Source of the DNA: Heterodontus francisci
Taxonomy: Eukaryota
Direction of reading: 5' to 3'
Length of the DNA stretch: 64,000 bases
Assembly: GCF_036365525.1 (NCBI RefSeq)
Contig: NC_090375.1
Coordinates: 188,303,233-188,367,232, forward strand
Made by a program: the position numbers and the translations under genes
Notes under the pieces: generated by a model
What the model was told of the DNA's origin: nothing
What the model saw: only the letters and a program-made list of their open reading frames with translations
Database searches by the model: none
In this document: positions 1 to 64,000 of the stretch, piece after piece
Position numbering within the stretch: the first letter of the stretch is position 1
How the letters are laid out: every line of letters starts with the position of its first letter

Positions 1-111
1 ATTAGCTTATTGCTTACCCCTGATTGGATATATTTGTGCTAAATTATATGAGCGTGAATAGATTCAACCAGTTTTCAAGTGGGCATGAATTCACAGCAGA
101 AAACTTCTCAT

Positions 112-280
112 AAATAAATAACTTGCATTTATATAGCACCTTTCTTGACCTCAGGACATCCTAAGGCACTTTACAGCCAATGAAATATGTGTTGCAGTGA
201 AGTCACTGTTGAAATGCAGAAAAGGCAATAGCCATTTTGCACGCTGGAAGGCTCCACAAGCAGCAATGTGATAATTGACC
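112..280 (-). mobile_element. SacSINE1/Deu-type SINE, 3' fragment
   Basis: Motif acttgcatttatatagcacctttc...cactttacagccaatgaa...gtcactgttg recurs in many copies in the window, e.g. the longer copy at 21968-22440. Confidence 0.7.
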
Positions 281-334
281 GGATTTAAACTTACTAATTG
301 AGGTAGCATCTACTGCTTTTTGTGGGAGAGAACT

Positions 335-620
335 ACACATTTCTACCACCCTTTGCGTGTAAAAGGGTTTCCTAACTTCTCTCTGGCATGGCCAGGCTCT
401 GATTTAATGGTCATGCTCCTTTGTCCTAGAATCCTCTACGAGTGGACAAAGTGTTTCTCTATCTACCCTATCGATTTATTTCAAAAACCTCAATCAAATC
501 ACCCTTCAATCTTCCATATTCCAGGGAATACAAGCCTAGTTTATGCAATTTCTCCTCATAATCTAATCCTTCGTGTCCTGATAGCATTCTGGTGAATCTG
601 AATGGCACTCCTTCCAAGAC
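335..620 (-). mobile_element. Degenerate CR1 LINE 3' fragment
   Basis: Similar to reverse-strand CR1 3' regions elsewhere (ctaccaccct..., tctatctaccctatc, cctcaatcaaatcaccc). Confidence 0.55.
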
Positions 621-637
621 CAGAATGGTGAAACCAG

Positions 638-1295
638 GGCCAGAATTTTACGACCCACCCCCCAGAGTGGGCTAGGAGGTGGCAGGGATGCGGGGGGGGG
701 GGGGGGGGGGTTTAAAATCCTTGAGATGGAGGGGCGCCATGCCCATTGCCTATCCGCTTCTGCTGCTCTTTCACCAGACCACTTAAGGGCCTCTACCCAT
801 CGCTGCTGGTATTTTCCCAGCATTCGATGGGCACTTTGACACCCTAGAAGGCCACCTGATACTGCTGTGGGGGGGGCCTCCTTGCCATCCTGTGCCCGAT
901 GGAGGGACCCGCCCCCCCCCAAGCAGAATAGGCTACCCCTGCTGAAACAACACCCCCGCCCTACACTCCAACCTGCCCACCTGCATTGCCGGGGCTAGCC
1001 AATTTTTCCTAGCGAGGCCTGACCCCACTTACCTTCTCAGAAGCCAACGTCCATGTTCCTCCTCTCTCTGGATGCAGTCCCAGCAGTAGCCATCGCTCCC
1101 AGTGGCGCTGCTGGGATTGGAGAACTCCAGCCCTCTAATTGGCCTGCGGCTCTTGGAGGCGGGACTTCCTGCCTCAGAGGGACAGAAGCCACGACGGCAC
1201 TTAGGTGCCTGAGCCATGCAAAATAGCAGCATGTCTTGCAGGCTCGGCTTTTCATCCTGTGGGCGGGACTACCGCCTCATTGTTAAATTCCAGCC
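638..1295. mobile_element. Non-autonomous DNA transposon (PIF/Harbinger-type MITE)
   Basis: Imperfect TIRs ggccagaatttta...taaattccagcc and 3-bp TSD CAG (635-637 and 1296-1298). GC-rich interior is shared with copies at 6708, 35119, 52781 and 57029. Confidence 0.75.
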
Positions 1296-2149
1296 CAGGA
1301 CTACTTCACATCTGCTGTCAATGCTGTTCTATAGGCAGCTGTGTTTGACAAAGCCAGCTTTATATACCCTTTCCCCAAGCTTGAAGCTGAAAAGCAAATG
1401 CTCAATCTGGCGAAGACTCGCTCAAAACTGGACCAGCCTCTTCTCCTGCTCCTTACGAGAGTCGATCTGAGTCAGAATACCAGCCACGCTTGTGACTCAG
1501 ACACAAGTCTCTCTGAAGTACCAGCATGCTCCTGGGATAAAACCGTGATTAATTGAGCTAACTATAAGTATCCATCAGAAATAATTACATGCAACATTTT
1601 AGAACTGTTTGATCACCAGGAGGTCTTCATTTTATGGGAAGTCGAGATTAAAAACTCTCTGCATACAAGTGGCTTTCTATCCAACTGCGGTATTTATCTC
1701 TTTTTTTCACTTGTGTAACCATTTAACAAAAGGAAAAAAGAAAAATATCTGTTGAAAAATTTTCCAACAGATGTAAAATGCATTCAGTATGATACACAAA
1801 TGTCCAAGAGCATAGAAATGGAAAGGAAATCAGATAAACAATAGCGAGAACTATAAATCCCTTTCAAATAAGAATCCCTTTGTTCGAAGAACATCACAGC
1901 CCCATCTGTGTTAATTTGCTTTCAGTGTTATGAATCCCTTCAAAGACAGCAATGTGGAGTTTGCTTATTTGCTTTTGTTTTATTGGATGGAAGGTTGTGA
2001 TTATAAACAACGTAAATGAATCCATCAAAGAAAACCAGTTGAGTGTTGGAACCCAAACAATGTTAACTCCCAGGTGAGTTCATTTGCCTCTGGGACAAAT
2101 TGATTGAACTAAACATGGCCTCTCTGCATGCACATTTACCCACGTGCTC

Positions 2150-2460
2150 ATATCTTATACCTGCGTTCAAATAATTCTGGCCTCTTGAGCATCCCTGATT
2201 TAAATCGCTTCACCATTGGTGACCATGCCTTCAGCTGCCTAGGCCATTAATTCTGCAATTCCCTCCCTAAACCTCTCTCCCTCTCTTTCCTCATTTAAGA
2301 CACTCCTTAAAAGTTACCTCTTTGACTAAGCTTTTGACCGTCGGCCCTATTATCACCTTTTGTGGATCGGTGCCAAATTTTGCTTTATTACGCTCTTGTG
2401 ACGCACCTAGGGATGATTTATTTTGTTAAAGGCGCTATATAAATACAGGTTGATGTTGTT
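2150..2460 (+). mobile_element. L2-type LINE 3' end
   Basis: gccttcagctgcctaggcc...attccctccctaaacctc...aaaggcgctatataaatacaggttgatgttgtt tail; reverse complement of the coding L2 copies at 31113 and 54379. Confidence 0.75.
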
Positions 2461-2621
2461 ATGCTGGTTTACTGTTGCTAGGTGTCGTCAGATAATTGAT
2501 GCCTTGAATACTTGGGGCTGAGAAAGAGAAGAGACTCTGAAAATGTAGTCATTTGCCAACAATACTAACTTGCATTTCTGTAACTCCTTTAATACAAAAG
2601 GTGCTCAAGGCATTTCATAAC

Positions 2622-3190
2622 AAGAAAGAAGTTGCATTTATATAACACCGTTCACAACCTCAAGACATCCGAAAATGCTTCATAGCCAATGACGTATATT
2701 TTAAGTGCAGTTACTGATGTAAAATTATAATTGTGACAACATTTCAAAAGCACTTCATTGGCCGTAAAATACTTTGGGAGGTTGTAAAAGGCACTATATA
2801 AATCCAAGTTCTTTCTTTTCTTTTATATGGGTAGGTGTGGCAACCAATTTGAGCACAGCAAGGCATCATAAAAAGCAATGATGTAAATAACCAGATATTC
2901 TGTTCTTGATGATATTAGTTGAGGGATAAATGTTGGCTAAGACACTGAAAGAATTCCTGTGTTTGTCTTCAAACAGTGCGATGGGATCTTTTACATCCAT
3001 GTGAACTAGCAAACAGGGCCTCCAACGTAATACCTCATCCTAAAGGTAGCACCTCTGACAGTGCAGTGCACCATTAGTACTGCATTGAAGTATCAGACTA
3101 GATTAAATTCCAAGTCTCTGGAGTGGGCCTTTAATCCATGGCCTTCATGACTCAAGTTTGACAGTGCTACCACTGAGCCAACATTCACAC
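2622..3190 (-). mobile_element. SacSINE1/Deu-type SINE (with a short inverted fragment at ~2728-2822)
   Basis: Contains Deu-like core (gggatcttttacatcc, gcacctctgacagtgcag) and tRNA-like head (gtgctaccactgagcca). Confidence 0.7.
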
Positions 3191-3319
3191 TGGGAATAAT
3201 TAGAACACTGGATATCAACCAATTGATTCTGGCCTTAGCACATCCCCGATTTCCTTTGTTCCACCATTGGTGGTCATGCCTTCAGCTGCCTAAGCCCTAA
3301 GCTCTGGAATTGCTCCCTA

Positions 3320-3654
3320 GGGGTGGCACAGTGGTTAGCACCGCAGCCTCACAGCTCCAGCAACCCGTGTTCAATTCTGGGTAGTGTCTGTGCGGAGTTT
3401 GCAAGTTCTCCTTAAGACCGCGTGGGTTTTCGCGGGGTGCTCCAGTTTTCTCCCAAGCCAAAGACTTGCAGGTTGATAGGTAAATTGGCCATTATAAATT
3501 GCCCCTAGTATAGGTAGGTGGTAGGGGAAGGTGGGGACGTGGTAGGAATATGGGATTAGTGTAGGATTAGTATAAATGGGTGGTTGATGGTCAGCACAGA
3601 CTCAGTGGGCCGAAGGGCCTGTTTCAGTGCTGTATCTCTAAATAAATAAATAAA
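3320..3654 (+). mobile_element. HE1-type tRNA-derived V-SINE
   Basis: A-box tggcacagtggttagc, B-box-like gttcaattc, V-domain-like gtctgtgcggagtttgca...gtgggttt, CR1-like tail gggccgaagggcctgtttcagtgctgt and (TAAA)n end. Confidence 0.85.
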
Positions 3655-3706
3655 ACTCTCTTCCTCACTTTCATCCTTCAAAAACTACCTCTTTGGCCAA
3701 ACTTTG

Positions 3707-4150
3707 AGAGTGTGCAGAGGAGATTTACCAGAATGATTCCAGGGATGGGGGATTTTAGTTATAAGGTTAGGTTGGAAAAGCTGGGGTTGTTCTCCCTGGA
3801 GCAAAGGGTGTTGAGGGGAGATTTGATAGAGGATAGAGAGATAGAGGTTATGACAGGCTTAGATAAGTTAGACAAGGAAAAACTGTTCCCATTAACTGAT
3901 GGTACAAGGACTAGGGGATACAGATTGAAGGTTTAGGGCAAGAAATGCGGGGGGTATGTGAAGAAAAACTTTTTTTACGCAGTGAATGGTAATGACCTGG
4001 AACTCGCTGCCCACGAGGATGGTGGAAGCAGAAACAGTCAATGATTTCAAAAAGAAATACATTTTCAGGGCTATGGGAAATTGAGACTGACTGGATTGCT
4101 CAGCAGTGAGCCAAATGGCCTCCATCTATGCCCTAAATGACTCTATGACC
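3707..4150 (+). mobile_element. CR1 LINE 3' fragment
   Basis: ORF 3712-3936 QRRFTRMIPGM..Y..RLEKLGLFSLEQR.LRGDLIE is the CR1 ORF2 C-terminus, followed by the CR1 3' UTR. Confidence 0.9.
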
Positions 4151-4559
4151 TATCTTAATATCTCTTTATGAGGCTCAGCGGCAAATCTTTGTGTGTTAAT
4201 GCTCCTGTGAAGCACCTTGGGACATTTTACTATGTTAAAGGTGCTATATAAATGCAAATTGTTGAAAGAAGTGGTCTCGGCAATGAGAAGGATTTGGAGT
4301 TTCAAGCTCAGTTCAGGGCCGAAGATGACACTGAGGTTAAAATAATGCTGTTCTGGGCTGTACCATTTGATGAGGGGGATACACTATCATTCTTCTCCCA
4401 GAATAGCTAACCAAGTTTAGAGTGTGAATAGCTGAGCAATGGAGATCAGGAAGGTCCAATGCTTGATGCCCAGTCTGGTATTGATTATTGAGGCTCACAC
4501 ATGAATAACCATGACTTGGACACCAAACCAAAGGACAACCAGCAAGGAGTCCACACCTG

Positions 4560-4795
4560 AAGGACAGAAAAACCTGAGATTTTACAGCACCTTTCACAAC
4601 CCCAGGACATCCCAAAGCAGTTTAAAGTCAAATCTCCGGAGTAATAAGAGTGCTACCAACTGACCACAGCTGACACTTGCAGTGCAAAAGACTTGCAGTT
4701 CGACAGCACTTTCAAGACTACAGGACATCCCAAAGCACTTTACAGCCAATGAAGTGCTTTTGAAGTGTAGTCACTGTTGTAATGTAAGAAAATGA
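4560..4795 (-). mobile_element. SacSINE1/Deu-type SINE fragments
   Basis: Two copies of caggacatcccaaagca plus tttacagccaatgaagtgcttttgaagtgtagtcactgttg. Confidence 0.6.
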
Positions 4796-5949
4796 GAGGG
4801 AATAAAGATTGTCTCTCACAACTTGAAAACGTGCTCTGGGCATTCCTGTAGGCATCGAGAATTATAAGCCAAGATGTGTTCAATGTGTTCTTCAGCAGCG
4901 GAAGGAATGCACAGCCCCCCAGGTAACTCGCCCATCCAACTGTTCACACACCAGCTGCTCCACATGTGGTAGAGTCTGCAGTTTGTGCATTGGACTCACT
5001 ACCCATGTTAGAACTCAGTGAATTGGAGTGGAAGCAAGACATCCTCACTCCTGAGGGGCTGCCTAAGAAGAAGAAGAAAACATTATTGTAAACAATCCCA
5101 TTCTTTTGGAAAATCTTCCAATATTTGTGTGAGATCAGGACATTATGTTAAGTTGTGCCAGAGTACTTCTTATAGACTAAGCTAAAACAATTATCCAAGT
5201 GAGTGCACTCTCCAGTATGGTGGACTGGAGGCATTCCTTCATTCTGGTGGAGCATTCTAAAATGTGGGCTACATCTCTATAGGAGGTGATCCCTCAATCA
5301 GAGGTGAGATAGGGAAATGAGAAATATTGATTCTTTTGCCAGATGTTCAATAGTTTAATAGCAGATATTTTGATTTTTACATGAAAGTGCTACATTGCTG
5401 TATTGTAACCATGGAGGCTGAACAACATTTATTTTAATTTAAAAAGAATTGATTGTGACCTATGCAGTCTTTAACACAGTAGATATGGCATTCACTCTAT
5501 AACTCTGACCTCATTTACTTTGGGAGATCGAATTCAGCTTGATCTGTCGATCTGAAATTAATCTGTTCTTCCCAGCAGGTGCTCTCCACTCAGTCCTACG
5601 TGGTGGGCAAAATTGCATTGGGAGATCTCTCTGTCACTTTATTTTTTGTTTCATTGAAGTCTTGCGTGGTTAACAACAATGTTGAACAACATGGGATTAT
5701 CATAGTTCTACAGAATAATCATTGCACAATCTTGGCATTCAAAAAAAGTGGACCATAAAAGCTACACCACAGTTAGTCACATGTATGCTTTTTGGCAATT
5801 TCCTCTGTTACAGGTCTTCCTGTGTCACATACCATCCTGAACAGTGTCTGGGCCTCAGAAGAAAAAAAAGGAAGACTTGCATTTATATGGCATGCTTCAC
5901 AACCACAGAACAGCAAGTGAAGCATTTTTCAAGTGTAGTCAGTGTGATT

Positions 5950-6385
5950 GGTGTCAGTTGGTAGCTCTTCTACCTTTAACTCAGAATGTTATGGGCTCAA
6001 TTTACATTCCAGGACTTCAACATAAAAATCTAGGCTGACAGTGCAGTATTGAGGGAGTGCTGCACTATTGGAGGTGCTGTCTTTTGGGTGAGACATTATA
6101 CTGAGGTCCTGTCTGCCCTCTCAGTTGGATGTAAAAGATCCAATGGCACTATTTCGAAGAAGAGCAGGGGAGTTATCCCTGGTATCTTGGCCAATGTTTA
6201 TAGCTTAATTAAAATCACGCCATCAGGTTATCTGGTCATCATTACATTGCTGTTTGTAGGAACTTGCTGTGTGCAAATTGACAACTGCATTTCCTACATT
6301 ACACCAGTGACTACACTTCAAAAGTACTTCATTGGCTGTAAAGCACTTTGGGATATCTGGTGGTCATGAAAGATGCTATATAAAT
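5950..6385 (+). mobile_element. SacSINE1/Deu-type SINE, near full length
   Basis: tRNA-like head, core gtgcagtattgagggagtgctgcact...ggatgtaaaagatcc, and tail ...gctatataaat. Confidence 0.8.
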
Positions 6386-6387
6386 CT

Positions 6388-7800
6388 GGGCATGGTTACA
6401 GCACAGAAGGAGGCCATTCGACACTTCGTGTCTGTGCCATCTCTCCGCCAGAGCAACTCAGCTCGTCCCACTCCCCTGCCCTTTCCCTGTAGCCCGCAAA
6501 TGTTTTGTCTTCAGGTGCTTATCCAATTCCCTTTTGAAAGCCATGATTGAATCTTCCTCTGCTACACTCTCAGGCAGTGCATTCTAGATCCTGACCACTT
6601 GCTGCATAAAAAGGTTTTCCCTCATGTTGCTGTTGCTTTTTTTGCCAATCACCTTAAATCAGTGTGTCTGCTTCTTGACTGTTCGGCCAATGGGAACAGC
6701 TTCTCTGGACTGAATTTTTCATGCCCATTGGCAAAGAGCTGGGAGGTGGGAGGGCTAGCAAAATGACGGGGAAGGCATGGGAGGGGAGCTGGATGTCTTC
6801 CCACCACATGCTATATTGCCAATGGTGGGAAAGTTGATTTGCCCATGTTGGGAGGACCCTCTGCTGCCTGGGGAGACCACCCAGTGAGTGGAGGGGGCCT
6901 ACTTTATGGGTACTCCATGGCCTGTGGCGGGGCCCCCCGGCTACCCTTGCAGCAATGGCACTGCTGGTGCTCCACGACCACCGTCCTCTGATCACCCCAG
7001 CTTCCCCCAACTTACCTCAACTCTCTTCCAGGGTGTCCCAACATTGAGGTGCCCTCTCGCTGGAGCTGCAGCCTCAGCAATGGCCACTGCTAGTGTGGCA
7101 CTGCTGAGGTTGCTGAGCTGCTGGCCCTCTGATTGGGCCAGCATTTCTTGGGGGTGGGCCACCGCCCTTAACTGGCTGCCGCCAACAATATGCCACCCGA
7201 TGCCCTGCCACCTGCCAAAGCAGGGTCGCTTCCTGCTTTTGGCCCCAGCAGCGGGACTTGCAGCAAAATTCAGCCCTGTCTATCTACTCTGCCTCGACCG
7301 CTCATGATTTTGAACACCTCTATCAAATCTCCTCTCAACCTTTTTTCTAAGGAGAACAACCCCTGCTTCTCCAATCTACCCACATAACTGAAGTCCCTTA
7401 TCCCTGGAACCATTCTCATCAATCTTTTCTGCACCCTCTCTAAAGCCTTCATGTTCTTCCTAAAGTGAGGTGCCCAGAATTGGACACAATACTCTAGTTG
7501 AGGCCGAACCAGTGTTTTATAAAGGTTTGTCATAGCTTCCTTGCTTTTGTACTCTGTGCCTCTATTTATAAAACCCAGGAACCCATATGCCTTTTTAACC
7601 ATTTTCTCAACCTGCCCTGCCACTTTCAACCATTTGTGCACATAAAGCCCCCGTACTCTCTGTTCCCGCACCCGCTTTAGAATCGTACCTTGTGTTTTAT
7701 ATTGCCTCTCCTCACTCTTCCTACCAAAGTGTATCACTTCATACTTCTCTGCATTAAATTTCATCTGCCTTGTGTTCACCCATCCCACCAGCCTGTCTAT
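6388..7800 (-). mobile_element. CR1 LINE 3' part, split by a MITE
   Basis: ORF 7270-7788 QMKFNAEKYEVIHFG...LYKTLVRPQLEYCVQFWAPHFRK; CR1 3' UTR at 6388-6700. Confidence 0.9.
6708..7275. mobile_element. PIF/Harbinger-type MITE inserted in CR1
   Basis: TIRs gactgaattttt...aaaattcagcc with 3-bp TSD CTG (6705-6707 and 7276-7278). Removing it rejoins the CR1 sequence. Confidence 0.75.
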
Positions 7801-7824
7801 GCAACTCTTCCTTTCTTTCTTGCA

Positions 7825-9330
7825 AGGTAGGAAACACGACAGCCTATTAGTGTACAGAAAGTTCCCACAAACAGCAATGGGATAAAGATCAGATAATCTG
7901 TTTTTGTGATGTTGATTGAGGAATAAAGATTGGTCAGGACACTGGGGAGAACGCCCCAGCTCTTCTTCAAAATAATGCCATGGGATTTTTTATGTCCACT
8001 TGAGAGTGCAGACAGGGCCTTGGTTCACTTTGACAAGGTCCCACATGGGAGACTTATCAAGAAAGCAAATGCACATGGGATACAGGGAAACTTGATAAGG
8101 TGGATTCAAAATTGGCTTAGCTGTAGGAGACAGAGAGAGTGATGACAGACGACTGTTTTAGTAACTGGAAGCCGGTGTCCAGTGGTGTACCACAGGGATC
8201 TGTGCTGGGTCCCCTATATAAACGACATAGATGACTATGTGGGGGGGTAGGATCAGTATGTTCGTGGATGACACAAAGATTGGCCGAGTGGTTAACAGTG
8301 AGGTTGAGTGTCTTGGGTTACAGGAAGATATAGACGGGATGGTCAAATGGGCAGAAAAGTGGCAGATGGAATTTAACCCTGAAAAGTGTGAGGTGATACA
8401 CTTTGGAAGGAGTAATGTGACATGGAAGTATTCAATGAATGGCCTGACACTGGGAAGTTCCGAGGAACAAAGGGACCTTGCATGTTTGTCCATAGATCCC
8501 TGAAGGCAGAAGCGCAGATAAATAGGGTGGTGAAAAAGGCATATGGGACACTTGCATTTATCAATCAAGGCATAGACTACAAAAGCAGGGAGGTCATGTT
8601 GGAGTTGTATAGAACTTTGGTAAGGCCACAGCTGGAGTACTGTGTGCAACTCTGGTTGCCACATTATAGGAAGGATGTGATTGCACTGGAGGGGGTGCAG
8701 AGGCGATTCACCAGGATGGTGCCTGGGATGGAACATTTAAGCTATGAAGAGAGGTTGGATAGGCTTGGGTTGTTTTCACTGGAGCAGAGAAGACTGAGGG
8801 GTGACCTGATCGAGGTGTACAAGATTATGAGGGGCATGGACAGGGTGGATAGGGAGCAGCTTAGTTGAAGGGTCAGTTACGAGGGGTCACAAGTTTAAGG
8901 TGAGGGGCAGGAGGTTTAAGGGGAATTTCAGGAATTCTATATAACCGTTTTTTACCCAGAGGGTGGTGACAGTCTGGAATGCACTGCCTGGGAGGGTGGT
9001 AGAGGCGGGTTGCCTCACATCCTTTAAAAAGTACCTGGATGAGCACTTGGCACGTCATAACATTTAAGGCTATGGGCCAAGTGCTGGCAAATGGGATTAG
9101 GTAGACAGGTCAGGTATCTTTAATGCATCAGTGCAGACTCGATGGGCCTCTTCTGCACTGTATTATTCTGTGATTCTATGATTCACTGTATCATCCAAAA
9201 GACAGCACCTCTGACAGTGCAGCACTCCCTCAGTACCAGACTTGATTTTTGTACTCAAGTGCTGGATGGGGATTTAAATCCACAATGTTCAAAGTCAGAG
9301 GCGAGTGCTACTAACTGAGCCACAGCTGAT
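7825..9330 (-). mobile_element. SacSINE1/Deu-type SINE split by a CR1 insertion
   Basis: SINE pieces at 7825-8026 and 9184-9330 are collinear with the copy at 21968-22440. Confidence 0.7.
8027..9183 (+). mobile_element. CR1 LINE ORF2 fragment (RT and C-terminus), frameshifted
   Basis: FDKVPHGRL, GVPQGSVLGP, MFVDDTK, WQMEFNPEKC, LVRPQLEYCVQ; ends in an (ATTCT)-type CR1 tail. Confidence 0.95.
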
Positions 9331-10312
9331 ACTCAAGGCCTGCTCTCAAGGTTCCACGATAGCTACTGTGAAATCAGCTACTAAACCATTCTCCACCAAT
9401 TATACGAATGGCCTCCTTCTGTTCTGTAATGACTCCATGAATCTATGACCTCTGATTTACTGTCCATTGCAAAGGGACGAGACTTAATATTGATTTCTGT
9501 TACATCATGGCTGAGATCAGTAATTTTCCGTTAGGAAAACGGTTGTAAATTTCATTGTGGGGCCCATTACATTTCCAGTGTGCGACATGCTGCTATTGTC
9601 CTGGCTAGATGCTTCAAGTACATTGTAATTCCAAAGTCAAAGATGCACGCACCAAACAATAACTACTTTGTGGAATTACACACGCCGTCATAGTACACAG
9701 ATTGATACAGTGTTTGTAGGGAAATGGTGTTAGTCGCCTAGAATACGATGTAATTCTCTAACCTAATTCACACTCTGATTCATCAAGCCTAACACAGGAC
9801 TAACAAGATTTCCTGCCAGACTCCTTGCATAGAACTAATTGAAATCTATTGCATTTGGAAGCAGGGAGGTTGGGTTGTTTCCAAACCATCACCACAGTCA
9901 TTGAGACCCATCTGCTGGGTAGTCAGAACTTGAGGCATACACATGCCAGTCCAAACTGGCAGCTGGACAGGCCAACTGAAATGCCAGCCTCTCCTCTTCT
10001 CTTGCCTACCACCGCCTCCCCTGTTGCAGCCCCAATGTTGGCCTTACTGCATTTGCTGGAATAAAATAGCAAAGCCAAGCAGAAAGTACTTTCAGCTTTA
10101 TCATCTAGCTGCTTCAGTGTCGATCAGCTCAGTCTCAGACCGTACTACAATCAGTCTTTATAGGGCCAATTTTAACTTTTGGCTGAAGCGTAAAACAAGT
10201 CGCCTGTTATACAACCTGCCTGATTTTCCTTCCCATTGACGTTAGGCACGGTTATATAGAATTTACAGGCCTTTTGGCCCAACAGGTCCATTCCAGTCTT
10301 TATGCTCCATAC

Positions 10313-10550
10313 TGTTGTGGTATTACTGTAAGGGGCCTATCTGAAACAGCTGTCCATCACCAGACAGGATGTGATGTACAGACCAATGTGATCTCTAAGC
10401 AGTCATTGGAAGCAGCTCCAGAGATAAGATGTGTTACCCTGCCTTCCTAGTATTGCTGTATGTAAATTAGCATCTTCAATAAAAGAACCCACCTTTTAGA
10501 TTCACCAATCTTGTCTATGTGATTGGCATGTTTGTGTTTGACAAGTTAGA
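10313..10550 (+). mobile_element. Short solo LTR (Gypsy-like)
   Basis: Begins TGTTGTGG, has AATAAA at ~10478, is ~240 bp, and interrupts a CR1. The 3' end is obscured by the adjacent SINE. Confidence 0.5.
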
Positions 10551-10882
10551 CAGTGGCGCAGTGGTTAGCAACGCAGCCTCACAGCTCCAGCGACCCGGGT
10601 TCAGTTCTGGGTACTGTCCGTGCGGAGTTTGCAAGTTCTCCCTGTGTCTGCGTGGGTTTCTGCCGGGTGCTCTGGTTTCCTCCCACATGCCAAAGACTTG
10701 CAGGTTGATAGGTAAATTGACCATTGTAGATTGCCCCTCGTGTAGGTAGGTGGTAGGGGAATGGTGGGGATGTAGTAGAGAGTATGGGGTTAATGTAGGA
10801 TTAGTATAAATGGGTGGTTGTTGGTCGGCACAGACTCAGTGGGCCGAAGGGCCTGTTTCAGTGCTGCATCTCTAAGTAAATA
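10551..10882 (+). mobile_element. HE1-type tRNA-derived V-SINE
   Basis: Highly similar to 3320-3654 (gtggcgcagtggttagc...gggccgaagggcctgtttcagtgctg). Confidence 0.85.
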
Positions 10883-13604
10883 GATACAAGCCTCCACCCA
10901 CCCTTCTTCATCTAACCCAATTAGCATATCCTTTTATTCTTTTCTCCTGGTGTTTATCTAGTTTCTCCTTAAAATGCATCTATGCGATTTCCTTCAACTA
11001 TTCCCTGTGGTGGGGAGTTTCATGTTCTAACCACTCTCTGAGAAAAGAGGTTTCTCCTGAATTTCTTATTGAATTTATTCATGCCTATCATATTTATGAC
11101 CCATAGTTTTGGACTCTCCACAAGGGAAAATGTCTACCCAATCAAACTCTTTCATAATTTTAAAGACTATCAGGTCACCCCTGACCCTTCTCTTTTCTAG
11201 TGAAAAGAGCCCTAGCTAGTTCAATCTTTCCTGAGAGTTATAACAGCTGTATAACCAATTCTCTAAGTTTAAAATCACCTGCTATATTTATGATCCAACC
11301 ACAATGATGGAACCACATCTCAGTCAATAATCTGTTATGTCTGTTTGAATTTACAAAGGGTTGTCCTGTATTTTGACTGTGAAGTGCTTGGAGCTAAGAA
11401 TTTGATTGATCCTTCATGCCCTAGCTAATTAGATTTTGCAATGTTAATCATAATGCTCACTTGACTTACATGCAATGTTGCTTCGCCAACTTGCGGGGCA
11501 TCAGCTCAGATACATAAAGTGAGAATAGCAGCATAGGAAGGTGTGTCATTCGTGGGTGGTTGGGACAGGATGAGGACAGCTCCAACTATAAGCACACAGG
11601 ATTTGGAGGCAGGGTTGACGCACTCTTTTATTGCCTGTGGTTCTAATGGATGAGCTTGGGTTAATTTCAGAGTTTGGGAGTTGGCAAGGTTATTGTTTCA
11701 GATTATATTGGATTTAGCTGAACTAGCATAAAAATTCGATGTACATTTGAGACACTAAATGAGGTACAAGACAGCAAAGGAGCCACATTCTGTCCTTTAG
11801 GGACCTCTCTTCTTATTGACCTGGCAATCAATTCAGTGATCTTTTGAATTCTGTCAGTATCAAAGAAAGCCTTAAATTTCATTTCACGGCACTGGTTTTC
11901 TCATCTCCGCCTGATCATTCCATTGGTGTATCTCTAAACTTCCCCTGTTTGAATCAGACCTCCTGACATTAAGCATTGCCACTGAGAGTAGCTGTGTCTG
12001 AGGTGACAATCTCAGCTGATTTCTCAGTTCACAGAACACTGCTCTCCCAGCCCAAATAGAAATTCTACTCCTCCAACACAGTGCAGGTTTGGACATATAC
12101 TTTAGCTGTCTCAGGATCTACATATGTGTCACACTAGGCCAATCTATGAAACTTCAATAATGATGGTGACAGTGGCAGAGGTTATGGCTCGTTCTTTATA
12201 TTTTATTTGCCTTCAAAAAAGGAGCAGGCCAACAAATATGAACAAGGGAATTATTAAAATGAAAAATAAAAGCCTTATACATTGCTCGAAGTCTAATTAT
12301 AAATGATTTTTTGTTCATACAAAACACCGTGGAGTTCATCCTTTTTTTCCTGTACCACCCGCTCCTGAATTATTGCCTAGGTGGAGCTCAGGGAGAGAAA
12401 CCAGGAGGCCAGAATGCTATGCCAACAGCAAAGCCTACTTCCATTAAAATGGGTCAGTATCCGCTATGAGTACGGGCTCCCCTCTGCCTGATTTTCAATG
12501 CCGTAGGCTGCCCAGGTTATGCTTTGGACCCACGTGTTACAAGATGAAAATCTACTGATGCGTTTCTTCTGGCTTTCAGTCTCATCAGGTGACATTCAAG
12601 AGCTGTATCATTCAGCGAAACTTTTTAACAATTTATCCCTTTCCTCTTCTCCCTCCCCAAGAGAGAAAGAACATATATAATGACTATCAAAAGCAGGTGC
12701 CAGAAATGTCTGACTGACCAAGCAAATGTCAACAACATGTGGACAAAATACAGGCAAAACCCTGTACACCAACTGACAAGCTTAAATGGGAAAGGCAGTC
12801 TTGAGTAGTAAAGACAATATTGAGCTCCATGTTGAAAGGCCTTTGCTGATCTGGAGTGCTATCAAGGCAGCAGTATGCTAAAATTTATAGACCACAGCGG
12901 TCTCATCAGTCCTGTTGTATGGAAGCTTGATAATAAATGGCTCCTTTGTCTGTCCCAATCTATTCTACATAACACAATTTCACAGAATTTTGCTCTGTGT
13001 TGGAATCAAGAGGGAACTTATTGTAATTCTTTGAGTTTAAATCACTGCTTATTTCCATAAATACAGGATACAGTCAAGCTGCTGTCATGCCCAGAGGAGT
13101 TTTATTATCAGTGGTTTAAAGAATAAGGCTGTTATTTTAGTCAAACATGTCAGTTTAGGCCACATTAACCTATGACCTCCAGAAAGAAAATGTTACAGAT
13201 GGTGTTCTGCATAATGATTTATTTCATGACTGCAAACCCCTTTTAAAGGATCGTTGGAGATCCACTACAGGTTTATCAAAATACATTTTAAGTTGCATGA
13301 AGCATTATTCACAGGGCAATGTGAGGCCTTGAAGAAATTGTCTCCCAGGCAAAGCTGCACAATTGACACTCATGCTACAGGTTCTCATCAAAGCTGTAAA
13401 ATTAGATGTCGTTTTTTTCGTAAAATTTCCAGGTAATCTTATATTGACTGTTGTATGACTTAATACACTTGCAATGATTATGTTCAGTGTTATAGGGTCA
13501 GAGTTAGGGTTCAGGATCCTGTCATGTATTCATGTCACGGCAGTCAATTCTCTTAAACAAATTTAGTGACGCAGATCCATTCTTTCCCATTGCACCTGTT
13601 TAAA

Positions 13605-13735
13605 TATTTGAAGCAGAGAAAATTGCTGGGCTACGGGGAAAGAGCAGATGAGCGGGACTAAATGGATAGCTTAATCAAAGAGCCAGCACAGGCATGATGG
13701 GTAGAATTGGCTCCTTCTATGCTGTATGATTCTAT
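13605..13735 (+). mobile_element. CR1 3' UTR fragment
   Basis: gggctacggggaaagagcag...gagccagcacaggcatgatgg...ctgtatgattctatg. Confidence 0.7.
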
Positions 13736-13819
13736 GCCGACCAAATGTCTGTCAACAAGAACATCATCATGTGTCAATGACTGTGAACACATAGGGTGTC
13801 AAAGACCGCAATGGAGTGA

Positions 13820-14370
13820 GTTGGGACCGGGTGAGATGTTAAAACTTTTAAAATCTCAAACCCAAATCCAACTTGCCACCAACCCACCCACTTCTGGGTT
13901 TTAACAGAAGGGGGACAAGAGGTGGGCAGCCAATCCGCTCCCAGGAGGCGGGTTGGCCAATTAAATATTTTAATGAAGATGGCAGTCTCTGATTTAACCT
14001 GTTTTTGCTGGTTTAACAGTGGCTGCCTGGGCTACCCAGGCTTCAGGAAACCAAGCTACTGAAGGGAGCTTAGGACAGCTTTGGGGAGAAGATTAAATGC
14101 TTCTCCCTGGCCTTCTGAGCTCCTGTACCCCATTAAACCCCACCCCAATTCACCACTGGGATAAGTTCTCCCAACCGCCTCCCACGCTCCCACTAGCAGC
14201 AGCAGGCGATTTTACATGTGGCTGCTGCTCCTTTGAAGTGCCCCTGCCTGACTGGGAGCCAAGCCAAGCAACTGGAGTCAAAACTTCACAACATCCAGGG
14301 GAAACCCATGCTTCTGGCTTTCCTGACAGAAACTCCACACCAATCTCGCGCCACCAACCCCTCCACTCCT
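13820..14370. mobile_element. Probable degenerate non-autonomous DNA transposon
   Basis: GC-rich block with aacccacccacttctgggttttaac and gggttggccaattaaatattttaatga motifs resembling other MITE interiors; TIRs not clear. Confidence 0.35.
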
Positions 14371-14614
14371 GAGTCCTTCACAATGAACCATTTTATGAGG
14401 TGCATTTATCTTCACAGCCATTGGGGCACATAACATAGCTTTGAAAAAATGATGGGTAAATTCATGATATTATTAATAATTCCACAGTCAAATAGATAAA
14501 AAGTAGGTTTTTAATGTGTGGTAAATTGCTGCAGTACGCAGTTCCAAATTATATTTTATTTTATGTAAAAATAAATGGTTAAAACTACCATTTGCTTGAG
14601 ACGATAAAAACAAC

Positions 14615-14830
14615 AGGGATTAGCTGCCTGCATTGTACTGTGGGAGCCAGCCAACACCACAGGTTAAGAAAGTTGTCTTTTAACCTCTTGGTTCTGAGTT
14701 CGAATCCAGTCCATTCTGGTAGAATAAAAGTTTATGCAGCCGGAAGGGGCCCATGTGAATTGGGTTTGGGCAATATCAACCCAGTTGATAGGAGGTATCA
14801 GCCCACAATACAAAACTCCACCAATCTGAC
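14615..14830 (+). mobile_element. LF-SINE-like tRNA-derived SINE fragment
   Basis: B-box gagttcgaatcc. The segments cttttaacctcttggttctgagttcgaatccagtcca and ggcccatgtgaattgggtt...cccagtt...cccacaatacaaaactccacc parallel the LF-SINE 5' consensus as recalled. Confidence 0.55.
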
Positions 14831-16204
14831 GGCAAATCTTTTCCTGCGAACAATGGGAAAGGAGTCACATGATATAGCAGGGCCTGTTTTCCTAAAGTTG
14901 AACTTAAAACATGTGGATATCAAATCAAAGACCGTATTCCTGGAGCATTTATGCAATAGTGTAAAATATCTTTCCCGATCACTGGCTTCAGTAGAAATAA
15001 AAATGGCGTGATGTAAAACGGGATGTTGACTCGCTGTCATCCCTTTTATCCTCTAACTTGTGGACTTCACAAACACTCACACATGAATAATGGTCACTTG
15101 TTAAAGTTATTGGAGAGCACCTGGCTTTTGTGAAACTGTATCCCAACAAGGAGTCTCCAACTGCAAGAGGGGGAAAAAGGGCAGAAAATTGGCATGGAAA
15201 AATAACTCCTGCTTCAGATTTTGATTCTAATTTCTCATTTCGATTCAGATTCTGGTATCAATTTTCTGAAATTTCCAACCAGTCCTGATTCGAAGCAACT
15301 TTGCATATTCCCTTGGGGAAATCTATCTGCTGAATTGAATCGCATAGTTAGCATTACTGTATCTGCTCTGCAAAATGCTTCAATGAAATGACCTTTACTC
15401 TCTACGGCCCTGAAGGAAAATTTAATTAATTTAATTCAGTCTGAAGCATTGGCTCAAGTAGCAAAGCACATAAGATCCTGAAAATCTCCCGTCTGCCAAA
15501 GATTGGGCATTTTAGAGACAACTGGGGAAGATTTTCCCCATGCACTATGAGTTAAATTTTACAGTTTAGTACTCTGACTGCAGAATTTTGTGCAATGGGA
15601 GTGTGTATCAGGAATTTGAGCATAGATTTCATTGTGCCTGATTTGCATATTGCTTCATGCATTAAATTTAATAAAGTGAAATTGATATAGGCTTCAAATC
15701 TTGTGTGATGCTGTTACACCTGAATTCCTAATATGTGCTCCCAACATGCAAAACATAACCCTATATTCAGTGCAATCTAAATGCATTTATGCTCCATGGG
15801 AGCCTCCTCCCACCCTGCTTCATCTAAACATATCAGCGTAATCCTTCCAAATGTGTCAACAGGTTCTCGACACATTGAATGCAGAGGAAATCCTCCTTGA
15901 ATATTTTCATCAACACCTACACTCTTAGATGGTTTCCAAACATTGCACAAGATAAGTTCAATCAAGATATCCGACAAGGTGGATGCAATACAAGTATTGC
16001 CCATAAACTTCCCACTCCCCCTAAACAAAAGTTCAGAACCTGGATGCTGTGTCCAAGCTTCACTTAATGTTCTCCAGTATAATTCATGTACCCATATAAC
16101 TTCAAATAATGAATTTTCTGTAACACAATCCATAATGCAAGCTGCATAATGTTGAACGAAATAACTGTACTTAATTGAGGGCCTGTTATTTTTGTTGCAT
16201 AAAA

Positions 16205-16995
16205 TTATACAGAACTCACAGCACAGAAATAGGCCATTCAACCAAACTGGTCCATGCTGGAATTTATACTCGACATTTAGGGGGAGACGGTGGTGTAGTG
16301 GTAATGTCACTGAGCTAGTAATCCAGAGGCCCAGGCTAATCCCCTGGGGACATGGGTTTAAATCCCACCATGGCTGGTGAGATTTCAAATCAATTAGTTA
16401 ACACAAATCTGGAATTGCTAGTCTCAGTCATTGTGCCATGAAACTGTTATGGATTGTCATAACAACCCATCTGGTTCACCAATGTCCTTTAGGGAAGGAA
16501 ATCTGCTGTCCTTACCTGGTCTGGCCTACATGTGACTCCAGAGCCACAGCAATGTGGTTGACTCTCAACTGCCCCCTGAAATGGCCTAGCAAGCCACTCA
16601 GTTGTCAAGGACAAATGGGGGATGGGCAACAAATGCTGGATTTGCCAGTCACACCCACATTCCATGAAAGAATAACAAAAAACCTCTTCCTACTCCTTAC
16701 CCTATCAGCATAACCTATTCCTTTCTCCGTCATGTACTTATCTTAAATGCACCTATGCTATTCACCTCAACTACTCCTTGTGGTAGCAAGTTCCACTTTC
16801 TCACCACTCTCTGGGTAAACAAGTTTCAACTGAATTGGGTTTATTAACGATTACCTTGTATTGATGGCCCCCAGCTTTGGTCACCCCTGCAAGTGGAAAC
16901 ATCTTTTCTATGTCTACCCAATCAAACTCTTTCAAAATTTAGAAACCTCCATTAGGTCACCCCCTCAGCCTTCTATTTTCTAGAGAAAAGAGTTG
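16205..16995 (-). mobile_element. CR1 3' fragment split by a SINE
   Basis: cacagcacagaaataggccattcaacc at the 5' side resumes after 16682 (cctcttcctactcc...tcaccactctctgggtaaa...cctcagccttcta). Confidence 0.7.
16281..16682 (+). mobile_element. tRNA-derived SINE with the tail of the second CR1-group family
   Basis: A-box ggtggtgtagtggtaatg, B-box gggtttaaatccc; tail ggatgggcaacaaatgctgg...cccacattccatgaaagaat is shared with the LINE at 33451-34480. Confidence 0.8.
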
Positions 16996-17699
16996 TCTTT
17001 TTTCTGGACCTCCTACCAGATCAATCAATTGGCAGAAATAGCTTTGGTTTGCAGGCTGGGGCACAATGCTGCCCAACCCCCAAAAAGGTCCTTGTGCTAC
17101 TGCATTACCATTCTTGATGCACTTCCTCCACAAATCTGCTTTTCTCTCTTGGCCTTGGGATATTTTCTTCCAATGGTTACACACTCCAGAGTGGCATAGT
17201 GAAACATTTCACCATTCAGCTTTTGCTGGACAGAATATTTATCCTCATTTCTAATTGGCGGTTCCTCATTTTTAATTGCCTTGTTACTGCTTTGTTCACT
17301 TAGTTAAGCCGCTAGCTGTTTGAGAAGCACTGAAGGATCAGTCAGTATTGCAGGTGCATTGCCATTCAATGCTACCCTTTATTGCTACCTGTGATTGCCG
17401 GATTCTGACAATCTGCACCTTCAAAAGCCCCACATTCCTGTGATTTCAATCCCATTTTGGCAACATTGGTGAAAAGAAATGTTATTTCTACCCTTGATTT
17501 TAGTAACGAGAGAAATGTAGGATACCTAGAGATTGAATTAAAATGATGAGGCACACTGCACCTGTTTTTTGTTTGGATAGAGTGGGGGTTGCAAGTGGGG
17601 GGGCCATTTGGTTCCATTTATTGTTTTCCTTTTATAAAAGCTCACTCTGGTAAAAGTCAAGTATTGAGCAGTACTGCTCTGATATACCAGCAAGATTGA

Positions 17700-18258
17700 A
17701 TTTTTTTTGTTTATTCACGAGATGTGGGCATCACTGGCAAGGCCAGCATTTGTTGCCCATACCTATGTGTTCTTTAGAAGGTGGTCGTGAACCGCTGCAG
17801 TTCATGTGGTGAAGGTACTCCCATAGTGCTGTTAGGGAGGGAGTTCCAGGATTTTGACCCAGGAACAGTGAAGGAATGGCGATATAGTTCCAAGTCACGA
17901 TGGTGTGTGACTTGGAGGGGACCTTGCAGGTGGTGGTGTTCCCATGCGTCTGCTGCCCTTGTCCTTCTAGGTGGTAGAGGACGCGGGTTTGGAAGGTGCT
18001 GTCGAAGGAGTCTTGGTGAGTTGCTGCAGTGCATCTTGTAGATGGTACACACTGCTGCCACTGTGCGTCGGTGGTGGAGCGAGTGAATGTTTAAGGTGGT
18101 TGATGGGGTGCCAATCAAGCGGGCTGCTTTGTCCTGGATGGTGTAGAGCTTCTTGAATGTTACTGGAGCTGCACTCATTCGGGTAAGTGGAGAGTATTCC
18201 ATCACACACCTGACTTCTGCCTTGTAGATGGTGGAAATGTTTTTGGGGAGTCAGGGTT
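17700..18258 (-). mobile_element. CR1-group LINE (second family), 3' fragment
   Basis: ORF MMEYSPL...KKLYTIQDKAARLIG...HSLHHRRTVAAVCTIYKMHC...SFTVPGSKSWNSLP. Confidence 0.9.
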
Positions 18259-20355
18259 AAATAGAGAAGTACCTGTAGATTGTCCTAATGTCAAACTTTG
18301 TAAAAGTGCTTCCAATTCTTGCCTACAGAAAAATTAAGATGGTGAGGGGGTGAGTGGGGAAGGCAGGGTGAAGAGGGTCTGGAAAAAAATAACCTTGGGA
18401 AAAAAATAAAGCTGAAAAAGCTTAAGATTATACAACGCAACTATTCTAAACTGATTTTTTTTCTTCTCTACAATCCGGTGTTGTGTTCACAACACAAAAT
18501 CTGAGAATACTTCCTAGTGTAGAAAACAAAAGGGCAGCTCTAGCCATACATCTGTGAGCTCTTAAACAAAGGTTTGTTTGTATGCCTCGATCACTCTTGC
18601 CCATGAAAGTAGACACTTACTTGAAAAACTTTTCAGGGAAACACTCTAAACCAACATCCTGGTATAAATTTGCAAAACGCAATACAGGCCTGATTGTCTT
18701 TAGAGTGGATGCAGGTTGCATACGAATAGTCCTTTCTGAAACGTAATGTTCTTTGCATGGCTCACTGACTAATGTACAATAAATCAACAAAGAAGGACTT
18801 CAATACTCCTATTGGGCAGCAGCAAAGCCACTGTTATTTTATCTTTTTACAGTATTTAATTGGAAGGTGCTTCCCACCCCCTCAACACCAACTGCAACAT
18901 AAACCTGCTTTCAAATTCTAAGAGATTGCAAAGATTAATTTTTTTCCTCCGATTCCCCCCCCCCCCCCACTTTTACAAGAGAATGTGTTTTTTTCTTCCA
19001 GACCTCGAATAAAGTTACAAGTGTCTAGCTTTTTTTTTTGCTGAAGGAGATTGAAATTAGATGCTGAATGGAGCATACAGGGAAAGGCTGGGAAAATGTG
19101 AATTTGGCAAGTCTTACTGGGTCAATCTGGAGCTCCCAATTCCCTTCTTACTGCACCAGGTGTCCATTGCATTCAAAGTGATACCATTATTCATACCACT
19201 CTGAGAACCAAAGTATTAAAAAAAAATAATTTGCAACTGAATAAAGAAATAATCCTGGAAATATAACTCACAATTTAGAGGCTGCACTGAGTAGCACAAG
19301 CACTCCATTGTTAAGGAGTTATGTATATTTATCAACCTTTTTTCCTGTGTTTCCAGACTGTTTACATGTTAATGGAAAACGCTCTTTTTATTTTTAACAG
19401 CCATAGCCTTACAGCTAGTTATGCATAAAACTCAGCTCAAAACTTCTTTCTTTGTCAGGCTGTTTAGACACGCGTGTGCCAAAATGGAGCAGACTTTATT
19501 ACATGATATAACAATTATTAAGTTTAGATGGTCAGGTAGAGCCATTGTATCGACTGAGCGTTGTGTTCGGAGACAGAACAAAACCTACCGTGGGTTATAG
19601 AGAGGTTTTTGTCTGGATACTCAGCTGTCTTTTTTTTTAAAGAAAGAACTTGCATTTTTACAGCCTTTATCATGACCTCAGGATGTCTCAAAGTGCTTTA
19701 AAGTACTTCTGAAGTGTACTCACTGTAGGAAATGTAAAGTAAATGCAGGTAAGCATTTCAAATAAGAAAAAAATGTATCTAATTAAGAAAATGGGCTCAA
19801 AATATGTCCATTAGCTTCAGAAGCCAATTTGGCATTGTACCTCACATCTAGATAGAACTAGGCTTGCCAAAATAGTCTGTTAATGAACAGCATTATTGTT
19901 CTGGTAGTTGATCATTTTAATTAGTAATTTACTTTTGCAAATTGTTATTTGAGTGATATTTGGATACCAGCCTTGGCAGAATTAGAGTAAATGATTAAAA
20001 ATAAAGTATTTTGTACAGAAACACGTGATAAGCTTCCCACATTAATGTCATGTGTCACAATTAAAAAAGAAAGAGTATTTCAATGGGAGGTGGTGGATAG
20101 TAATATATGGTGACCTAACGAAGTATAAAAATGAAGTTGAAAAAATAGGGTCAAATCTTTTCCCTCAAAAATATCAACGCAGTAAATTGAACATAAAGTT
20201 GATCAAAGGAACCCTAATTTTTGGTAAAGAAAATGCTTGCTCCTGTATCACAGGTCACATTATGTCAGCAATGTAGTTGCAGTTGGAGTTATTACACTTT
20301 AAAAGGTAAATCTAATTTCAAAATAATCGTTCAGCCTATTATGAACATTGGACTT

Positions 20356-21718
20356 TGTAACGTGATTATGTTTTGAAAATTGTGATTTTTAAAAATTTAA
20401 GATGGAGTCCAGAAGCTATCCACTCTGCTAATGGACAAGACGGAACAAAGACATTTTTTTGAAAAAAGAGACTGCAGGGGTAACACCTGAAGAACAATGG
20501 GTTTCACCCTCTCTGAACTTTGGGTCATAAAACAAGGAGTCAGTGATTCTGAAGATGTAAATGTCCCAAGCAGCTGTTAACACCTGGGAAGACTGGAAGG
20601 CCCAGGTGGCTCTGTGAAACTCTGGACTTTGCATTTTGGAACAGGACAATATGCTATTGACTTTTGAGTCCAGATAAATTTAACAGATTTTCTGAAGGTA
20701 GAGAGGCTGTAAGAGAAAAAAAAAACAGTGGTTGCGGCCTCAAGGCAGGCTGTAAGAGAAGAAGCTAGCAGCTACAGCCTTGAGAGAGAGAGAGAGAGAG
20801 AGAACACCTGCTCTCAGAAGCCTGAGACACAGAAACATAGGAAATAGGAGCAGGAGTAGGCCATCTGTCTACTCATGCCTGCTCTGCCTTTCAACTAGAT
20901 CATGGCTGATCTTCTACCTCAACCACATTTCCCCCCACTATCTCCATATCCCTTGATATCTTTAATATCTAGAAATCTATCGTTCTCTGTCTTGGACGTA
21001 CCCAATGACTGAGCCTCCACAGTCCTCTTGGGTAGAGAATTCCAGAGATTCACCACCCTCTGAATGAGGAAATTCCTCCTCATCTCAGTCCTAAATAGCC
21101 GACCTCTTATTCTGAGACTGTGTCCCCTGGCTAGACCTCCCAGTCAGGGGAAACATCCTTCCTGCATCAACCCTGTCAAGCCCTGTAAGAAATGAGATCA
21201 CCTTTCATTCTTCTAAAGTCTACAGAATACAGGCCCAGTCTCCCCAGTGAAAGGCTGCGAAGACGTGAACCTATTTTGAAAGTTGAAGCTTGTGGAGAAG
21301 TATAAGACCAGCAGGATCACCATGAATTGCCTGATTCACGGACGCCCGGGTCAGAAGTGCTCGGAGAAGTGAGGAAAGAGGACATTAATTTTGAAAAGCG
21401 CTGAGATATTCAACACATTGCAACTGGGAGGAGTTTGGGAATTTTATCTCCAAAGATTTTGCCATCAAAGAGGACTGTGTAATGTATAAGAGTGGTGTGA
21501 GGTTTCCAAGTGTTTGAATAAGTAAAGAAAACACATTTCTTTGTAATTTTGGGTATCAGCTACTTAGAAAGTACTATTTAGTTAATGGGGATTTCTTTTA
21601 GTTTAGTTGTTATAATAAAAGTCTTAAAACATGAAATCTTGACTTATAATCCTTTAAATTGGTCTGGGGGTCCATATCGTGTATTTTTCACGTTAACAAT
21701 CTCACCTTGCCTGTAACG
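20356..21718 (+). mobile_element. Long solo LTR (Gypsy/ERV-type) with an internal CR1 insertion
   Basis: Starts TGTAAC, has AATAAA at ~21614, and ends ctcaccttgcctgtaacg, resembling the termini at 38106 and 41135. Contains (GA)n at ~20782-20802. Confidence 0.55.
20832..21247 (-). mobile_element. CR1 3' fragment
   Basis: aacataggaaataggagcaggagtaggcc...ggtagagaattccagagattcaccaccctctga... Confidence 0.85.
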
Positions 21719-21967
21719 AAATCAGTTATGGCCTTGCTGCCCTTATGGTTTAATGGGAAACTCATGGTGTAGTGTGGTACTAATCAGTATAAAATAGAAG
21801 GTCAGATGTTTGGTCCTTGGTCTGTAGTGATTTAGCTGGTATCAGCTGGGTTGGAAGTTGAGGTGATAACAAGTAGGTGTATGACCCCCTAGGCTTGTGA
21901 ACAGAATAGTCAGTAAGGGTTCCCACTCCTGATCGCTATTCAGTAACTCCCGCTAGAAAGTGCCCAA

Positions 21968-22440
21968 GAAAGAAAACTTGTATTGATAAAGTGCCTTTCA
22001 CAACCTCAGGATGTCCCAAAGTGCTTTACAGTCAATGAAGTACATTCAAATTGTCATCATTACTGTAATGTAGGAAAAGTGACAGCCAATTTGTGCACAG
22101 CAAGGTCCCACAAACAGCAATGTGTTGATGACCAGATCATCTGATTTTAGGTGTTGGCTGAGGGATAAATATTGGCCAGGACACTGGAAAGAACTCCCCT
22201 CTCTTCTTCGACATAGTGCATGGGATCTTTTACATTCACTTAAGAGGGCAGACAAGGCCTCAGTTTAACATCGCATCCAAAAGACAGCACCCCTGACAGT
22301 GCAGCACTCCATCAGTACTGCACTGGGTGTGTAAGTCTACATTTGTGCTCAAGTCCCTACAGTGGGACTTGTCAGTAAGATTTGAACCTATGACTATCTA
22401 ACTCAGAGGCAAGAGTGCTACCCACTGAGTCACAGCTGAT
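21968..22440 (-). mobile_element. SacSINE1/Deu-type SINE, near full length
   Basis: Reverse complement of the 5950-6385 and 62758 copies; head gagtgctacccactgagtcacagctga. Confidence 0.8.
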
Positions 22441-23547
22441 ACCTATAAGCATACACTTGGTGCATGTGGGATCGAGCAATTTCAGTGGAGCAGTCCCCTG
22501 TCGCTCATAGAATTACATTACAATGTGGTTAGCTCCATGGAGCTGCAAGGCTCACCAGTTTCAGGTGAGAAAATTAGAAAAATATATATTTATTTAAAAA
22601 AAGACCATAGAGGAAGCGAATCCCAAAAGCATTATGTAGCGGCTTTCAGAGGATCTCCTAAGTTTTACCAATGTTTTTTTTCCCGACTGTCTGTCTCTCA
22701 TCCAGACAGCTGACATAGTCTACCTATTGGGTCAGATTAAATTCACATTGCTGGAGCGGCACATGGCAAGCAGAAGAAAATTATGAAATCTTGTTGGCTG
22801 TGTCATGGCAACTGAACAAATAGCTCCTGCAAAGAAAGCAGCTCACAGAAAATAGCAATATTTCTCTTTGTGTTCCCACACTTGACATTTTTATCCCTCC
22901 ATCTGCTTAACGCTCACTGCATGATAGGCTTACTCAGTTTCTAAAGTGTTCTCCTCCCAGAGAGGGCTGTTGCAGCGGGAAGAAAAAATTCAGAAGATTT
23001 ATTTTAATACTACTGTCCTTATATCAATAGATGTTTGTGAAATAATGCTGCACCATTTCCAAGTCGATGACAGGATACAATGTTTGTTAGCCTCTGTTAT
23101 GTTCAACCTTTGTGGTTTTTTCTTTTCCAAGTTACTTTGTACTTTTCTTTCATCTCTCCTCTTACAGCTCTCTCCACGGCATGTATCATAACCACAGCTG
23201 AGAGTCGGGCAGGCAGATGACTTCCAGCCCTCTGTCAATGACACACTTGGGGGGGGGGGGGGGGGGGTGGTGGTGGGTTTGCTGGAAGCTGTGTGACAGT
23301 GCCACAGGTGTGACCTGCCCCTTCAATCTTCCTTCCAGCCTTCCTTGTGAGAAAATTCTTTTTTTTGTTCACTTTGGGTTTATTTTTGTCACTGAAATTC
23401 ACAGGCATGTGAAGTGGCCATCTACCCACGGCATGATCTTTGCACTAATGCATGATGGCATTCACATTACGGGAATAATGGGTGTAATGTTATTTGTCCA
23501 GCTTTACAAAGGAGATTTTATGACCAGTTTTCTATTCTAAATCAATA

Positions 23548-23982
23548 AAAGAAAACAATGACTTGCATTTATATAGCACATTTCACGACCGCAGAACATC
23601 CCAAAGTGCTTTATAGCCAATGAAGTACTTTTTGAGGTGTAGTTACTGTAATGTAGGAAATGTGGTGGCAAATTTGTGACCAGCATCTCCCACAAACAGC
23701 AATGAGATAATGACCAGATCATCTGTTTTAATGAATTTAGTTGAGGGTTTAAAATTGGCTGGCACATCAGGGAAAGCTTCCCTTCTCTTCAAATAGCACC
23801 ATACATCTATCTGAGAAGGCAGTCAGAACAATGTCGTAAAGTATCATCTGAAAGATGGCACCTCTGACAGAGCAGCACTCCACTAGAATGTCAGCCCAGT
23901 TTATGGGGGCAAGTCCATGGGGCTTGAACATACAACCTACTGATACAAAGTAATGATTGCTATCAACACAGCCAGGCTGACA
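23548..23982 (-). mobile_element. SacSINE1/Deu-type SINE
   Basis: gacttgcatttatatagcacatttcacgacc...gcacctctgacagagcagcactcc. Confidence 0.75.
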
Positions 23983-25479
23983 TTAGCATGGTAGCATATA
24001 AAACACAATGTTGTACTTAACCAACCTGTCCCTTTAAGAACAGAGAATCTAATTGCCATAAATCTGAAGTCACTCGGGTCAAGTTGTTGCTTGGGTAGGG
24101 AACATTGCAAATTATAAAATGCCTGTCAGATTGGAAGTTCACTGCATCAAGTAACTGGCTTTATCCCCTTATTTTTTTAACAAACTGCTTCACCTGTAAC
24201 ATTTGGTGTGTGATGTTTGTCCTGATGTACCATGTTTACTACACTACTAGTGGATCACCTGTGGGAATGCTCACAGTAAGTCTGAGGATGCTCTGCTTTA
24301 TCTGGGTAAAAAAACTTTGCCATGCATCACAGGATGTAAACACATGTTCCCTTAAGGCTCGGAGGTGCAGTTGATCTGAATTTTTGAAAACAGCCCTGGG
24401 GTAAGTTACTGGTCGTGCTGCGAATCAGAACCCTGGCTTTGATTCATTGACTGGTAAAGTAAAGAAGTTGGAACACCCTGATAATACGTTCACAGCATCA
24501 GGTAATTGATCCCCAGAAAAACTGGTTGTGAAGGCCTGAGGTCTACGATACGCCCAAGCCACCCAGCACTTTCCGAGTAAGCATAAAGGAAGCAAGGAGA
24601 CAAGATGGAAACTGTCCACTGTGTTTATTAGACATGGCTCAGTGGATAACACCCTTTCCCCGGGATAGCAGGTTTTGAGGTCAAGCTCCACTCCTGCATC
24701 TTCAGCACCCTCTGCCCAAATTACTCCCTGCTTACTTCAATGGAGAGTAATATCAGGTGGGGAGCAAAACCAGCATGGGATATACAAAAGTGTTACAGAA
24801 ATTTGTGACAGCAGGCCAGGGGCAAGATTTTTTTGGGCAGATCTCCTGTGGCATTGCTCACAACAAGGGACTAGATTGGACAGCTCCTTCAAAGAACCAG
24901 CACAGGATTTTGTCTGGTGCTTTGCTACCTTGCTCTGTCTTTCGTTATTGTCCTTGGTTCTTTTATCAATTTTTTCTTCCATGGTTTGCGTTTCCTGGTT
25001 ATTTGGCTTCATTCTTTCTTCTTTTCGCAAAATGAAAAATGGATCTGGGAGCCAATCTTTGAAGGAACAGCAGCACCATCTAGTGTCGGGAGGACTGAAA
25101 AGTAAACACAGTGCCACTCACACCACTCCCCCCGCCATCCCGCACTGCTGCCTTTATCAAACAGATAGCCATGTCCCATTTCCACAGGTGTCAATCACAA
25201 AGGTGCTGCTTAAACCATCTCAAGCACCCCAAATATTTTAGGCAGTTCAAGTAGCTGTTCACAACTTGTTAAAGTATAACTTCTTGAGAATACTGGTTTT
25301 TTTCTATTTCCCTGCCTTGAAAGATTATTGCAAGAAGGAAACAGCATGAAAAATGCTTAAAATTAGGTCAGTACTGAAAGGAATTCAGGGAAAAAGTGAT
25401 CTCCTGGACTATTGCCTAGGGAGAGTCAGAGAGAAATCTCCCCAGATGGTGTTTGTGGCACAATGTTGGGCATAGTCTC

Positions 25480-25815
25480 ATCCCTCCCTATTCCTGGAAA
25501 CTCCTTCTGCCCTACAATCCTCTGAAATTGCTGCGTTCATCAAATTCTGGCCTTGTGTGCGTCCCTGATTTCCTTTGCTCCGCCATTGGCCCCTTCAGCT
25601 GCCTAGGCCCATAAGCTCAGCAATTCCCTTCCTAAGCCTTTCCATCACTTATGCTTCCTTTTAAGATGCTCCTTAAAACCTACCTCTTTGACCAATTTTG
25701 GTCGTCTGTCCTAATATTTCTTAATGTGGTTTGCTGTCAAATTTTGTCTGATAACATTCCTGCGAAGTGACTTGTGACATTTTACTGCGTCAAAGATGTT
25801 ATATAAATGCAGGTT
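25480..25815 (+). mobile_element. L2 3' end
   Basis: ccttcagctgcctaggccc...cttaaaacctacctctttgacc...atataaatgcagg. Confidence 0.75.
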
Positions 25816-26429
25816 CTCAGCCTAACGTTGCTGTTGTATTGGGTGAAGGAAGAGGACATGTTGACATCCAGAAAGAGGGTAACTTGTGTCCCTCCCATTG
25901 CACTACTGCCACTCCTGCAAGGCTGTGGCTTATCCGTCCCACTCATGTGTGGGAGAGCAGTCACAGGAGCTGAGTGACACCTTGAAAGCCCTTATCTTTC
26001 GGTTCATCAGTCTCTTCAGGTTGGACCCCAGGGTCTGAATGGTAGCTGTTTGACCTTCCACCAAAGCTGCAAAGTCTGGTAACATAGACACCGGACTCCT
26101 CTTGTAAGGCTTTGGCAACAATGTCCACTGGAAGAGGCCACAATCTCCAGAGTAGACTGCAGTGCAGCAATGCTGTGTAAGAGGTTTGGAATGGGAATTC
26201 AAGATAGTTTACTGTGCCCTTGTGATGAGGAGTGAACAATGTGATGCGGGGGGGGGGGGGGGGGGGGGAATTGTTCGGATTGCTGTGGGAGGTGGGTGGA
26301 AAGGACTCTTACCAGGTATTGTGCAGAGAGATGGGGAGTGAGCCCTTGCTGCTCTGTGAGACCATTGAGGGGTTTGATGCTCAGGAAAGGTGCTAGGGGG
26401 TTGGGGGAGGTGATGGTCCTGAAGCTAAC

Positions 26430-26690
26430 TGTTGTGTGATTGCCTTTCAGAGTAATGTACCTTTAAGATCTTAGTATGCTAATGACCCAAGTACCAGGAT
26501 ATAGTCATGTGACTACATGCTTGTCCCACTCTGTAACTGTAACACCAAGAAGCAAGACCTGCAAATAGATAGCTCTGTACTGTGTATAGTTGTTAGTTGT
26601 TTAATAAATCTGTTTGAGATCTTCAACTACCTGAGCTCCACGCATCTCACTTATGGTGCATCAGACAACATAAAAAAGCTTCTCATTGCA
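26430..26690 (+). repeat. 5' LTR
   Basis: TGTTGTG...ATTGCA with internal AATAAA; about 22 substitutions versus the 3' LTR by manual alignment, no indels seen. Confidence 0.95.
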
Positions 26691-26705
26691 TGGTGGCAAT
26701 GGTGG
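26691..26705 (+). promoter_or_regulatory. Primer binding site, tRNA-Leu-like
   Basis: TGGTGGCAATGGTGG immediately after the LTR, versus TGGTGGCAGCGGTGG (complement of a tRNA-Leu 3' end including CCA, as recalled). Confidence 0.75.
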
Positions 26706-27427
26706 TGAGAAGAAAAAAATACAAGTTTTGACCACAGGAAAACAGCTTTAAAAACCAGCTACAGCTGGAAGTGGGAAAGTTAAAGAAAAATACTGCCCCA
26801 ACAGGGAAAGAAGAAAACCCCTTCATCTGCAGACAGAGCTCTGAACAACAGGTTACAGATCAATCACTGTGATCAGGTGAGTCAGTTTGCCATCGGTAGA
26901 GAAATCCCAGTTAAAAAAAGAAAAGCCTTTGAAGTCCTTAAAAAATTGATTTTTTTTCTGTCAAAGGCTCCCTGGGAGAGTAAAAAATACAGGGAAGACC
27001 CAATCCCTTTCTTAGGCTGATCGTGACGGACACCATTACAGGAGGCGTCCGACAACACAAAGCGCAGGAATCCTTCATTCATGTAGCTTGCAGCTAGAGC
27101 TATAAATAGAAACCATTAAATCAATGGAAGGCTCTAGAGCCTTCACTCACTCAGTCAGAGTTTAAAAAAAACTCGTAAAACCACTCAACCATGAAAAATT
27201 GCTGCTTGAAAGGCTGTATAAACAAACTAGCAGAGAGAAAAAAAAGCACTTGAAATACCTGTTGCACAGCTGTATAAACAGAACAGGCTTAGTGCTGGAA
27301 GCTAGACAAACAGACAATCTGCTGCTATCAATCAAATCAACCAAGACTGTTTCTTAATGAGGAAACAAGTACAGAGTCTTAAAGTAAGTTCTTAAAGCAA
27401 GCTTTAAAGCAAAAGAACAGCAGAAAG

Positions 27428-28110
27428 TTGGATTCCAATTTTCCCAGCATGAACTGGCAAGCCTTGGATATCCTATCCGAGTTCAAACTGTTCAAACAGA
27501 GAATGCAGTTATGCTTGACAGACCAAGTGCTGGAAGCAGAGAAGCAAACTAAAAATAATGATAGCGATTGGAAATGAGGGATTGCCAAGAGGCAATACGT
27601 ATGGATTATCTGAAGAGGACCAGAAAGATCCCACAAAGATATGGAAAGTGTTGGAAGATCAGCTCTGATTGAGAGTGAAATTTCAAATTCACCACCTGGT
27701 GCCCTATAGGCAACAACCACAGGAATCAATAGACCAGTTCATTAGTAGATGCCGAAGTAAGGCTAACGAATACGATTTCATAGAAGCTGAGCTGTCAGAC
27801 CGAATAATGCAGTTGGTGATTGTATCAACACCCATCAAAGCATTTCAGAAAGACCTCTTGGGGGAAAAAGAAAGGACAGCATTGATGCACTACTGGAAGA
27901 TGGCAGGAAGTATGAAACCATTGCAGCTAGACAACAGCATCTGCAAGCACTTGGTGCAGCCAACAGTATTGGATCCATAACCAGGTTGAAAAAGGCAAGC
28001 AAGCTGTGTGGTAAATGTGGTTGCTCCCACTCATGGTGAAGTTGTCTTGCATTTCGAGACCTGTGCAAGACATGCAGTGTAAAAGGACACTGGACCCGCC
28101 TATGCATGAA
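27428..28110 (+). pseudogene. gag: Degenerate gag (capsid-like region and two zinc knuckles)
   Basis: FPSMNWQALDILSEFKLFKQRMQL...KIWKVLEDQL*LRVKF...QQPQESIDQFISRCRSKA (MHR-like); CGKCGCSHSW*SC and CKTCSVKGHWTRLC at 28007-28105. Frameshifts and stops are present. Confidence 0.85.
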
Positions 28111-28339
28111 TTCCAGCTCAAAAGACAAAGCCAGAAGTCACGGTCGGATGCAAACAAACAGACAACAGGGCAACAGCAGCAAGGAAAGTGCAGAGACCTG
28201 TATAAACACAAGCCAATACATGAGGTCCACAGCAAAACAGACCAGAGACAAGACTTGGGTGGGAGCAAGTCTCGGTTAGAAGACGAGCAAGCATTCCACA
28301 TTGTGAACCTGACACATCACGTTGATGAAGTCCAACAAG

Positions 28340-28660
28340 CTTTCACCACCATCAACATCACGTGCCCAAGGAAAGCTGGCAAACATACACACAAGGTCAA
28401 GATTGACACTGGCGCTAGTGCAAATATCATACTGGTTCAAATCCTCAAAGATAGTGCCAGAATCGTTGGAGATCAATGATATAACTGACAACTGCCAAGT
28501 TATCTGCATACAATGGGTCACTCATCCCATGCAGTGGCACATTAACAATGCAATCCAGCTATGGCAAGTCAGCTTGGAAACCACAAACGTTCTACCTAGT
28601 AGACATGAGCAGACTGCCAGTGTGTAAGGACCTCAACATCATAACAATCCATGACAGTAT
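28340..28660 (+). pseudogene. Degenerate retroviral-type aspartic protease
   Basis: KVKIDTGASANII (DTG at 28405-28413); after a frameshift, KLSAYNGSLIPCSGTLTM...PQTFYLVD...LPVCKDLNIITIH. Confidence 0.85.
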
Positions 28661-28709
28661 TCCCAAAGGGAAATCTCCAAGGACCAGAATCTGCTCACAG
28701 ACTCTGACC

Positions 28710-29140
28710 AGCATCAAACGGCGCAGCCTGGGAACCCAGCAACAGCACAACGAGGCCGCGCCTTCACTTCTGCTGTCTAGAGAATCGCCAGCACCACAAC
28801 GAGCCAGAACGGACAGGTATCTCCATGAAACTAAGTACTCTTCCCCCAACAAATCCTTGACCTTGAGCCCCAAGTCTTCAGACACAGAGGATGAGGAGAG
28901 GCAAAGAACATGCAATGTCCTGAAGAGGCAGAGGAGGAATGAGTTGAAGCATTATCTGTTGGCTCTTTGAGATGATGTGCTGGAACTTTCCAAGAATGAT
29001 AAAACCTCAAAAGTAGTCTGCTTGAGAAAAGCAACAGAGTATGTTAGCAGGCTAAAGGCAGAGCAACAGAAACTGAAAGCAGAGAGGGCGAAATTGCAGA
29101 AAGAACAGCAACAGATGAGACGTAAACTCCTTGAGCAAGA
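28710..29140 (+). pseudogene. myc: Transduced Myc-family C-terminus (Myc box IV, NLS-like segment, bHLH-leucine zipper) with one internal stop
   Basis: IKRRSLGTQQQHNEAAPS (cf. LKRCHVSTHQHNYAAPPS); [90 protein letters not shown] (cf. c-Myc [60 protein letters not shown]...KLEQ). TGA at 28968 sits where Arg (CGA) is expected. Confidence 0.93.
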
Positions 29141-29278
29141 GTTGTCAAACCACCAAGACGACCTATGGACATTTGAGCCTCTATTCTTGTGAGTTTTATA
29201 ATCTCTAGCCATGTGTAAATAATTTTGATGTTATCTAATGTTATGTATTTTCACCATTAGCATACGAGACTTATCTTT

Positions 29279-29291
29279 GGAAAGAAGGGGA
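29279..29291 (+). promoter_or_regulatory. Polypurine tract
   Basis: GGAAAGAAGGGGA directly upstream of the 3' LTR. Confidence 0.9.
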
Positions 29292-29552
29292 TGTTGTGTG
29301 ATTGCCTTTAAGAGTAATGTATCTTTAAGATATTAGTATGCTAATGAGCCAAGTACCAGGATGTAGTCATGTGACTACATGCTCATCCCACTCTGTAACT
29401 GTAACACCAAGAGGCAGGACCTGCAAATAGAAAACTCTGTACTCTATAAAGTTGTTAGCTGTTTAATAAACCTGTTTGAGATCTTCAATTACCTGAACTC
29501 CACGCATCTCATTTATGTTGCATCAGACAACATAAAGAAGCTTCTCATTTCA
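29292..29552 (+). repeat. 3' LTR
   Basis: TGTTGTG...ATTTCA, 261 bp, followed by ctgac (5' flank ctaac). Confidence 0.95.
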
Positions 29553-30379
29553 CTGACCATCTTAGCCACCTCTCTCCAGGCTTGTTAAACATACATTTTT
29601 GGAATCTTCCTGCCATTAATGGGGAGGGAGAACTTTCATCTTCCACCTCTACTCTTTCACCATAAACTCCAGTGAGGTTTCAGAAAATCTGGGGATGTCT
29701 GCAACAGTCTCTGACCACATTCCTTTTTGCAGCAATGAAACAGCAAAACCAACCAGCTGGAAGTGCAGTATCCCTTTCAGCTTGATTTAAATGTGATTAA
29801 TTGTTCCAAACTGTGCATTTTGTGATACATATATAATTTCAATAATTTAACCTGGATTTTATCTTAGCTCTAAAAAAAACAAGCAATCATTGTAAGGTTT
29901 TGATGTGTGGATTAACAAGGTAAATTTCTAAATTAAACATAATGCAAAAGATTTCATGTAGATATACCATAAATAGCACTACGATTCATTCATTAATCCT
30001 GCTTGGATTGGGACTGCTACTGGGAGCTTGCACAAGAGGGGGTGACAAATTGAGTGCAGCTGCAGCTCTTAAAGGGGCTGCAGCTGCCACTTAAAGGGAA
30101 GCTTGCTTTTTTTTGGCAGTGATGGGATCACAGGCAGCAAACTGATTACTGGAAAGCTGTGGTACAATGCCGACAAAGAACCTGCAGCATTGGCTGAGCT
30201 TGTTTCTTCTTCAAGAAGTATGCCAAAGGAGTTTACTCCTTTTTTGCTGGGACTGAAGGGCATTCTCCTGACAGGAAGTCTGCCATATTAAGTGGGAGGA
30301 GGTGGTGGCACACAGGATCAATGCATATATAAATATAACAAATACTTTTATTTCTATATATATATATATATATGTAAAT

Positions 30380-30720
30380 ACAGAAAGTAGATGTAGAGAA
30401 AATGTTTCCACTTGTGGGGGTGTCTAAAACTAGGGGTCATAAATATGATAGTCACTAACAAATCCAATAAGGAATTCAGGAAAAGCTCCTTTACCCAGAG
30501 AGCAGTGAGAATGCGGAAATCACACAGGCAGTAGTTAAATCAAATAGTATAGATGCATTTATGGGGAAGCTAGGTAACTACATGAGTGAGAATGGAATAG
30601 AAGGATATGTTCACAGGGTAAGATGAAGTAGGGATGGTAGGAGGCTTGTGTGGAGCATAAATACCGGCACAGACCAGTTGGGCCGAATGGCCTGTTTCTG
30701 TGCAGTAAATTCCATGCAAT
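30380..30720 (+). mobile_element. CR1 3' fragment, preceded by (AT)n at ~30355-30372
   Basis: gtagatgtagagaaaatgtttccacttgtgggg...aactaggggtcataa...gggccgaatggcctgtttctgtgc. Confidence 0.8.
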
Positions 30721-31112
30721 TCGAATGTAAATACATTCAGATGAGGAAGTTTGCATGTTCAGAAGATCTGCCATTATAAAATGGGACTGCATTTCTACCT
30801 TCAAAATAGTTGGGCATGCTGCAAACTATCACATCTCAAATGAGGCTGCATGTCAAGCATTCAGACAATCTTATGGCTCTTGCGCAACATGTGCAACCTT
30901 CCACTGCAAAAAGACAAAGGAGTCAATATTCACTGTCCACACTTAGCATCAACTGGGCTTTAATTAAGGTCGGTTGCCTTACCGCCTCATTAACACTGGC
31001 GATATGGCCGGCTCCAATTTGAAACAGACCCTCTGCGGGGTGTCCAAAGCACCTGCCTATTTCAGGCAATAGCCCGTTTTTAATAAGGAAATCGGGGTCC
31101 TTTGTTTTGCTA

Positions 31113-31810
31113 CAGCAACAACATATTTATATTCATATAGCACCTTTAACATAACAAAACGTTCCAAGGCGCTTCACAGGAGAGTCATAAAGCAAACTAG
31201 ACATCAAGTCACTTAGGCGATTTTAAGGCAGATGACCAAAAAGCTTGGTCAAAGAGGTAGATTTTAAAGGGTGTCTTGAAGTGAGAAAGAGGGGTAGAGA
31301 GTTGGAGAGATTTAGGAAGAGAATTCCAGAACCCAGGGCCCAGACAGCCGACTGCACAGCCACCAATGGTGCAGCAATAAAAATCAGGGATGTTCAAGTA
31401 GCCAGAATTAGATGAGCACAGATATCACAAAGGGTTGTGGGACTGGAGGAGATTACAGAGATAGGGAGAGGCCAGAGCATGGAGGGATTTGAAAATAAGG
31501 CTGAGAATTTTAAAATCGAGGCGGTGATTGAATGGGAACCAATGTAGCTCAGCGAGAAGAGGGGAGATGGGTGAATGGGACTTGGTGCTAGTAAGGACAC
31601 GAGCAGCAGAGTTTTGGATGACCTCAAGTTTACAGAGGGTTGAATGTGGGAGGCCAGCCAGGGCTGTGTTGGAATAGTCAAGTCTAAAAGTAACAAAAGC
31701 ATGAATGAGGGTTTCAGCAGCAGATGAGCTGAGATATGGGGGTTGGGGGAAGGGGGAAGTTGGACAATGTTACGGCGGTGGGAATAAGTGGTCTTCGTGA
31801 TGGCGTGGTT
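31113..31810 (-). mobile_element. L2 LINE 3' fragment
   Basis: Minus-strand L2 C-terminal motifs (GGCAVGCLGPGFWNSLPKSL...FKIYLFDQAF) with a caacaacatatttat tail. Confidence 0.85.
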
Positions 31811-31844
31811 ATGTGGCCCATACATATACAAAGCCATAGGTCGA

Positions 31845-32380
31845 CACCATCAGGAGCAATGGGTTCAGTTCTGGGCACCACACCTTAGAAATGACATATT
31901 GGCCTTGGAAGGAATGCAGCGAAGAGTCACCAGAATGTTACCAGGGCTCCAAGGCATAGATTATGAGGAGAGATTGTATAAGCTAGGTTTGTATTCCCTG
32001 GAATATAAAAGGTCAAAGGATGATTTGATTGAGGTTTTTAGGATTTCGAAAAAAATTGATAGGTTAGAGAGAGAAACTTTTTTCTGCTGTTGGGTAGTCT
32101 AGGACAAGGGGAGATAAACCTAAAATCAGAGCCAGGCCAATCAGGAGAGAAGTTAGGAAACACTTCTTCAAACAAAGGGTGGTAGAAGTGTGGATCTCTT
32201 TCTCATAAAAAACAATAGATGCTACTTCAACGAATAAACTTAAATTTGAGATTGATAACAAAGGGTATGAAGGGATTATGGAGCCAGGGCTGGGGATTGG
32301 AGTTAGGATACAGATCAGCCATGGTCTCATTGAGTGGCAGAACGGGCTCGAGTGGCTGGATGGCCTACTCCTGTTCCTAG
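31845..32380 (+). mobile_element. CR1 3' fragment
   Basis: VQFWAPHLRNDILALEGMQRRVTRMLPGL..YEERLYKLGLYSLE. Confidence 0.9.
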
Positions 32381-32849
32381 CCAATCTAAAATAGGCAATC
32401 TAAGGTGCACTTGAAGTATACTTGCTCTCTGAGTGCACAGCAGCACAGAAACTATCTTGAGGCAGGATGAAGAGGGAGGCCTCCCTTAGATTCAGGGCTG
32501 ATATCATATTCTCCCTGTTCTTTCTCCTCTCACTCAAACGTTCCCAGATATATAATTGAGGGGTACAATACCATAGTGGTTATTTTACTGGACTAATGAT
32601 CTGGTGACATGAGTTCAAAACTTACTGCTTTATTTAAATTCAGTTAAATAAATCTGGAAGTAAAAAGCTTGTATCAGTAATGTTGACCATACAATGACTG
32701 GATTGCTGTAAAAACCCACCTGGTTCACTAATGTCCTTTAGGGAGGGAAATCTGCCAACGCTACCCAGTCTAGCCTACATGTGGCTCCAGACCCACAGCA
32801 ATATCATCGACTCTTAACTTTCCTCTGAAATGGCCTAGGAAGCCATTCA

Positions 32850-33258
32850 TTTTGTTTCCTTTTTCTTTGCTGGTTTGATTTTCTCTCTCTTGTTTCTCTC
32901 ATATTTCCTTTTCTTTTCTTTTGGACCCTGCCATTCACACCTCCTCCACACACATCTTTTATTTATTTTCTTGTCTCATTACCACTCCTCCCTTTGGCCT
33001 TACACCATCAATCCTTTTGTCATTTAATCTCTCCTGTCCTCCACCCTATCACAGTTTTTCTCCTCTTGTACATTTTCCCACCCTTCCTCCTTTCACTTGC
33101 TCAAAACCTATTACTTTCCTAACTTTTTCCCAGCTCTGATGAAAGGTTACAGACCTGAAACGTTAACTCTGTTTCTCTCTCCAGAGCTGCTGAGTATTTC
33201 TGGCATTTACTGTTTTTATTCCAGTTTTCCAGCATCCGTCGTATTTTGCTTTTGTGTT
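32850..33258 (+). mobile_element. Penelope-like element terminal repeat (pLTR) fragment
   Basis: Pyrimidine-rich tract followed by tctgatgaaaggttacagacctgaaacgttaactctgtttctctctcca...gctgagtatttc...ccagcatccgtcgtattttgct. Confidence 0.7.
33131..33170 (+). ncRNA. Minimal type I hammerhead ribozyme (Penelope-associated)
   Basis: CTGATGA at 33136-33142, stem II AGGT/ACCT with TACAG loop, GAAA at 33157-33160, then CGTTAAC (AACGTT palindrome for a dimeric stem III). Stem I is imperfect. Confidence 0.65.
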
Positions 33259-33450
33259 GTTGTAGCAAGCCACTCAGCTGTGTTCAAGAAGACGGCTCAC
33301 CAGTACCTTCTCAAGGGCAATTAGGAATGGGCAATAAATACTGACCTTACCAGCGATGCCCACATCCTGAGAGTGAATAAAAAAAATACAATTGAGTACA
33401 ATGCTATTATATTGCCATGTTGGTTGTATTGAGGGGGTGTTTTGCATGTA

Positions 33451-34480
33451 GATGGTTGTGGTTGTTGGAGGTCAATTATCTCAGCTCCAGGACATCACTG
33501 CAGGAGTTCCTCAGGGTAGTGTCCTAGGCCCAACCATCTTCAGCTGCTTCATCAATGACCTTCCTTCAATCATAAGGTTAGAAGTGGGGATGTTCGCTGA
33601 TGATTGCACAATGTTCAGCACCATTCATGACTCCTCAGATACTGAAGCAGTCTGTGTAGAAATGCAGCAAGACCTGGACAATATCCAGCCTTCAGCTGAT
33701 AAGTGGCAAGTAACATTCGCGCCACACAAGTGCCGGGCAATGACCATCTCCAACAAGAGAGAATCTAACCATCGCCCCTTGACCTTCAATGGCATTACCA
33801 TTGCTGAATCCCCCACTATCAACATCCTGGGGGTTACCATTGACAAGAAACTGAAATACCATGGCTACAAAAGCAGGTCAGAGTCTAGAAATCCTGTGAT
33901 GAGTAACTCACCTCCTGACTCCCCAAAGCCTGTCCACCATCTACAAGGCACAGGCCAGGAGTATGATGGAATACTCTCCACTTGCCTGGATGGGTGCATG
34001 TCCAACAACACTCAAGAAGCTCAACACCATCCAGGACAAAGCAGCCCATTTGATTGGCACTCCATCCACAAACATTTATTCCCTCCACCACCGACGTACA
34101 GTGGCAGCAGTGTGTCTCATCTACAAGATGTACTGCAGCAATGCACCAAGGCTCTTTAGAGAGCACCTTCCAAATCCGTGACCTATTACCTAGAAGGACA
34201 AGGGCAGCAGATGCATGGGAACACCACCACCTGCAAGTTCCCCTCCAAGCCACACACCATCCTGACTTGGAACTATATCGACATTCCTTCACTGTCGTCG
34301 GGTCAAAATCCTGGAACTCCCTTCCTAAAAGTACTGTGGGACTACCTACCCCACATGGACTGCAGTGGTTCTAGAAGGCAGCTTCTTCACCACCAGCTTC
34401 TCATGGACAATTAGGGATGGGCAGTAAATGCTGGCCTAGCCAGCGACCCCCACATCCCATGAAAGAATACAAAAGAAAAT
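33451..34480 (+). mobile_element. CR1-group LINE (second family), RT and 3' end
   Basis: ORF 33452-34159 GVPQGSVLGPTIFSCFINDL...MFADDCT...WQVTFAPHKC; then MMEYSPLAWM and the 3' tail. Confidence 0.95.
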
Positions 34481-35118
34481 GTATTAGAAGTCTCCAAATC
34501 ATCAGTCAGAGGTCCCAGTGAAATGGTCAATGAAGGAAACACAAGTTTGGCCTTTCATCTTATTCATCGTCCCACCTTCCTCCTCTTCTGCCTTTTGACA
34601 AAAACTCAAGAGAAGCAATCAATACAATTCCCACTTTGAGAACTTAGCTTGCAGCAATGAAATAGCCAGTATACTTTTAAGAATTCATTTCCAGAAAACC
34701 CTTTGATCATCAGTTTCATTTGGATGGGCTGGGTGCACAATGCATTCCTTGCGAGAACATCAGGGAACCGGGGGCAGCTCAATTCAGGCAATATATTATC
34801 AATACCAGTGCCAGGCATAATAGTAAATGAAGCTCCTGCACTGAATAATCAGCCTAAGAGACTGCCCAGAGGACTAATTTGGGCAGGAATCTACCAATAT
34901 CGATCTCTGCCTAATTTCCTGACCCTCGCTCACCCATTCTGATCTGGTGTAAATGTAAAGTGCAGCAACTGTTGCTTTGTAGATGAATTATTCAAACTAA
35001 AGGTCTCATTCCCAGAAATGTTTGGGCAAGAAAGGACTTGAATTTATATCACATTGTTCATGATCTCAGGACAACCAAAAGTGTTTTACAGCCAATTATG
35101 TACTATTTTGACATGTAG

Positions 35119-36136
35119 GGCTGGATTTTGCATGGGTTCCAGTGACGGGCCGGAAGGCAGGGTGGGGGTGGGGGGTGGAGGGGGCGTGTTGTGGGGGGGC
35201 AACCCTGCCTCACAGAATCACAGAATTTTGGTCCGTTGTGTTTGCACTGGCTCTCTGAAAGAGCAATTTACCTAGTGCCACTCCCCAACCTTCTCCTCAT
35301 AGCCCTGCACATTCTTCCTTTTCAGATAACACTCCAATTCCCTCTTGAATGACTTGATTGAACCTTCCTCCACACACTCTCAGGTCATGCATTCCAGATC
35401 CTAACTACTCGCTATGTGAAAAAGTTTTTCTTCATGTTGCCATTGCTTCTTTTGCCAATTACCTTGTTCTGAATCCTTTCACCAATGAGAATAGTTTTTC
35501 CCTATCTACCCTGTCCAGACCCCTCATGATTTTGAATACCTCGATCAAATCTCCTCTCAACCTTCTCGTTTTCAAGGAAAACAGTCACAACTTCTCCAAT
35601 CTATCCACGTAACTGATGTTCCTCATCCCTGGAACCATTCTCGTGAATCTTTTCTGCACTCTCTCCCAACCCTTGGTGAATTCCATGGCATGTAGCCAAT
35701 TAATTGCCCTCCGTTGGGGTTCTCATATCCCACCCCCAAGAGCTGCCAGCCAATCAGAGGGCCGTCAGCTCAGCAGTACTGGCAGCGCCACCAGAAGCAG
35801 TGGCCACTGCAGGAGGCCTGGGACCAAGAGCAGCGCTGGAGCCCCGGACCTTAGGTAAGTGGGGCGGGCTCATTGGGGCCAGTCTGGCAGCTCCTGGTGA
35901 GGAGAGGGGGGAAGGGTGGTCATTGAGGGTGGGTGGGGTTTGTCTGCGGAGGGTGGCCTTTGTCGCCAGAGGCTCTCTGTGGGCCACAGATTGACCATGG
36001 AGGAGGAGCCCCCCCCCCCCACCCACCCCACCTGGGAGAGCACCTGGTTTTACTGGGCGACCTCTCCACGTGGCAGAGGCCTACCTGCTGCTGGTAAAAT
36101 ACCAGCGGCGGTGGGAAGAGGCCCTTAAGTGGCCAT
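35119..36136. mobile_element. Harbinger-type MITE with a CR1 insertion at ~35214-35668
   Basis: Left TIR ggctggattttg. Interior ccaatcagaggg...cagcgccaccagaagcagtggccactgc...aggtaagt is shared with other copies. The CR1 piece is on the minus strand. Confidence 0.65.
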
Positions 36137-37213
36137 AGAAGATTATTTGGTAGTGCTGTGATGGTGTTTGGGAGTTACTGAGTGTCAATTCCCTGCAGTG
36201 AGGCAGAAAACATTTTCCCCGTAACCCGTGATCCCTTGTTTTCTTCAGAAACCTATTTTGGGGGCTATATTTTCTTCCTTTTGCTAATTTTGGATGAATT
36301 GTTGCTTATTGCCACCGCTTGTTTGTCAATGGTCTGTATCTGACAGTGGCAACCGACTCGCTTCTGGTTTCTTTTCAATTGAAGCTGTTTTCACTGAAAT
36401 GCAATGTCTTCTTGTGATGGGGGAGGGCCATCCTGCTCACCTTTTACAGGAGTCTTTGGTCCTCTATCACAGAGTTCCTGTGCTTTTGAATGATTTCAGA
36501 CTTTTTGTCTCAACTACGCTATCCAGGAGATCATTCCAGGTATCGATCACTCTTTGCATGAAGTGTTTCCTGCCATCAGTTCTGAACTTGTCTTTCATCA
36601 GTCATTTCCCTTGTCCTGCAGTCATGGCTTAATCTTTTCTTTCTTTAGATGAGTTATATCATCCTGTTGTGAAATATAAAAGATCTGTCAAAATACCTGG
36701 GCAGGGATGAGTGAACAACCTAGGAGAGCTAGGTTGATTTGATTCAATCTTATCTCATCCAATGGTTTTGAATCTGAACTTGGCTCAAGGTGATTGAAAG
36801 TGCTACTCTTCCCCTCCCCCTTGTTGTGGCTCAACTCTAAAACTGATTCCTCATTGTCACCTGGGAATAAAATAATCCAAACTTCTTCAACCTTGAACCA
36901 GGGAAAGCTTGAACAGAATTTTATTTCCATTGTAACATATATATATGTCATGTCACATTTTCTCTCCTCGCCCCCTTGCACATGTTCCTATCTCAAGCTG
37001 AGAGTGTGCATGATAACCTGCTCAGAAAGTGCTAGCAATTCTGGGTTTTTGCGGACAAAAGTAGAATGGATGATGATGATCGTTCTAGTTTTTCCTGCCT
37101 CCCTGGCCTTCTTTTTGTACTTTACAATGTAAATGATAGTACACACCATGGAAGATTGTGGATGTTAACTGTGTTCACCACTCCCTGATATAACTTGGAG
37201 TTCCAATATACAT

Positions 37214-38106
37214 TATCATGCAGGCCACTACCTGCCAAGAATGAGGCATATTAATTTTGTCATATGAATATTGAATGAGAAAGGACGTGTTAAAAAATCA
37301 CCAGACACTTGCCTGGAAGTACATTTGCATACTAACAGACAGTGCTTGTGGAGACAAGGAACTATTCCCTGGTCCACTTAACCTACAATGGAATTTGATC
37401 ACCAGACATTGAAGGTGTAATGAAGAGCATTCCAGAGACTGCTAAAGTGATACAATCCACAAAAGCCAGGACAGGCTAAACCAGCTGGACACATGACTAA
37501 CTGGCTGGTCCAGGGTTTTTTTTTGAACTAGCCACAGAGAGTTTGAACTCAGAAAGACAGTTTGCTCCTGGACTGCGAAGACCTCTCCTGTCTGCTCCCA
37601 TCTCTTTCTCAGAAGCATCTGGACCCACTGAGGACACATGAACCCCAAGAGAGAAAAGTCTCCTACATAGAACAAGGTTTAAGAAAAATACTGGGCCTCA
37701 ACGAAAAGGAAGATCGACCAACAATCAAGGACTTTACAGCAAGCTCAAAGAACAGTAACCAAAACCATCTTCAGATATTGCCTCAAACTTTTCCAGTTTA
37801 TTTTTTCTGCTCTTTTCTGAATCTATCTGCAGGTGTGTATTGCGTATGTGTGCTAGCGTGGGTACATTACGTATCTGTAGGTGTTAACCGAATTAAAGTT
37901 TAAGTTTAATAAAATTCAACCTTTTTACTTTACACCTAAGAAAACCTGTTTGGCTGGTTTCTTTGCCTTACAGCTGGAAAGCAGCGAACGAGGATTCACT
38001 AGGGGGAGCTAAAAAAAACGATGTGTTAAAAATTAAACCCTGTTACGGGAAGACCAGGTGAAGGCTGAGAGGGAACCATAGACCCCTTTCTCACCAGATC
38101 GTAACA
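37214..38106 (+). mobile_element. Solo LTR (Gypsy/ERV-type)
   Basis: Ends ctcaccagatcgtaaca, AATAAA at ~37908, flanks acat/atat (possible 4-bp TSD with one mismatch). The 3' part aligns with 40920-41135. Confidence 0.65.
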
Positions 38107-38164
38107 ATATTGTAAAACCTGCGATAGTGCCACGGTCAGCTTTGTTGGTGTACTTGCTATAATT

Positions 38165-38440
38165 GTAGAATTGCATAGAATTTACATCACAGAAACAGGC
38201 CATTCATCCCAATTTATCTACGCCAGTGTTTATCCTCTACATGAGATTCCTCCACTCGATTTACTTTCTCACCTTATCAATATATTCATCTATTCCTTTC
38301 CCCCTCATGTGTTTGTGTCACGTTCCCTTAAATACTATTCGTTTTGATTGTTCCATGTGGTCGAGAGTCCCATATTCTCTGAGTAAAGAAGTTTCTTCTG
38401 AGTTTTTTATTAGATTTATGAATGACTATCTTAAATTTAT
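38165..38440 (-). mobile_element. Degenerate CR1 3' fragment
   Basis: catagaatttacatcacagaaacaggccattc...; ORF 38328-38579 includes YHKFKIV...LRRNFFTQR. Confidence 0.7.
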
Positions 38441-39174
38441 GATAGTATGGAAAGTACTCTATATGAAAGTACATCATAGGCAAAGTACTCTGCCTCCAAC
38501 AATCAATAGATCTGTTCTCAAGGGTCTCAAGGTGTTGCCAGTTTCCTCTCTTCTTCGCCTTGGACACTATAAGGCTCATCGGACATCATCGTCTACTGTT
38601 TCAATTGAAGTTGGTTGTCTGATCACAGAGCAGCGATCAGAGATTGGAGTCTTGGTCTGTGTATACACTAGAACTGCAGCGCAGTGCAAAGGGATTTCAG
38701 CTTGCAACAGCACTGAAGTTAACTCCCCGGCTAAGTTTCTGAGTCATCGATGCTGGCTAAGCATAATTGGCAAACCATGGATGTGCTACCTCTGATCAAT
38801 TTTTATTCAACGGAGAGAAAATAGTCGGGAGCTCACCAGCAGCTTCCCAATAATCACAACTGCTTGCCGAAGCTTAAATGCTAGGAAAACTTTCTACGTG
38901 GGGAGCTGGTGGAAAGGCTTAAAACCACATTGTATGTTTCTACCCAGCCTTGTGGTAAAAATGTAGCTCGGTATCAAATTTTGTCTGATAATTGCTCCTT
39001 TGAGGTGGTCGGGAACATTTTGCTACATTAACGATGCTATATAAATGCATGTTGTTGGTGTTGTTAGGTGTCAGCTTGGCTCAGGTCATAGCATTCTCAC
39101 CTCTGAATTAATAGGTCATGGGTTCAAATCTTAGATTTGAGCACATAGTGTCAGTTGACACCCCAGTGATGGAG

Positions 39175-39715
39175 TGCTACAAGGCATAAGTCAGGAGTGT
39201 GATGGAATACTCTCCACTTGCCTGGATGGGTGCAGCTCCAACAACACTCAAAAAACTCAACACCATCCAGGACAAAGCAGCCCGCTTGATTGGCACCCCA
39301 TCCACCACCTTCAAAATTCACTCCCTCCATCACTGATGCACAGTGGCAGCAGTATGTATTATCTACAAGATGCACTGCAGCAACTCACCTAGGCTTCTTC
39401 AATAGCATTCCCAAATTCATGACCTCTACCATCTAGAAGAACCAGGGCAATAGACACATGGGAACACCACCACCTGCAAGTTCCCCTCCAAGTCACACAC
39501 CATCCTGACTTGGAAATATAGCAGCATTCCTTCACTGTCACTGGGTCAAAATCCTGGAACTCCCTCCTGAACAACATTGTGGGTATACCTTTGCTACATG
39601 GACTGCAACAGTTCAAGAAAGTGGCTCACCACCAGCTTCTCAAGGGCAGTTAGGGATGGGCAATAAATGCTGGCCTTTCCAGAGATGCCCACATCCCATG
39701 AATGAATAGTAATAA
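39175..39715 (+). mobile_element. CR1-group LINE (second family), 3' fragment
   Basis: gtgatggaatactctccacttgcctggatgggtgcagctcc...gggatgggcaataaatgctggcc...catcccatgaatgaat. Confidence 0.9.
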
Positions 39716-39847
39716 AAGATGAATTACATCATCCTGATGTGAAGATATAAAAGATCTTTTAAAATACCTGAGCATGAATGAGTGATCAGGAACAACTGAG
39801 TTCTTCATTTTTATTCTGTCATCTAAACAATTTACCCCTCAATGTAA

Positions 39848-41135
39848 TTTCATGATGCAAGACTCCGATACAGTAAAAGTACATGGGATTGTTTGTATAG
39901 ATACTTCTTCAACATCACAAAATAGGGGTTTGCAGTGAGCAACGAGAAATCACTTTGCATGCATCAGAAGGTCAGTCATGCTGTGCTCACTTCATTCTGC
40001 CTCCATGTGACTGTTTGGACGAACCACATTAGCCAACTCCAAAAGAGGATGTTACTCAGATTAAAGAAGGCTTGAGATTTTGTCTAGCCAAATTGTTATC
40101 AAGTCTGAATGGGGATCAGAAGGGATTCATCTTGTCAACATTACCTCTGGTTGGACAAAAACTAAAGATAAATAGCGACTCAAGAATTAAATAGATCCTA
40201 ATGCAATTGCATTAATATGCCTTTGATGCATTCCCCACTTATTCCCTCTGAGGGAATCTTACCATTGCTGGGCTTGAATTACCTAGAATTGCTTCATTAG
40301 CATGGCAGTCAAGACGATCCTAACACTTTGACTTTGAAAGAGCAAACCCCCTCCAAGTGTGACTTGGCATCCTGGGGCTGTGGAGCCAATTCCTAACCTT
40401 GAATTTCATTAGAAGGTTCTAGAAAACCTGAAGCAGCCATGTGACGGTCCGTCTGTCTCAGGGGAAGTTGTTTTTTTCCCCTTGGACAAAGAGACATGCA
40501 GTAACTCAGACTGTGCAGCAAGAAAAAGCTGCGTGCCTCCCTTTCTCTCTCTCTCTTCCCCCAGGAAACATCAAGTTTGAAAACCGCCTGTGACTGTGGA
40601 CCCTCCAAGCCTACAAACTGCTACAGCCAGTGACCAGGGAGACAGCCATCTACCAGGATGCCTACAAACAAACCATGAGCAAAGCAGGCCAGCCACAAAG
40701 TGCACTTTGACCAACGAAGGACTTCAAGAATACAACTTCAGATGGAAGATGACCAAATCATCCAACCATACCAATGGTGTTTTCAATTTTTATTTATTCT
40801 GGACTTTAATCCAACCAAAAAACCTACTTTCCACTCTGTTGTCTATTTGTGTGTGTGTGATTCTCGTGTGAATGTGTGCATGAATGTGTAGCATATTTTA
40901 AAATATTTTAAAATCTGGGTTAGAGTGTTAAGTATAATAAACTTACCTCTTTCTTGTTTAAACGCAAGAAAACCGGTCTGACTGGTTCTTTCACGATCAT
41001 AGCAAAGGAAAAAGGTAAAACACTCACAGAGGTGGTAAGCACAATCACTGTTTAAAAGGAATGAACACTGTTGCGGTCAAATAAGAGGAAGGACAAGAGG
41101 GGAGCCTGAGACCCCCTCCTCACCTGGCCGGAACA
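39848..41135 (+). mobile_element. Solo LTR related to 37214-38106 (5' boundary uncertain)
   Basis: AATAAA at ~40936. The 3' end gaccccctcctcacctggccggaaca parallels gacccctttctcaccagatcgtaaca. Confidence 0.55.
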
Positions 41136-41137
41136 GA

Positions 41138-42745
41138 CATAAGAACATAAGAAATAAGAACAGGAGTAGACCATACGGCCCCTTGAGCCTGCTCCACTAT
41201 TTAATACGATTATAGCTGATCTTCTGCCTCAACCCCACCTTTCCCGTCCACTCCCCGTACCCCTTGATTCCCTGAGAGACCAAAAATCAATCTATCTCAG
41301 CCTTATATATATTCAACAATGGGGCATCTGCAATCATCTGGGGTAGAGGATTCCAAAGATTCACAAACCATTGAATGAAGAAATTTCTCCTCATTTAAAT
41401 AGCTGACCCTTATTCTGAGACTGTGATCCCCAAGTTCTATATTATCCAGCCAGGGGAAACATTTTCTCAGCATTTGCCCTATCAAGCCCCAAAGAATTTA
41501 TATGTTTCAATTAGACCACCTCTCATTCTTCTAAATTCCAGGGTATAAAGGCCTAGTCTACTCAATCTTTTCTCACAGGGCAATCCCTCATCCCAGGATC
41601 CAGTCTTGTGAACCTTCGTGGCACTCCCTCTAGTGCAAGTATGTCCTTCCTTAAGGAGACCAAAACTGCATACCGTACTCCAGGTGTGGCCTCACCAATG
41701 CCCTATATAATCGTAGTAAGACTTCTTTACTCTTATACTCCAATCCCTTTATAACAAAAGGTAATATACCATTTGCCTTCCTAATTGCTTGCCGCATCTC
41801 CATGTTAACTTTCTGTGATTCATGTACAAGGGTACCCAGGTCCTACTGAATGCAACCATTTCCCAGTCTCTCATCATTCAAAAAATTATCTTTTTATTTT
41901 TCTTACCTAGGTGGATAACTTCACACTTCCCCACATTGTATTCCATCTGCCATGTTTTTGCCCACTCACACAACCTGTGTGTGCATGGATATAATGGACC
42001 GAATGGCCATCTTCTGTGCTGTAATCATTCTGTGATTCTATGTCTACATCTTCCTGCAGCCTTTTTGCATCCTCTTCACTGCTTACTTTCCCACCTGACT
42101 TTGTATCATCAGCAAACCTGGGTACATTACACTCGGTCCCCTCATCTAAGTCGTTAATATAGATTGTATATAGTCGTATATACTGTATAGCTGAAGCCCA
42201 AGTCCTGATCCTTGCCATACTCCGCTAGTTACAGCCTGCCAACCCAAAAATTGCTTGCTTATTTATTCCTACTCTCTGTTTTCTGTCCATTAATCAATCT
42301 TCAATCCAGTCTAATATATTACCTTCAATCCCATGAGTCCTAATTTTGTGTAATACCTCTTGTGTAGCACCTTAATGAATGCTTTTTGAAAATCCAAATA
42401 CAATACATTCACTGGTTCCCCCTTATCCATCCTATTAGTTACATCCTCAAAAAACTCTAACAGTTTTGCTGATCACGATTTCCCCTTCAAAAATCCGTGT
42501 TCTCTGCTTAATCATATTATGATTTTCTCAGTGCTCTGTTACCATATCCCAGCATTTTGATTACTACTGATTTTATGGTAACTGAACTATAGCTCTCTGT
42601 TTTCTCTCTTTCTCCTTTCTTAAATAATGGGTTTATGTTTGCTATCTTCCAATCCTTGGGAACTATTCCAGAATCTAAGAAATTCTGGAATATCAAAACC
42701 AATGCATTCACTGTCTCTGCAGCTGCCTCTTTTAAAACTTTAGAA
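41138..42745 (-). mobile_element. CR1 LINE ORF2 fragment (with a small nested CR1 tail at ~41975-42040)
   Basis: IFQNFLDSGIVPKDWKIANINPLFKKG, YINDLDEGTECNVPRFADDTK; 3' tail cataagaacataagaaat. Confidence 0.92.
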
Positions 42746-42764
42746 TGAGACTGTCAGCTCTCTC

Positions 42765-42965
42765 CCTAAACCTCTTCACTCCTCTACCTCTCTTTCCTCT
42801 TTTAAGACACTTCTTAAAACCTACCTTTTTGAACAAGCTTTTGCTCACCTGTTCTAATATCTCTTTCCGTGGCTGGTGTTAAATTTTGTTTGATATTGCT
42901 CCTGTGACGCACCTTGGGATGTTTACTATGTTAAAGGTGCTATATAAATGTAAGTTATTGTTGCT
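42765..42965 (+). mobile_element. L2 3' end
   Basis: ccctaaacctct...cttaaaacctacc...aaaggtgctatataaatgtaagttattgttg. Confidence 0.8.
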
Positions 42966-43384
42966 GAAGTCATGACAGACAAATGGAAGATTCCCAATGG
43001 AAAACCACCCCTCATGTGTACATTCATCATTTGTGAGCCTTGACAGTGTAGACAGGCTATTTAACCATGTGTGGCATCACAGTTGAACCTGGTCATCGCT
43101 GCTTCGTTAACACTGCGCAGGGCAGGAATTAAACATTGAATCTTCCAATTTTAAAATATATTGGGAAACTAGAATAAGGTGATACAGATCCAAACTAGTA
43201 AAAGAAAAAAATATGACTGATAATGGAAGTTTCCTCACATCAAGAATGATCAACATATGGAATGGACTTCCCGTATAGAGTAGTGTAGGCAGAAAATCTG
43301 GGAATCATTTAGAATCAATTGGGATACTTTCTGGATGGACGAATGTGCTTCCTTGCCCTGTAACAGTACATATGAATAGCTTTG

Positions 43385-43720
43385 TGTTTTTTAAATCCGT
43401 CCTTGGGATGTGGTCATTGCTGGCAAGGCCATCCCCAATTGTCCTTGAGAAGGTGGTGGTGAGCTGCCTTCTTGAACTGCTGCAGTCTGTGTGGTGTAGG
43501 TGCACCCACAATGTTGTTAGGGAGGGAGTTCCAGGGTTTTTGATCAAGCAATGATGAAGGAACGGTGATATATTTCCAAGTCAGGATGTTATGTGACTTG
43601 GAGGGGAACTTGCAAGTGATGGTGCTCCTATGTGCCAGCTGCACTACTCCTTCCAAATGGTAGAGGTCGTGGGTTTGGGAGGTACTGTCAAAAAATGCCT
43701 TGGCGAGTTGCTGCCTATGC
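43385..43720 (-). mobile_element. CR1-group LINE (second family), 3' fragment
   Basis: KPWNSLPNNIVGAPTPHRLQQFKKAAHHHLLK. Confidence 0.85.
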
Positions 43721-44149
43721 AAACTAGACTTGCTCCATTGTGACAGTGTCCATTTTTCAAATGAGGTAAATTCTTTCCCTGCCTGACCTCAGAAAGCTCA
43801 GAACATTTATTTCAGCAAATGCTTATAATGCAAGAAGACAAACTGCTATGTTTGGGCATTGTTCAACAGGTTGCACTAGTCACTTTTCACTTCAGTGATC
43901 TATTTCCATCACACATATCCGCCTCGGTAGGTAAAAATGATTTACTGTTGTCATCGTCATCACCCAGTTAGGAGAGGGGCGAGAAGGAGTGGTGGTGGGG
44001 GGCGGGAAACAGGTCTGAAAGAAAAGACAACCTAATCTTATTCATAGAAGCACATGCTGAGTGGGAGTGTGGTCACCTGAATTATGCATGTCCATTGTGT
44101 TGCCATATCATAAAGCAATGAATACCCTCAGAAGCATTTGCAGTACCTC

Positions 44150-45480
44150 TATTTACACCCAGCCTGAGCACAAAGTCTCCACTGCGAAAGACAATTAGTC
44201 ATATTTGTATGCCGGAATTAATTGAGAGTGAGATGCAGGAGGCAGAAAGAGAGAACAAAGAATGCTTTTTTTTGTCAATTCTTCTAACTGACAGCGATAA
44301 TTAGATATATGAAATTGAAATTCCTCAGCAGGAGGTTTCTGTTGACAATGAATTTTCTTTTATACTATTCTGTTATTCTTTTGTGCTGTCATTTGTGGTC
44401 ATTTGTTATTCAGCCTGAAACTTATAAAAAAAAGCCAGGCAGTCTCAGAAAAAAAGCACACACACGCAAGCACAAACGCAGCCCCAGATAAAATCAGTTT
44501 GTAGCCTGTAGGGCTAGAATTATTCGGTGCATTGGGTAGAAAACATACTCAATGACCTGTAGCCTCTGAATCCCTTTCCCCTCCTCCCAAGTCCCCCATC
44601 TCTTCCCCACAACCTCCCCCTCCCCCTCCCCCGCCCACACTCTAAATTCCCTACTGACTGACCCAGTGGTCCATATCACCTTTCAGAGTTTGAATTGAAG
44701 AGTAAAAGGGCAGACTGTGTGGTCAGTGTTTTCAATATTCCCCTTGCTAACAATGACATCACCCGTGCAAACCCTTAAAGGGATTTTCTAGCAGTCTTGG
44801 ATCCATTATTAAAACACGGCAGTCATTAATTTCTCCCACTTGGTCAAAATGAAAAGCCTTCCCGGAGGGTTTCAGGCGTGAAAGAAAATTCTTCTCCCCA
44901 CTCTACCCCGTCAGACCGGTCTTTTTCTAAACTTTAGCATACACCAGTGGACCACGAAAGGCGACTGGAGCAGAGGACGAAAAAGTGCATTGAAACCAAA
45001 TCAATTCCGTTTGAGAAAGAAGTACGCTGAAGTTGTGGAGTGGGCTGGCGAACTTGCATGTTAGAGGCCAACACTTTTGAGAGTCCAAAGAGGTCCAGTG
45101 ATTCTCCAAGTAGCAGTGATCGTCCTTTCGCTAATTTACTTGCGCAGATTATTTTTTCAACACCATGCTCTCAAGCACCAACATTGACAAAAAACAACTG
45201 GTGGGTAAAGGGCTCACACAAAAAAAGCACCTCATCATTTTTAGATTTAAGGAGCGCTTTTCTGTCTTTGAGCTTCTGGTGGGGAGCCTCGCCCTCAGAG
45301 AGCACGTATGGAAAATTCCCGTGCGTGAATTTAGCGAACAATCGCGATAATCGTTAGAAAAGCGTGCTGCAATTTTCCGCATGCTCCCTTTGGCCTTCAG
45401 AGCTCCGCACAGATCAAAAATAACCCCCGTCGAGCCTATTGAGTGTTGCAGTTAATAGGAGGTTTTAGCCACGATACTGC
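44150..45480. promoter_or_regulatory. Putative enhancer/promoter-like repeat-free block
   Basis: No recognisable repeat. Clustered TAATTA/TGACAG/AACAAAG motifs at 44170-44420 and locally retained CpGs at 44860-45480. Inference only. Confidence 0.35.
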
Positions 45481-47774
45481 CTTAGAACTGAATAGGTGGC
45501 TAATTCTGGAATTTGCCCTTCTTGCATGTCTTTCCATATCTCAGGCACCCAGCTTTGAATAACCAGCTACTTTTTGAGCACTTGTAGGTATGTTGGGCTA
45601 GTAGGTCACATGGCAAAGATGAAAGAGCAGGAAACGGCTGTCACGGCCCTCCAGGAAATATTTGCTGATAAACAGCACAACAGCAAATAAAGTGCTAATT
45701 AATCCCCAGCACCACTAACTGGAAGAGACCACAGGAGTAGGATTCAAACTGTGGCATTTTACACCCAGACACAGATCCTGCGAGGCACTTACTTTTATAT
45801 TGTCATTCCCTCCTCACCAATTTTCTGCTGAAGGTGCTGAGCTACAGTTCTCTGGGATATGGGTGTCGCCCCTCAAGCGCGCCCGCAGTATGCATCAGTG
45901 AGCTATCCGACTGCAGAGGCATCGATCCAAAGTCAATCCTGTCCTTGTCTGGCATCCGCTTCCAGCAAGAGCATCCGACTGAATTTCCTTTCTTATTTCA
46001 GGAGTAACAAGTCCAATTTTAGGCCCTGACTGGTGGAGGCAATTGTAATCCAACTGACTTGGTGGGAATCTGTCGGGCTTTACACCCCTCCTGATTTTAC
46101 TCTCTGTTAAAGACAGTGTTCCAGCTGATCCTGTGGGTTTCCTGCCTGGCCAGTGGGTTAAAATTGCCTTCTCTAACTTAGCACACTCTGGGGAGTGGGC
46201 CCCAGATCTTCCTGGTTTGTATGACTTCATGGCCTCAAGATTAACCCTTACAAAAAGGGCAGGAGGAGGTTGCGATGTTGGATGGGGAGTGAGTTAAAAA
46301 CTTAAATATGGGGTGCGTGTCCCAAACATGCTGCGTACACACCCACTACCGTTTTTAAAGTAGTGGGTTTCGTGGGAGAGGCAGGACACTCCATTAACAT
46401 ATTTAAGTCTGGCTCCCACAGTGCAATCCACCGAACTCCCACTCACCTCCAGCCTGATGATTAATTTCTCTCTCCCAGGTTGTGATGACCTCTCTTTCCC
46501 TCCAGCCCTGACTGCCGGCTTTTAGCCAAAGGTCTGAGGCATACGACAGCCATTTCCCTCCCACCCTACCCTACCCCACCAGTTCAGATGGGAAGCCTGC
46601 CTGAAATATACATGAAATAGACTGAGCCCAGAAAATTCACGAGATGAGCAGCACTTTCTGCAGACGTGACGGAGTCCTGTCCTGTCATCCTTCAGGCCGC
46701 TTATGGGCGTCAGAAGAGAATCCAGGCCTCGCCAGCACTCTGAATGACAGGGGCAAGGTGATTGAGGAAACCTTCTGCAGTCTGAGGTTACACCAGGAAT
46801 TCTACTGGAGGGATTTTGAGGTGGGGTCGGAATTGTACAAACTTCTGCCTGACCCACTTTCCAGGGTTGAGCGGCTGAGAGGTGGGGCGGGGGGCATTTA
46901 TTTTAATTGAGTGACATAACCATTTACATGCAACTGGCAGGCCCACATCAGGAGGGAGAGTGAAAGCATGTGGTGTTCCAGTGTGTAAAGGATGCACTGT
47001 TGTTCTCAATAAAAATGTAAGAGTGGCCCATTTTTAAATCGTCTGGTCACTGTAATGAAAATAGCCTTTTGGATTTTAAATCCCCTTGGAGGCACTTAGA
47101 AACAATGTATGTGTCCCAAGTGGCTTGCAGTGGGAAATGAGGGAGATAAGTTGTAAATGTGTTTCCCTTTATTGGAGTTGCTGTTATGAGTTATTGTTGC
47201 TGTTGCTGTTTTGTGTGACATCACATTATGCAACAGTCACTAAATGCCACTGAAATTCTGTTCTATGGAAAAGATGGAGATTGGGGTGGGGTGGGGTGGG
47301 GGTGCAATCCTGTCTCATGGGCCCTGTCCTAATTTCGGCTCCCCAACTCCCCAGCCCGTGCCCTGACCAAATTGTGGCATTTTTCCACAGCTTATGAGGT
47401 GGGAATTTGAGGTCCTGATGTTTAACAAGTGGGAATTGTCAGAAAATTGCTGTAGTGACCTCAGTAAATGAGACTAGTGTGCATCTCCTGCATACTGGCA
47501 CTGCAGCTATTGTAGCCTTGGGTGACAAAGTGCAGAAAGCTGCAAGGGCTGGCTTGGTGAAGGATCAAGCCTGCAGACCACCCTTGCGGGCAGATTGCAC
47601 CAACTCAAGCAGGCACATGATTTTATGGTCCCACAGATTGGCGTACATGCCTCACTTGCTGTGTGAGCTGGAGGGGCTAATTGTAAAAGCCTGCCTGATT
47701 TCTCATCGACTTACACAGCCATGCTGAAGTGCAATTTCACCCCAGTGTCTGCGGGAGTGCAATGGAGAAAGAAT

Positions 47775-48770
47775 GTTGGGACCCTTACTTTTCCTGATAT
47801 ATATTAATGACCGAGACCTTGGTGTACGAGGCACAATTTCAAAGTTTGCAGATGATATGAAACTTGGAAGCATTGTGAACTGTGAGGAGGATAGTGTAGA
47901 ACTTCAAAAGGACATAGACAAGTTGGTGGAATGGGCAGACGGGTGGCAGATGAAGTTCAATGCAGAAAAATGTAAAGTGATTCATTTTGGTAGGAAGAAC
48001 ATGGAGAGACTATAAAATAAAGGGTACAATTCTAAAAGGGGTGCAGGAGCAAATGGACCTGGGTGCATATGTGCATAAGTCATTGAAGGTGGCAACCAGG
48101 TTGAGAGAGCGGTTAATAAAGCATACAATATACAGTACAGGCTTTATTGTTAGGGGCATAGAGTACAAGAGCAAGGAAGTTATGTTGAACTTGTATAAAA
48201 CACAGGTTTGGCCTCAGCTGGAGTATTGCGTCCAGTTCTCGGCGCCGCACTTTAGGAAAGATGTGAGGGCATTGGAGAGAGTAAAGAAAAGATTCACGAG
48301 AATGGTTCCAGGGATGAGGAACTTCAGATATGAAGATAGATTGGAGAAGTTGGGACTGTTTTCCTTGGAGAAGAGAAGGTTGAGAGGTGATTTGATAGAA
48401 GTATTCAAAATCATGAGGGGTTTGGACAGAGTAGATAGAGAGAAACTGTTCTCACTCATGAAAGGATCGAGAACGAGAGGGCACAGATTTAAATTATTTG
48501 GTAAGAGAAGCAAAAGTGACATGAGGAAAAACCTTTTCACGCAGCAAGTGGTTAAGGTCTGGAATGCGCTGCCTGGGAGTATGGTGGAGGCAGGTTCAAT
48601 TGAAACATTTAAAAGGGAGTTAGACTGTTATATGAGAAGGAAGAATGTGCAGGGTTACGTGGAGAAGGTGGGAGAATGGAACTGAGTGAATTACTCCTCC
48701 AGAGAGGTGGTGCAGACACGATGGACCGAATGGCCTCCTTCTGCACTGTAACAATTCTTTGATTCTGTGA
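47775..48770 (+). mobile_element. CR1 LINE RT/C-terminal fragment
   Basis: LGPLLFLIYIND...SKFADDMKLG...WQMKFNAEKC; ORF 47987-48685 PQLEYCVQF...FTQQVVKVWNALP; CR1 3' tail. Confidence 0.95.
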
Positions 48771-49879
48771 GAGAGCCAAAACAAACCTCACAAGCTCCTA
48801 AATCCGATAGTCCATACTCTGCTAAATGTTTGCACAGTATTATTATGGACCCTCAGTCACAACAGTTTTGGTTTGATGCTAAGTCTGCAAAAGAGGCACA
48901 GAATCCTCCAGTTTGACCTTTACTGGTTGTCATTCCGATATACTGTGCAAATGATTTATGCTTTTGACCACATTATTGATTGACTGCACTAAATTTTCCA
49001 GATTACTGTACTGAAGAGAGCATATTCTACAGAGACCGAACAAAAGAGTCAATCCCAAAGTGATATCATGTTCAGCATGAAGCAGCTCCACTTAATGCTT
49101 TCTTTCAGTGAGAATTTATGGACTGTGATACTATTATATTATTACATTACATTAACTTATGCTATTGAGTTAAAAAGCCCTTGGTAGCCCTTAATTTTTA
49201 GGTACAGCGTTTGTTTTTAATATCGGAAGTACTTAAAATAATAGACTGGCAAAATCCAAACAGCTGAAAGTTGCAATATAAATTCTTATTTCTATCAGAG
49301 GAGATTCCTTGGATCGCATGAGCATCGCAGGTATCAGAAAATCAGGAATTTGGGGGTTCGGACACCTGCGTGGAAGGAAATTTAAGCAGATTTCTTTATG
49401 GGGCCACCTATTTTTCCAATATTTTCTGCACCCTGGCAATTCACTGAGCCTGGGCTCTGATCCAAGGATATCTCTGCTATCATGTCTGTCACAAATGTTT
49501 CAAACTGCTTCACGTAAGAAAGAATGTACATTAATGCAACCCTTTTCACGACCTCAGAACATCCTGAAGCGTTTTTCCAACAAAATAGTCATTTTGAAGT
49601 GTAGTCACTGTTGCAATGTAGGAAATGTAGAATGAATTATTTCTGAAATGTAAAGGCAATGGCCATTTGGTGTACAGCAGCATTCTGTTTTATTTGATGT
49701 TAGTTAAGAGAAGTCAAGTTGGCTAATTTCTAATGTTCGGTTCCTTCACTACCCTTTCTGGCACCTATATTCTTTGGAACATGGCCAGCTCAGTCAGCAG
49801 TGACACGACAGAGGCACTCTTGGTTGCTGTCATTGAAGATTCCTTCCAAAGTATATATACCAGCTACTTCTAAGCAACA

Positions 49880-50160
49880 CCTTAAATGGAGGAGCATAGA
49901 TTTGTCAGTTGAAAGGGTGATGATTTGCAGATGGTTTTCTTGACCTTGTTTGACCTGAAGTCATGAGGCTTCATATTGTCCACAGTCAATGTTGATGAAT
50001 CCCAGGGCCACTCCCACATGATGTATGTTATTGTGTCTCCACCTCTGGTGAGCCTATCCTGCCAGTGAGATAGGCTCATGATAGAGGAATATGGGATGGT
50101 TGACTGACAGATATGATTCTGTACCTACAGCTATGTCAGACTGGGATAGTTCTCCTAAAT
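49880..50160 (-). mobile_element. CR1-group LINE (second family), APE endonuclease fragment, degenerate
   Basis: LSHWQDRLTRGGDTITY matches the APE motif R.DR..RGGG. Confidence 0.6.
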
Positions 50161-51979
50161 TGGTCGAGCGAGTTCTTGCCAATAGATCGCAGTGATTTGC
50201 CAGTGAAGAGTTATATGCGTGCGACTGGAATCATGTGTACGTTAGACTGGGAGAGGGGTGGCAGACTCCGTTCCCTGAAGGACTGATTTTCATGGTTATT
50301 ACTTTTGTTGTTAGCCCGGTAATGACCAGATTTAGTGAATTCCCCATCCAAAAGCTACAGGGAGTTCGATTTCACAAATGACCATGGTTGAACTCGTTGA
50401 GGTATATCGAGCCTACAGCACAGAACCAGGCCATTCAGCCCAACTGGTCTATGCTGGCATTTATACTCCACACAAACTCACAACTTCTGGGATGCTAACT
50501 CAGGACACGACCATATCTTAATTGAGCTCTGTCACAGCACAAGCAGGTCTTAGTTTGGACGGCATGTCATCAGTGGTATGGGAAGAAACGTAATTATTGA
50601 AGAGGAATTTACAGCTGAAGGAAGGCGGCCGGCAGCACTGAACAGCCATAGGTGGATGAAAACAATGGATTGCGTCTTTTAGGTTTCTAGTCAATGAAAA
50701 ACAATATTCATTTATCAGGTAGTCACAAAGTGGGATTGACTACACTTTTAGAGAATTATACATCCTGTCCTATTTGCTCCTCAGAGCTCACGGGCAGTTA
50801 ATATGCTCAGAGATAGGTGGGACTCAGTACAATTTCATGGCGGGTGGTGGGTGGATGGGGAAGAGGCAGATCATCTGAAGGAATGTGATTAGACTCAACT
50901 CAGTGGAAACTGCAGCTGCTTAATTCTGCCTGAGCTTCTGCAGATATGAAGGGGCTGCTTCTTGGGGAAGTCAGTCACGTTTACAGGAAAGAAAAGATTA
51001 TAACTGACAGGTTCAGCTTCCCCCCCCACCCCCACCCCCACCCCCCACCCCCAACCCATTCCATCTCCCAATTTTCCTGCAGAATAGCAAGTGGGCCCTG
51101 ACAGTCACAATATCACTCATCTTTTCATAGTCGTGTTGGTGCGGTGAGAAAAGTGGAAGCATGCAGCAATAATATTGTGGTGTTTATTCTGCTCGGTGTT
51201 TGAGACCATGTGTCGGCGGAGCTGGAGTGAGAAGACACGCTGTGTTTATCTTCCCTGATTTAGTTAGCTGTTGAGATGAATAAGAGCTTAAGTAGAACAA
51301 GCAAACATTTGCCTTCCCTTCCTTAATGCTGCTTTTTTTTCACTTTGCATAGTCGAGGACATAAATCTCTCCTCCGTGTCAAACAAATAAACTTTAGAGT
51401 CACAGCGAGCGCTAAGAGAAGGCTTGCAGGACATCAGTCCAGCTTGTATGACCCCCCACCCACTTCTCCCCGGTCTGTGCTTAAAAAGCACCCACAATCC
51501 ATCTCAAGACAAATAAAAGGGACACAGTACTAAAACGGTTGAGCGGAAAACAATAAAGGACTATAATTCCTCCTGTGAACTAGCCTCTGACTAACTATCT
51601 GTTGTACAAATGACTTCCTACCTATTGTGCTACCCACAAAGTGGAATATGGGAATGAACAGCAACTGAGTAATGAATTAAAGTTATAGTTACAGCATGAG
51701 TGAGCTTGTAACTGGTGCTAAACAACAGGTGTCGGGAGTGGAGGGAAAAAAATCATAGTTGAGAAAGTTGCTTTTGTGAGTTTTTTTTCTATATATGTAA
51801 TACTTCAAGATGTTCATTTGATTTGAGAAAATGTACATTACAATGAATTTTCAATTATTCAGATGCTAACTTTTTTCTCTCATTTTAATCTTGGTTGCCC
51901 AAAGTGGTTATGCTATCAGGAATGACTTAACAGTAATGCTGGTGGGTGTGATAGTGTAATGGGATTTAAATCTCCCCGC

Positions 51980-52262
51980 TACAACAACAACAACTTGCAT
52001 TTATATAGCACCTTTAATGTAGCAAAACGTCCCAAAGTGCTTCGCTGGACCGTTATAAGGCAAAGTTTGACAAAGAGCCACGTAAGGAGATATATTGGCA
52101 GAAGAGCAAAAGCTTGGTTATAGAGGTGGATTTTAAGGCATGTATTAAAGGAAGTTAGAGAGGAAGAGAGGCAGAAAGGTTTAGGAAGGGAATTTCGGGG
52201 TTTAAGGTCTAGGCAGCTGAAAGCATAGTTGCCAATGGTGGAGTAATTAAAATCGGGGTGGT
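51980..52262 (-). mobile_element. L2 3' end
   Basis: (CAA)n acttgcatttatatagcacc; translates to GNYAFSCLDLKPRNSLPK...LKIHLYNQAF. Confidence 0.85.
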
Positions 52263-52780
52263 TAGTGTTATAAACTAAAAAATTGTTTAGCAATTTTAGA
52301 GCATAGTAATAGAGAATTGGAGAAAAGACACTATAAATATCCATTTTTAAAATATTTGATTCTGAAACCTCAAAACCTACCTTTTCAATCCTTCTCTTAA
52401 CCCCCTTCCCAAACTCCTAGTGTCCAGTCTCCCCTTTGTAAAGTATATTGGGATGTTGCATGCATTAAAGACACATTATAATTGCAATTTGTTGATACAT
52501 TGATAAAGTTATACATTTTTAAATTGCTGAAAATTCATCCCTCAAAAATATAGCCTTGAATAGTGTGGGAATCTTAGGGGTAGGAATGTTTAACACGTTC
52601 ATTTGAAATTATTTTGCGATTTCACTGAAGGGGTTAATATATTCAGAAATAACTAGGTTAATATCTCATTAAAATTGATGATTTTAAAATTTATTTCAAT
52701 GTGTGCAATGTTTTTCTGTTAATATTTGTATGGCATTATTTCATGATCATTGTGTTTTACTGCACTGAATTAGGAAAATA

Positions 52781-53255
52781 GGCCAGATGTTTATGCCCAG
52801 TACAACCTGGCAGCCGCCTTGCCATCTGGGCAGGAGATAATTCCACCTGATCGGGCACTCTGTGCCCCACGGATGGCCCCACACTCCCAAGCGGCACAGG
52901 CCCACCCCACTGGAAGACTTCGTGCCCTCGCGATCACCGACCGCCCCCCTCTCCCCCTCGCCGGCGCCTGGCTAATTGTCCCGACCTCACTTACCTTCTT
53001 CTCTGGTCTCCATCACTGGTTGGGTCAGGGCCCTGCTGCAGTCCCAGCAGCGGCCACCGCTCCCAGCGGTGCTGCTGGGACTGAGGAGTTGCCAACACTC
53101 TGATTGGCCAGCAGCTCTTTTGAGGTGGGACATCCTGCCTCAGAGAGGCGGAAGCTGCAAAAGAACGTCATGGCTTCCAGGGCCAGCGGAGGCAGGCTCG
53201 CCACCAACTTCCCAGTCGCTGGGCAGGGCCACCGCCTCCTTGTTAGATCCCAGCC
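52781..53255. mobile_element. Harbinger-type MITE
   Basis: ggccagatgttta...ttgttagatcccagcc; the right end and interior closely match 638-1295. Confidence 0.7.
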
Positions 53256-53389
53256 ACAGGAACAAGAGTGGGCCATTCAGCCCTTTAGGCCTGTTTCACC
53301 ATTTAATGGGATAATGGCTGATATGTACTATAACTCCATCTACCTGTCTTGCTTCCATAAGCTTTAACACTCTTAAATAATGTTTTAAT

Positions 53390-53762
53390 ATATTCCTTTC
53401 ACAGGATTTGGGCATCGCTGGCCAGGCCAGCACTTGTTGCCCATCCCTAATTGCCCTTGAGAAGGTGGTGGTGAGCTGCCTTCTTGAACTGCTGCAGTCC
53501 ATCTGGTGCGGGTACACCCACAGTGCTGTTAGGAAGGGAGTTCCAGGATTTTGACCCAGCAACAGGGAAGGAACGATGATATATTTCTAAGTCAGGATGG
53601 TGCGTAGTTTGGAGGGGAACTTGCAAATGGTGGTGTTCCCATGAGCCTGCTGCCCTTGTCCTTCTAGTTGGTAGAGGTCGCGGGTTTGGGAGGTGCTGTT
53701 GAAGGAGTCGTGGTGAGTTGCTGCAGTGCATCTTGTCGATGGTGCACACTGCTGCCACTGTG
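53390..53762 (-). mobile_element. CR1-group LINE (second family), 3' fragment
   Basis: AAVCTIDKMHCSNSPRLLQQHLPNP...GSKSWNSLPN...FKKAAHHHLLKGN. Confidence 0.9.
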
Positions 53763-54164
53763 TAACCTAAAATTATAAATGGATATTCCTCTTCAGTGTC
53801 CTCTGTTCAAATCTAAAATTAGTCTAATACCGAATATTCATCAACTTCACTTGTTTTACTGCTTTTATTTGGTTTCCTGGAGCTTAAAAATCCTTTGGGG
53901 GTGAAATTCTTGTTTGCCGGGTGGAGTGTAAAATGGGATGCTGATTCTTATTCCTTGCTACTGCCCAAGATACATTTTACCCCTTTTGTTTCTCATGAAA
54001 AGACAACAATAGCAATAAAGTACTTTTAATAAAGAAAAGCATCCCAACATCAGAAGGAAGAATAGGTGCTGAGCCAAATGAGGAGATATTAGGAGGGGCT
54101 ACGAAAAGCTAAGTCGAATAGATAGATTGTAAGCATTGTCCCTGAGGAGAAGAAAGAGATGTTT

Positions 54165-54378
54165 CTTTTTCATTTTTGGGATGTGGGCATCGCTGGCAAG
54201 GCTGGCATTTATTACCTATCCCTAGTTGCCTGTGAGTAGTTGCTGTTGGGCCTTCTTCTTGAGTCTCTGCAGTCCCTGTGGTGTTTGTGCTCCACAATGC
54301 TCTTCGGCAGGGAGTTCCAGGATATTAACTCAATGAGATGCTGCTGAAGAAGTCTTCGAGAGTTGCTGCAGTGCATCC
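54165..54378 (-). mobile_element. CR1-group LINE (second family), 3' fragment
   Basis: gggatgtgggcatcgctggcaaggctggcattt...gggagttccagg...gttgctgcagtgcatc. Confidence 0.7.
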
Positions 54379-54890
54379 TACAACAACAACAACTTTTATT
54401 TATATGGCGCCTTTAACATAGAAAAACGACCTCACAGGAGCGATGGTTTGACACTGAGCGTTTAAGGAGATCTAATGGTCGATTGGTCAAGGAGATACAA
54501 ACATACAAGTATACGATTTAGGAGCAGGAGTATGCCACTCGGCCCCTCGAGCCCTCAAGATGGTTTTAAGGAGCATCTTAAAGGAGGAGAGAGAGGTAAA
54601 GAGGTGGAGAGGTTTAGGAAGGAAATTCCAGAGCTTAGGGCCTTGGCAACTGAAGGTGTAGCTGCCAATGTTGGAGAGATTGAAATCACACAAGAGATTA
54701 GAATTGGAAAAGTGCAGATATCTTGGAGGATTGTAGGACTGGAGAATGTTATAGAGATAGGGAGGGGTGAGCCCATGGAATGACTTGAATACAAGGATGA
54801 GAATTTTCAAATTGATGGATTTCTCAACCGGGAGCCATTGTAGGTCAGCGAGCACAGTGGTAATGGGTGAATGGAACTTGGTGCAAGTTA
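54379..54890 (-). mobile_element. L2 LINE 3' fragment
   Basis: ORF LADLQWLPVEKSINLKILILVFKSFHGLTPPYL...TFSCQGPKLWNFLP; (CAA)n tail. Confidence 0.9.
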
Positions 54891-55074
54891 GGTCTTCCTA
54901 ATATGTGGTTGGAAGAAATTTCAGCTCATCCATCACAGGATGTCAGGCAAGCAGTCAGCTAATTCAGAGACAGTGGACAAAAGATGTCTCTAGTAGAGAT
55001 ATGGATGGCAGGAAACCAGCTGTCTGAATGCAAAGTGAAGGAATTAAGAATGCAGCAAGAAACAAAAGGTGGAC

Positions 55075-56295
55075 AGAGGTTATGATGTGAAGTTGCTGAA
55101 CTCAATGTTGAGTTCAGAAGGCTGGCAAGTGCCCATACAAAAGATGAGGTGCTGTTTCCTGAGCTTGCTTCATTGGAACAGTGCAGCAGGCCAAGAACAG
55201 AAAGATGAGTGTGGGAGCAATGTTGAGAATTAAAGTGACAGGAAGCTCAGAGTCATGCTTGCAGACTGAACAGAGGTGTTCCACAAATCAGTCTGTGGTT
55301 GGTCTTCCCCAATGTAGTGAATACAGTGTATATATGCTAAATTGAAAGAAGTATAAGTAAATCATTGTTTCACTTGGAAGGAGTGTTTGTGCCCCTGGCT
55401 GGGGAGGAGGTAAAAGGGCTGATGTTACATCTCCTGCACTTGCATGGAAAGGTTGCGGGTGACTGAGGAGTGGAGCAGGGTGTCATGGAGGGAACAGTCC
55501 CTTCAAAATGCTGAAAGGGGAGGTGAGAGGAAGATGTGTTTGGTGATGGCAGAGGATGCTCCATTGATTTACTGGAGGCGAATGGGGTGGAAGGTGAGGA
55601 CATGGAGAACCCTATCATGGTTCTGGGAGAGATAAGAAGGGTGATGGCAGAAGTGCATGGAATGGACATAGTCAAGGGCACTATCAACCATGGCTAGGGT
55701 GGGGGGTAATCCTTTGCTGCAGAAAAATGACGACAAATTGGACGCACTGGTATGAAAGGTTGCATTGTCCGAACGAATGCAACAGAGATGGAGAAACTGG
55801 GAGAATGGAAGAGTCCTTACAGGAAACGGGTTGTGAGAAAGTCAAGGTAACTGTGGGAGTCAGTGGGCTTAGTGAATATTTGTTGATGGCCCATCTCCAG
55901 AAATGGAGATGGAGAAGTCAAGGAAGGGAAGGGAAGAGTTAGAGATGGGCCATGTGAAGGTGAGAGAAGGGTGGAAATTAGAAACAAAGTTAATGAAATT
56001 TTCCAGTTCAGGGCAAGCAGGAAATGGTACCAATACAATCATCAATGTACTGGAAAAAGAGGTGAGGGAGGATGCCTGAATGGGACTGGAACAAGGAATG
56101 TTCCACACATCCCACAAAATAACATAACTAGGACCCATGCAGGTACACATAACAACACCTTTTATTTGGAGGAAGTGAGTGGAGTTGAAGGAGAAGTTGT
56201 TCAATGTAAGAACAAGTTCAGACAGGCGGAGGAGGGTGGTGGTGGGTGGGGACTGGTTGGGCCTCTGCTTAAGGAAGAAGCGGAGAGCTCTCTGA
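55075..56295 (-). mobile_element. Penelope-like element (RT and GIY-YIG remnants)
   Basis: NNFSFNSTHFLQIKGVVMCTCMGPSY, NFHPSLTFTW, LPFLDFSISI, KPTDSHSYLD, FPCKCRRCN. Confidence 0.9.
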
Positions 56296-56309
56296 CCTTT
56301 CTGATAGCT

Positions 56310-56490
56310 CAGATGGATGTAAAAGATCCCATAGCACTATTTCGAAGAAGAGCAGGGGAGTTCTCCCCAGGCTCCAGGCTGATATTTATCCCTCAACCAA
56401 CATCACTAAAACAGATGATCTGGTCACTATCTCACTGCTGTTTGTGGGACCCTGCAGTATTCAAAATTGTGTTTCCAACATTACAACAGT
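56310..56490 (+). mobile_element. SacSINE1/Deu-type SINE fragment
   Basis: gatggatgtaaaagatcccatagcactatttcgaagaagagcaggggagttctcc. Confidence 0.75.
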
Positions 56491-56649
56491 GAGGTGCTAA
56501 TATTGACTCCCCTTTGCCAGGCAGCTAAAGCAGGTGGGTGGGGAGGGGGGGGGGGGGGGGGTGGTGGGGGTGGAGGGGGAGATAAAATAGGTGCTGAAAA
56601 TTATCCCGATCCTGGTGCCTTCCCTTCCTGTCCCAATCTAATCCTGTTA

Positions 56650-56880
56650 TTTTGAGACAAGGTAGGAGAGAGATCAGTTTACAATGGGAGGTTGAATTTC
56701 ATCCATGCCTCCTTAAGCAGATCTCTTCCGAGTCATCACTGAGTGAGCAGTATAGTCTATTGACTTTGGGGGAACTGTATCTCCTCATTAGTCCTCTCCT
56801 TTGGTGTATGGTTTTCCTTCATGCCTCTATCATTTCCTCTTCCTCCTGCTCCTGTTCTACCTTGATTATAAGGACATAAA
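56650..56880 (-). mobile_element. Harbinger transposase N-terminal remnant (tentative)
   Basis: The minus strand reads ...RRYSSPKVNRLYCSLSDDSEEICLRR..., resembling the R.Y..RVYR...LD.SEE.CLRR pattern of Harbinger transposase N-termini as recalled. Confidence 0.4.
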
Positions 56881-57028
56881 TGAGAATGGCATTGAATTTC
56901 ATGCTAAGGGCTCCGTGACAGAAGGATGGGAAACAGAAGATTTGATTGCCAAATATTTGTTTATATCCAATGGGTCTCTGATGTGTACCACATTGTATTA
57001 AATATATCAAATTGTATCACCAAACGGT

Positions 57029-57783
57029 GGCCGGGATTTTATGCTGGCGACGGGGGTCTCGATGTCTGGAAAAAGCGATACCGAGAACCCCGCATCGTCT
57101 CTTCTGTGGGAGGCCTGCCGAGCCAAGTGCCAATTAGGCAGTTAAGTGGACAGCAGCAGACCTTCCACAGGATCAAAGACCCTGGTGACGGAAGTCTTAC
57201 CCTTGGAGAGCTGCTGTCCAACTAGAGTCCGGCAGCTCTTTCACTGAGCAGCACCACTGCGGAGGTGGTGGCTGCTGCTAGTGGAGCATCTACCTGAGGC
57301 CCAGGAGTGGCGCTGGACCCAGGCCACAGGAAGGTGCAGGATGGGAAGGGTCTCACAGGGTGATGTTTGTGGGGTAGGGGGTTGTAGGGGGGTCGGTAGC
57401 AAGGGCAGGGGTGTGGATTTCAGTGGGCCCTTCCTTTCCAATGCCTTGTTCAGTGTGCCTTTTAACAAAGTTCCGGCCCCACCCCCATCCCCGGAGCCGG
57501 GAAGCAGCTCGCATGGTTTTTCATGCGACAGGGCTGCTCCCTGCATGGCTAATTGCAGCGGCAGCCTGATGAGGACCTTAATTGGGCATTAATTGCCCAG
57601 TTAAGGGCCTCAATTGGCGATAGAGCGGGAAGGCCGTTCACAGGCCTTCCCACCCCGGCCTTAATTTTGGTGGAGGCGGGAAGGAGGCAGGGATTCCCCT
57701 CCTCCCCCCATGCCACCATCCTGCCCAATTATATGCTCTCCCCACCTCCAAATCTGCCGCAGGGGACAGCATAAAATTCCCCC
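57029..57783. mobile_element. Harbinger-type MITE
   Basis: TIRs ggccgggattttatg...cataaaattccccc; interior module cagcaccactgcggaggtggtggctgctgc. Confidence 0.7.
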
Positions 57784-58249
57784 GATAGGTCAAATGCCAT
57801 ATGTTCTTTGGTGTATATTAAGCATTCATCTTGAAGTAGTCCAATGAGCATGCTATTGACCCCGTACATTATTATCCACACTGAAATTTGGATTTGATTC
57901 AAACCAGCTTTAAGGGCGGTACCAGAGGAGGGACAGGAAAGCATCAAACCTATCAGGAACAAGAGAACTGCTCGTCAGAATCCAAAGCATCAGGCTATGG
58001 ACATTGAAGTGAGTTAACGTGTCACAGTTCACAAGCCCTTGGTGTGTCCCAGTACTTGGGAGTAAAGGCCCAGACAAATGCAATCACTCATCTGCTCCCT
58101 TTTTCTTCTGCTATATTAAAAAAAAAGTGCCAGCTCTTGCTGATGATTTTGTGAATGACATATATTTTGAACTGCTCTTACATCCTTTCCAAAACAAAAT
58201 TACAAATTATGGTCACCTGTGGATAAAATGATGGTGGTGCAGTGTTCAT

Positions 58250-59055
58250 TCCATTCACAATTCCTCAGACAATGAAGTAATCTGTACGCTAATGTAACCA
58301 GGCTTGGACAATATCTAGACCTGGACTGCTAAGTGGCAAGTAACATTCGTGCCACGCAAGTGCCAGGCAATGACCATCTCCAGCAAGAGGGAATCTAACT
58401 ATCTACCCTTAACATTCAATGGATTGACATCACCAAATCCCCCATCATCAACATCTTGTGAGTGACCATTGTACTCTGGAAAGCCAGTTGGTGAAGGATG
58501 ATACTGGAGCCAATCTTTATTCAGTCTTACATTAATTTACAGAGTGAAACATTACAAGCATGCACCTCCTAACTCAACCACACCACAGTTTCAATAAGTG
58601 TCTCATTATATGTGCTCAAGTGAAACCCAATTAATGCCCTCCATCTGCAAACAATTAAATACAATTAATAATTAATCAAACTAAACAAGCCACGTAATTG
58701 ATGTGGCTACTAGAGCAGTTCAGAGACTGGGTATTAGAGGCGAGTGGGTCACCTCCTGACTCCCTAAAGCCTCTTTGCTTCCTACAAATCAGAAGTCAGA
58801 AGTGTGATGGAATACTCTCCACATGCCTGGATTGGTGCAGCTCGAAAAACACTCAAGAAGCTCAACACTATCCAGGACCTTGAACATCCACTTCCTCCAC
58901 CACCAGAGCACCATGGTGACAGTGTGTATTATCTACAGGATGCACTGCAGCAACTCAACAAAGTTTTTTCGACAGCACCTCCCAAACCTGTGACTGCCGT
59001 AGGGATGGGTAATAAATGTCAGCATTGCTAGTGATGCTCATATCCTGAAAATGAA
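58250..59055 (+). mobile_element. CR1-group LINE (second family) fragment with an inserted solo LTR
   Basis: aagtggcaagtaacattcgtgccacgcaagtgcc (WQVTF); MMEYSPHAWIGAARKTLKKLNTIQD; family 3' tail. Confidence 0.85.
58470..58670 (-). mobile_element. Short solo LTR (tentative)
   Basis: A 200-bp insertion interrupting the LINE at gtgaccat|; starts TGTAC on + (CA end on -), with TTTATT (minus-strand polyA signal) at ~58517. Confidence 0.45.
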
Positions 59056-59154
59056 TTTTTCTAAACTTGCATTTATATCGTGCCATTAATGTAGAAAAAT
59101 ATCCTCAAATGCTTCTTGGAGGAGTAATCAAAATGAAGTTTCTCTGAATCAAAA

Positions 59155-59650
59155 CCATAGAATAATGCAGCACAGAAGGAGGCTATTCAGCCCATCGTGC
59201 CTGTGCCAGCTTTTCGAAAAGGCTATCCTATTAGCCTCACGACCCGCTCTTGTCCCCATGGCCCTGTAAATGTTGTTCCTTTCAGTATTTATCCAATTCT
59301 CTGCTGAAGGTTGCTATTGAATCTGCTTCTACCACCTTTTTCAGGGAGTGAATTCCAAATCATTACAAAAAGAACATTGTTTTTTCCTCCGTGTAAGAAA
59401 CAAATTCTGTGCAAAAACTTTTCCTTATGTCACCTTTAATTCTTTTGCCTATCATTTTAAGTCTGTGTCCCATGGTTATCAACCCTTCTGTCACTGGAAA
59501 CAGTTTCTCCGAATTTACTCGACCAAAACCATTCATGATTTTGAATACCTCAATCAAATCTCCTCTTATCATTCTCTGCTCGAAGGTGAACCATCCCAGT
59601 TTCTCCAGTCTCTCCACATAACTGAAGTCCCTCATCCCTGGTACCATTCT
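59155..59650 (-). mobile_element. CR1 3' fragment
   Basis: MVPGMRDFSYVERLEKLG...IRGDLIEVFKIM...GHRLK. Confidence 0.9.
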
Positions 59651-60119
59651 AGTTTATTTGCATTCATTTTAGTGCTTTACTGTTGTTTTGTGTTTCATAA
59701 AAACTGAGCTTACTCAGAGATTCTTAAAATTCTATCCCACCTGCTATATATGTGAAAATTCCCCCAGGGAACTGACACTGTGCTTTAATTATCTCTCTGG
59801 GCGCCATTCTCTATTTTCAGGTTCTGGAGGAAGTTCAGAAGGAGCAGTGGAGGCATGCAGGATGGGTGAAATTATCTTTGGGCCTTATGGGCATTCCTGT
59901 ATATAGGTCAAGCAACTGCTAGTGAAAATGTCGCAAAGACTGGGTACATGGAAAGTGCGATTCTCCAAGGGAGCACTGGCAGAACTTTGCAGGGTTCTGC
60001 TGCCAGACTATTAGCAGCTGTCATGGTAACCATTGCCTCACATTTCTGTGCTCCTATCTGTCCAAACAAGCGTGAGATATATAAGTGAAATCTTCCCGTG
60101 CATGTGGCACACACATTAA

Positions 60120-60296
60120 AATTCCCTCATAAACCTCTCCGTTTTCCCTCTCCTCTTTTAAACCCACTGCTTTGACCAAGTTTTTGGCCAGTCCTCCTAA
60201 TAGCTCCTTCCTTGGCTCGGAGTCCATTTTTGTCCGATTACACCCTTGTGAAGTGCCTTGGGATGTTTTCCTACATCGACAGTGCTGTATAAATGC
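60120..60296 (+). mobile_element. L2 3' end
   Basis: attccctcataaacctctcc...tttgaccaagtttttgg...gtgaagtgccttgggatg...tataaatgc. Confidence 0.75.
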
Positions 60297-61629
60297 TACT
60301 CAGAGTTTTGTCTTATTCTAAATATTAAATCAATTGGCATGTTCTTTCCAAGTGTACGGAGTACATTAAAAGACCCCCTGCTTATGCAGCCAAGTTTCTC
60401 CATGCTGTTCAATTCTGCCATCATTTTCACAGTAATTATATTTTGAAGCTCTTCCAAAATGCAGCTCATGCAATGGCCATGTTAACTATATCCCTTTTAT
60501 AAACTATTGTCTTTGTTTATTTCGAAGGCAGCCTGTACCGTTTAATACATACCAGCAAAAGTCATTTTCATCTCTGTGTGTAGTTCTACAATTTGTACAC
60601 ACCCAGCAGATGTATGATGTAGATTAATTGACCCATTTTCATTTATACAAATAGTAATTTGTTAATTGTTTATCGAAACAGGTTGCTTTTAGAGCTCATT
60701 ATTCACTAACTGGTCCGACATCAGTGCAAATGTCATTCCTCAAATTTCTATAAACTGCCGTATTTTGGTAATTATTCCAAACAACTAGGATAATTATGCA
60801 TGAAAAAGAAAAGAAAGAGCTAGTATTTATATCGCATCTTCCATGACCTCGGGATATCCCAAAGAACTTTACAGCCAATGAAGTACTTTTGAAGTAAAAA
60901 CAAGAAATACTTTTGAAGTGTTGCCACTGCAGTAATGTAGGAATTTGATGTATCTTATATGAGGGATATAATTGGTAATTCTGTGATCTGATGCTCCCAG
61001 TGGGAAGCTGTACTCCCAGGGAGTGTAGCTTGGAGAATCGGGTTTCTGTGTTATAGTCTTATCTTTGACCCTCCCTCCCTGTGAACATAGCGTTCCCACT
61101 GGCATTATGGAATCAATATATTGCTCTGAAACACACATACCCTGGTTGTCCAGTGACCTAGTGATTAAAGACACTACCTGGTGTAGCAGTAAGTCATATG
61201 CATATGTAATTACGAGGCCTAATGCCTGTTTGAGGCCCCCTGTGCAAGTCAGGGTTTCCACACAACTGGCTGGCTAAATTCAGTAAAACCAGGTCAATAT
61301 TTGGCTTAGCCATGGTTCTTAAAGGGCTGCTGCAGGCCATCACCAAAAATGGAAGTTGAATGTGTGGCCAGATGGTGCAGGAGTAACCCTCCTGCTCCAA
61401 ATTCAAACCACCAATACCAGCCACTGCTTCCTCTCCCCGATGTCCAAATTCACCACTCCGCATTATCAACAATACACCTCCCAATTGCCCCTCCCCCCAC
61501 TTCCTGGCCTTCTCCTTCCCTTTAAAGACTTACCTAAAGGCCACTGCCAATGATGTGGTGGTCCAATTTCCTATTCACCGACAGACTGCCTGCAGATGCC
61601 CTATAGGTGTCTGGAGGTGTAATTTTATG

Positions 61630-62295
61630 GCGTTCAACAGCAATACCATTGCTGAATCCCCCACTATCAACATCCTGTACGTTACCTTGACCAGAAACTG
61701 AACAGGACCAGCCACATAATTACCGTGGCTATAAGAGCAGGTCAGAGACTGGGAATTCTGTGGCGAGTAACTCCTCTCCTGTCTCGCCAAAGCCTGTCCA
61801 CCATCTACAAGGCACAGGTCAGGAGTGTGATGGAATACTCTCCACTTGCCTGGATGGATGCAGCTCCAACAACACTCAAGAAGCTCAACACCATCTAGGA
61901 CAAAGCAGCCTGCTTGTCGGCACTCCGTCCACCACCTTCAACATTCACTCCCTCTGACCCACAGTGGCAGCAGTATGTACCACCTACAAGATGCACTGCA
62001 GCGACTCATCAAAGCTCCTTTGACAGCACCTTCCAAACTCGCAACCTCTATTACCTGGAAGGACAAAGGCAGTAGACGCTTTGAACACCACCACCTGCAA
62101 GTTCCCCTCCAAGCCACACACCATTCTGACTTGGAGCTACATCACTGTTTCCTCACTGTCACTGGGTCAAAAACCTGGAACTCCCTCCCTAACAACACTG
62201 TGGGTGTACTTACACCACATGGATTGCAGAGGTTCAAGAAGGCGGCTCACCATCACCTTGTCAAGAGCAATTAGAGGTGGGCAACAAATGCAAGC
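61630..62295 (+). mobile_element. CR1-group LINE (second family), 3' fragment
   Basis: ccattgctgaatcccccactatcaacatcctg...GSKTWNSLPNNTVG...FKKAAHHHL. Confidence 0.9.
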
Positions 62296-62757
62296 CCTAT
62301 GACATCACGTGACTAAATTAAAAATAAACAAGGCCTGTCATTGGGTGAGCCTCGAGCCTACCCATTCAGGCCCAGGAATTACTTGCTGAGCCCCGTTCAA
62401 CCCCAATGAACCCAACCTCCTCCCATTCTGCGCTACACAAGGCTTGAACTCTTCCAGTCAAAGTCTAGAGCATTGCAAAATTTCCACTGGACACTGCATT
62501 CATCTTTAAAACTGAGGATAAGAAGGAACTTGTTCTTGGTAAAAATTATTTCACTTTCAATGGCTTTAACAATGACTTCTCTCTTTCGGAAAACAGAACT
62601 AATGAAATTGTAATGAATCATATTTGGAAAACAAAGTCATTCACTGAGTAGCTTGCAGTGAAGAAACTGTGCAGTGGCTTTCTGCCTGGCATGAAGCTAT
62701 CTATGGCTGTTGCTAAGTTGTCTGTCTCTAAGTGTTTCTCTTGTCTGGTATGATAAT

Positions 62758-63425
62758 AGTGTCAGCTGCAGCTCTGAGTCAGAAGGCCACAGGTTCAAGT
62801 CCCACTCCAGAGACTTGAGTGCAAAACCTAGGGTGATATTCTCAGTGCAGTACTGAGAGAGTGCTGTACTGTCGGAGGTGCTGTCTTTCAGATGTGATGT
62901 TAATCCGACACCCCGTTTGCCCTCTCAGATGGATATAAAAGAACTCATGGCAATATTTCAAAGAAGAGCAGGGGAGCTCTGCCCAGTATCCTGGGTCAAT
63001 ATTTATCCCTCAACCAACACCAAAAAATGGGTTATTTGGTCATTATTTTCAATGCTGTTTGTGGACCTTACTGCACATAAATTGGCTGTCACATTTCCTA
63101 CATTATAACAGTGACTACACTTCACAAATAATTTGTTGACCCGACGCTCTGGAATTCCCTCCCTCAATCACTCCGCCTCTCTAACTCACTTTCCTCCTTT
63201 AAGACACTCCTTAAAACCAACCTCTTTGACCAAGTTTTTGGTCATCTGACCTAATATCTCCTTTTGGGGCTCGGTGTCATACTTTGTTTTGTATTGTTCC
63301 TGTGAAGCACCTTGGGACATTTTATTACGTTAAAGATGCTATATAAATATAAGTTGTTGTTGTGGCTGTAAAACGCTTTGGGCCGTCATGAAAAAGGAGC
63401 GATAAAAATGCACGTTCTTTCTTTT
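62758..63425 (+). mobile_element. SacSINE1/Deu-type SINE with an L2 3' end inserted at ~63143-63362
   Basis: Head ggttcaagtcccactccagagacttgag and core gtgcagtactgagagagtgctg. The SINE tail resumes at 63363 after the L2 tail. Confidence 0.8.
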
Positions 63426-64000
63426 TTAATGCTAATATTTTTATAGTGTTCCTAAAATTCCATATGTTCTCCACCTTATGAATGTGAAATACTGTTGAGG
63501 CAGCAATACAATGAGAAATAGAAGCTGAGCACTTCAGTGGGTGTGTTGTCCAAACCCAAGTGAGTCAGTTTTGTTTACAATGTCAAAATATTAGGATAAG
63601 ACTAAGGAGAAGCATGGCCAATGAGTGTGCAAATGATGCAAGACAGTGATTTTCATTGATGGCATAGAACTGAAAACTGTGATATGTTCATCTGTCCAGG
63701 AAATGTGCTGTGTCATGATATGTCCATTGCTCAGGAAGGACAAAGGTAGCAGGAAGTGGATGGAACTAACTTGTACTCACCTTGAAGAGCTATCTTAAGG
63801 TCAGTAAGGCAGAGGTGCATGCCTGACTCTGCACTTGGCAAGAATGTGCTGCTGAACCGTGTGAACCAACTCGGGAAATTCTATGCACAACATCTGTGAC
63901 GAAGACTGGCATCAAGGTCACCAGCATGGAAGTTCTGCCATGAACTGGTACAACAACAACCTGCCTTTATACAGCACCTTTATCCTATTTCATTGCTTGT

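What the first reader, a model, noticed from the sequence alone, without database searches (positions are those of the whole stretch)
26430..29552. LTR retrotransposon that has transduced a myc-family bHLH-Zip region
Seen: a complete LTR-PBS-gag-protease-MYC-PPT-LTR unit with a TSD. The Myc segment lies strictly between protease and PPT and has no introns. Established: myc capture is classically known from acutely transforming retroviruses (avian MC29 gag-myc, FeLV-myc), which lose pol and need a helper. Here the carrier has Ty3/Gypsy Mag-like hallmarks: CX2CX3HX4C plus CX2CX4HX4C knuckles, LSAYNG protease motif, tRNA-Leu PBS and 5-bp TSD. Inference: a germline-integrated, helper-dependent retrotransposon family carrying a proto-oncogene DNA-binding domain in a shark. 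I am not aware of a description of it, but cannot search the literature.
Basis: partly seen in the sequence, partly recalled or inferred. Interest (0 to 1): 0.95.

Follow-up and report, generated by a model that had tools for sequence, protein, structure and literature searches.

The report
Shark retrotransposon family carrying captured myc
A jumping gene in a shark genome swapped most of its copying enzymes for a piece of a myc cancer-gene relative and then spread to some thousands of places, apparently keeping the myc piece useful while losing the residue that reads myc's normal DNA target.

Summary
Confirmed and extended. The 3.1-kb unit is one decayed copy of a large non-autonomous Ty3/Gypsy family (523 exact motif hits; roughly 2,300 copies estimated). 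The donor is mych, the fourth Myc paralogue (87.5% nt identity versus 65.6% to the c-myc-like gene). A longer form of the family carries the mych exon 2-exon 3 splice junction exactly. So spliced mRNA replaced RT, RNase H and the integrase core, in frame, with microhomology at both switch points. Pol-bearing relatives with the same LTR type, PBS and PPT exist in the genome. In 30 copies, changes shared between copies are depleted of amino-acid changes in the Myc frame only (62 N/53 S, null share 0.69, P<0.002), pointing to selection on the Myc protein while the family was moving. It is not an MC29-like oncogene: Myc boxes I and II were never captured, and the E-box-reading glutamate survives in only about 5% of copies. 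Best guess: a Max-binding, non-activating (dominant-negative-like) cargo; untested. LTR-mediated gene capture is a known process; I found no report of this family in the paper searches (Repbase/Dfam not checkable).

The parts
26425..26429 (+). Left target-site duplication (5 bp)
   Evidence: matches 29553-29557 at 4 of 5
26430..26690 (+). 5' LTR, 261 nt
   Evidence: 91.6% identical to the 3' LTR
26691..26708 (+). Primer-binding site, tRNA-Leu type
27428..28183 (+). gag, broken by frameshifts and stops; two Cys-His knuckles at about 28007-28045 and 28064-28105
   Evidence: tblastn to P0074, P0076, P0094; translation; weak zf-CCHC hits below cut-off
28184..28655 (+). Linker and aspartic protease (DTG near 28405, LSAYNG near 28500), one frameshift; its end runs in frame into the mych piece
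28656..29126 (+). Captured mych exon-3 segment (host residues about 201-357: Myc box IV region and bHLH-Zip); HLH about 28908-29057; stop at 28968-28970; basic-region His and Glu positions replaced
   Evidence: 87.5% nt identity over 471 nt to G000:C16 mych, locus L039; PF00010
29127..29176 (+). Remnant of the pol C-terminal tail (RVVKPP-like end), out of frame with myc in this short form
   Evidence: translation; same tail in pol-bearing copies L095, L097, L103
29279..29291 (+). Polypurine tract
   Evidence: same in other copies
29292..29552 (+). 3' LTR, 261 nt
29553..29557 (+). Right target-site duplication

Best explanation
SHOWN: a Ty3/Gypsy element with one gag-pol frame took up spliced mych mRNA. 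The mych piece (host residues about 121-360) replaced pol from the start of RT to the end of the integrase core, in frame at both ends. Later deletions gave shorter forms, the window's among them, and the family spread to thousands of loci. INFERRED (strong): capture was a double template switch during reverse transcription at short shared sequences, and pol-bearing relatives supplied RT and integrase in trans. INFERRED (moderate): the Gag-protease-Myc fusion was translated and the Myc part was under purifying selection in the copies that were transposing. INFERRED (weak, about 0.4 taken alone): the product lacks Myc boxes I and II and mostly the E-box-reading glutamate but keeps the HLH-zipper. 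It would bind Max and act as a non-activating, dominant-negative-like Myc, or as a defused nuclear-targeting and dimerising module, that helped the element spread or made it tolerable to the germ line. Copies seen today are decaying neutrally.
For: Spliced exon junction in 9 of 10 long copies fetched at the junction print (exon-2 match in all 10) and 94 exact genome hits, control 0. Seven identical bases shared by pol and mych at the 5' switch, a split match at the 3' switch. Pol-type continuation: 329 exact hits, control 0; 13 of 20 and 3 of 20 sampled loci run into RT. Pol and long-form LTRs are intermixed in a 100/100 clade. Selection, 30 short copies: singletons 186 N/48 S (share 0.79, null 0.76); shared alleles 62/53 (0.54, null 0.69, 0 of 600 simulations); same without CpG-creating alleles; no deficit in the two other frames or in the UTR/LTR control; the protease frame behaves alike. 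Carriers of shared silent alleles are relatives in non-myc parts (P 0.011), carriers of shared replacements are not (P 0.61). Glu kept in 3 of 40 fetched copies and 5 of the first 100 listed of 523 hits (counted by eye); His and Glu are invariant in 9 of 9 outgroup mych proteins. MYC with these two residues mutated keeps Max binding, loses E-box recognition and is dominant-negative on over-expression (10.1101/2020.05.04.076190, passages).
Against: Pairwise omega among short copies is only 0.78 against a neutral range of 0.78-1.14. Gag shows no significant deficit in the same shared-allele test (P 0.22-0.41). Changes common to the short form are 8 N/2 S, 5 of 9 at invariant residues, which looks like relaxation or remodelling on that stem, not conservation. 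The basic-region changes sit on very short internal branches and may be founder effects; enrichment is P 0.009 for the short form but 0.09 for the long (post hoc). A factor that acts in trans benefits all copies, so selection on individual elements is not easy to explain. No protein, binding or expression data. Copies were the best-scoring hits, not a random draw.
Confidence: 0.6

Rival explanations
1. Passenger: the mych piece was captured by accident and rode along in a compact non-autonomous element. Any constraint only kept the polyprotein open, folded and harmless; the loss of the E-box residue is detoxification or drift, and the Myc part did nothing for the element.
For: Non-autonomous LTR retrocopies retrotranspose again without a cargo function (PMC5131818, passages). 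Star-like tree, few stem changes; 8 N/2 S on the short-form stem; borderline pairwise omega.
Against: Replacement deficit among shared alleles is as strong in myc as in protease and is frame-specific; 5', 3' and short-form junctions are all in frame; silent shared alleles are inherited.
Confidence: 0.3
2. MC29-like oncogenic cargo: an active Gag-Myc fusion drove proliferation of germ cells carrying the element.
For: In-frame fusion to gag-protease, loss of pol, helper present; mych promotes cell survival in zebrafish (PMC2323570, passages); a small Glu-retaining fraction exists (42 hits).
Against: Capture starts at host residue 121, after Myc box I (42) and box II (100) (box motifs recalled); Glu kept in about 5% of copies.
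Confidence: 0.07
3. Single later LINE-made myc retrocopy inside one LTR element, or an assembly chimera.
For: None found.
Against: Same junction at 252 exact loci, different TSDs, pol is replaced rather than interrupted, contigs of two other organisms bridge the junction.
Confidence: 0.01

Closest known systems
LTR-mediated retrocopies in animals (Tan et al. 2016, PMC5131818; passages read)
   Same: mRNA replaces part of the internal ORF; short shared sequence at both switch points; chimera retrotransposes again as a non-autonomous element.
   Different: Those cases have one to a few insertion sites (18 sites for nine fly retrocopies); here thousands, with several derived subfamilies, an in-frame fusion and signs of selection during transposition.
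Maize Bs1; HERV-K carrying FAM8A1 (as described in PMC5131818 and PMC13317346, passages)
   Same: Host gene pieces inside an LTR element that lost pol.
   Different: Bs1 has 1-5 copies and enzyme fragments; FAM8A1 copies are described as untranscribed pseudogenes. Here the cargo is a Myc-family DNA-binding and dimerisation domain.
Acutely transforming retroviruses MC29, FeLV-myc (recalled, not tested)
   Same: myc-family sequence fused in frame behind gag, pol lost, helper needed.
   Different: Carrier is an env-less Gypsy element, not a retrovirus; donor is mych; boxes I-II missing; E-box residues replaced; inherited in the germ line.
Myc-HEA (H359A/E363A) and E363-equivalent dominant-negative bHLH mutants (10.1101/2020.05.04.076190, passages)
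   Same: The same two base-contacting positions are changed.
   Different: Engineered or disease alleles in full-length proteins; here different substitutions in a truncated, element-borne protein, with no functional test.
Mag/SURL-like Gypsy elements; echinoderm K02A2.6-like gag-pol proteins
   Same: Two knuckles, single gag-pol frame; RT start 47-69% identical over the 91 hits.
   Different: Clade placement not tested against reference elements.

Membership tests
Ty3/Gypsy LTR retrotransposon | Paired TG...CA LTRs, short TSD, PBS, PPT | tested here: met
Ty3/Gypsy LTR retrotransposon | Order protease-RT-RNase H-integrase | tested here: met
   In partners RT follows protease and integrase precedes the PPT; the full order was seen only in database relatives such as P0074; no partner was read end to end
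Ty3/Gypsy LTR retrotransposon | No env between pol and the 3' LTR | tested here: met
   In L095 and L103 the pol tail ends within about 150 nt of the PPT; 2 of 5 partner 3' ends could be examined this way
Mag clade | Two Cys-His arrays in nucleocapsid | tested here: met
   feature from PMC2577118, passages; shared with Micropia/Mdg3, so not diagnostic
Mag clade | RT groups with Mag/SURL reference elements | not testable with these tools
   No named reference RTs available; nearest named proteins are echinoderm K02A2.6-like
LTR-mediated retrocopy (Tan 2016 type) | Spliced mRNA replaces internal ORF | tested here: met
LTR-mediated retrocopy (Tan 2016 type) | Short shared sequence at both switch points; no own poly(A) or TSD | tested here: met
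   chance level of the shared sequence not simulated
LTR-mediated retrocopy (Tan 2016 type) | Secondary retrotransposition of the chimera | tested here: met
Acutely transforming myc retrovirus | Retroviridae backbone, infectious with a helper | tested here: not met
   Gypsy-type RT, no env
Acutely transforming myc retrovirus | myc fused in frame to gag region, pol lost | tested here: met
Acutely transforming myc retrovirus | Transactivation boxes I-II and E-box contacts retained | tested here: not met
Acutely transforming myc retrovirus | Transforms cells | not testable with these tools
   no experiment possible

The most novel reading that the evidence does not exclude
A vertebrate germ-line retrotransposon captured a Myc-family gene and evolved it, under selection, into a Max-binding decoy that no longer reads E-boxes, using it as an accessory protein to manipulate the host Myc/Max network while amplifying to thousands of copies: the mirror image of retroviral oncogene capture.
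Probability: 0.35. Interest if true: 0.95.

Novelty: new variant of a known kind. Interest (0 to 1): 0.83.

Why it matters
Oncogene capture is textbook for infectious retroviruses, where it is a somatic dead end (recalled). Here the same kind of event happened in an env-less germ-line element and was a success. Donor gene, helper and several stages of the chimera all lie in one genome, so the order of events and the selection on the cargo can be measured directly. It asks how a host tolerates thousands of myc-like sequences and whether transposons carry transcription-factor decoys as accessory genes. Practically, six database gene models named 'myc-like' or 'N-myc-like' (P0001-P0004, P0006, P0008) are copies of this element and would be miscounted as a Myc expansion.

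Tried and rejected
Protein search for longer relatives of the protease-to-RT-start piece: none of 118 candidates passed; a search with the RT start worked instead. Expression: no RNA holder listed; the four runs laid are contigs, two only guessed to be RNA and one of unknown kind, so expression is neither shown nor excluded, and the absence of cover on the 3' flank says nothing about orthologous insertions. Earlier scan notes: three look-ups, nothing. Paper searches aimed at this family showed nothing on it in the listings: 20 of 36 listed; 20 of 230; 0; 0; 20 of 28; subscription papers, Repbase and Dfam were not searchable and no supplements were read. TSD survey: 12 of 20 short copies and 6 of 8 long copies were truncated, interrupted or ran beyond the fetched stretch; 4 of 5 partner copies lacked one LTR in the fetched pieces. 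L073 was fetched on the wrong side and is uninformative. Pairwise omega with a fixed transition weight (0.54-0.86) was set aside as uncalibrated. The copy tree had unsettled bootstrap and only one starred branch, so the order of the basic-region changes is not resolved. No complex prediction was run: Myc-Max is a solved pair and a pass would reflect that likeness. No absolute age is given because no rate was at hand. Only the best-scoring copies and short stretches could be fetched, so a full census is open.

Full report
OBSERVATION. The unit is as described. Two 261-nt LTRs (26430-26690, 29292-29552) differ at 22 sites, K2P 0.09, and are flanked by CTAAC/CTGAC. A PBS follows the 5' LTR; a motif for the matching tRNA end gave 117 genome hits, and 3 of 4 fetched were called tRNA-Leu. 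Gag and protease of the window align to residues 1 to about 440 of 1,360-1,390-aa gag-pol proteins. The segment after the protease hits Pfam HLH (E 8e-7) and PDB Myc (E 4e-18). This copy has frameshifts and stops, one inside the HLH at 28968-28970.

IT IS A LARGE FAMILY. A search of the 6.0-Gb genome G000 with 28400-29291 scored 40 places, all carrying protease-myc-PPT, the 39 others at 83-86% identity; 5,252 first-look candidates are not a copy number. A 24-nt basic-region motif has 523 exact hits, control 0. It matches 9 of my 40 fetched copies, which gives about 2,300 copies (1,400-4,800), probably low because my copies are best hits. Of 20 short copies fetched whole, 8 had both LTRs complete: K2P 0.06-0.14; 3 perfect and 1 near-perfect 5-bp TSD, all different; 3 without a readable TSD; 1 in tandem. 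One of 2 complete long copies and the 1 complete partner copy show a perfect TSD once the end of their slightly shorter LTR is set 4 nt back. Contigs of two other coded organisms (B, two studies; C, one) bridge the protease-myc junction, so the family is not confined to one species.

THE DONOR IS mych. A Myc_N search found three two-exon cellular genes, on C5, C3 and C16. The window segment 28656-29126 is 87.5% identical to the last exon of the C16 gene, against 65.6% over 212 nt to the C5 gene. The C16 protein equals P0005, labelled 'myelocytomatosis oncogene homolog' of the horn shark Heterodontus francisci; its nearest relatives carry the same name in other sharks and fishes. A protein tree puts the window sequence with the C16 gene (93/91) inside a starred clade of cartilaginous-fish mych, apart from the C5 and C3 genes. 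Mych is a separate Myc paralogue needed for cell survival in zebrafish (PMC2323570, passages).

CAPTURE WAS FROM SPLICED mRNA. Ten copies found by the Myc_N model are about 360-390 nt longer between protease and myc. They hold up to 191 nt from the end of mych exon 2 (all 10), joined to exon 3 exactly at the GT/AG splice sites (9 of 10 printed; 94 exact genome hits, control 0). Upstream they keep the protease tail and first residues of RT; in the 4 of 10 with the longest tails, myc runs on into the pol C-terminus. On a 1,388-aa relative the replaced part is about residues 500-1240: RT, RNase H, integrase zinc finger and core. At the 5' switch pol and mych share seven identical bases; at the 3' switch an overlap of about 19 nt matches both in part. 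Both joins are in frame. The window's short form lost the linker, the exon-2 part and the first 50 nt of exon 3 (252 exact junction hits). That join is in frame in 15 of 29 copies, the rest being shifted by indels within 260 nt. This fits the double template-switch model published for LTR-mediated retrocopies (PMC5131818, passages).

THE HELPER EXISTS. A pattern for the pol-type continuation has 329 exact hits, control 0. Of 20 loci fetched behind protease-tail hits, 13 go on into RT, 6 into mych and 1 was fetched on the wrong side. Of 20 loci with the protease closest to the window's, 17 go into mych and 3 into RT. LTRs of partner and long-form copies are intermixed in a 100/100 clade; short-form LTRs form their own 100/100 clade. 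The partner's RT is closest to marine invertebrate gag-pol proteins, several named from echinoderms; no env lies before the PPT in the two ends examined. Mobilisation in trans is inferred, not shown.

SELECTION ON THE CARGO. I compared 30 short copies, chosen by DNA likeness and not by open frame, with the cellular exon (157 codons; CpG sites and high-frequency sites masked, 357 of 471 positions used). Private changes are neutral: 186 N/48 S. Changes shared by two or more copies are 62 N/53 S, share 0.54 against 0.69 in context-aware simulations (0 of 600), also without CpG-creating alleles. The other two frames and the UTR/LTR control show no deficit; the protease frame does (50/34); gag does not (70/37, P 0.22). 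Shared silent alleles are carried by copies that are related in their non-myc parts (P 0.011), shared replacements are not (P 0.61); among alleles with a closely related carrier pair the count is 17 N/27 S. Stops recur between copies almost only at CpG-type codons, and 37 of 40 copies have a stop or frameshift in this segment, so decay came after insertion. Against: pairwise omega 0.78 lies at the edge of the neutral range 0.78-1.14, and the changes common to the short form are 8 N/2 S, 5 of 9 at invariant residues.

WHAT THE CARGO COULD DO. The capture begins at host residue 121, after Myc box I (42) and box II (100); the short form begins at 201 (box motifs recalled). The basic-region glutamate that reads the E-box is kept in 3 of 40 fetched copies and is Lys in 27. 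Among the first 100 listed of the 523 motif hits, 5 have the Glu codon, 93 Lys, 2 a stop (counted by eye); a Glu-specific 19-mer has 42 hits. The neighbouring His is kept in 3 of 30 short and 7 of 10 long copies. Both residues are invariant in 9 of 9 outgroup proteins; 2 of 9 element-side changes in the short form fall on the three base-contacting positions (P 0.009, post hoc; long form 1 of 5, P 0.09). Human MYC mutated at the two equivalent residues still binds Max, loses E-box recognition and is dominant-negative when over-expressed; the paper notes dominant-negative alleles at the same Glu in other bHLH proteins (10.1101/2020.05.04.076190, passages). So the product looks like a non-activating Max binder rather than an oncoprotein. 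This is inference; a founder effect or plain detoxification is not excluded.

COMPARISON AND NOVELTY. It works like retroviral transduction and is a member of the LTR-mediated retrocopy class, all tested features met. It is not an acutely transforming retrovirus. Published cases have few copies: 18 sites for nine fly retrocopies, Bs1 one to five (PMC5131818; PMC13317346, passages). New here: thousands of copies, a Myc-family cargo, staged subfamilies, donor and helper in the same genome, and a frame-specific selection signal with loss of the DNA-reading residue. Searches listed nothing on it; searches served for background. Repbase, Dfam and most subscription papers could not be checked, and no supplements were read.

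VERDICT. Real and well supported as a structure and a family (about 0.97); selected Myc cargo about 0.65-0.7; decoy function about 0.35-0.4. New variant of a known kind; interest 0.83.

Noticed in passing
P0001-P0004, P0006, P0008: Database gene models named 'myc-like' or 'N-myc-like' are copies of this element; several start in the protease or RT-start region.
   Followed up: partly
G000:C34:18727277-19001434 (L105): Tandem array with a period of about 3,050 nt, some 80 listed units carrying the tRNA-end motif; the one unit fetched is a tRNA-Leu(TAG) gene.
   Followed up: no
P0074-P0094: The helper's RT start is 59-69% identical to unnamed and echinoderm gag-pol proteins, and no shark-labelled protein is among the 91 hits; horizontal transfer is possible, untested.
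   Followed up: no
L001-L045: Short and long forms differ more in protease (pS 0.29) than in myc (pS 0.18), and short-form LTRs are a separate clade: the myc cassette may have moved onto a second helper lineage by recombination.
   Followed up: partly
L060:30-64: A PPT precedes the 5' LTR of this copy: a tandem element sharing an LTR.
   Followed up: no
L053:1-1050: A long tandem repeat is inserted in the gag region of one copy.
   Followed up: no
window 7273-7989, 33452-34156, 47981-48682: Long open stretches that read like LINE reverse-transcriptase remnants (recognised from memory, not scanned).
   Followed up: no
window 25471-25706 and 31234-31481: Two inverted repeat pairs (119 nt at 71%, 47 nt at 77%) on either side of the element; probably two opposed copies of a dispersed repeat.
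   Followed up: no
run X11, record 12, on window 28627-29287: One contig of organism B with very high depth and many indels spans protease end, myc and PPT; the kind of run is unknown.
   Followed up: no
   Followed up: no

Follow-up and report, generated by a model that had tools for sequence, protein, structure and literature searches.

Acutely transforming retroviruses with a gag-myc gene, such as avian MC29, and the myc-carrying FeLV took up myc mRNA by template switching, lost pol, came to need a helper and carry Myc as a Gag fusion. Plant TR-GAG elements have kept LTRs and gag, have lost reverse transcriptase (RT) and integrase, and are spread by helpers. In animals, LTR-mediated retrocopies show microsimilarity at the switch points, with a median of 6 bp, in the portion of Tan et al. 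2016 drawn on here (PMC5131818).

The DNA analysed here, referred to as the window, is a stretch of 64,000 nucleotides of the genome of the horn shark Heterodontus francisci (NC_090375.1, positions 188,303,233 to 188,367,232, forward strand). At 26430-29552 it contains an old LTR element of 3.1 kb and Gypsy type, which consists of gag, protease, a Myc fragment and a pol tail, all on the forward strand.

Structure of the element in the window

The element has TG...CA LTRs, a tRNA primer site, a polypurine tract and a target-site duplication. The 5' LTR (26430..26690, 261 bp) pairs with the 3' LTR (29292..29552) at 8.4% divergence (92% alike), and RT, RNase H and integrase are missing between them, as an earlier note on this sequence had reported. 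The primer-binding site (26691..26706) is complementary to the 3' end of tRNA-Leu, and a host tRNA-Leu(TAG) gene has the complementary end; the polypurine tract (29279..29291) was read from the sequence. The flanking 5-bp duplications (26425..26429 and 29553..29557) differ by one mismatch, and 5-bp duplications of differing sequence also border other copies of the family. Each LTR carries a palindrome with a CATGTG core (26503-26512 and 29365-29374), which we take to be a non-canonical, M-box-like E-box, and no CACGTG was found in the LTRs. At C34:18.73-19.00 Mb a tandem array, made up of more than 80 units that each measure about 3.05 kb, carries the same tRNA 3'-end motif in every unit, and the single unit scanned contains tRNA-Leu(TAG), the likely primer of the family. 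Elsewhere in the window there are a decayed LINE-like reverse-transcriptase fragment (33452-34159) and many short interspersed repeats (families D1-D20), ordinary for this genome.

Gag (27428..28280, ends approximate) is broken into pieces by stops and frameshifts and includes a zinc knuckle (about 28058-28117; zf-CCHC_3, E 0.0014, below the curated cut-off). The aspartic protease region (28281..28655) gave no Pfam match and was assigned from its D-T-G motif (28405-28413) and from its position upstream of RT in the relative L102, described below. The C-terminal half of the protease runs into Myc in one open frame (28485-28970, stop to stop), just as the earlier note had read it. The note's wider statement that protease and Myc share a frame is true of the window-type join (42/42 copies) and untrue of the catalytic motif in this copy, which lies in a different frame from the ORF entering Myc, a frameshift preceding that ORF; among window-type copies, 22 of 29 have the stretch that follows the motif in frame.

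The Myc fragment (28656..29126) corresponds to host residues 201-357, approximately, of exon 3 of the gene mych, with 87.5% identity over 471 nt. It holds box IV (28713-28766), the basic region (about 28896-28940) and then the HLH and zipper. The ORF had been thought to enter Myc at box IV, but the join, at 28655/28656, sits about 19 codons before it. The HLH-zipper domain is present (Pfam HLH) and interrupted by an in-frame stop (28968-28970) inside the helix-loop-helix, where the ORF ends, so that no intact bHLH-zipper is encoded by this copy. The same stop, which falls on a CpG codon, is seen in 4 of 7 long copies; as a trait of the family it was rejected, since it is not at one of those codons whose host residue is retained by less than half of the window-type copies, and the shared-versus-rare count given below, in which CpG sites are masked, says nothing on it. 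The remnant of the pol C-terminus (29127..29176, RVVKPP to a stop) lies in another frame than mych, whose frame was read to end at 29190-29192, and the note's reading RVVKPPRRPMDI followed by a stop is indeed found at 29138-29176. The window copy is a dead, old family member.

mych as the donor

The Myc part is not a chance likeness, because it matches the host gene at 87.5% and because each of the 40 scored genome matches, among them the window's own locus, extends over most of the query at 83-100%. Three host Myc-family genes were recognised among the 119 scored matches (of 1,624 candidates) of a Myc_N profile search of the genome, two of which we take, from their motifs, to be MYC and MYCN, the third being on contig 16 (locus L046). 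No MYCL gene was recognised among the same 119 of 1,624, which is no evidence of its loss. It is the contig 16 gene that gives the 87.5% identity, and its protein is identical to the H. francisci record "myelocytomatosis oncogene homolog" (mych). The cargo is thus of the Myc family, as had been proposed, with mych and not c-myc as donor: the copies match MYC at only 67-71% and in short pieces, as against 85-92% over exon 3 of the contig 16 gene. N-myc was likewise rejected, the MYCN coding exons giving no match at the threshold used.

In longer copies exons 2 and 3 are joined and the 1.7-kb intron is skipped, which indicates that the template was a spliced mRNA; the window type begins inside exon 3, where the exon join cannot show. 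Together with the differing target duplications, the exon join rules out capture from genomic DNA and segmental duplication. Host codons 121-357 were captured originally, of which 201-357 are left in the window type. In the host protein, codon 121 comes after boxes I and II, presumably the activation boxes, which were never captured.

Two annotated copies cluster with mych of Heterodontus (support 86/89, under the level that the tool marks with a star), and of 12 sites that set Heterodontus apart from other sharks, the majority of copies are Heterodontus-like at 6, other-shark-like at 2, mixed at 2 and neither at 2. Because the copies group with Heterodontus mych and carry its residues at 6 of the 12 sites, the capture most likely took place on the horn-shark lineage. 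In zebrafish, Pou5f1 activates mych as soon as the mid-blastula transition is over, and expression of the gene is broad, according to the portion of PMC3958507 cited here, and by analogy across species expression in the early embryo would be a plausible moment for co-packaging in the germ line. A 2014 supplementary figure legend of the same paper states that mych has no known homologue outside zebrafish (PMC3958507), unlike the shark records that now bear this name. Three copies of the family (P0011, P0012 and P0013) are annotated publicly as "myc" or "N-myc proto-oncogene protein-like", and mych-derived copies confound annotation, read mapping and estimates of mych expression.

RT-bearing relatives and the original capture joins

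With the integrase tail of a long copy as query, 30 loci were found, 27 of them without mych, and in 13 of 20 loci fetched more widely the protease runs into RT, with the same LTR at about 70-85%. One relative, L102, has RVT_1, RT_RNaseH, Integrase_H2C2 and rve in Gypsy order downstream of a D-x-G protease motif, and on this pol order (PR-RT-RNase H-integrase) the family is assigned to the Ty3/Gypsy LTR type. In L102 only about 100 nt separate the end of the pol tail from the 3' LTR, too little to accommodate env, and no env was seen in the RT-bearing relatives. The single ORF, the cysteine-rich gag and the tRNA-Leu primer resemble, as we assume, those of Mag-like elements. The portion of PMC3587641 considered gives no diagnostic features of the Mag clade.

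Pol of the RT-bearing relatives ends in TRSGRVVKPP, so that the RVVKPP motif in the window was correctly taken for the end of an autonomous pol. The terminal T-R-S-G-R of the relatives (e.g. L067-L070), which is in frame in long-tail chimeras and lost in short-tail ones, presumably resembles nucleosome acidic-patch-binding motifs. Two members of the same family (L074 and L084), in which the integrase tail is preceded at a short distance by the protease region and mych has no match, are other internally deleted derivatives. A further locus from the integrase-tail search, L114, has the LTR end and primer site of the later mych subfamily type, and possibly represents a co-evolving helper lineage.

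The RT-bearing relatives and the longer copies also show that both joins in the window are later deletions, 28655/28656 included, and not the capture joins for which the earlier note took them. At the original 5' switch there is a 7-nt identity just before RT, where pol and mych both read Asp-Ala in the same frame; at the original 3' switch, late in integrase, a 6-nt identity lies inside 14 of 19 matching bases, and both read Lys-Phe-x-x-Met-Gln. About 2.2 kb of pol was in this way exchanged for mych codons 121-357, in frame at both ends. With the exon 2-3 join and the microhomology found at both original joins in the breakpoint check, the note's proposal of mRNA capture by two template switches is upheld: the reverse transcriptase of an autonomous gag-PR-RT-RH-IN element jumped onto spliced mych mRNA and then back.

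Deletion subfamilies, copy number and age

By their 5' join, 90 distinct mych-bearing copies, obtained by similarity searches and therefore biased to well-kept copies, fall into class A (original and oldest, 29 copies), class B (an intermediate deletion, 13) and class C (the window type, 42), with 6 unclassed. In the tree, A copies are intermixed with RT-bearing copies and C copies stand apart. Successive deletions produced shorter subfamilies, probably in the order suggested by the nesting of the joins and by this placement, and the window shows the last stage. Separate rearrangements include a partial tandem duplication inside one copy (L159) and a pair of oppositely oriented original-type joins at a distance of 8.7 kb (C10:18910354 and 18919063).

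Exact matches to the join patterns in the genome number 484 for C, 81 for A, 135 for B and 479 for uninterrupted pol, and the reversed-pattern controls gave 0. Calibration against sampled copies, of which the C, A and pol patterns match 15/42, 9/29 and 6/13, respectively, leads to estimates of about 1,350 for C, 260 for A and 1,000 for uninterrupted pol, the B count of 135 being uncalibrated. The mych-bearing copies thus number at least 700 by exact join matches and about 2,000 by estimate, and on the estimates they outnumber the helper. The shortest subfamily, the window type, is the most numerous, copy number rising as length falls. The copies are dispersed, each with different target duplications, which indicates repeated non-autonomous retroposition. 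A chimera that had kept LTRs, primer site, polypurine tract, gag and protease integrated many times, with new 5-bp duplications, RT and integrase probably being supplied in trans by the autonomous family.

The LTR pairs differ by 10.1% in C (n=14), 11.2% in long A copies (n=6) and 11.4% in RT-bearing elements (n=9). At the substitution rate that we assume for sharks (0.3-1 per billion years per site), this corresponds to a single, old period of activity that dates back some 50-170 million years. Codons 201-355 of mych are without stop or frameshift in 5 of 77 scored copies. In a weak search of protein records, which covered 90 candidates of 164-524 aa, the fused part was found in only three, all from the horn shark. 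In three runs from one sample, which are RNA by guess only, contigs match 28 of 30 bins at 80% likeness, and the window-type join is crossed by one contig; neither observation is used as evidence of expression.

Conservation of the reading frame

We consider it reasonably probable that the mych-bearing elements are helper-dependent passengers in which the reading frame, and not the protein, was kept. The 5' join is in frame in 23 of 29 A copies, in all 42 C copies and in 5 of 9 scorable B copies, the other B copies having differing small indels; over a longer interval the B frame is kept in 3 of 8. The mixed state of B, which rests on 9 copies with twelve further intermediate-class loci left out of scoring, counts against the passenger reading. 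Between gag and mych, one and the same frame is the most frequent among class A and class C copies over almost all intervals, a single tie occurring in A, and the single gag-PR-mych frame proposed in the earlier note is thereby supported. The note also extended this frame into the pol tail, which is right for 20 of 23 long-tail copies and wrong for the window subfamily, 51 of 61 short tails being shifted identically. Measured between anchors, the long tails come to 366, 135 or 39 nt, lengths that are multiples of three apart, and the two tail deletions, shared among copies, keep the frame.

Selection would not be needed even for the frame if the microhomologies at the joins were biased to be in frame, chance did the rest and the short forms won through faster copying of their RNA. 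This we regard as rather unlikely, although several observations agree with it: chance pol-mych matches of 5-8 nt are in frame in 39-53% of cases (45-53% at 6-7 nt), copy number climbs as length drops, one shared join is out of frame, and about 2.5 shared disruptions of mych would be expected where none was observed (P about 0.08, a hand estimate). Against it, 6 of the 7 shared large joins keep the frame (by hand, P=0.007 at an in-frame share of one third and 0.04-0.09 at 45-53%), and the exception shifts the stop by only 16 nt. Moreover, the window-type 5' join has an overlap of only 2 nt, for which a homology bias cannot account, and a 12-nt deletion in gag shared among copies is in frame as well.

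For a helper-dependent passenger, an open frame up to a near-normal stop would avoid a premature stop with a long 3' tail and would allow Gag to be supplied in cis, the same-frame microhomology having probably contributed too. The Myc protein itself would have drifted, its DNA-contact residues being lost either by drift or because a stump that bound E-boxes but had no activation domain harmed the carrier cell.

Selection on gag, protease and mych

With CpG codons masked and a within-class baseline near 0.8, net dN/dS between C and A is 0.19 for gag (CI 0.10-0.38), 0.19 for protease (0.05-0.46) and 0.65 for mych (0.24-2.6, an interval that spans strong constraint). Shared changes in gag are 40 synonymous to 32 nonsynonymous, against 721:1577 among rare ones (p=3e-5), which shows purifying selection on gag; the corresponding counts are 14:14 against 402:801 in protease (p=0.07). 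For mych codons 201-355 they are 7:18 against 542:1043 (p=0.67), without a purifying signal in a test whose power is low at about 25 shared changes. The earlier note saw a hint of selection in the preserved frame; for the amino acids of Myc, neither dN/dS nor the shared-versus-rare check gives any sign of it, and contact residues have been lost. Against the drift reading, mych codons 134-200 lean to constraint (5:5 against 113:271, p=0.17), and within-class dN/dS of mych is 0.68-0.72 in the window type versus 0.81-0.85 in the oldest class. Among the scored copies no stop in mych is shared at a non-CpG site and, one A-run apart, each indel is confined to one or two copies.

The constraint on gag and protease was rejected as proof of selection on the chimera, because RT-bearing elements share gag-PR: of 36 loci fetched from 39 non-self matches, 4 of the nearest gag-protease relatives continue into RT. 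The signal in gag may instead have been imported from helpers. Such exchange fits the 4/36 and the mixing of the oldest class with RT-bearing copies in the tree, and it would lead one to expect the net dS between classes that was found, which is four times higher in gag (0.14) than in mych (0.03).

Loss of DNA-contact residues

The residues that give MYC its E-box specificity are His359, Glu363 and Arg367, as stated in the portion of PMC10437117 considered here, and mych His286 and Glu290 align to specificity residues of MYC. Glu290 is replaced by Lys in 11 of 22 long A copies (the oldest), 10 of 14 intermediate copies and 34 of 42 window-type copies, and is kept in 9 of 22 and 1 of 42 in the oldest class and the window type, respectively; because the Lys codon is not at a CpG, the change is taken to be inherited. 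His286 is Arg or Cys in 31 of 42 window-type copies, which have not retained the His/Glu/Arg contact triad of a functional Myc factor. Of 155 codons, 14 differ from the host in most window-type copies, and 7 of these are at the 43 invariant Myc positions (p=0.064), which pure drift would not predict.

Such a pattern might be expected of a selected decoy, in which a Myc stump without activation domain still dimerises, sequesters Max or other partners in the germ line or early embryo and so aids the spread of the element, DNA binding having been lost stepwise, first at Glu290 and then at Arg283 and His286. By dimerising without binding DNA and manipulating Myc/Max signalling, it would be an inverted germ-line counterpart of retroviral oncogene capture. 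Both the decoy itself and this interpretation of it seem to us improbable. The inherited rise of Lys290 from the oldest to the window-type class speaks for a decoy, as do the presence of 2 of the 3 E-box-contact codons among the 14 changed ones (p=0.022, in a test chosen after the pattern was seen), the single change among these 14 in the 39 codons of the HLH, and the retention of box IV and the bHLH-zipper by A, B and C, that is, by every multi-copy 5' deletion class. Yet an overall purifying signal on mych is absent, and changes found in at least a quarter of a class also strike HLH and zipper codons (317, 318, 327, 330, 337, 347, 350 and 354). The retention of the 3' part may also simply mark where deletions leave a packageable RNA.

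The earlier note had envisaged a Gag-PR-Myc polyprotein and the release of a Myc fragment by its protease. Taken further, this reading would have the released fragment be active and promote proliferation, on the model of the acutely transforming retroviruses. The prevalence of a single gag-to-mych frame agrees with this, and so does the oldest class, which keeps the PR-RT linker and, in 9 of 22 copies, Glu290. We nevertheless hold it to be highly improbable, given that the capture starts past box I and box II, that mych shows no sign of purifying selection and that the largest subfamily has neither the DNA-contact residues nor the linker. The window-type deletion removes this linker, and with it, presumably, the expected protease cleavage site.

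Comparison with known systems

In the horn-shark family there is a fossil record of how, in the germ line of a vertebrate, an LTR element that is not a retrovirus captured a member of a proto-oncogene family; one and the same genome preserves the parent, the donor, the two original joins and the nested deletions. Its thousands of copies allow tests of whether frame, length or protein is selected after a host gene has been captured, and small RNAs that target host mych and silence it may arise from the dead copies, of which there are roughly 2,000.

In the capture of a Myc-family mRNA, the loss of pol, the need for a helper and the fusion to gag, the family resembles MC29 and FeLV. Those viruses are enveloped, were selected in somatic tumours and keep the activation boxes and DNA binding, whereas the shark element is envelope-less and germ-line, took up the paralog mych, and has no activation boxes and a degraded basic region. 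It is like the TR-GAG elements in what was kept and what was lost, but the shark family alone refilled the lost part with host coding sequence.

The mechanism is known, from retroviral oncogene capture and from LTR-mediated retroposition as treated in the cited portion of Tan et al. 2016 (PMC5131818). In the retrocopies described there, as in the shark, internal ORFs were replaced by part of a spliced mRNA, both LTRs were kept and later non-autonomous rounds followed, and the 7 and 6 nt at the shark switches are close to their median of 6 bp (PMC5131818). As far as that portion goes, those cases are young or individual loci (PMC5131818), whereas the shark capture founded a family of about 2,000 copies with deletion subfamilies and an in-frame fusion of the cargo to gag-protease. 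Maize Bs1 and HERV-K/FAM8A1, as cited in the same portion, are also LTR elements in which host gene sequence replaces their own genes, but Bs1, from a plant, carries pieces of three genes, FAM8A1 is described as an untranscribed pseudogene (PMC5131818), and neither carries a Myc-family cargo. In the open full texts, to which the search was confined (subscription journals for the most part, Repbase and Dfam lying outside its scope), there was no earlier report of a family of such scale and cargo. What sets the shark family apart is not the mechanism but the in-frame fusion of a Myc-family cargo to gag-protease, in an element of the germ line that has no envelope and reached about 2,000 copies.

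Follow-up and report, generated by a model that had tools for sequence, protein, structure and literature searches.

Acutely transforming retroviruses such as avian MC29 carry gag-myc fusions, in which myc replaces pol and the virus is replication-defective; MBI and MBII as well as E-box binding are kept in these fusions, and the infected cells are transformed. LTR-mediated retroposition in animals has been described from a survey of six species that, as presented there, did not include sharks (Tan et al. 2016, PMC5131818), and maize Bs1 and human HERV-K/FAM8A1 are cited in the same paper as LTR elements with captured pieces of cellular mRNA. The gene mych is listed as a fish-specific gene that is present in a chimaera (PMC11457510). 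Full-length Myc3 of Hydra, which is devoid of the transactivation boxes, is reported to bind Max and E-boxes and not to transform alone (PMC10177328), so that a box-less Myc need not be harmful. LTR-mediated retroposition is a known mechanism; a Myc-family cargo is unusual. No published account of myc or mych capture in sharks was found in a search of titles and abstract openings, including few subscription papers and no supplements.

The window analysed here, a stretch of 64,000 nucleotides of Heterodontus francisci DNA, contains a Myc C-terminus that is carried by a 3.1-kb Ty3/Gypsy element with LTRs 92% alike and a 5-bp target duplication. The following features were identified along the element.

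26425-26429, + strand: left target-site duplication CTAAC, four of five bases identical to the right flank CTGAC
26430-26690, + strand: 5' LTR of 261 bp with TG...CA ends and AATAAA at 26603, from sequence comparison with the 3' LTR
26691-26708, + strand: putative primer-binding site, a stretch that starts with TGG and abuts the 5' LTR
27428-28240, + strand: decayed gag that includes a zinc-knuckle region and falls into three pieces in two frames; stops lie at 27666 and 28037 (tblastn searches using Gag-Pol polyproteins, with E values as low as 1e-64, and frame reading)
28243-28652, + strand: aspartic protease with DTGA at 28405-28416, in two frames split near 28452-28461, with a stop at 28482 (tblastn with polyproteins and frame reading)
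28656-29128, + strand: captured mych segment with MBIV region, NLS, bHLH and four zipper heptads, corresponding to host residues ~201-357, in frame with the C-terminal half of the protease (protein comparison)
29126-29176, + strand: what is left of the C-terminal tail of integrase (..RVVKPP..), read in a different frame from mych and marking the 3' junction (profile of five polyprotein tails)
29279-29291, + strand: polypurine tract of 13 bases, from the sequence
29292-29552, + strand: 3' LTR of 261 bp, from sequence comparison with the 5' LTR
29553-29557, + strand: right target-site duplication CTGAC, from the sequence

The two LTRs differ at 22 of 261 sites (K2P 0.09), and gag and protease together contain three frame changes and three stops. 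By tblastn with the polyproteins of relatives, no trace of the RT and RNase H cores was detected within the element, nor was an env remnant seen in it. The integrase-tail profile gave its top score at this site among 127,918 six-frame positions (20.8 against 19.4 for the next), a thin margin but at the expected place. The mapping of gag and protease, the absence of the RT and RNase H cores and the integrase tail at 29126-29176 together indicate that mych replaced pol: it stands in place of RT, RNase H and integrase except for the last codons, in frame with the protease tail. As judged from the TG...CA LTRs, the target duplication, the primer site, the polypurine tract and the kinship of gag and protease, the element is a non-autonomous Ty3/Gypsy LTR derivative.

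Search with the gag piece yielded 254 relatives. Of nine relatives scanned, four are single polyproteins in which RT, RNase H and integrase follow one another in this order, and the remaining five are shorter or without match to one or more of these domains; mych sequence was present in none of the 150 gag relatives examined. The unjoined gag and protease pieces gave no credible Pfam family, and the Atlas search on these pieces gave a Retrotran_gag_2 lead only (28% of members). RT is deleted in this copy, and a Mag-like clade is a candidate for its placement. Rfam and ARAGORN searches found nothing, and a further LTR copy was absent from the 64-kb window. The leader between primer site and gag (26691-27427) is about 740 bases long and A-rich. 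Dating of the insertion was attempted with the mutation rate of 7e-10 per generation given for the epaulette shark (PMC10587355): division of 0.045 substitutions per LTR site by this rate led to about 6e7 generations, an absolute date that was rejected as too old for the placement in the tree.

For the captured segment itself, an earlier note made from the letters had proposed MBIV-like, NLS-like, bHLH and zipper motifs. All of them were found, in frame across 28737-29117, together with a stop and two substitutions in the basic region; each line below comes from the in-frame translation.

From 28737, + strand: QQQHNEAAPS, MBIV-like
28785-28808, + strand: SPAPQRAR, NLS-like
28878-28919, + strand: stretch ending in RTCNV
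28911-28913, + strand: Cys in place of the basic-region His that corresponds to MYC H359, a position altered in five of eight copies
28923-28925, + strand: Lys in place of the basic-region Glu that corresponds to MYC E363, as in all eight copies
28968-28970, + strand: in-frame stop cutting the HLH
From 28983, + strand: ELSKNDK..
29052-29117, + strand: zipper heptads L-L-L-M

Against the range of 28710-29140 given in that note, the mych-derived stretch starts 54 bp earlier, at 28656, and the bases 29126-29176 belong to the integrase tail. For the searches, the segment was translated with X at the in-frame stop. It matched Pfam HLH at 28.1 bits (cut-off 20.7) and human MYC bHLH-Zip (6g6j) with an E value of 5e-17, and the match to Myc bHLH-Zip is far above chance. 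Of the captured residues, 126 out of 157 are identical to Heterodontus mych; the mych part ends about 9 codons short of its natural end, and the host's fifth heptad position is missing at the 3' junction. MBI and MBII are missing, as had been noticed before, and no copy extends N-terminal of host residue ~119; the host motifs at residues 43 and 101 are those that we take to be MBI and MBII. With the stop in the HLH and the broken gag-protease frame, the window copy has no capacity for a dimer surface.

We next consider the paralogue. Among longer proteins, mych of Heterodontus francisci was at the top of nine matches (81%, E 2.9e-59). Over the aligned C-terminal block of 143 columns, identity to H. 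francisci mych was 82.5%. For mych of five further sharks it ranged from 71 to 76%, for that of three rays from 54 to 59%, and for nine MYCN proteins from 44 to 48%. Pairwise comparison of the bHLH-Zip gave 40 identities in 82 for human MYC (counted by eye) against 66 in 80 for Heterodontus mych. The suggestion of a mych origin, made in the earlier note, was borne out by a tree of the window translation and 25 named host proteins, with no MYC or MYCL among the 120 matches listed of 1249. The window paired with Heterodontus mych at 98/95 and fell within elasmobranch mych at 95/95, MYCN being separate at 100/100, and a constrained clade of window plus MYCN was rejected (p-AU 0.014). In this protein set, the mych of Scyliorhinus torazame (P0006) shows a 21-residue tandem duplication just N-terminal of the basic region, either real or an assembly artefact, and a carp 'Myc-2-like' (P0010) and a paddlefish 'MYC regulator' (P0022) cluster with named mych, their names looking loose.

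Seven H. francisci proteins, six of them N-myc-like and one myc-like (P0004, P0007, P0008 and P0012-P0015), were found to be sibling chimeras, with at least one retroelement junction in each of the seven. They are known as predicted proteins only, and are spread over six contigs that all differ in length, none of them matching the host mych contig in this respect. In the long forms P0007, P0008 and P0015, an RT stub is followed by mych from host residue ~121, with a D-A-x-P motif in both parents at the crossover (at the protein level), and about 80 mych residues are present in addition to those of the window copy. In the medium forms P0004 and P0012, mych is joined near host residue 131-133. 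The short form P0013 has the junction as in the window, from the protease tail to host residue ~201, while P0014 has a later start and the tail as in the window. The short form presumably lies beyond the last intron, by analogy to MYC. An acidic motif, which we take to be of MBIIIb type, is present in four siblings and, with a gap, in a fifth. The HLH-Zip is unbroken in the seven predicted proteins, one of which stops after the third heptad; the Met of the zipper, replacing the fourth Leu of the host, is common to the window and three of the seven siblings. The Atlas search with P0004 led to generic Myc clusters. The junction of P0004 and P0012 falls at an I-E-S motif common to the RT stub and mych, and the medium form may have arisen by deletion between short repeats. 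The C-terminus of P0012 is in the integrase-tail frame, and the window, P0004, P0013 and P0014 read that stretch in another frame.

The earlier view that only the Myc C-terminus was captured thus fits the window copy but is not supported for the family, since the long siblings start at ~121 and include the MBIIIb region. As judged from these long forms, the capture appears to have taken in about two thirds of the protein, and the window copy would be a secondary deletion form, shared with one sibling. All eight copies grouped with Heterodontus mych at 92/84, though a branch separating the eight from every other sequence was present in only 56% of the bootstrap trees. The seven siblings share the Glu-to-Lys change and the junction pieces, and are most simply viewed as further copies from one capture. 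The evidence from siblings consists of protein models, and gene models could mimic some of the deletions.

The Glu-to-Lys change lies in the base-contact triad His-Glu-Arg of the basic region (PMC7226237), which reads Cys-Lys-Arg in the window. Among 156 columns, it is the only one with an identical non-host residue in all eight copies. Both His and Glu were retained in 100 of 100 named cellular Myc-family matches, after 15 unnamed matches were left out. The copies departed from the host at 23 of 120 basic-region positions, compared with 1 of 60 for four mych proteins from other sharks. The Lys codon of the window is outside CpG context, which makes independent recurrence unlikely and a single founder the straightforward explanation. 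With MBI and MBII missing, the triad altered and the HLH interrupted, the window copy is not a functional Myc transcription factor.

The state of decay was then compared with neutral expectation. The window differs from host mych at 31 of 157 residues; 14 of the differences are private, and 14.3 are expected neutrally from the LTR distance. For all copies, private changes fell on host-invariant columns (35/400) as often as on variable ones (74/793; p=0.83). No sign of host retention or selection was found in any of the eight copies, and the window copy decayed neutrally. Several changes common to three or four copies are located on NLS and zipper columns that are invariant in nine other host mych proteins, and these shared changes suggest that the source elements were themselves under relaxed constraint. 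That inserted copies decay neutrally is no statement on selection in the active source element.

From these observations we regard it as probable that the mych piece is a passenger and the window copy a neutrally decaying pseudogene. On the Heterodontus line, an ancestral single-ORF Ty3/Gypsy element would have co-packaged host mych mRNA in germline particles. As the junctions suggest, the reverse transcriptase would have switched templates to the mRNA within the first few codons of RT and returned at the last integrase codons, and the product would have kept the LTRs, primer site, polypurine tract, gag and protease together with mych ~121-357 in frame, as read from the siblings at the protein level. 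This defective element would have been copied in trans by intact relatives; nested internal deletions would have arisen in the course, the short form being seen in the DNA of the window. The presence of Lys in eight of eight copies implies that Glu-to-Lys was probably already in the founder lineage, and any protein made would have been without MBI, MBII and E-box reading while keeping the Max-binding surface. The complete LTR anatomy, with mych filling the gap between protease and integrase tail, supports capture by an LTR element, and the maternal expression of mych reported for zebrafish (PMC2323570) is consistent with capture in the germline. The only change fixed in all eight copies is, however, at a base-contact residue, for which the chance is about 3 in 156 (calculated post hoc); under a pure passenger model this is luck.

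The fixed change bears directly on an alternative, unlikely in our judgement, in which the mych piece served the element: a box-less bHLH-Zip released by the protease would bind Max and not E-boxes, damp Myc signalling in germ cells, and thereby aid the spread of the element. The mych fusion is in frame in both the window DNA and the siblings, and where all eight copies have Lys, 100 of 100 named cellular matches have Glu. The MYC H359A/E363A mutant is described as retaining Max binding, losing E-box recognition and acting as a dominant negative upon over-expression (bioRxiv 2020.05.04.076190), and in E47, Lys is reported as the most strongly dominant-negative substitution of the corresponding Glu (E555K; PMC11286708). 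The Glu-to-Lys change thus fits a Max sink, if the protein was made. The frame would, however, be kept by chance in one of three cases, and the siblings were found through annotated ORFs, which are biased to in-frame fusions. In addition, the last zipper position is gone, the shared changes fall on conserved NLS and zipper sites, and a Max sink is expected to cost the host. The dominant-negative role on Myc/Max raised in the earlier note fails for the window copy (HLH stop, broken frame, no sign of selection); for an intact sibling it is plausible, and more so with Glu-to-Lys.

The same change could also be the mark of host filtering, in that captures occupying E-boxes were too harmful and only a lineage devoid of E-box reading and transactivation boxes spread. 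The sole change fixed in eight of eight copies is indeed at the base-reading Glu, and His is changed in five of eight. Only one founder event (n=1) is at hand, and the E47 data as reported suggest that Lys renders the protein a stronger, not a weaker, dominant negative (PMC11286708). We consider this explanation rather improbable.

A tether, as proposed in the earlier note, by which the bHLH-Zip would bring the element or the proteins it encodes to E-boxes, has the presence of NLS-like and bHLH-Zip sequence in its favour but is scarcely credible: the E-box-reading Glu has given way to Lys in eight of eight copies, and the integrase is deleted, leaving nothing in cis to tether; the change in all copies argues against a tether and is compatible with Max sequestration if the protein was ever made. 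Equally remote is a LINE-made processed pseudogene or DNA duplicate of mych that landed in a pre-existing LTR element: the window is rich in LINE remnants, but RT, RNase H and integrase are replaced rather than interrupted, the 3' junction is without a poly(A) tail, mych ends about 9 codons early, and the junctions are common to the siblings.

As for the neighbourhood of the element, a scan of 19 ORFs identified no host exon close to the insertion: 18 were without Pfam match, and one was a LINE RT. LINE-type remnants were observed at 33452-34159, 7270-7989, 47981-48685, 8416-8868 and 55869-56336, the Pfam RT match being confined to 33452-34156 and the others recognised by eye. Short dispersed repeats, probably SINE or LINE ends, occur at 112-209, 2621-2718, 23552-23649, 4187-4264, 63282-63359 and other positions. 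A protein-like ORF of 126 codons on the - strand (24737-25117), about 1.3 kb upstream of the element and without Pfam match, could be a host exon.

The family adds cartilaginous fishes to the known range of LTR-mediated gene capture, its Myc-family cargo having been amplified in the germline, and it forms a natural series, from capture through nested deletion to decay, that would allow selection on the captured transcription-factor domain to be measured from aligned DNA. The seven horn shark proteins named N-myc-like or myc-like are chimeras between a retroelement and mych, and would inflate the count of shark Myc genes. The Glu-to-Lys change affects the residue at which substitution turns other bHLH proteins into dominant negatives, which raises the testable question of what can be tolerated by a genome. 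If the mych piece did serve the element, the family would be a germline mirror image of the gag-myc tumour viruses, carrying an anti-Myc where those carry an oncogene.

Compared with the gene of origin, the window copy is without residues 1-200 (1-120 in the long forms) and the last ~9, its basic region is altered, and its HLH contains a stop. In MYC H359A/E363A and E47 E555K, the same residue is changed as in the shark copies, but those are expressed and tested proteins. The boxes are missing in both Hydra Myc3 and the shark copies, but Hydra Myc3 still binds E-boxes, as described in PMC10177328. Like the gag-myc viruses, the shark element is a defective LTR element with myc-family sequence in place of pol; unlike them, it is an env-less Gypsy element of the germline, its cargo is mych, the transactivation boxes are absent and the base-reading Glu is lost. 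An acutely transforming myc retrovirus was excluded as the identity of the element by the Gypsy-type gag-protease, the absence of an env remnant and the absence of MBI and MBII. Maize Bs1 and HERV-K/FAM8A1 have other hosts and other cargo, and FAM8A1 is described as an untranscribed pseudogene (PMC5131818). In structure, the shark element matches the LTR-mediated retrocopies described in the same paper, in which a partial mRNA replaces part of the internal ORF between intact LTRs and may spread further as a non-autonomous element. Short similarity is reported there at the switch points; for the shark family, the D-A-x-P motif at the long-form junction is read from protein sequence. In contrast to the cases described in PMC5131818, the shark family carries a Myc-family domain fused in frame to gag-protease, in at least eight copies and with nested deletions.
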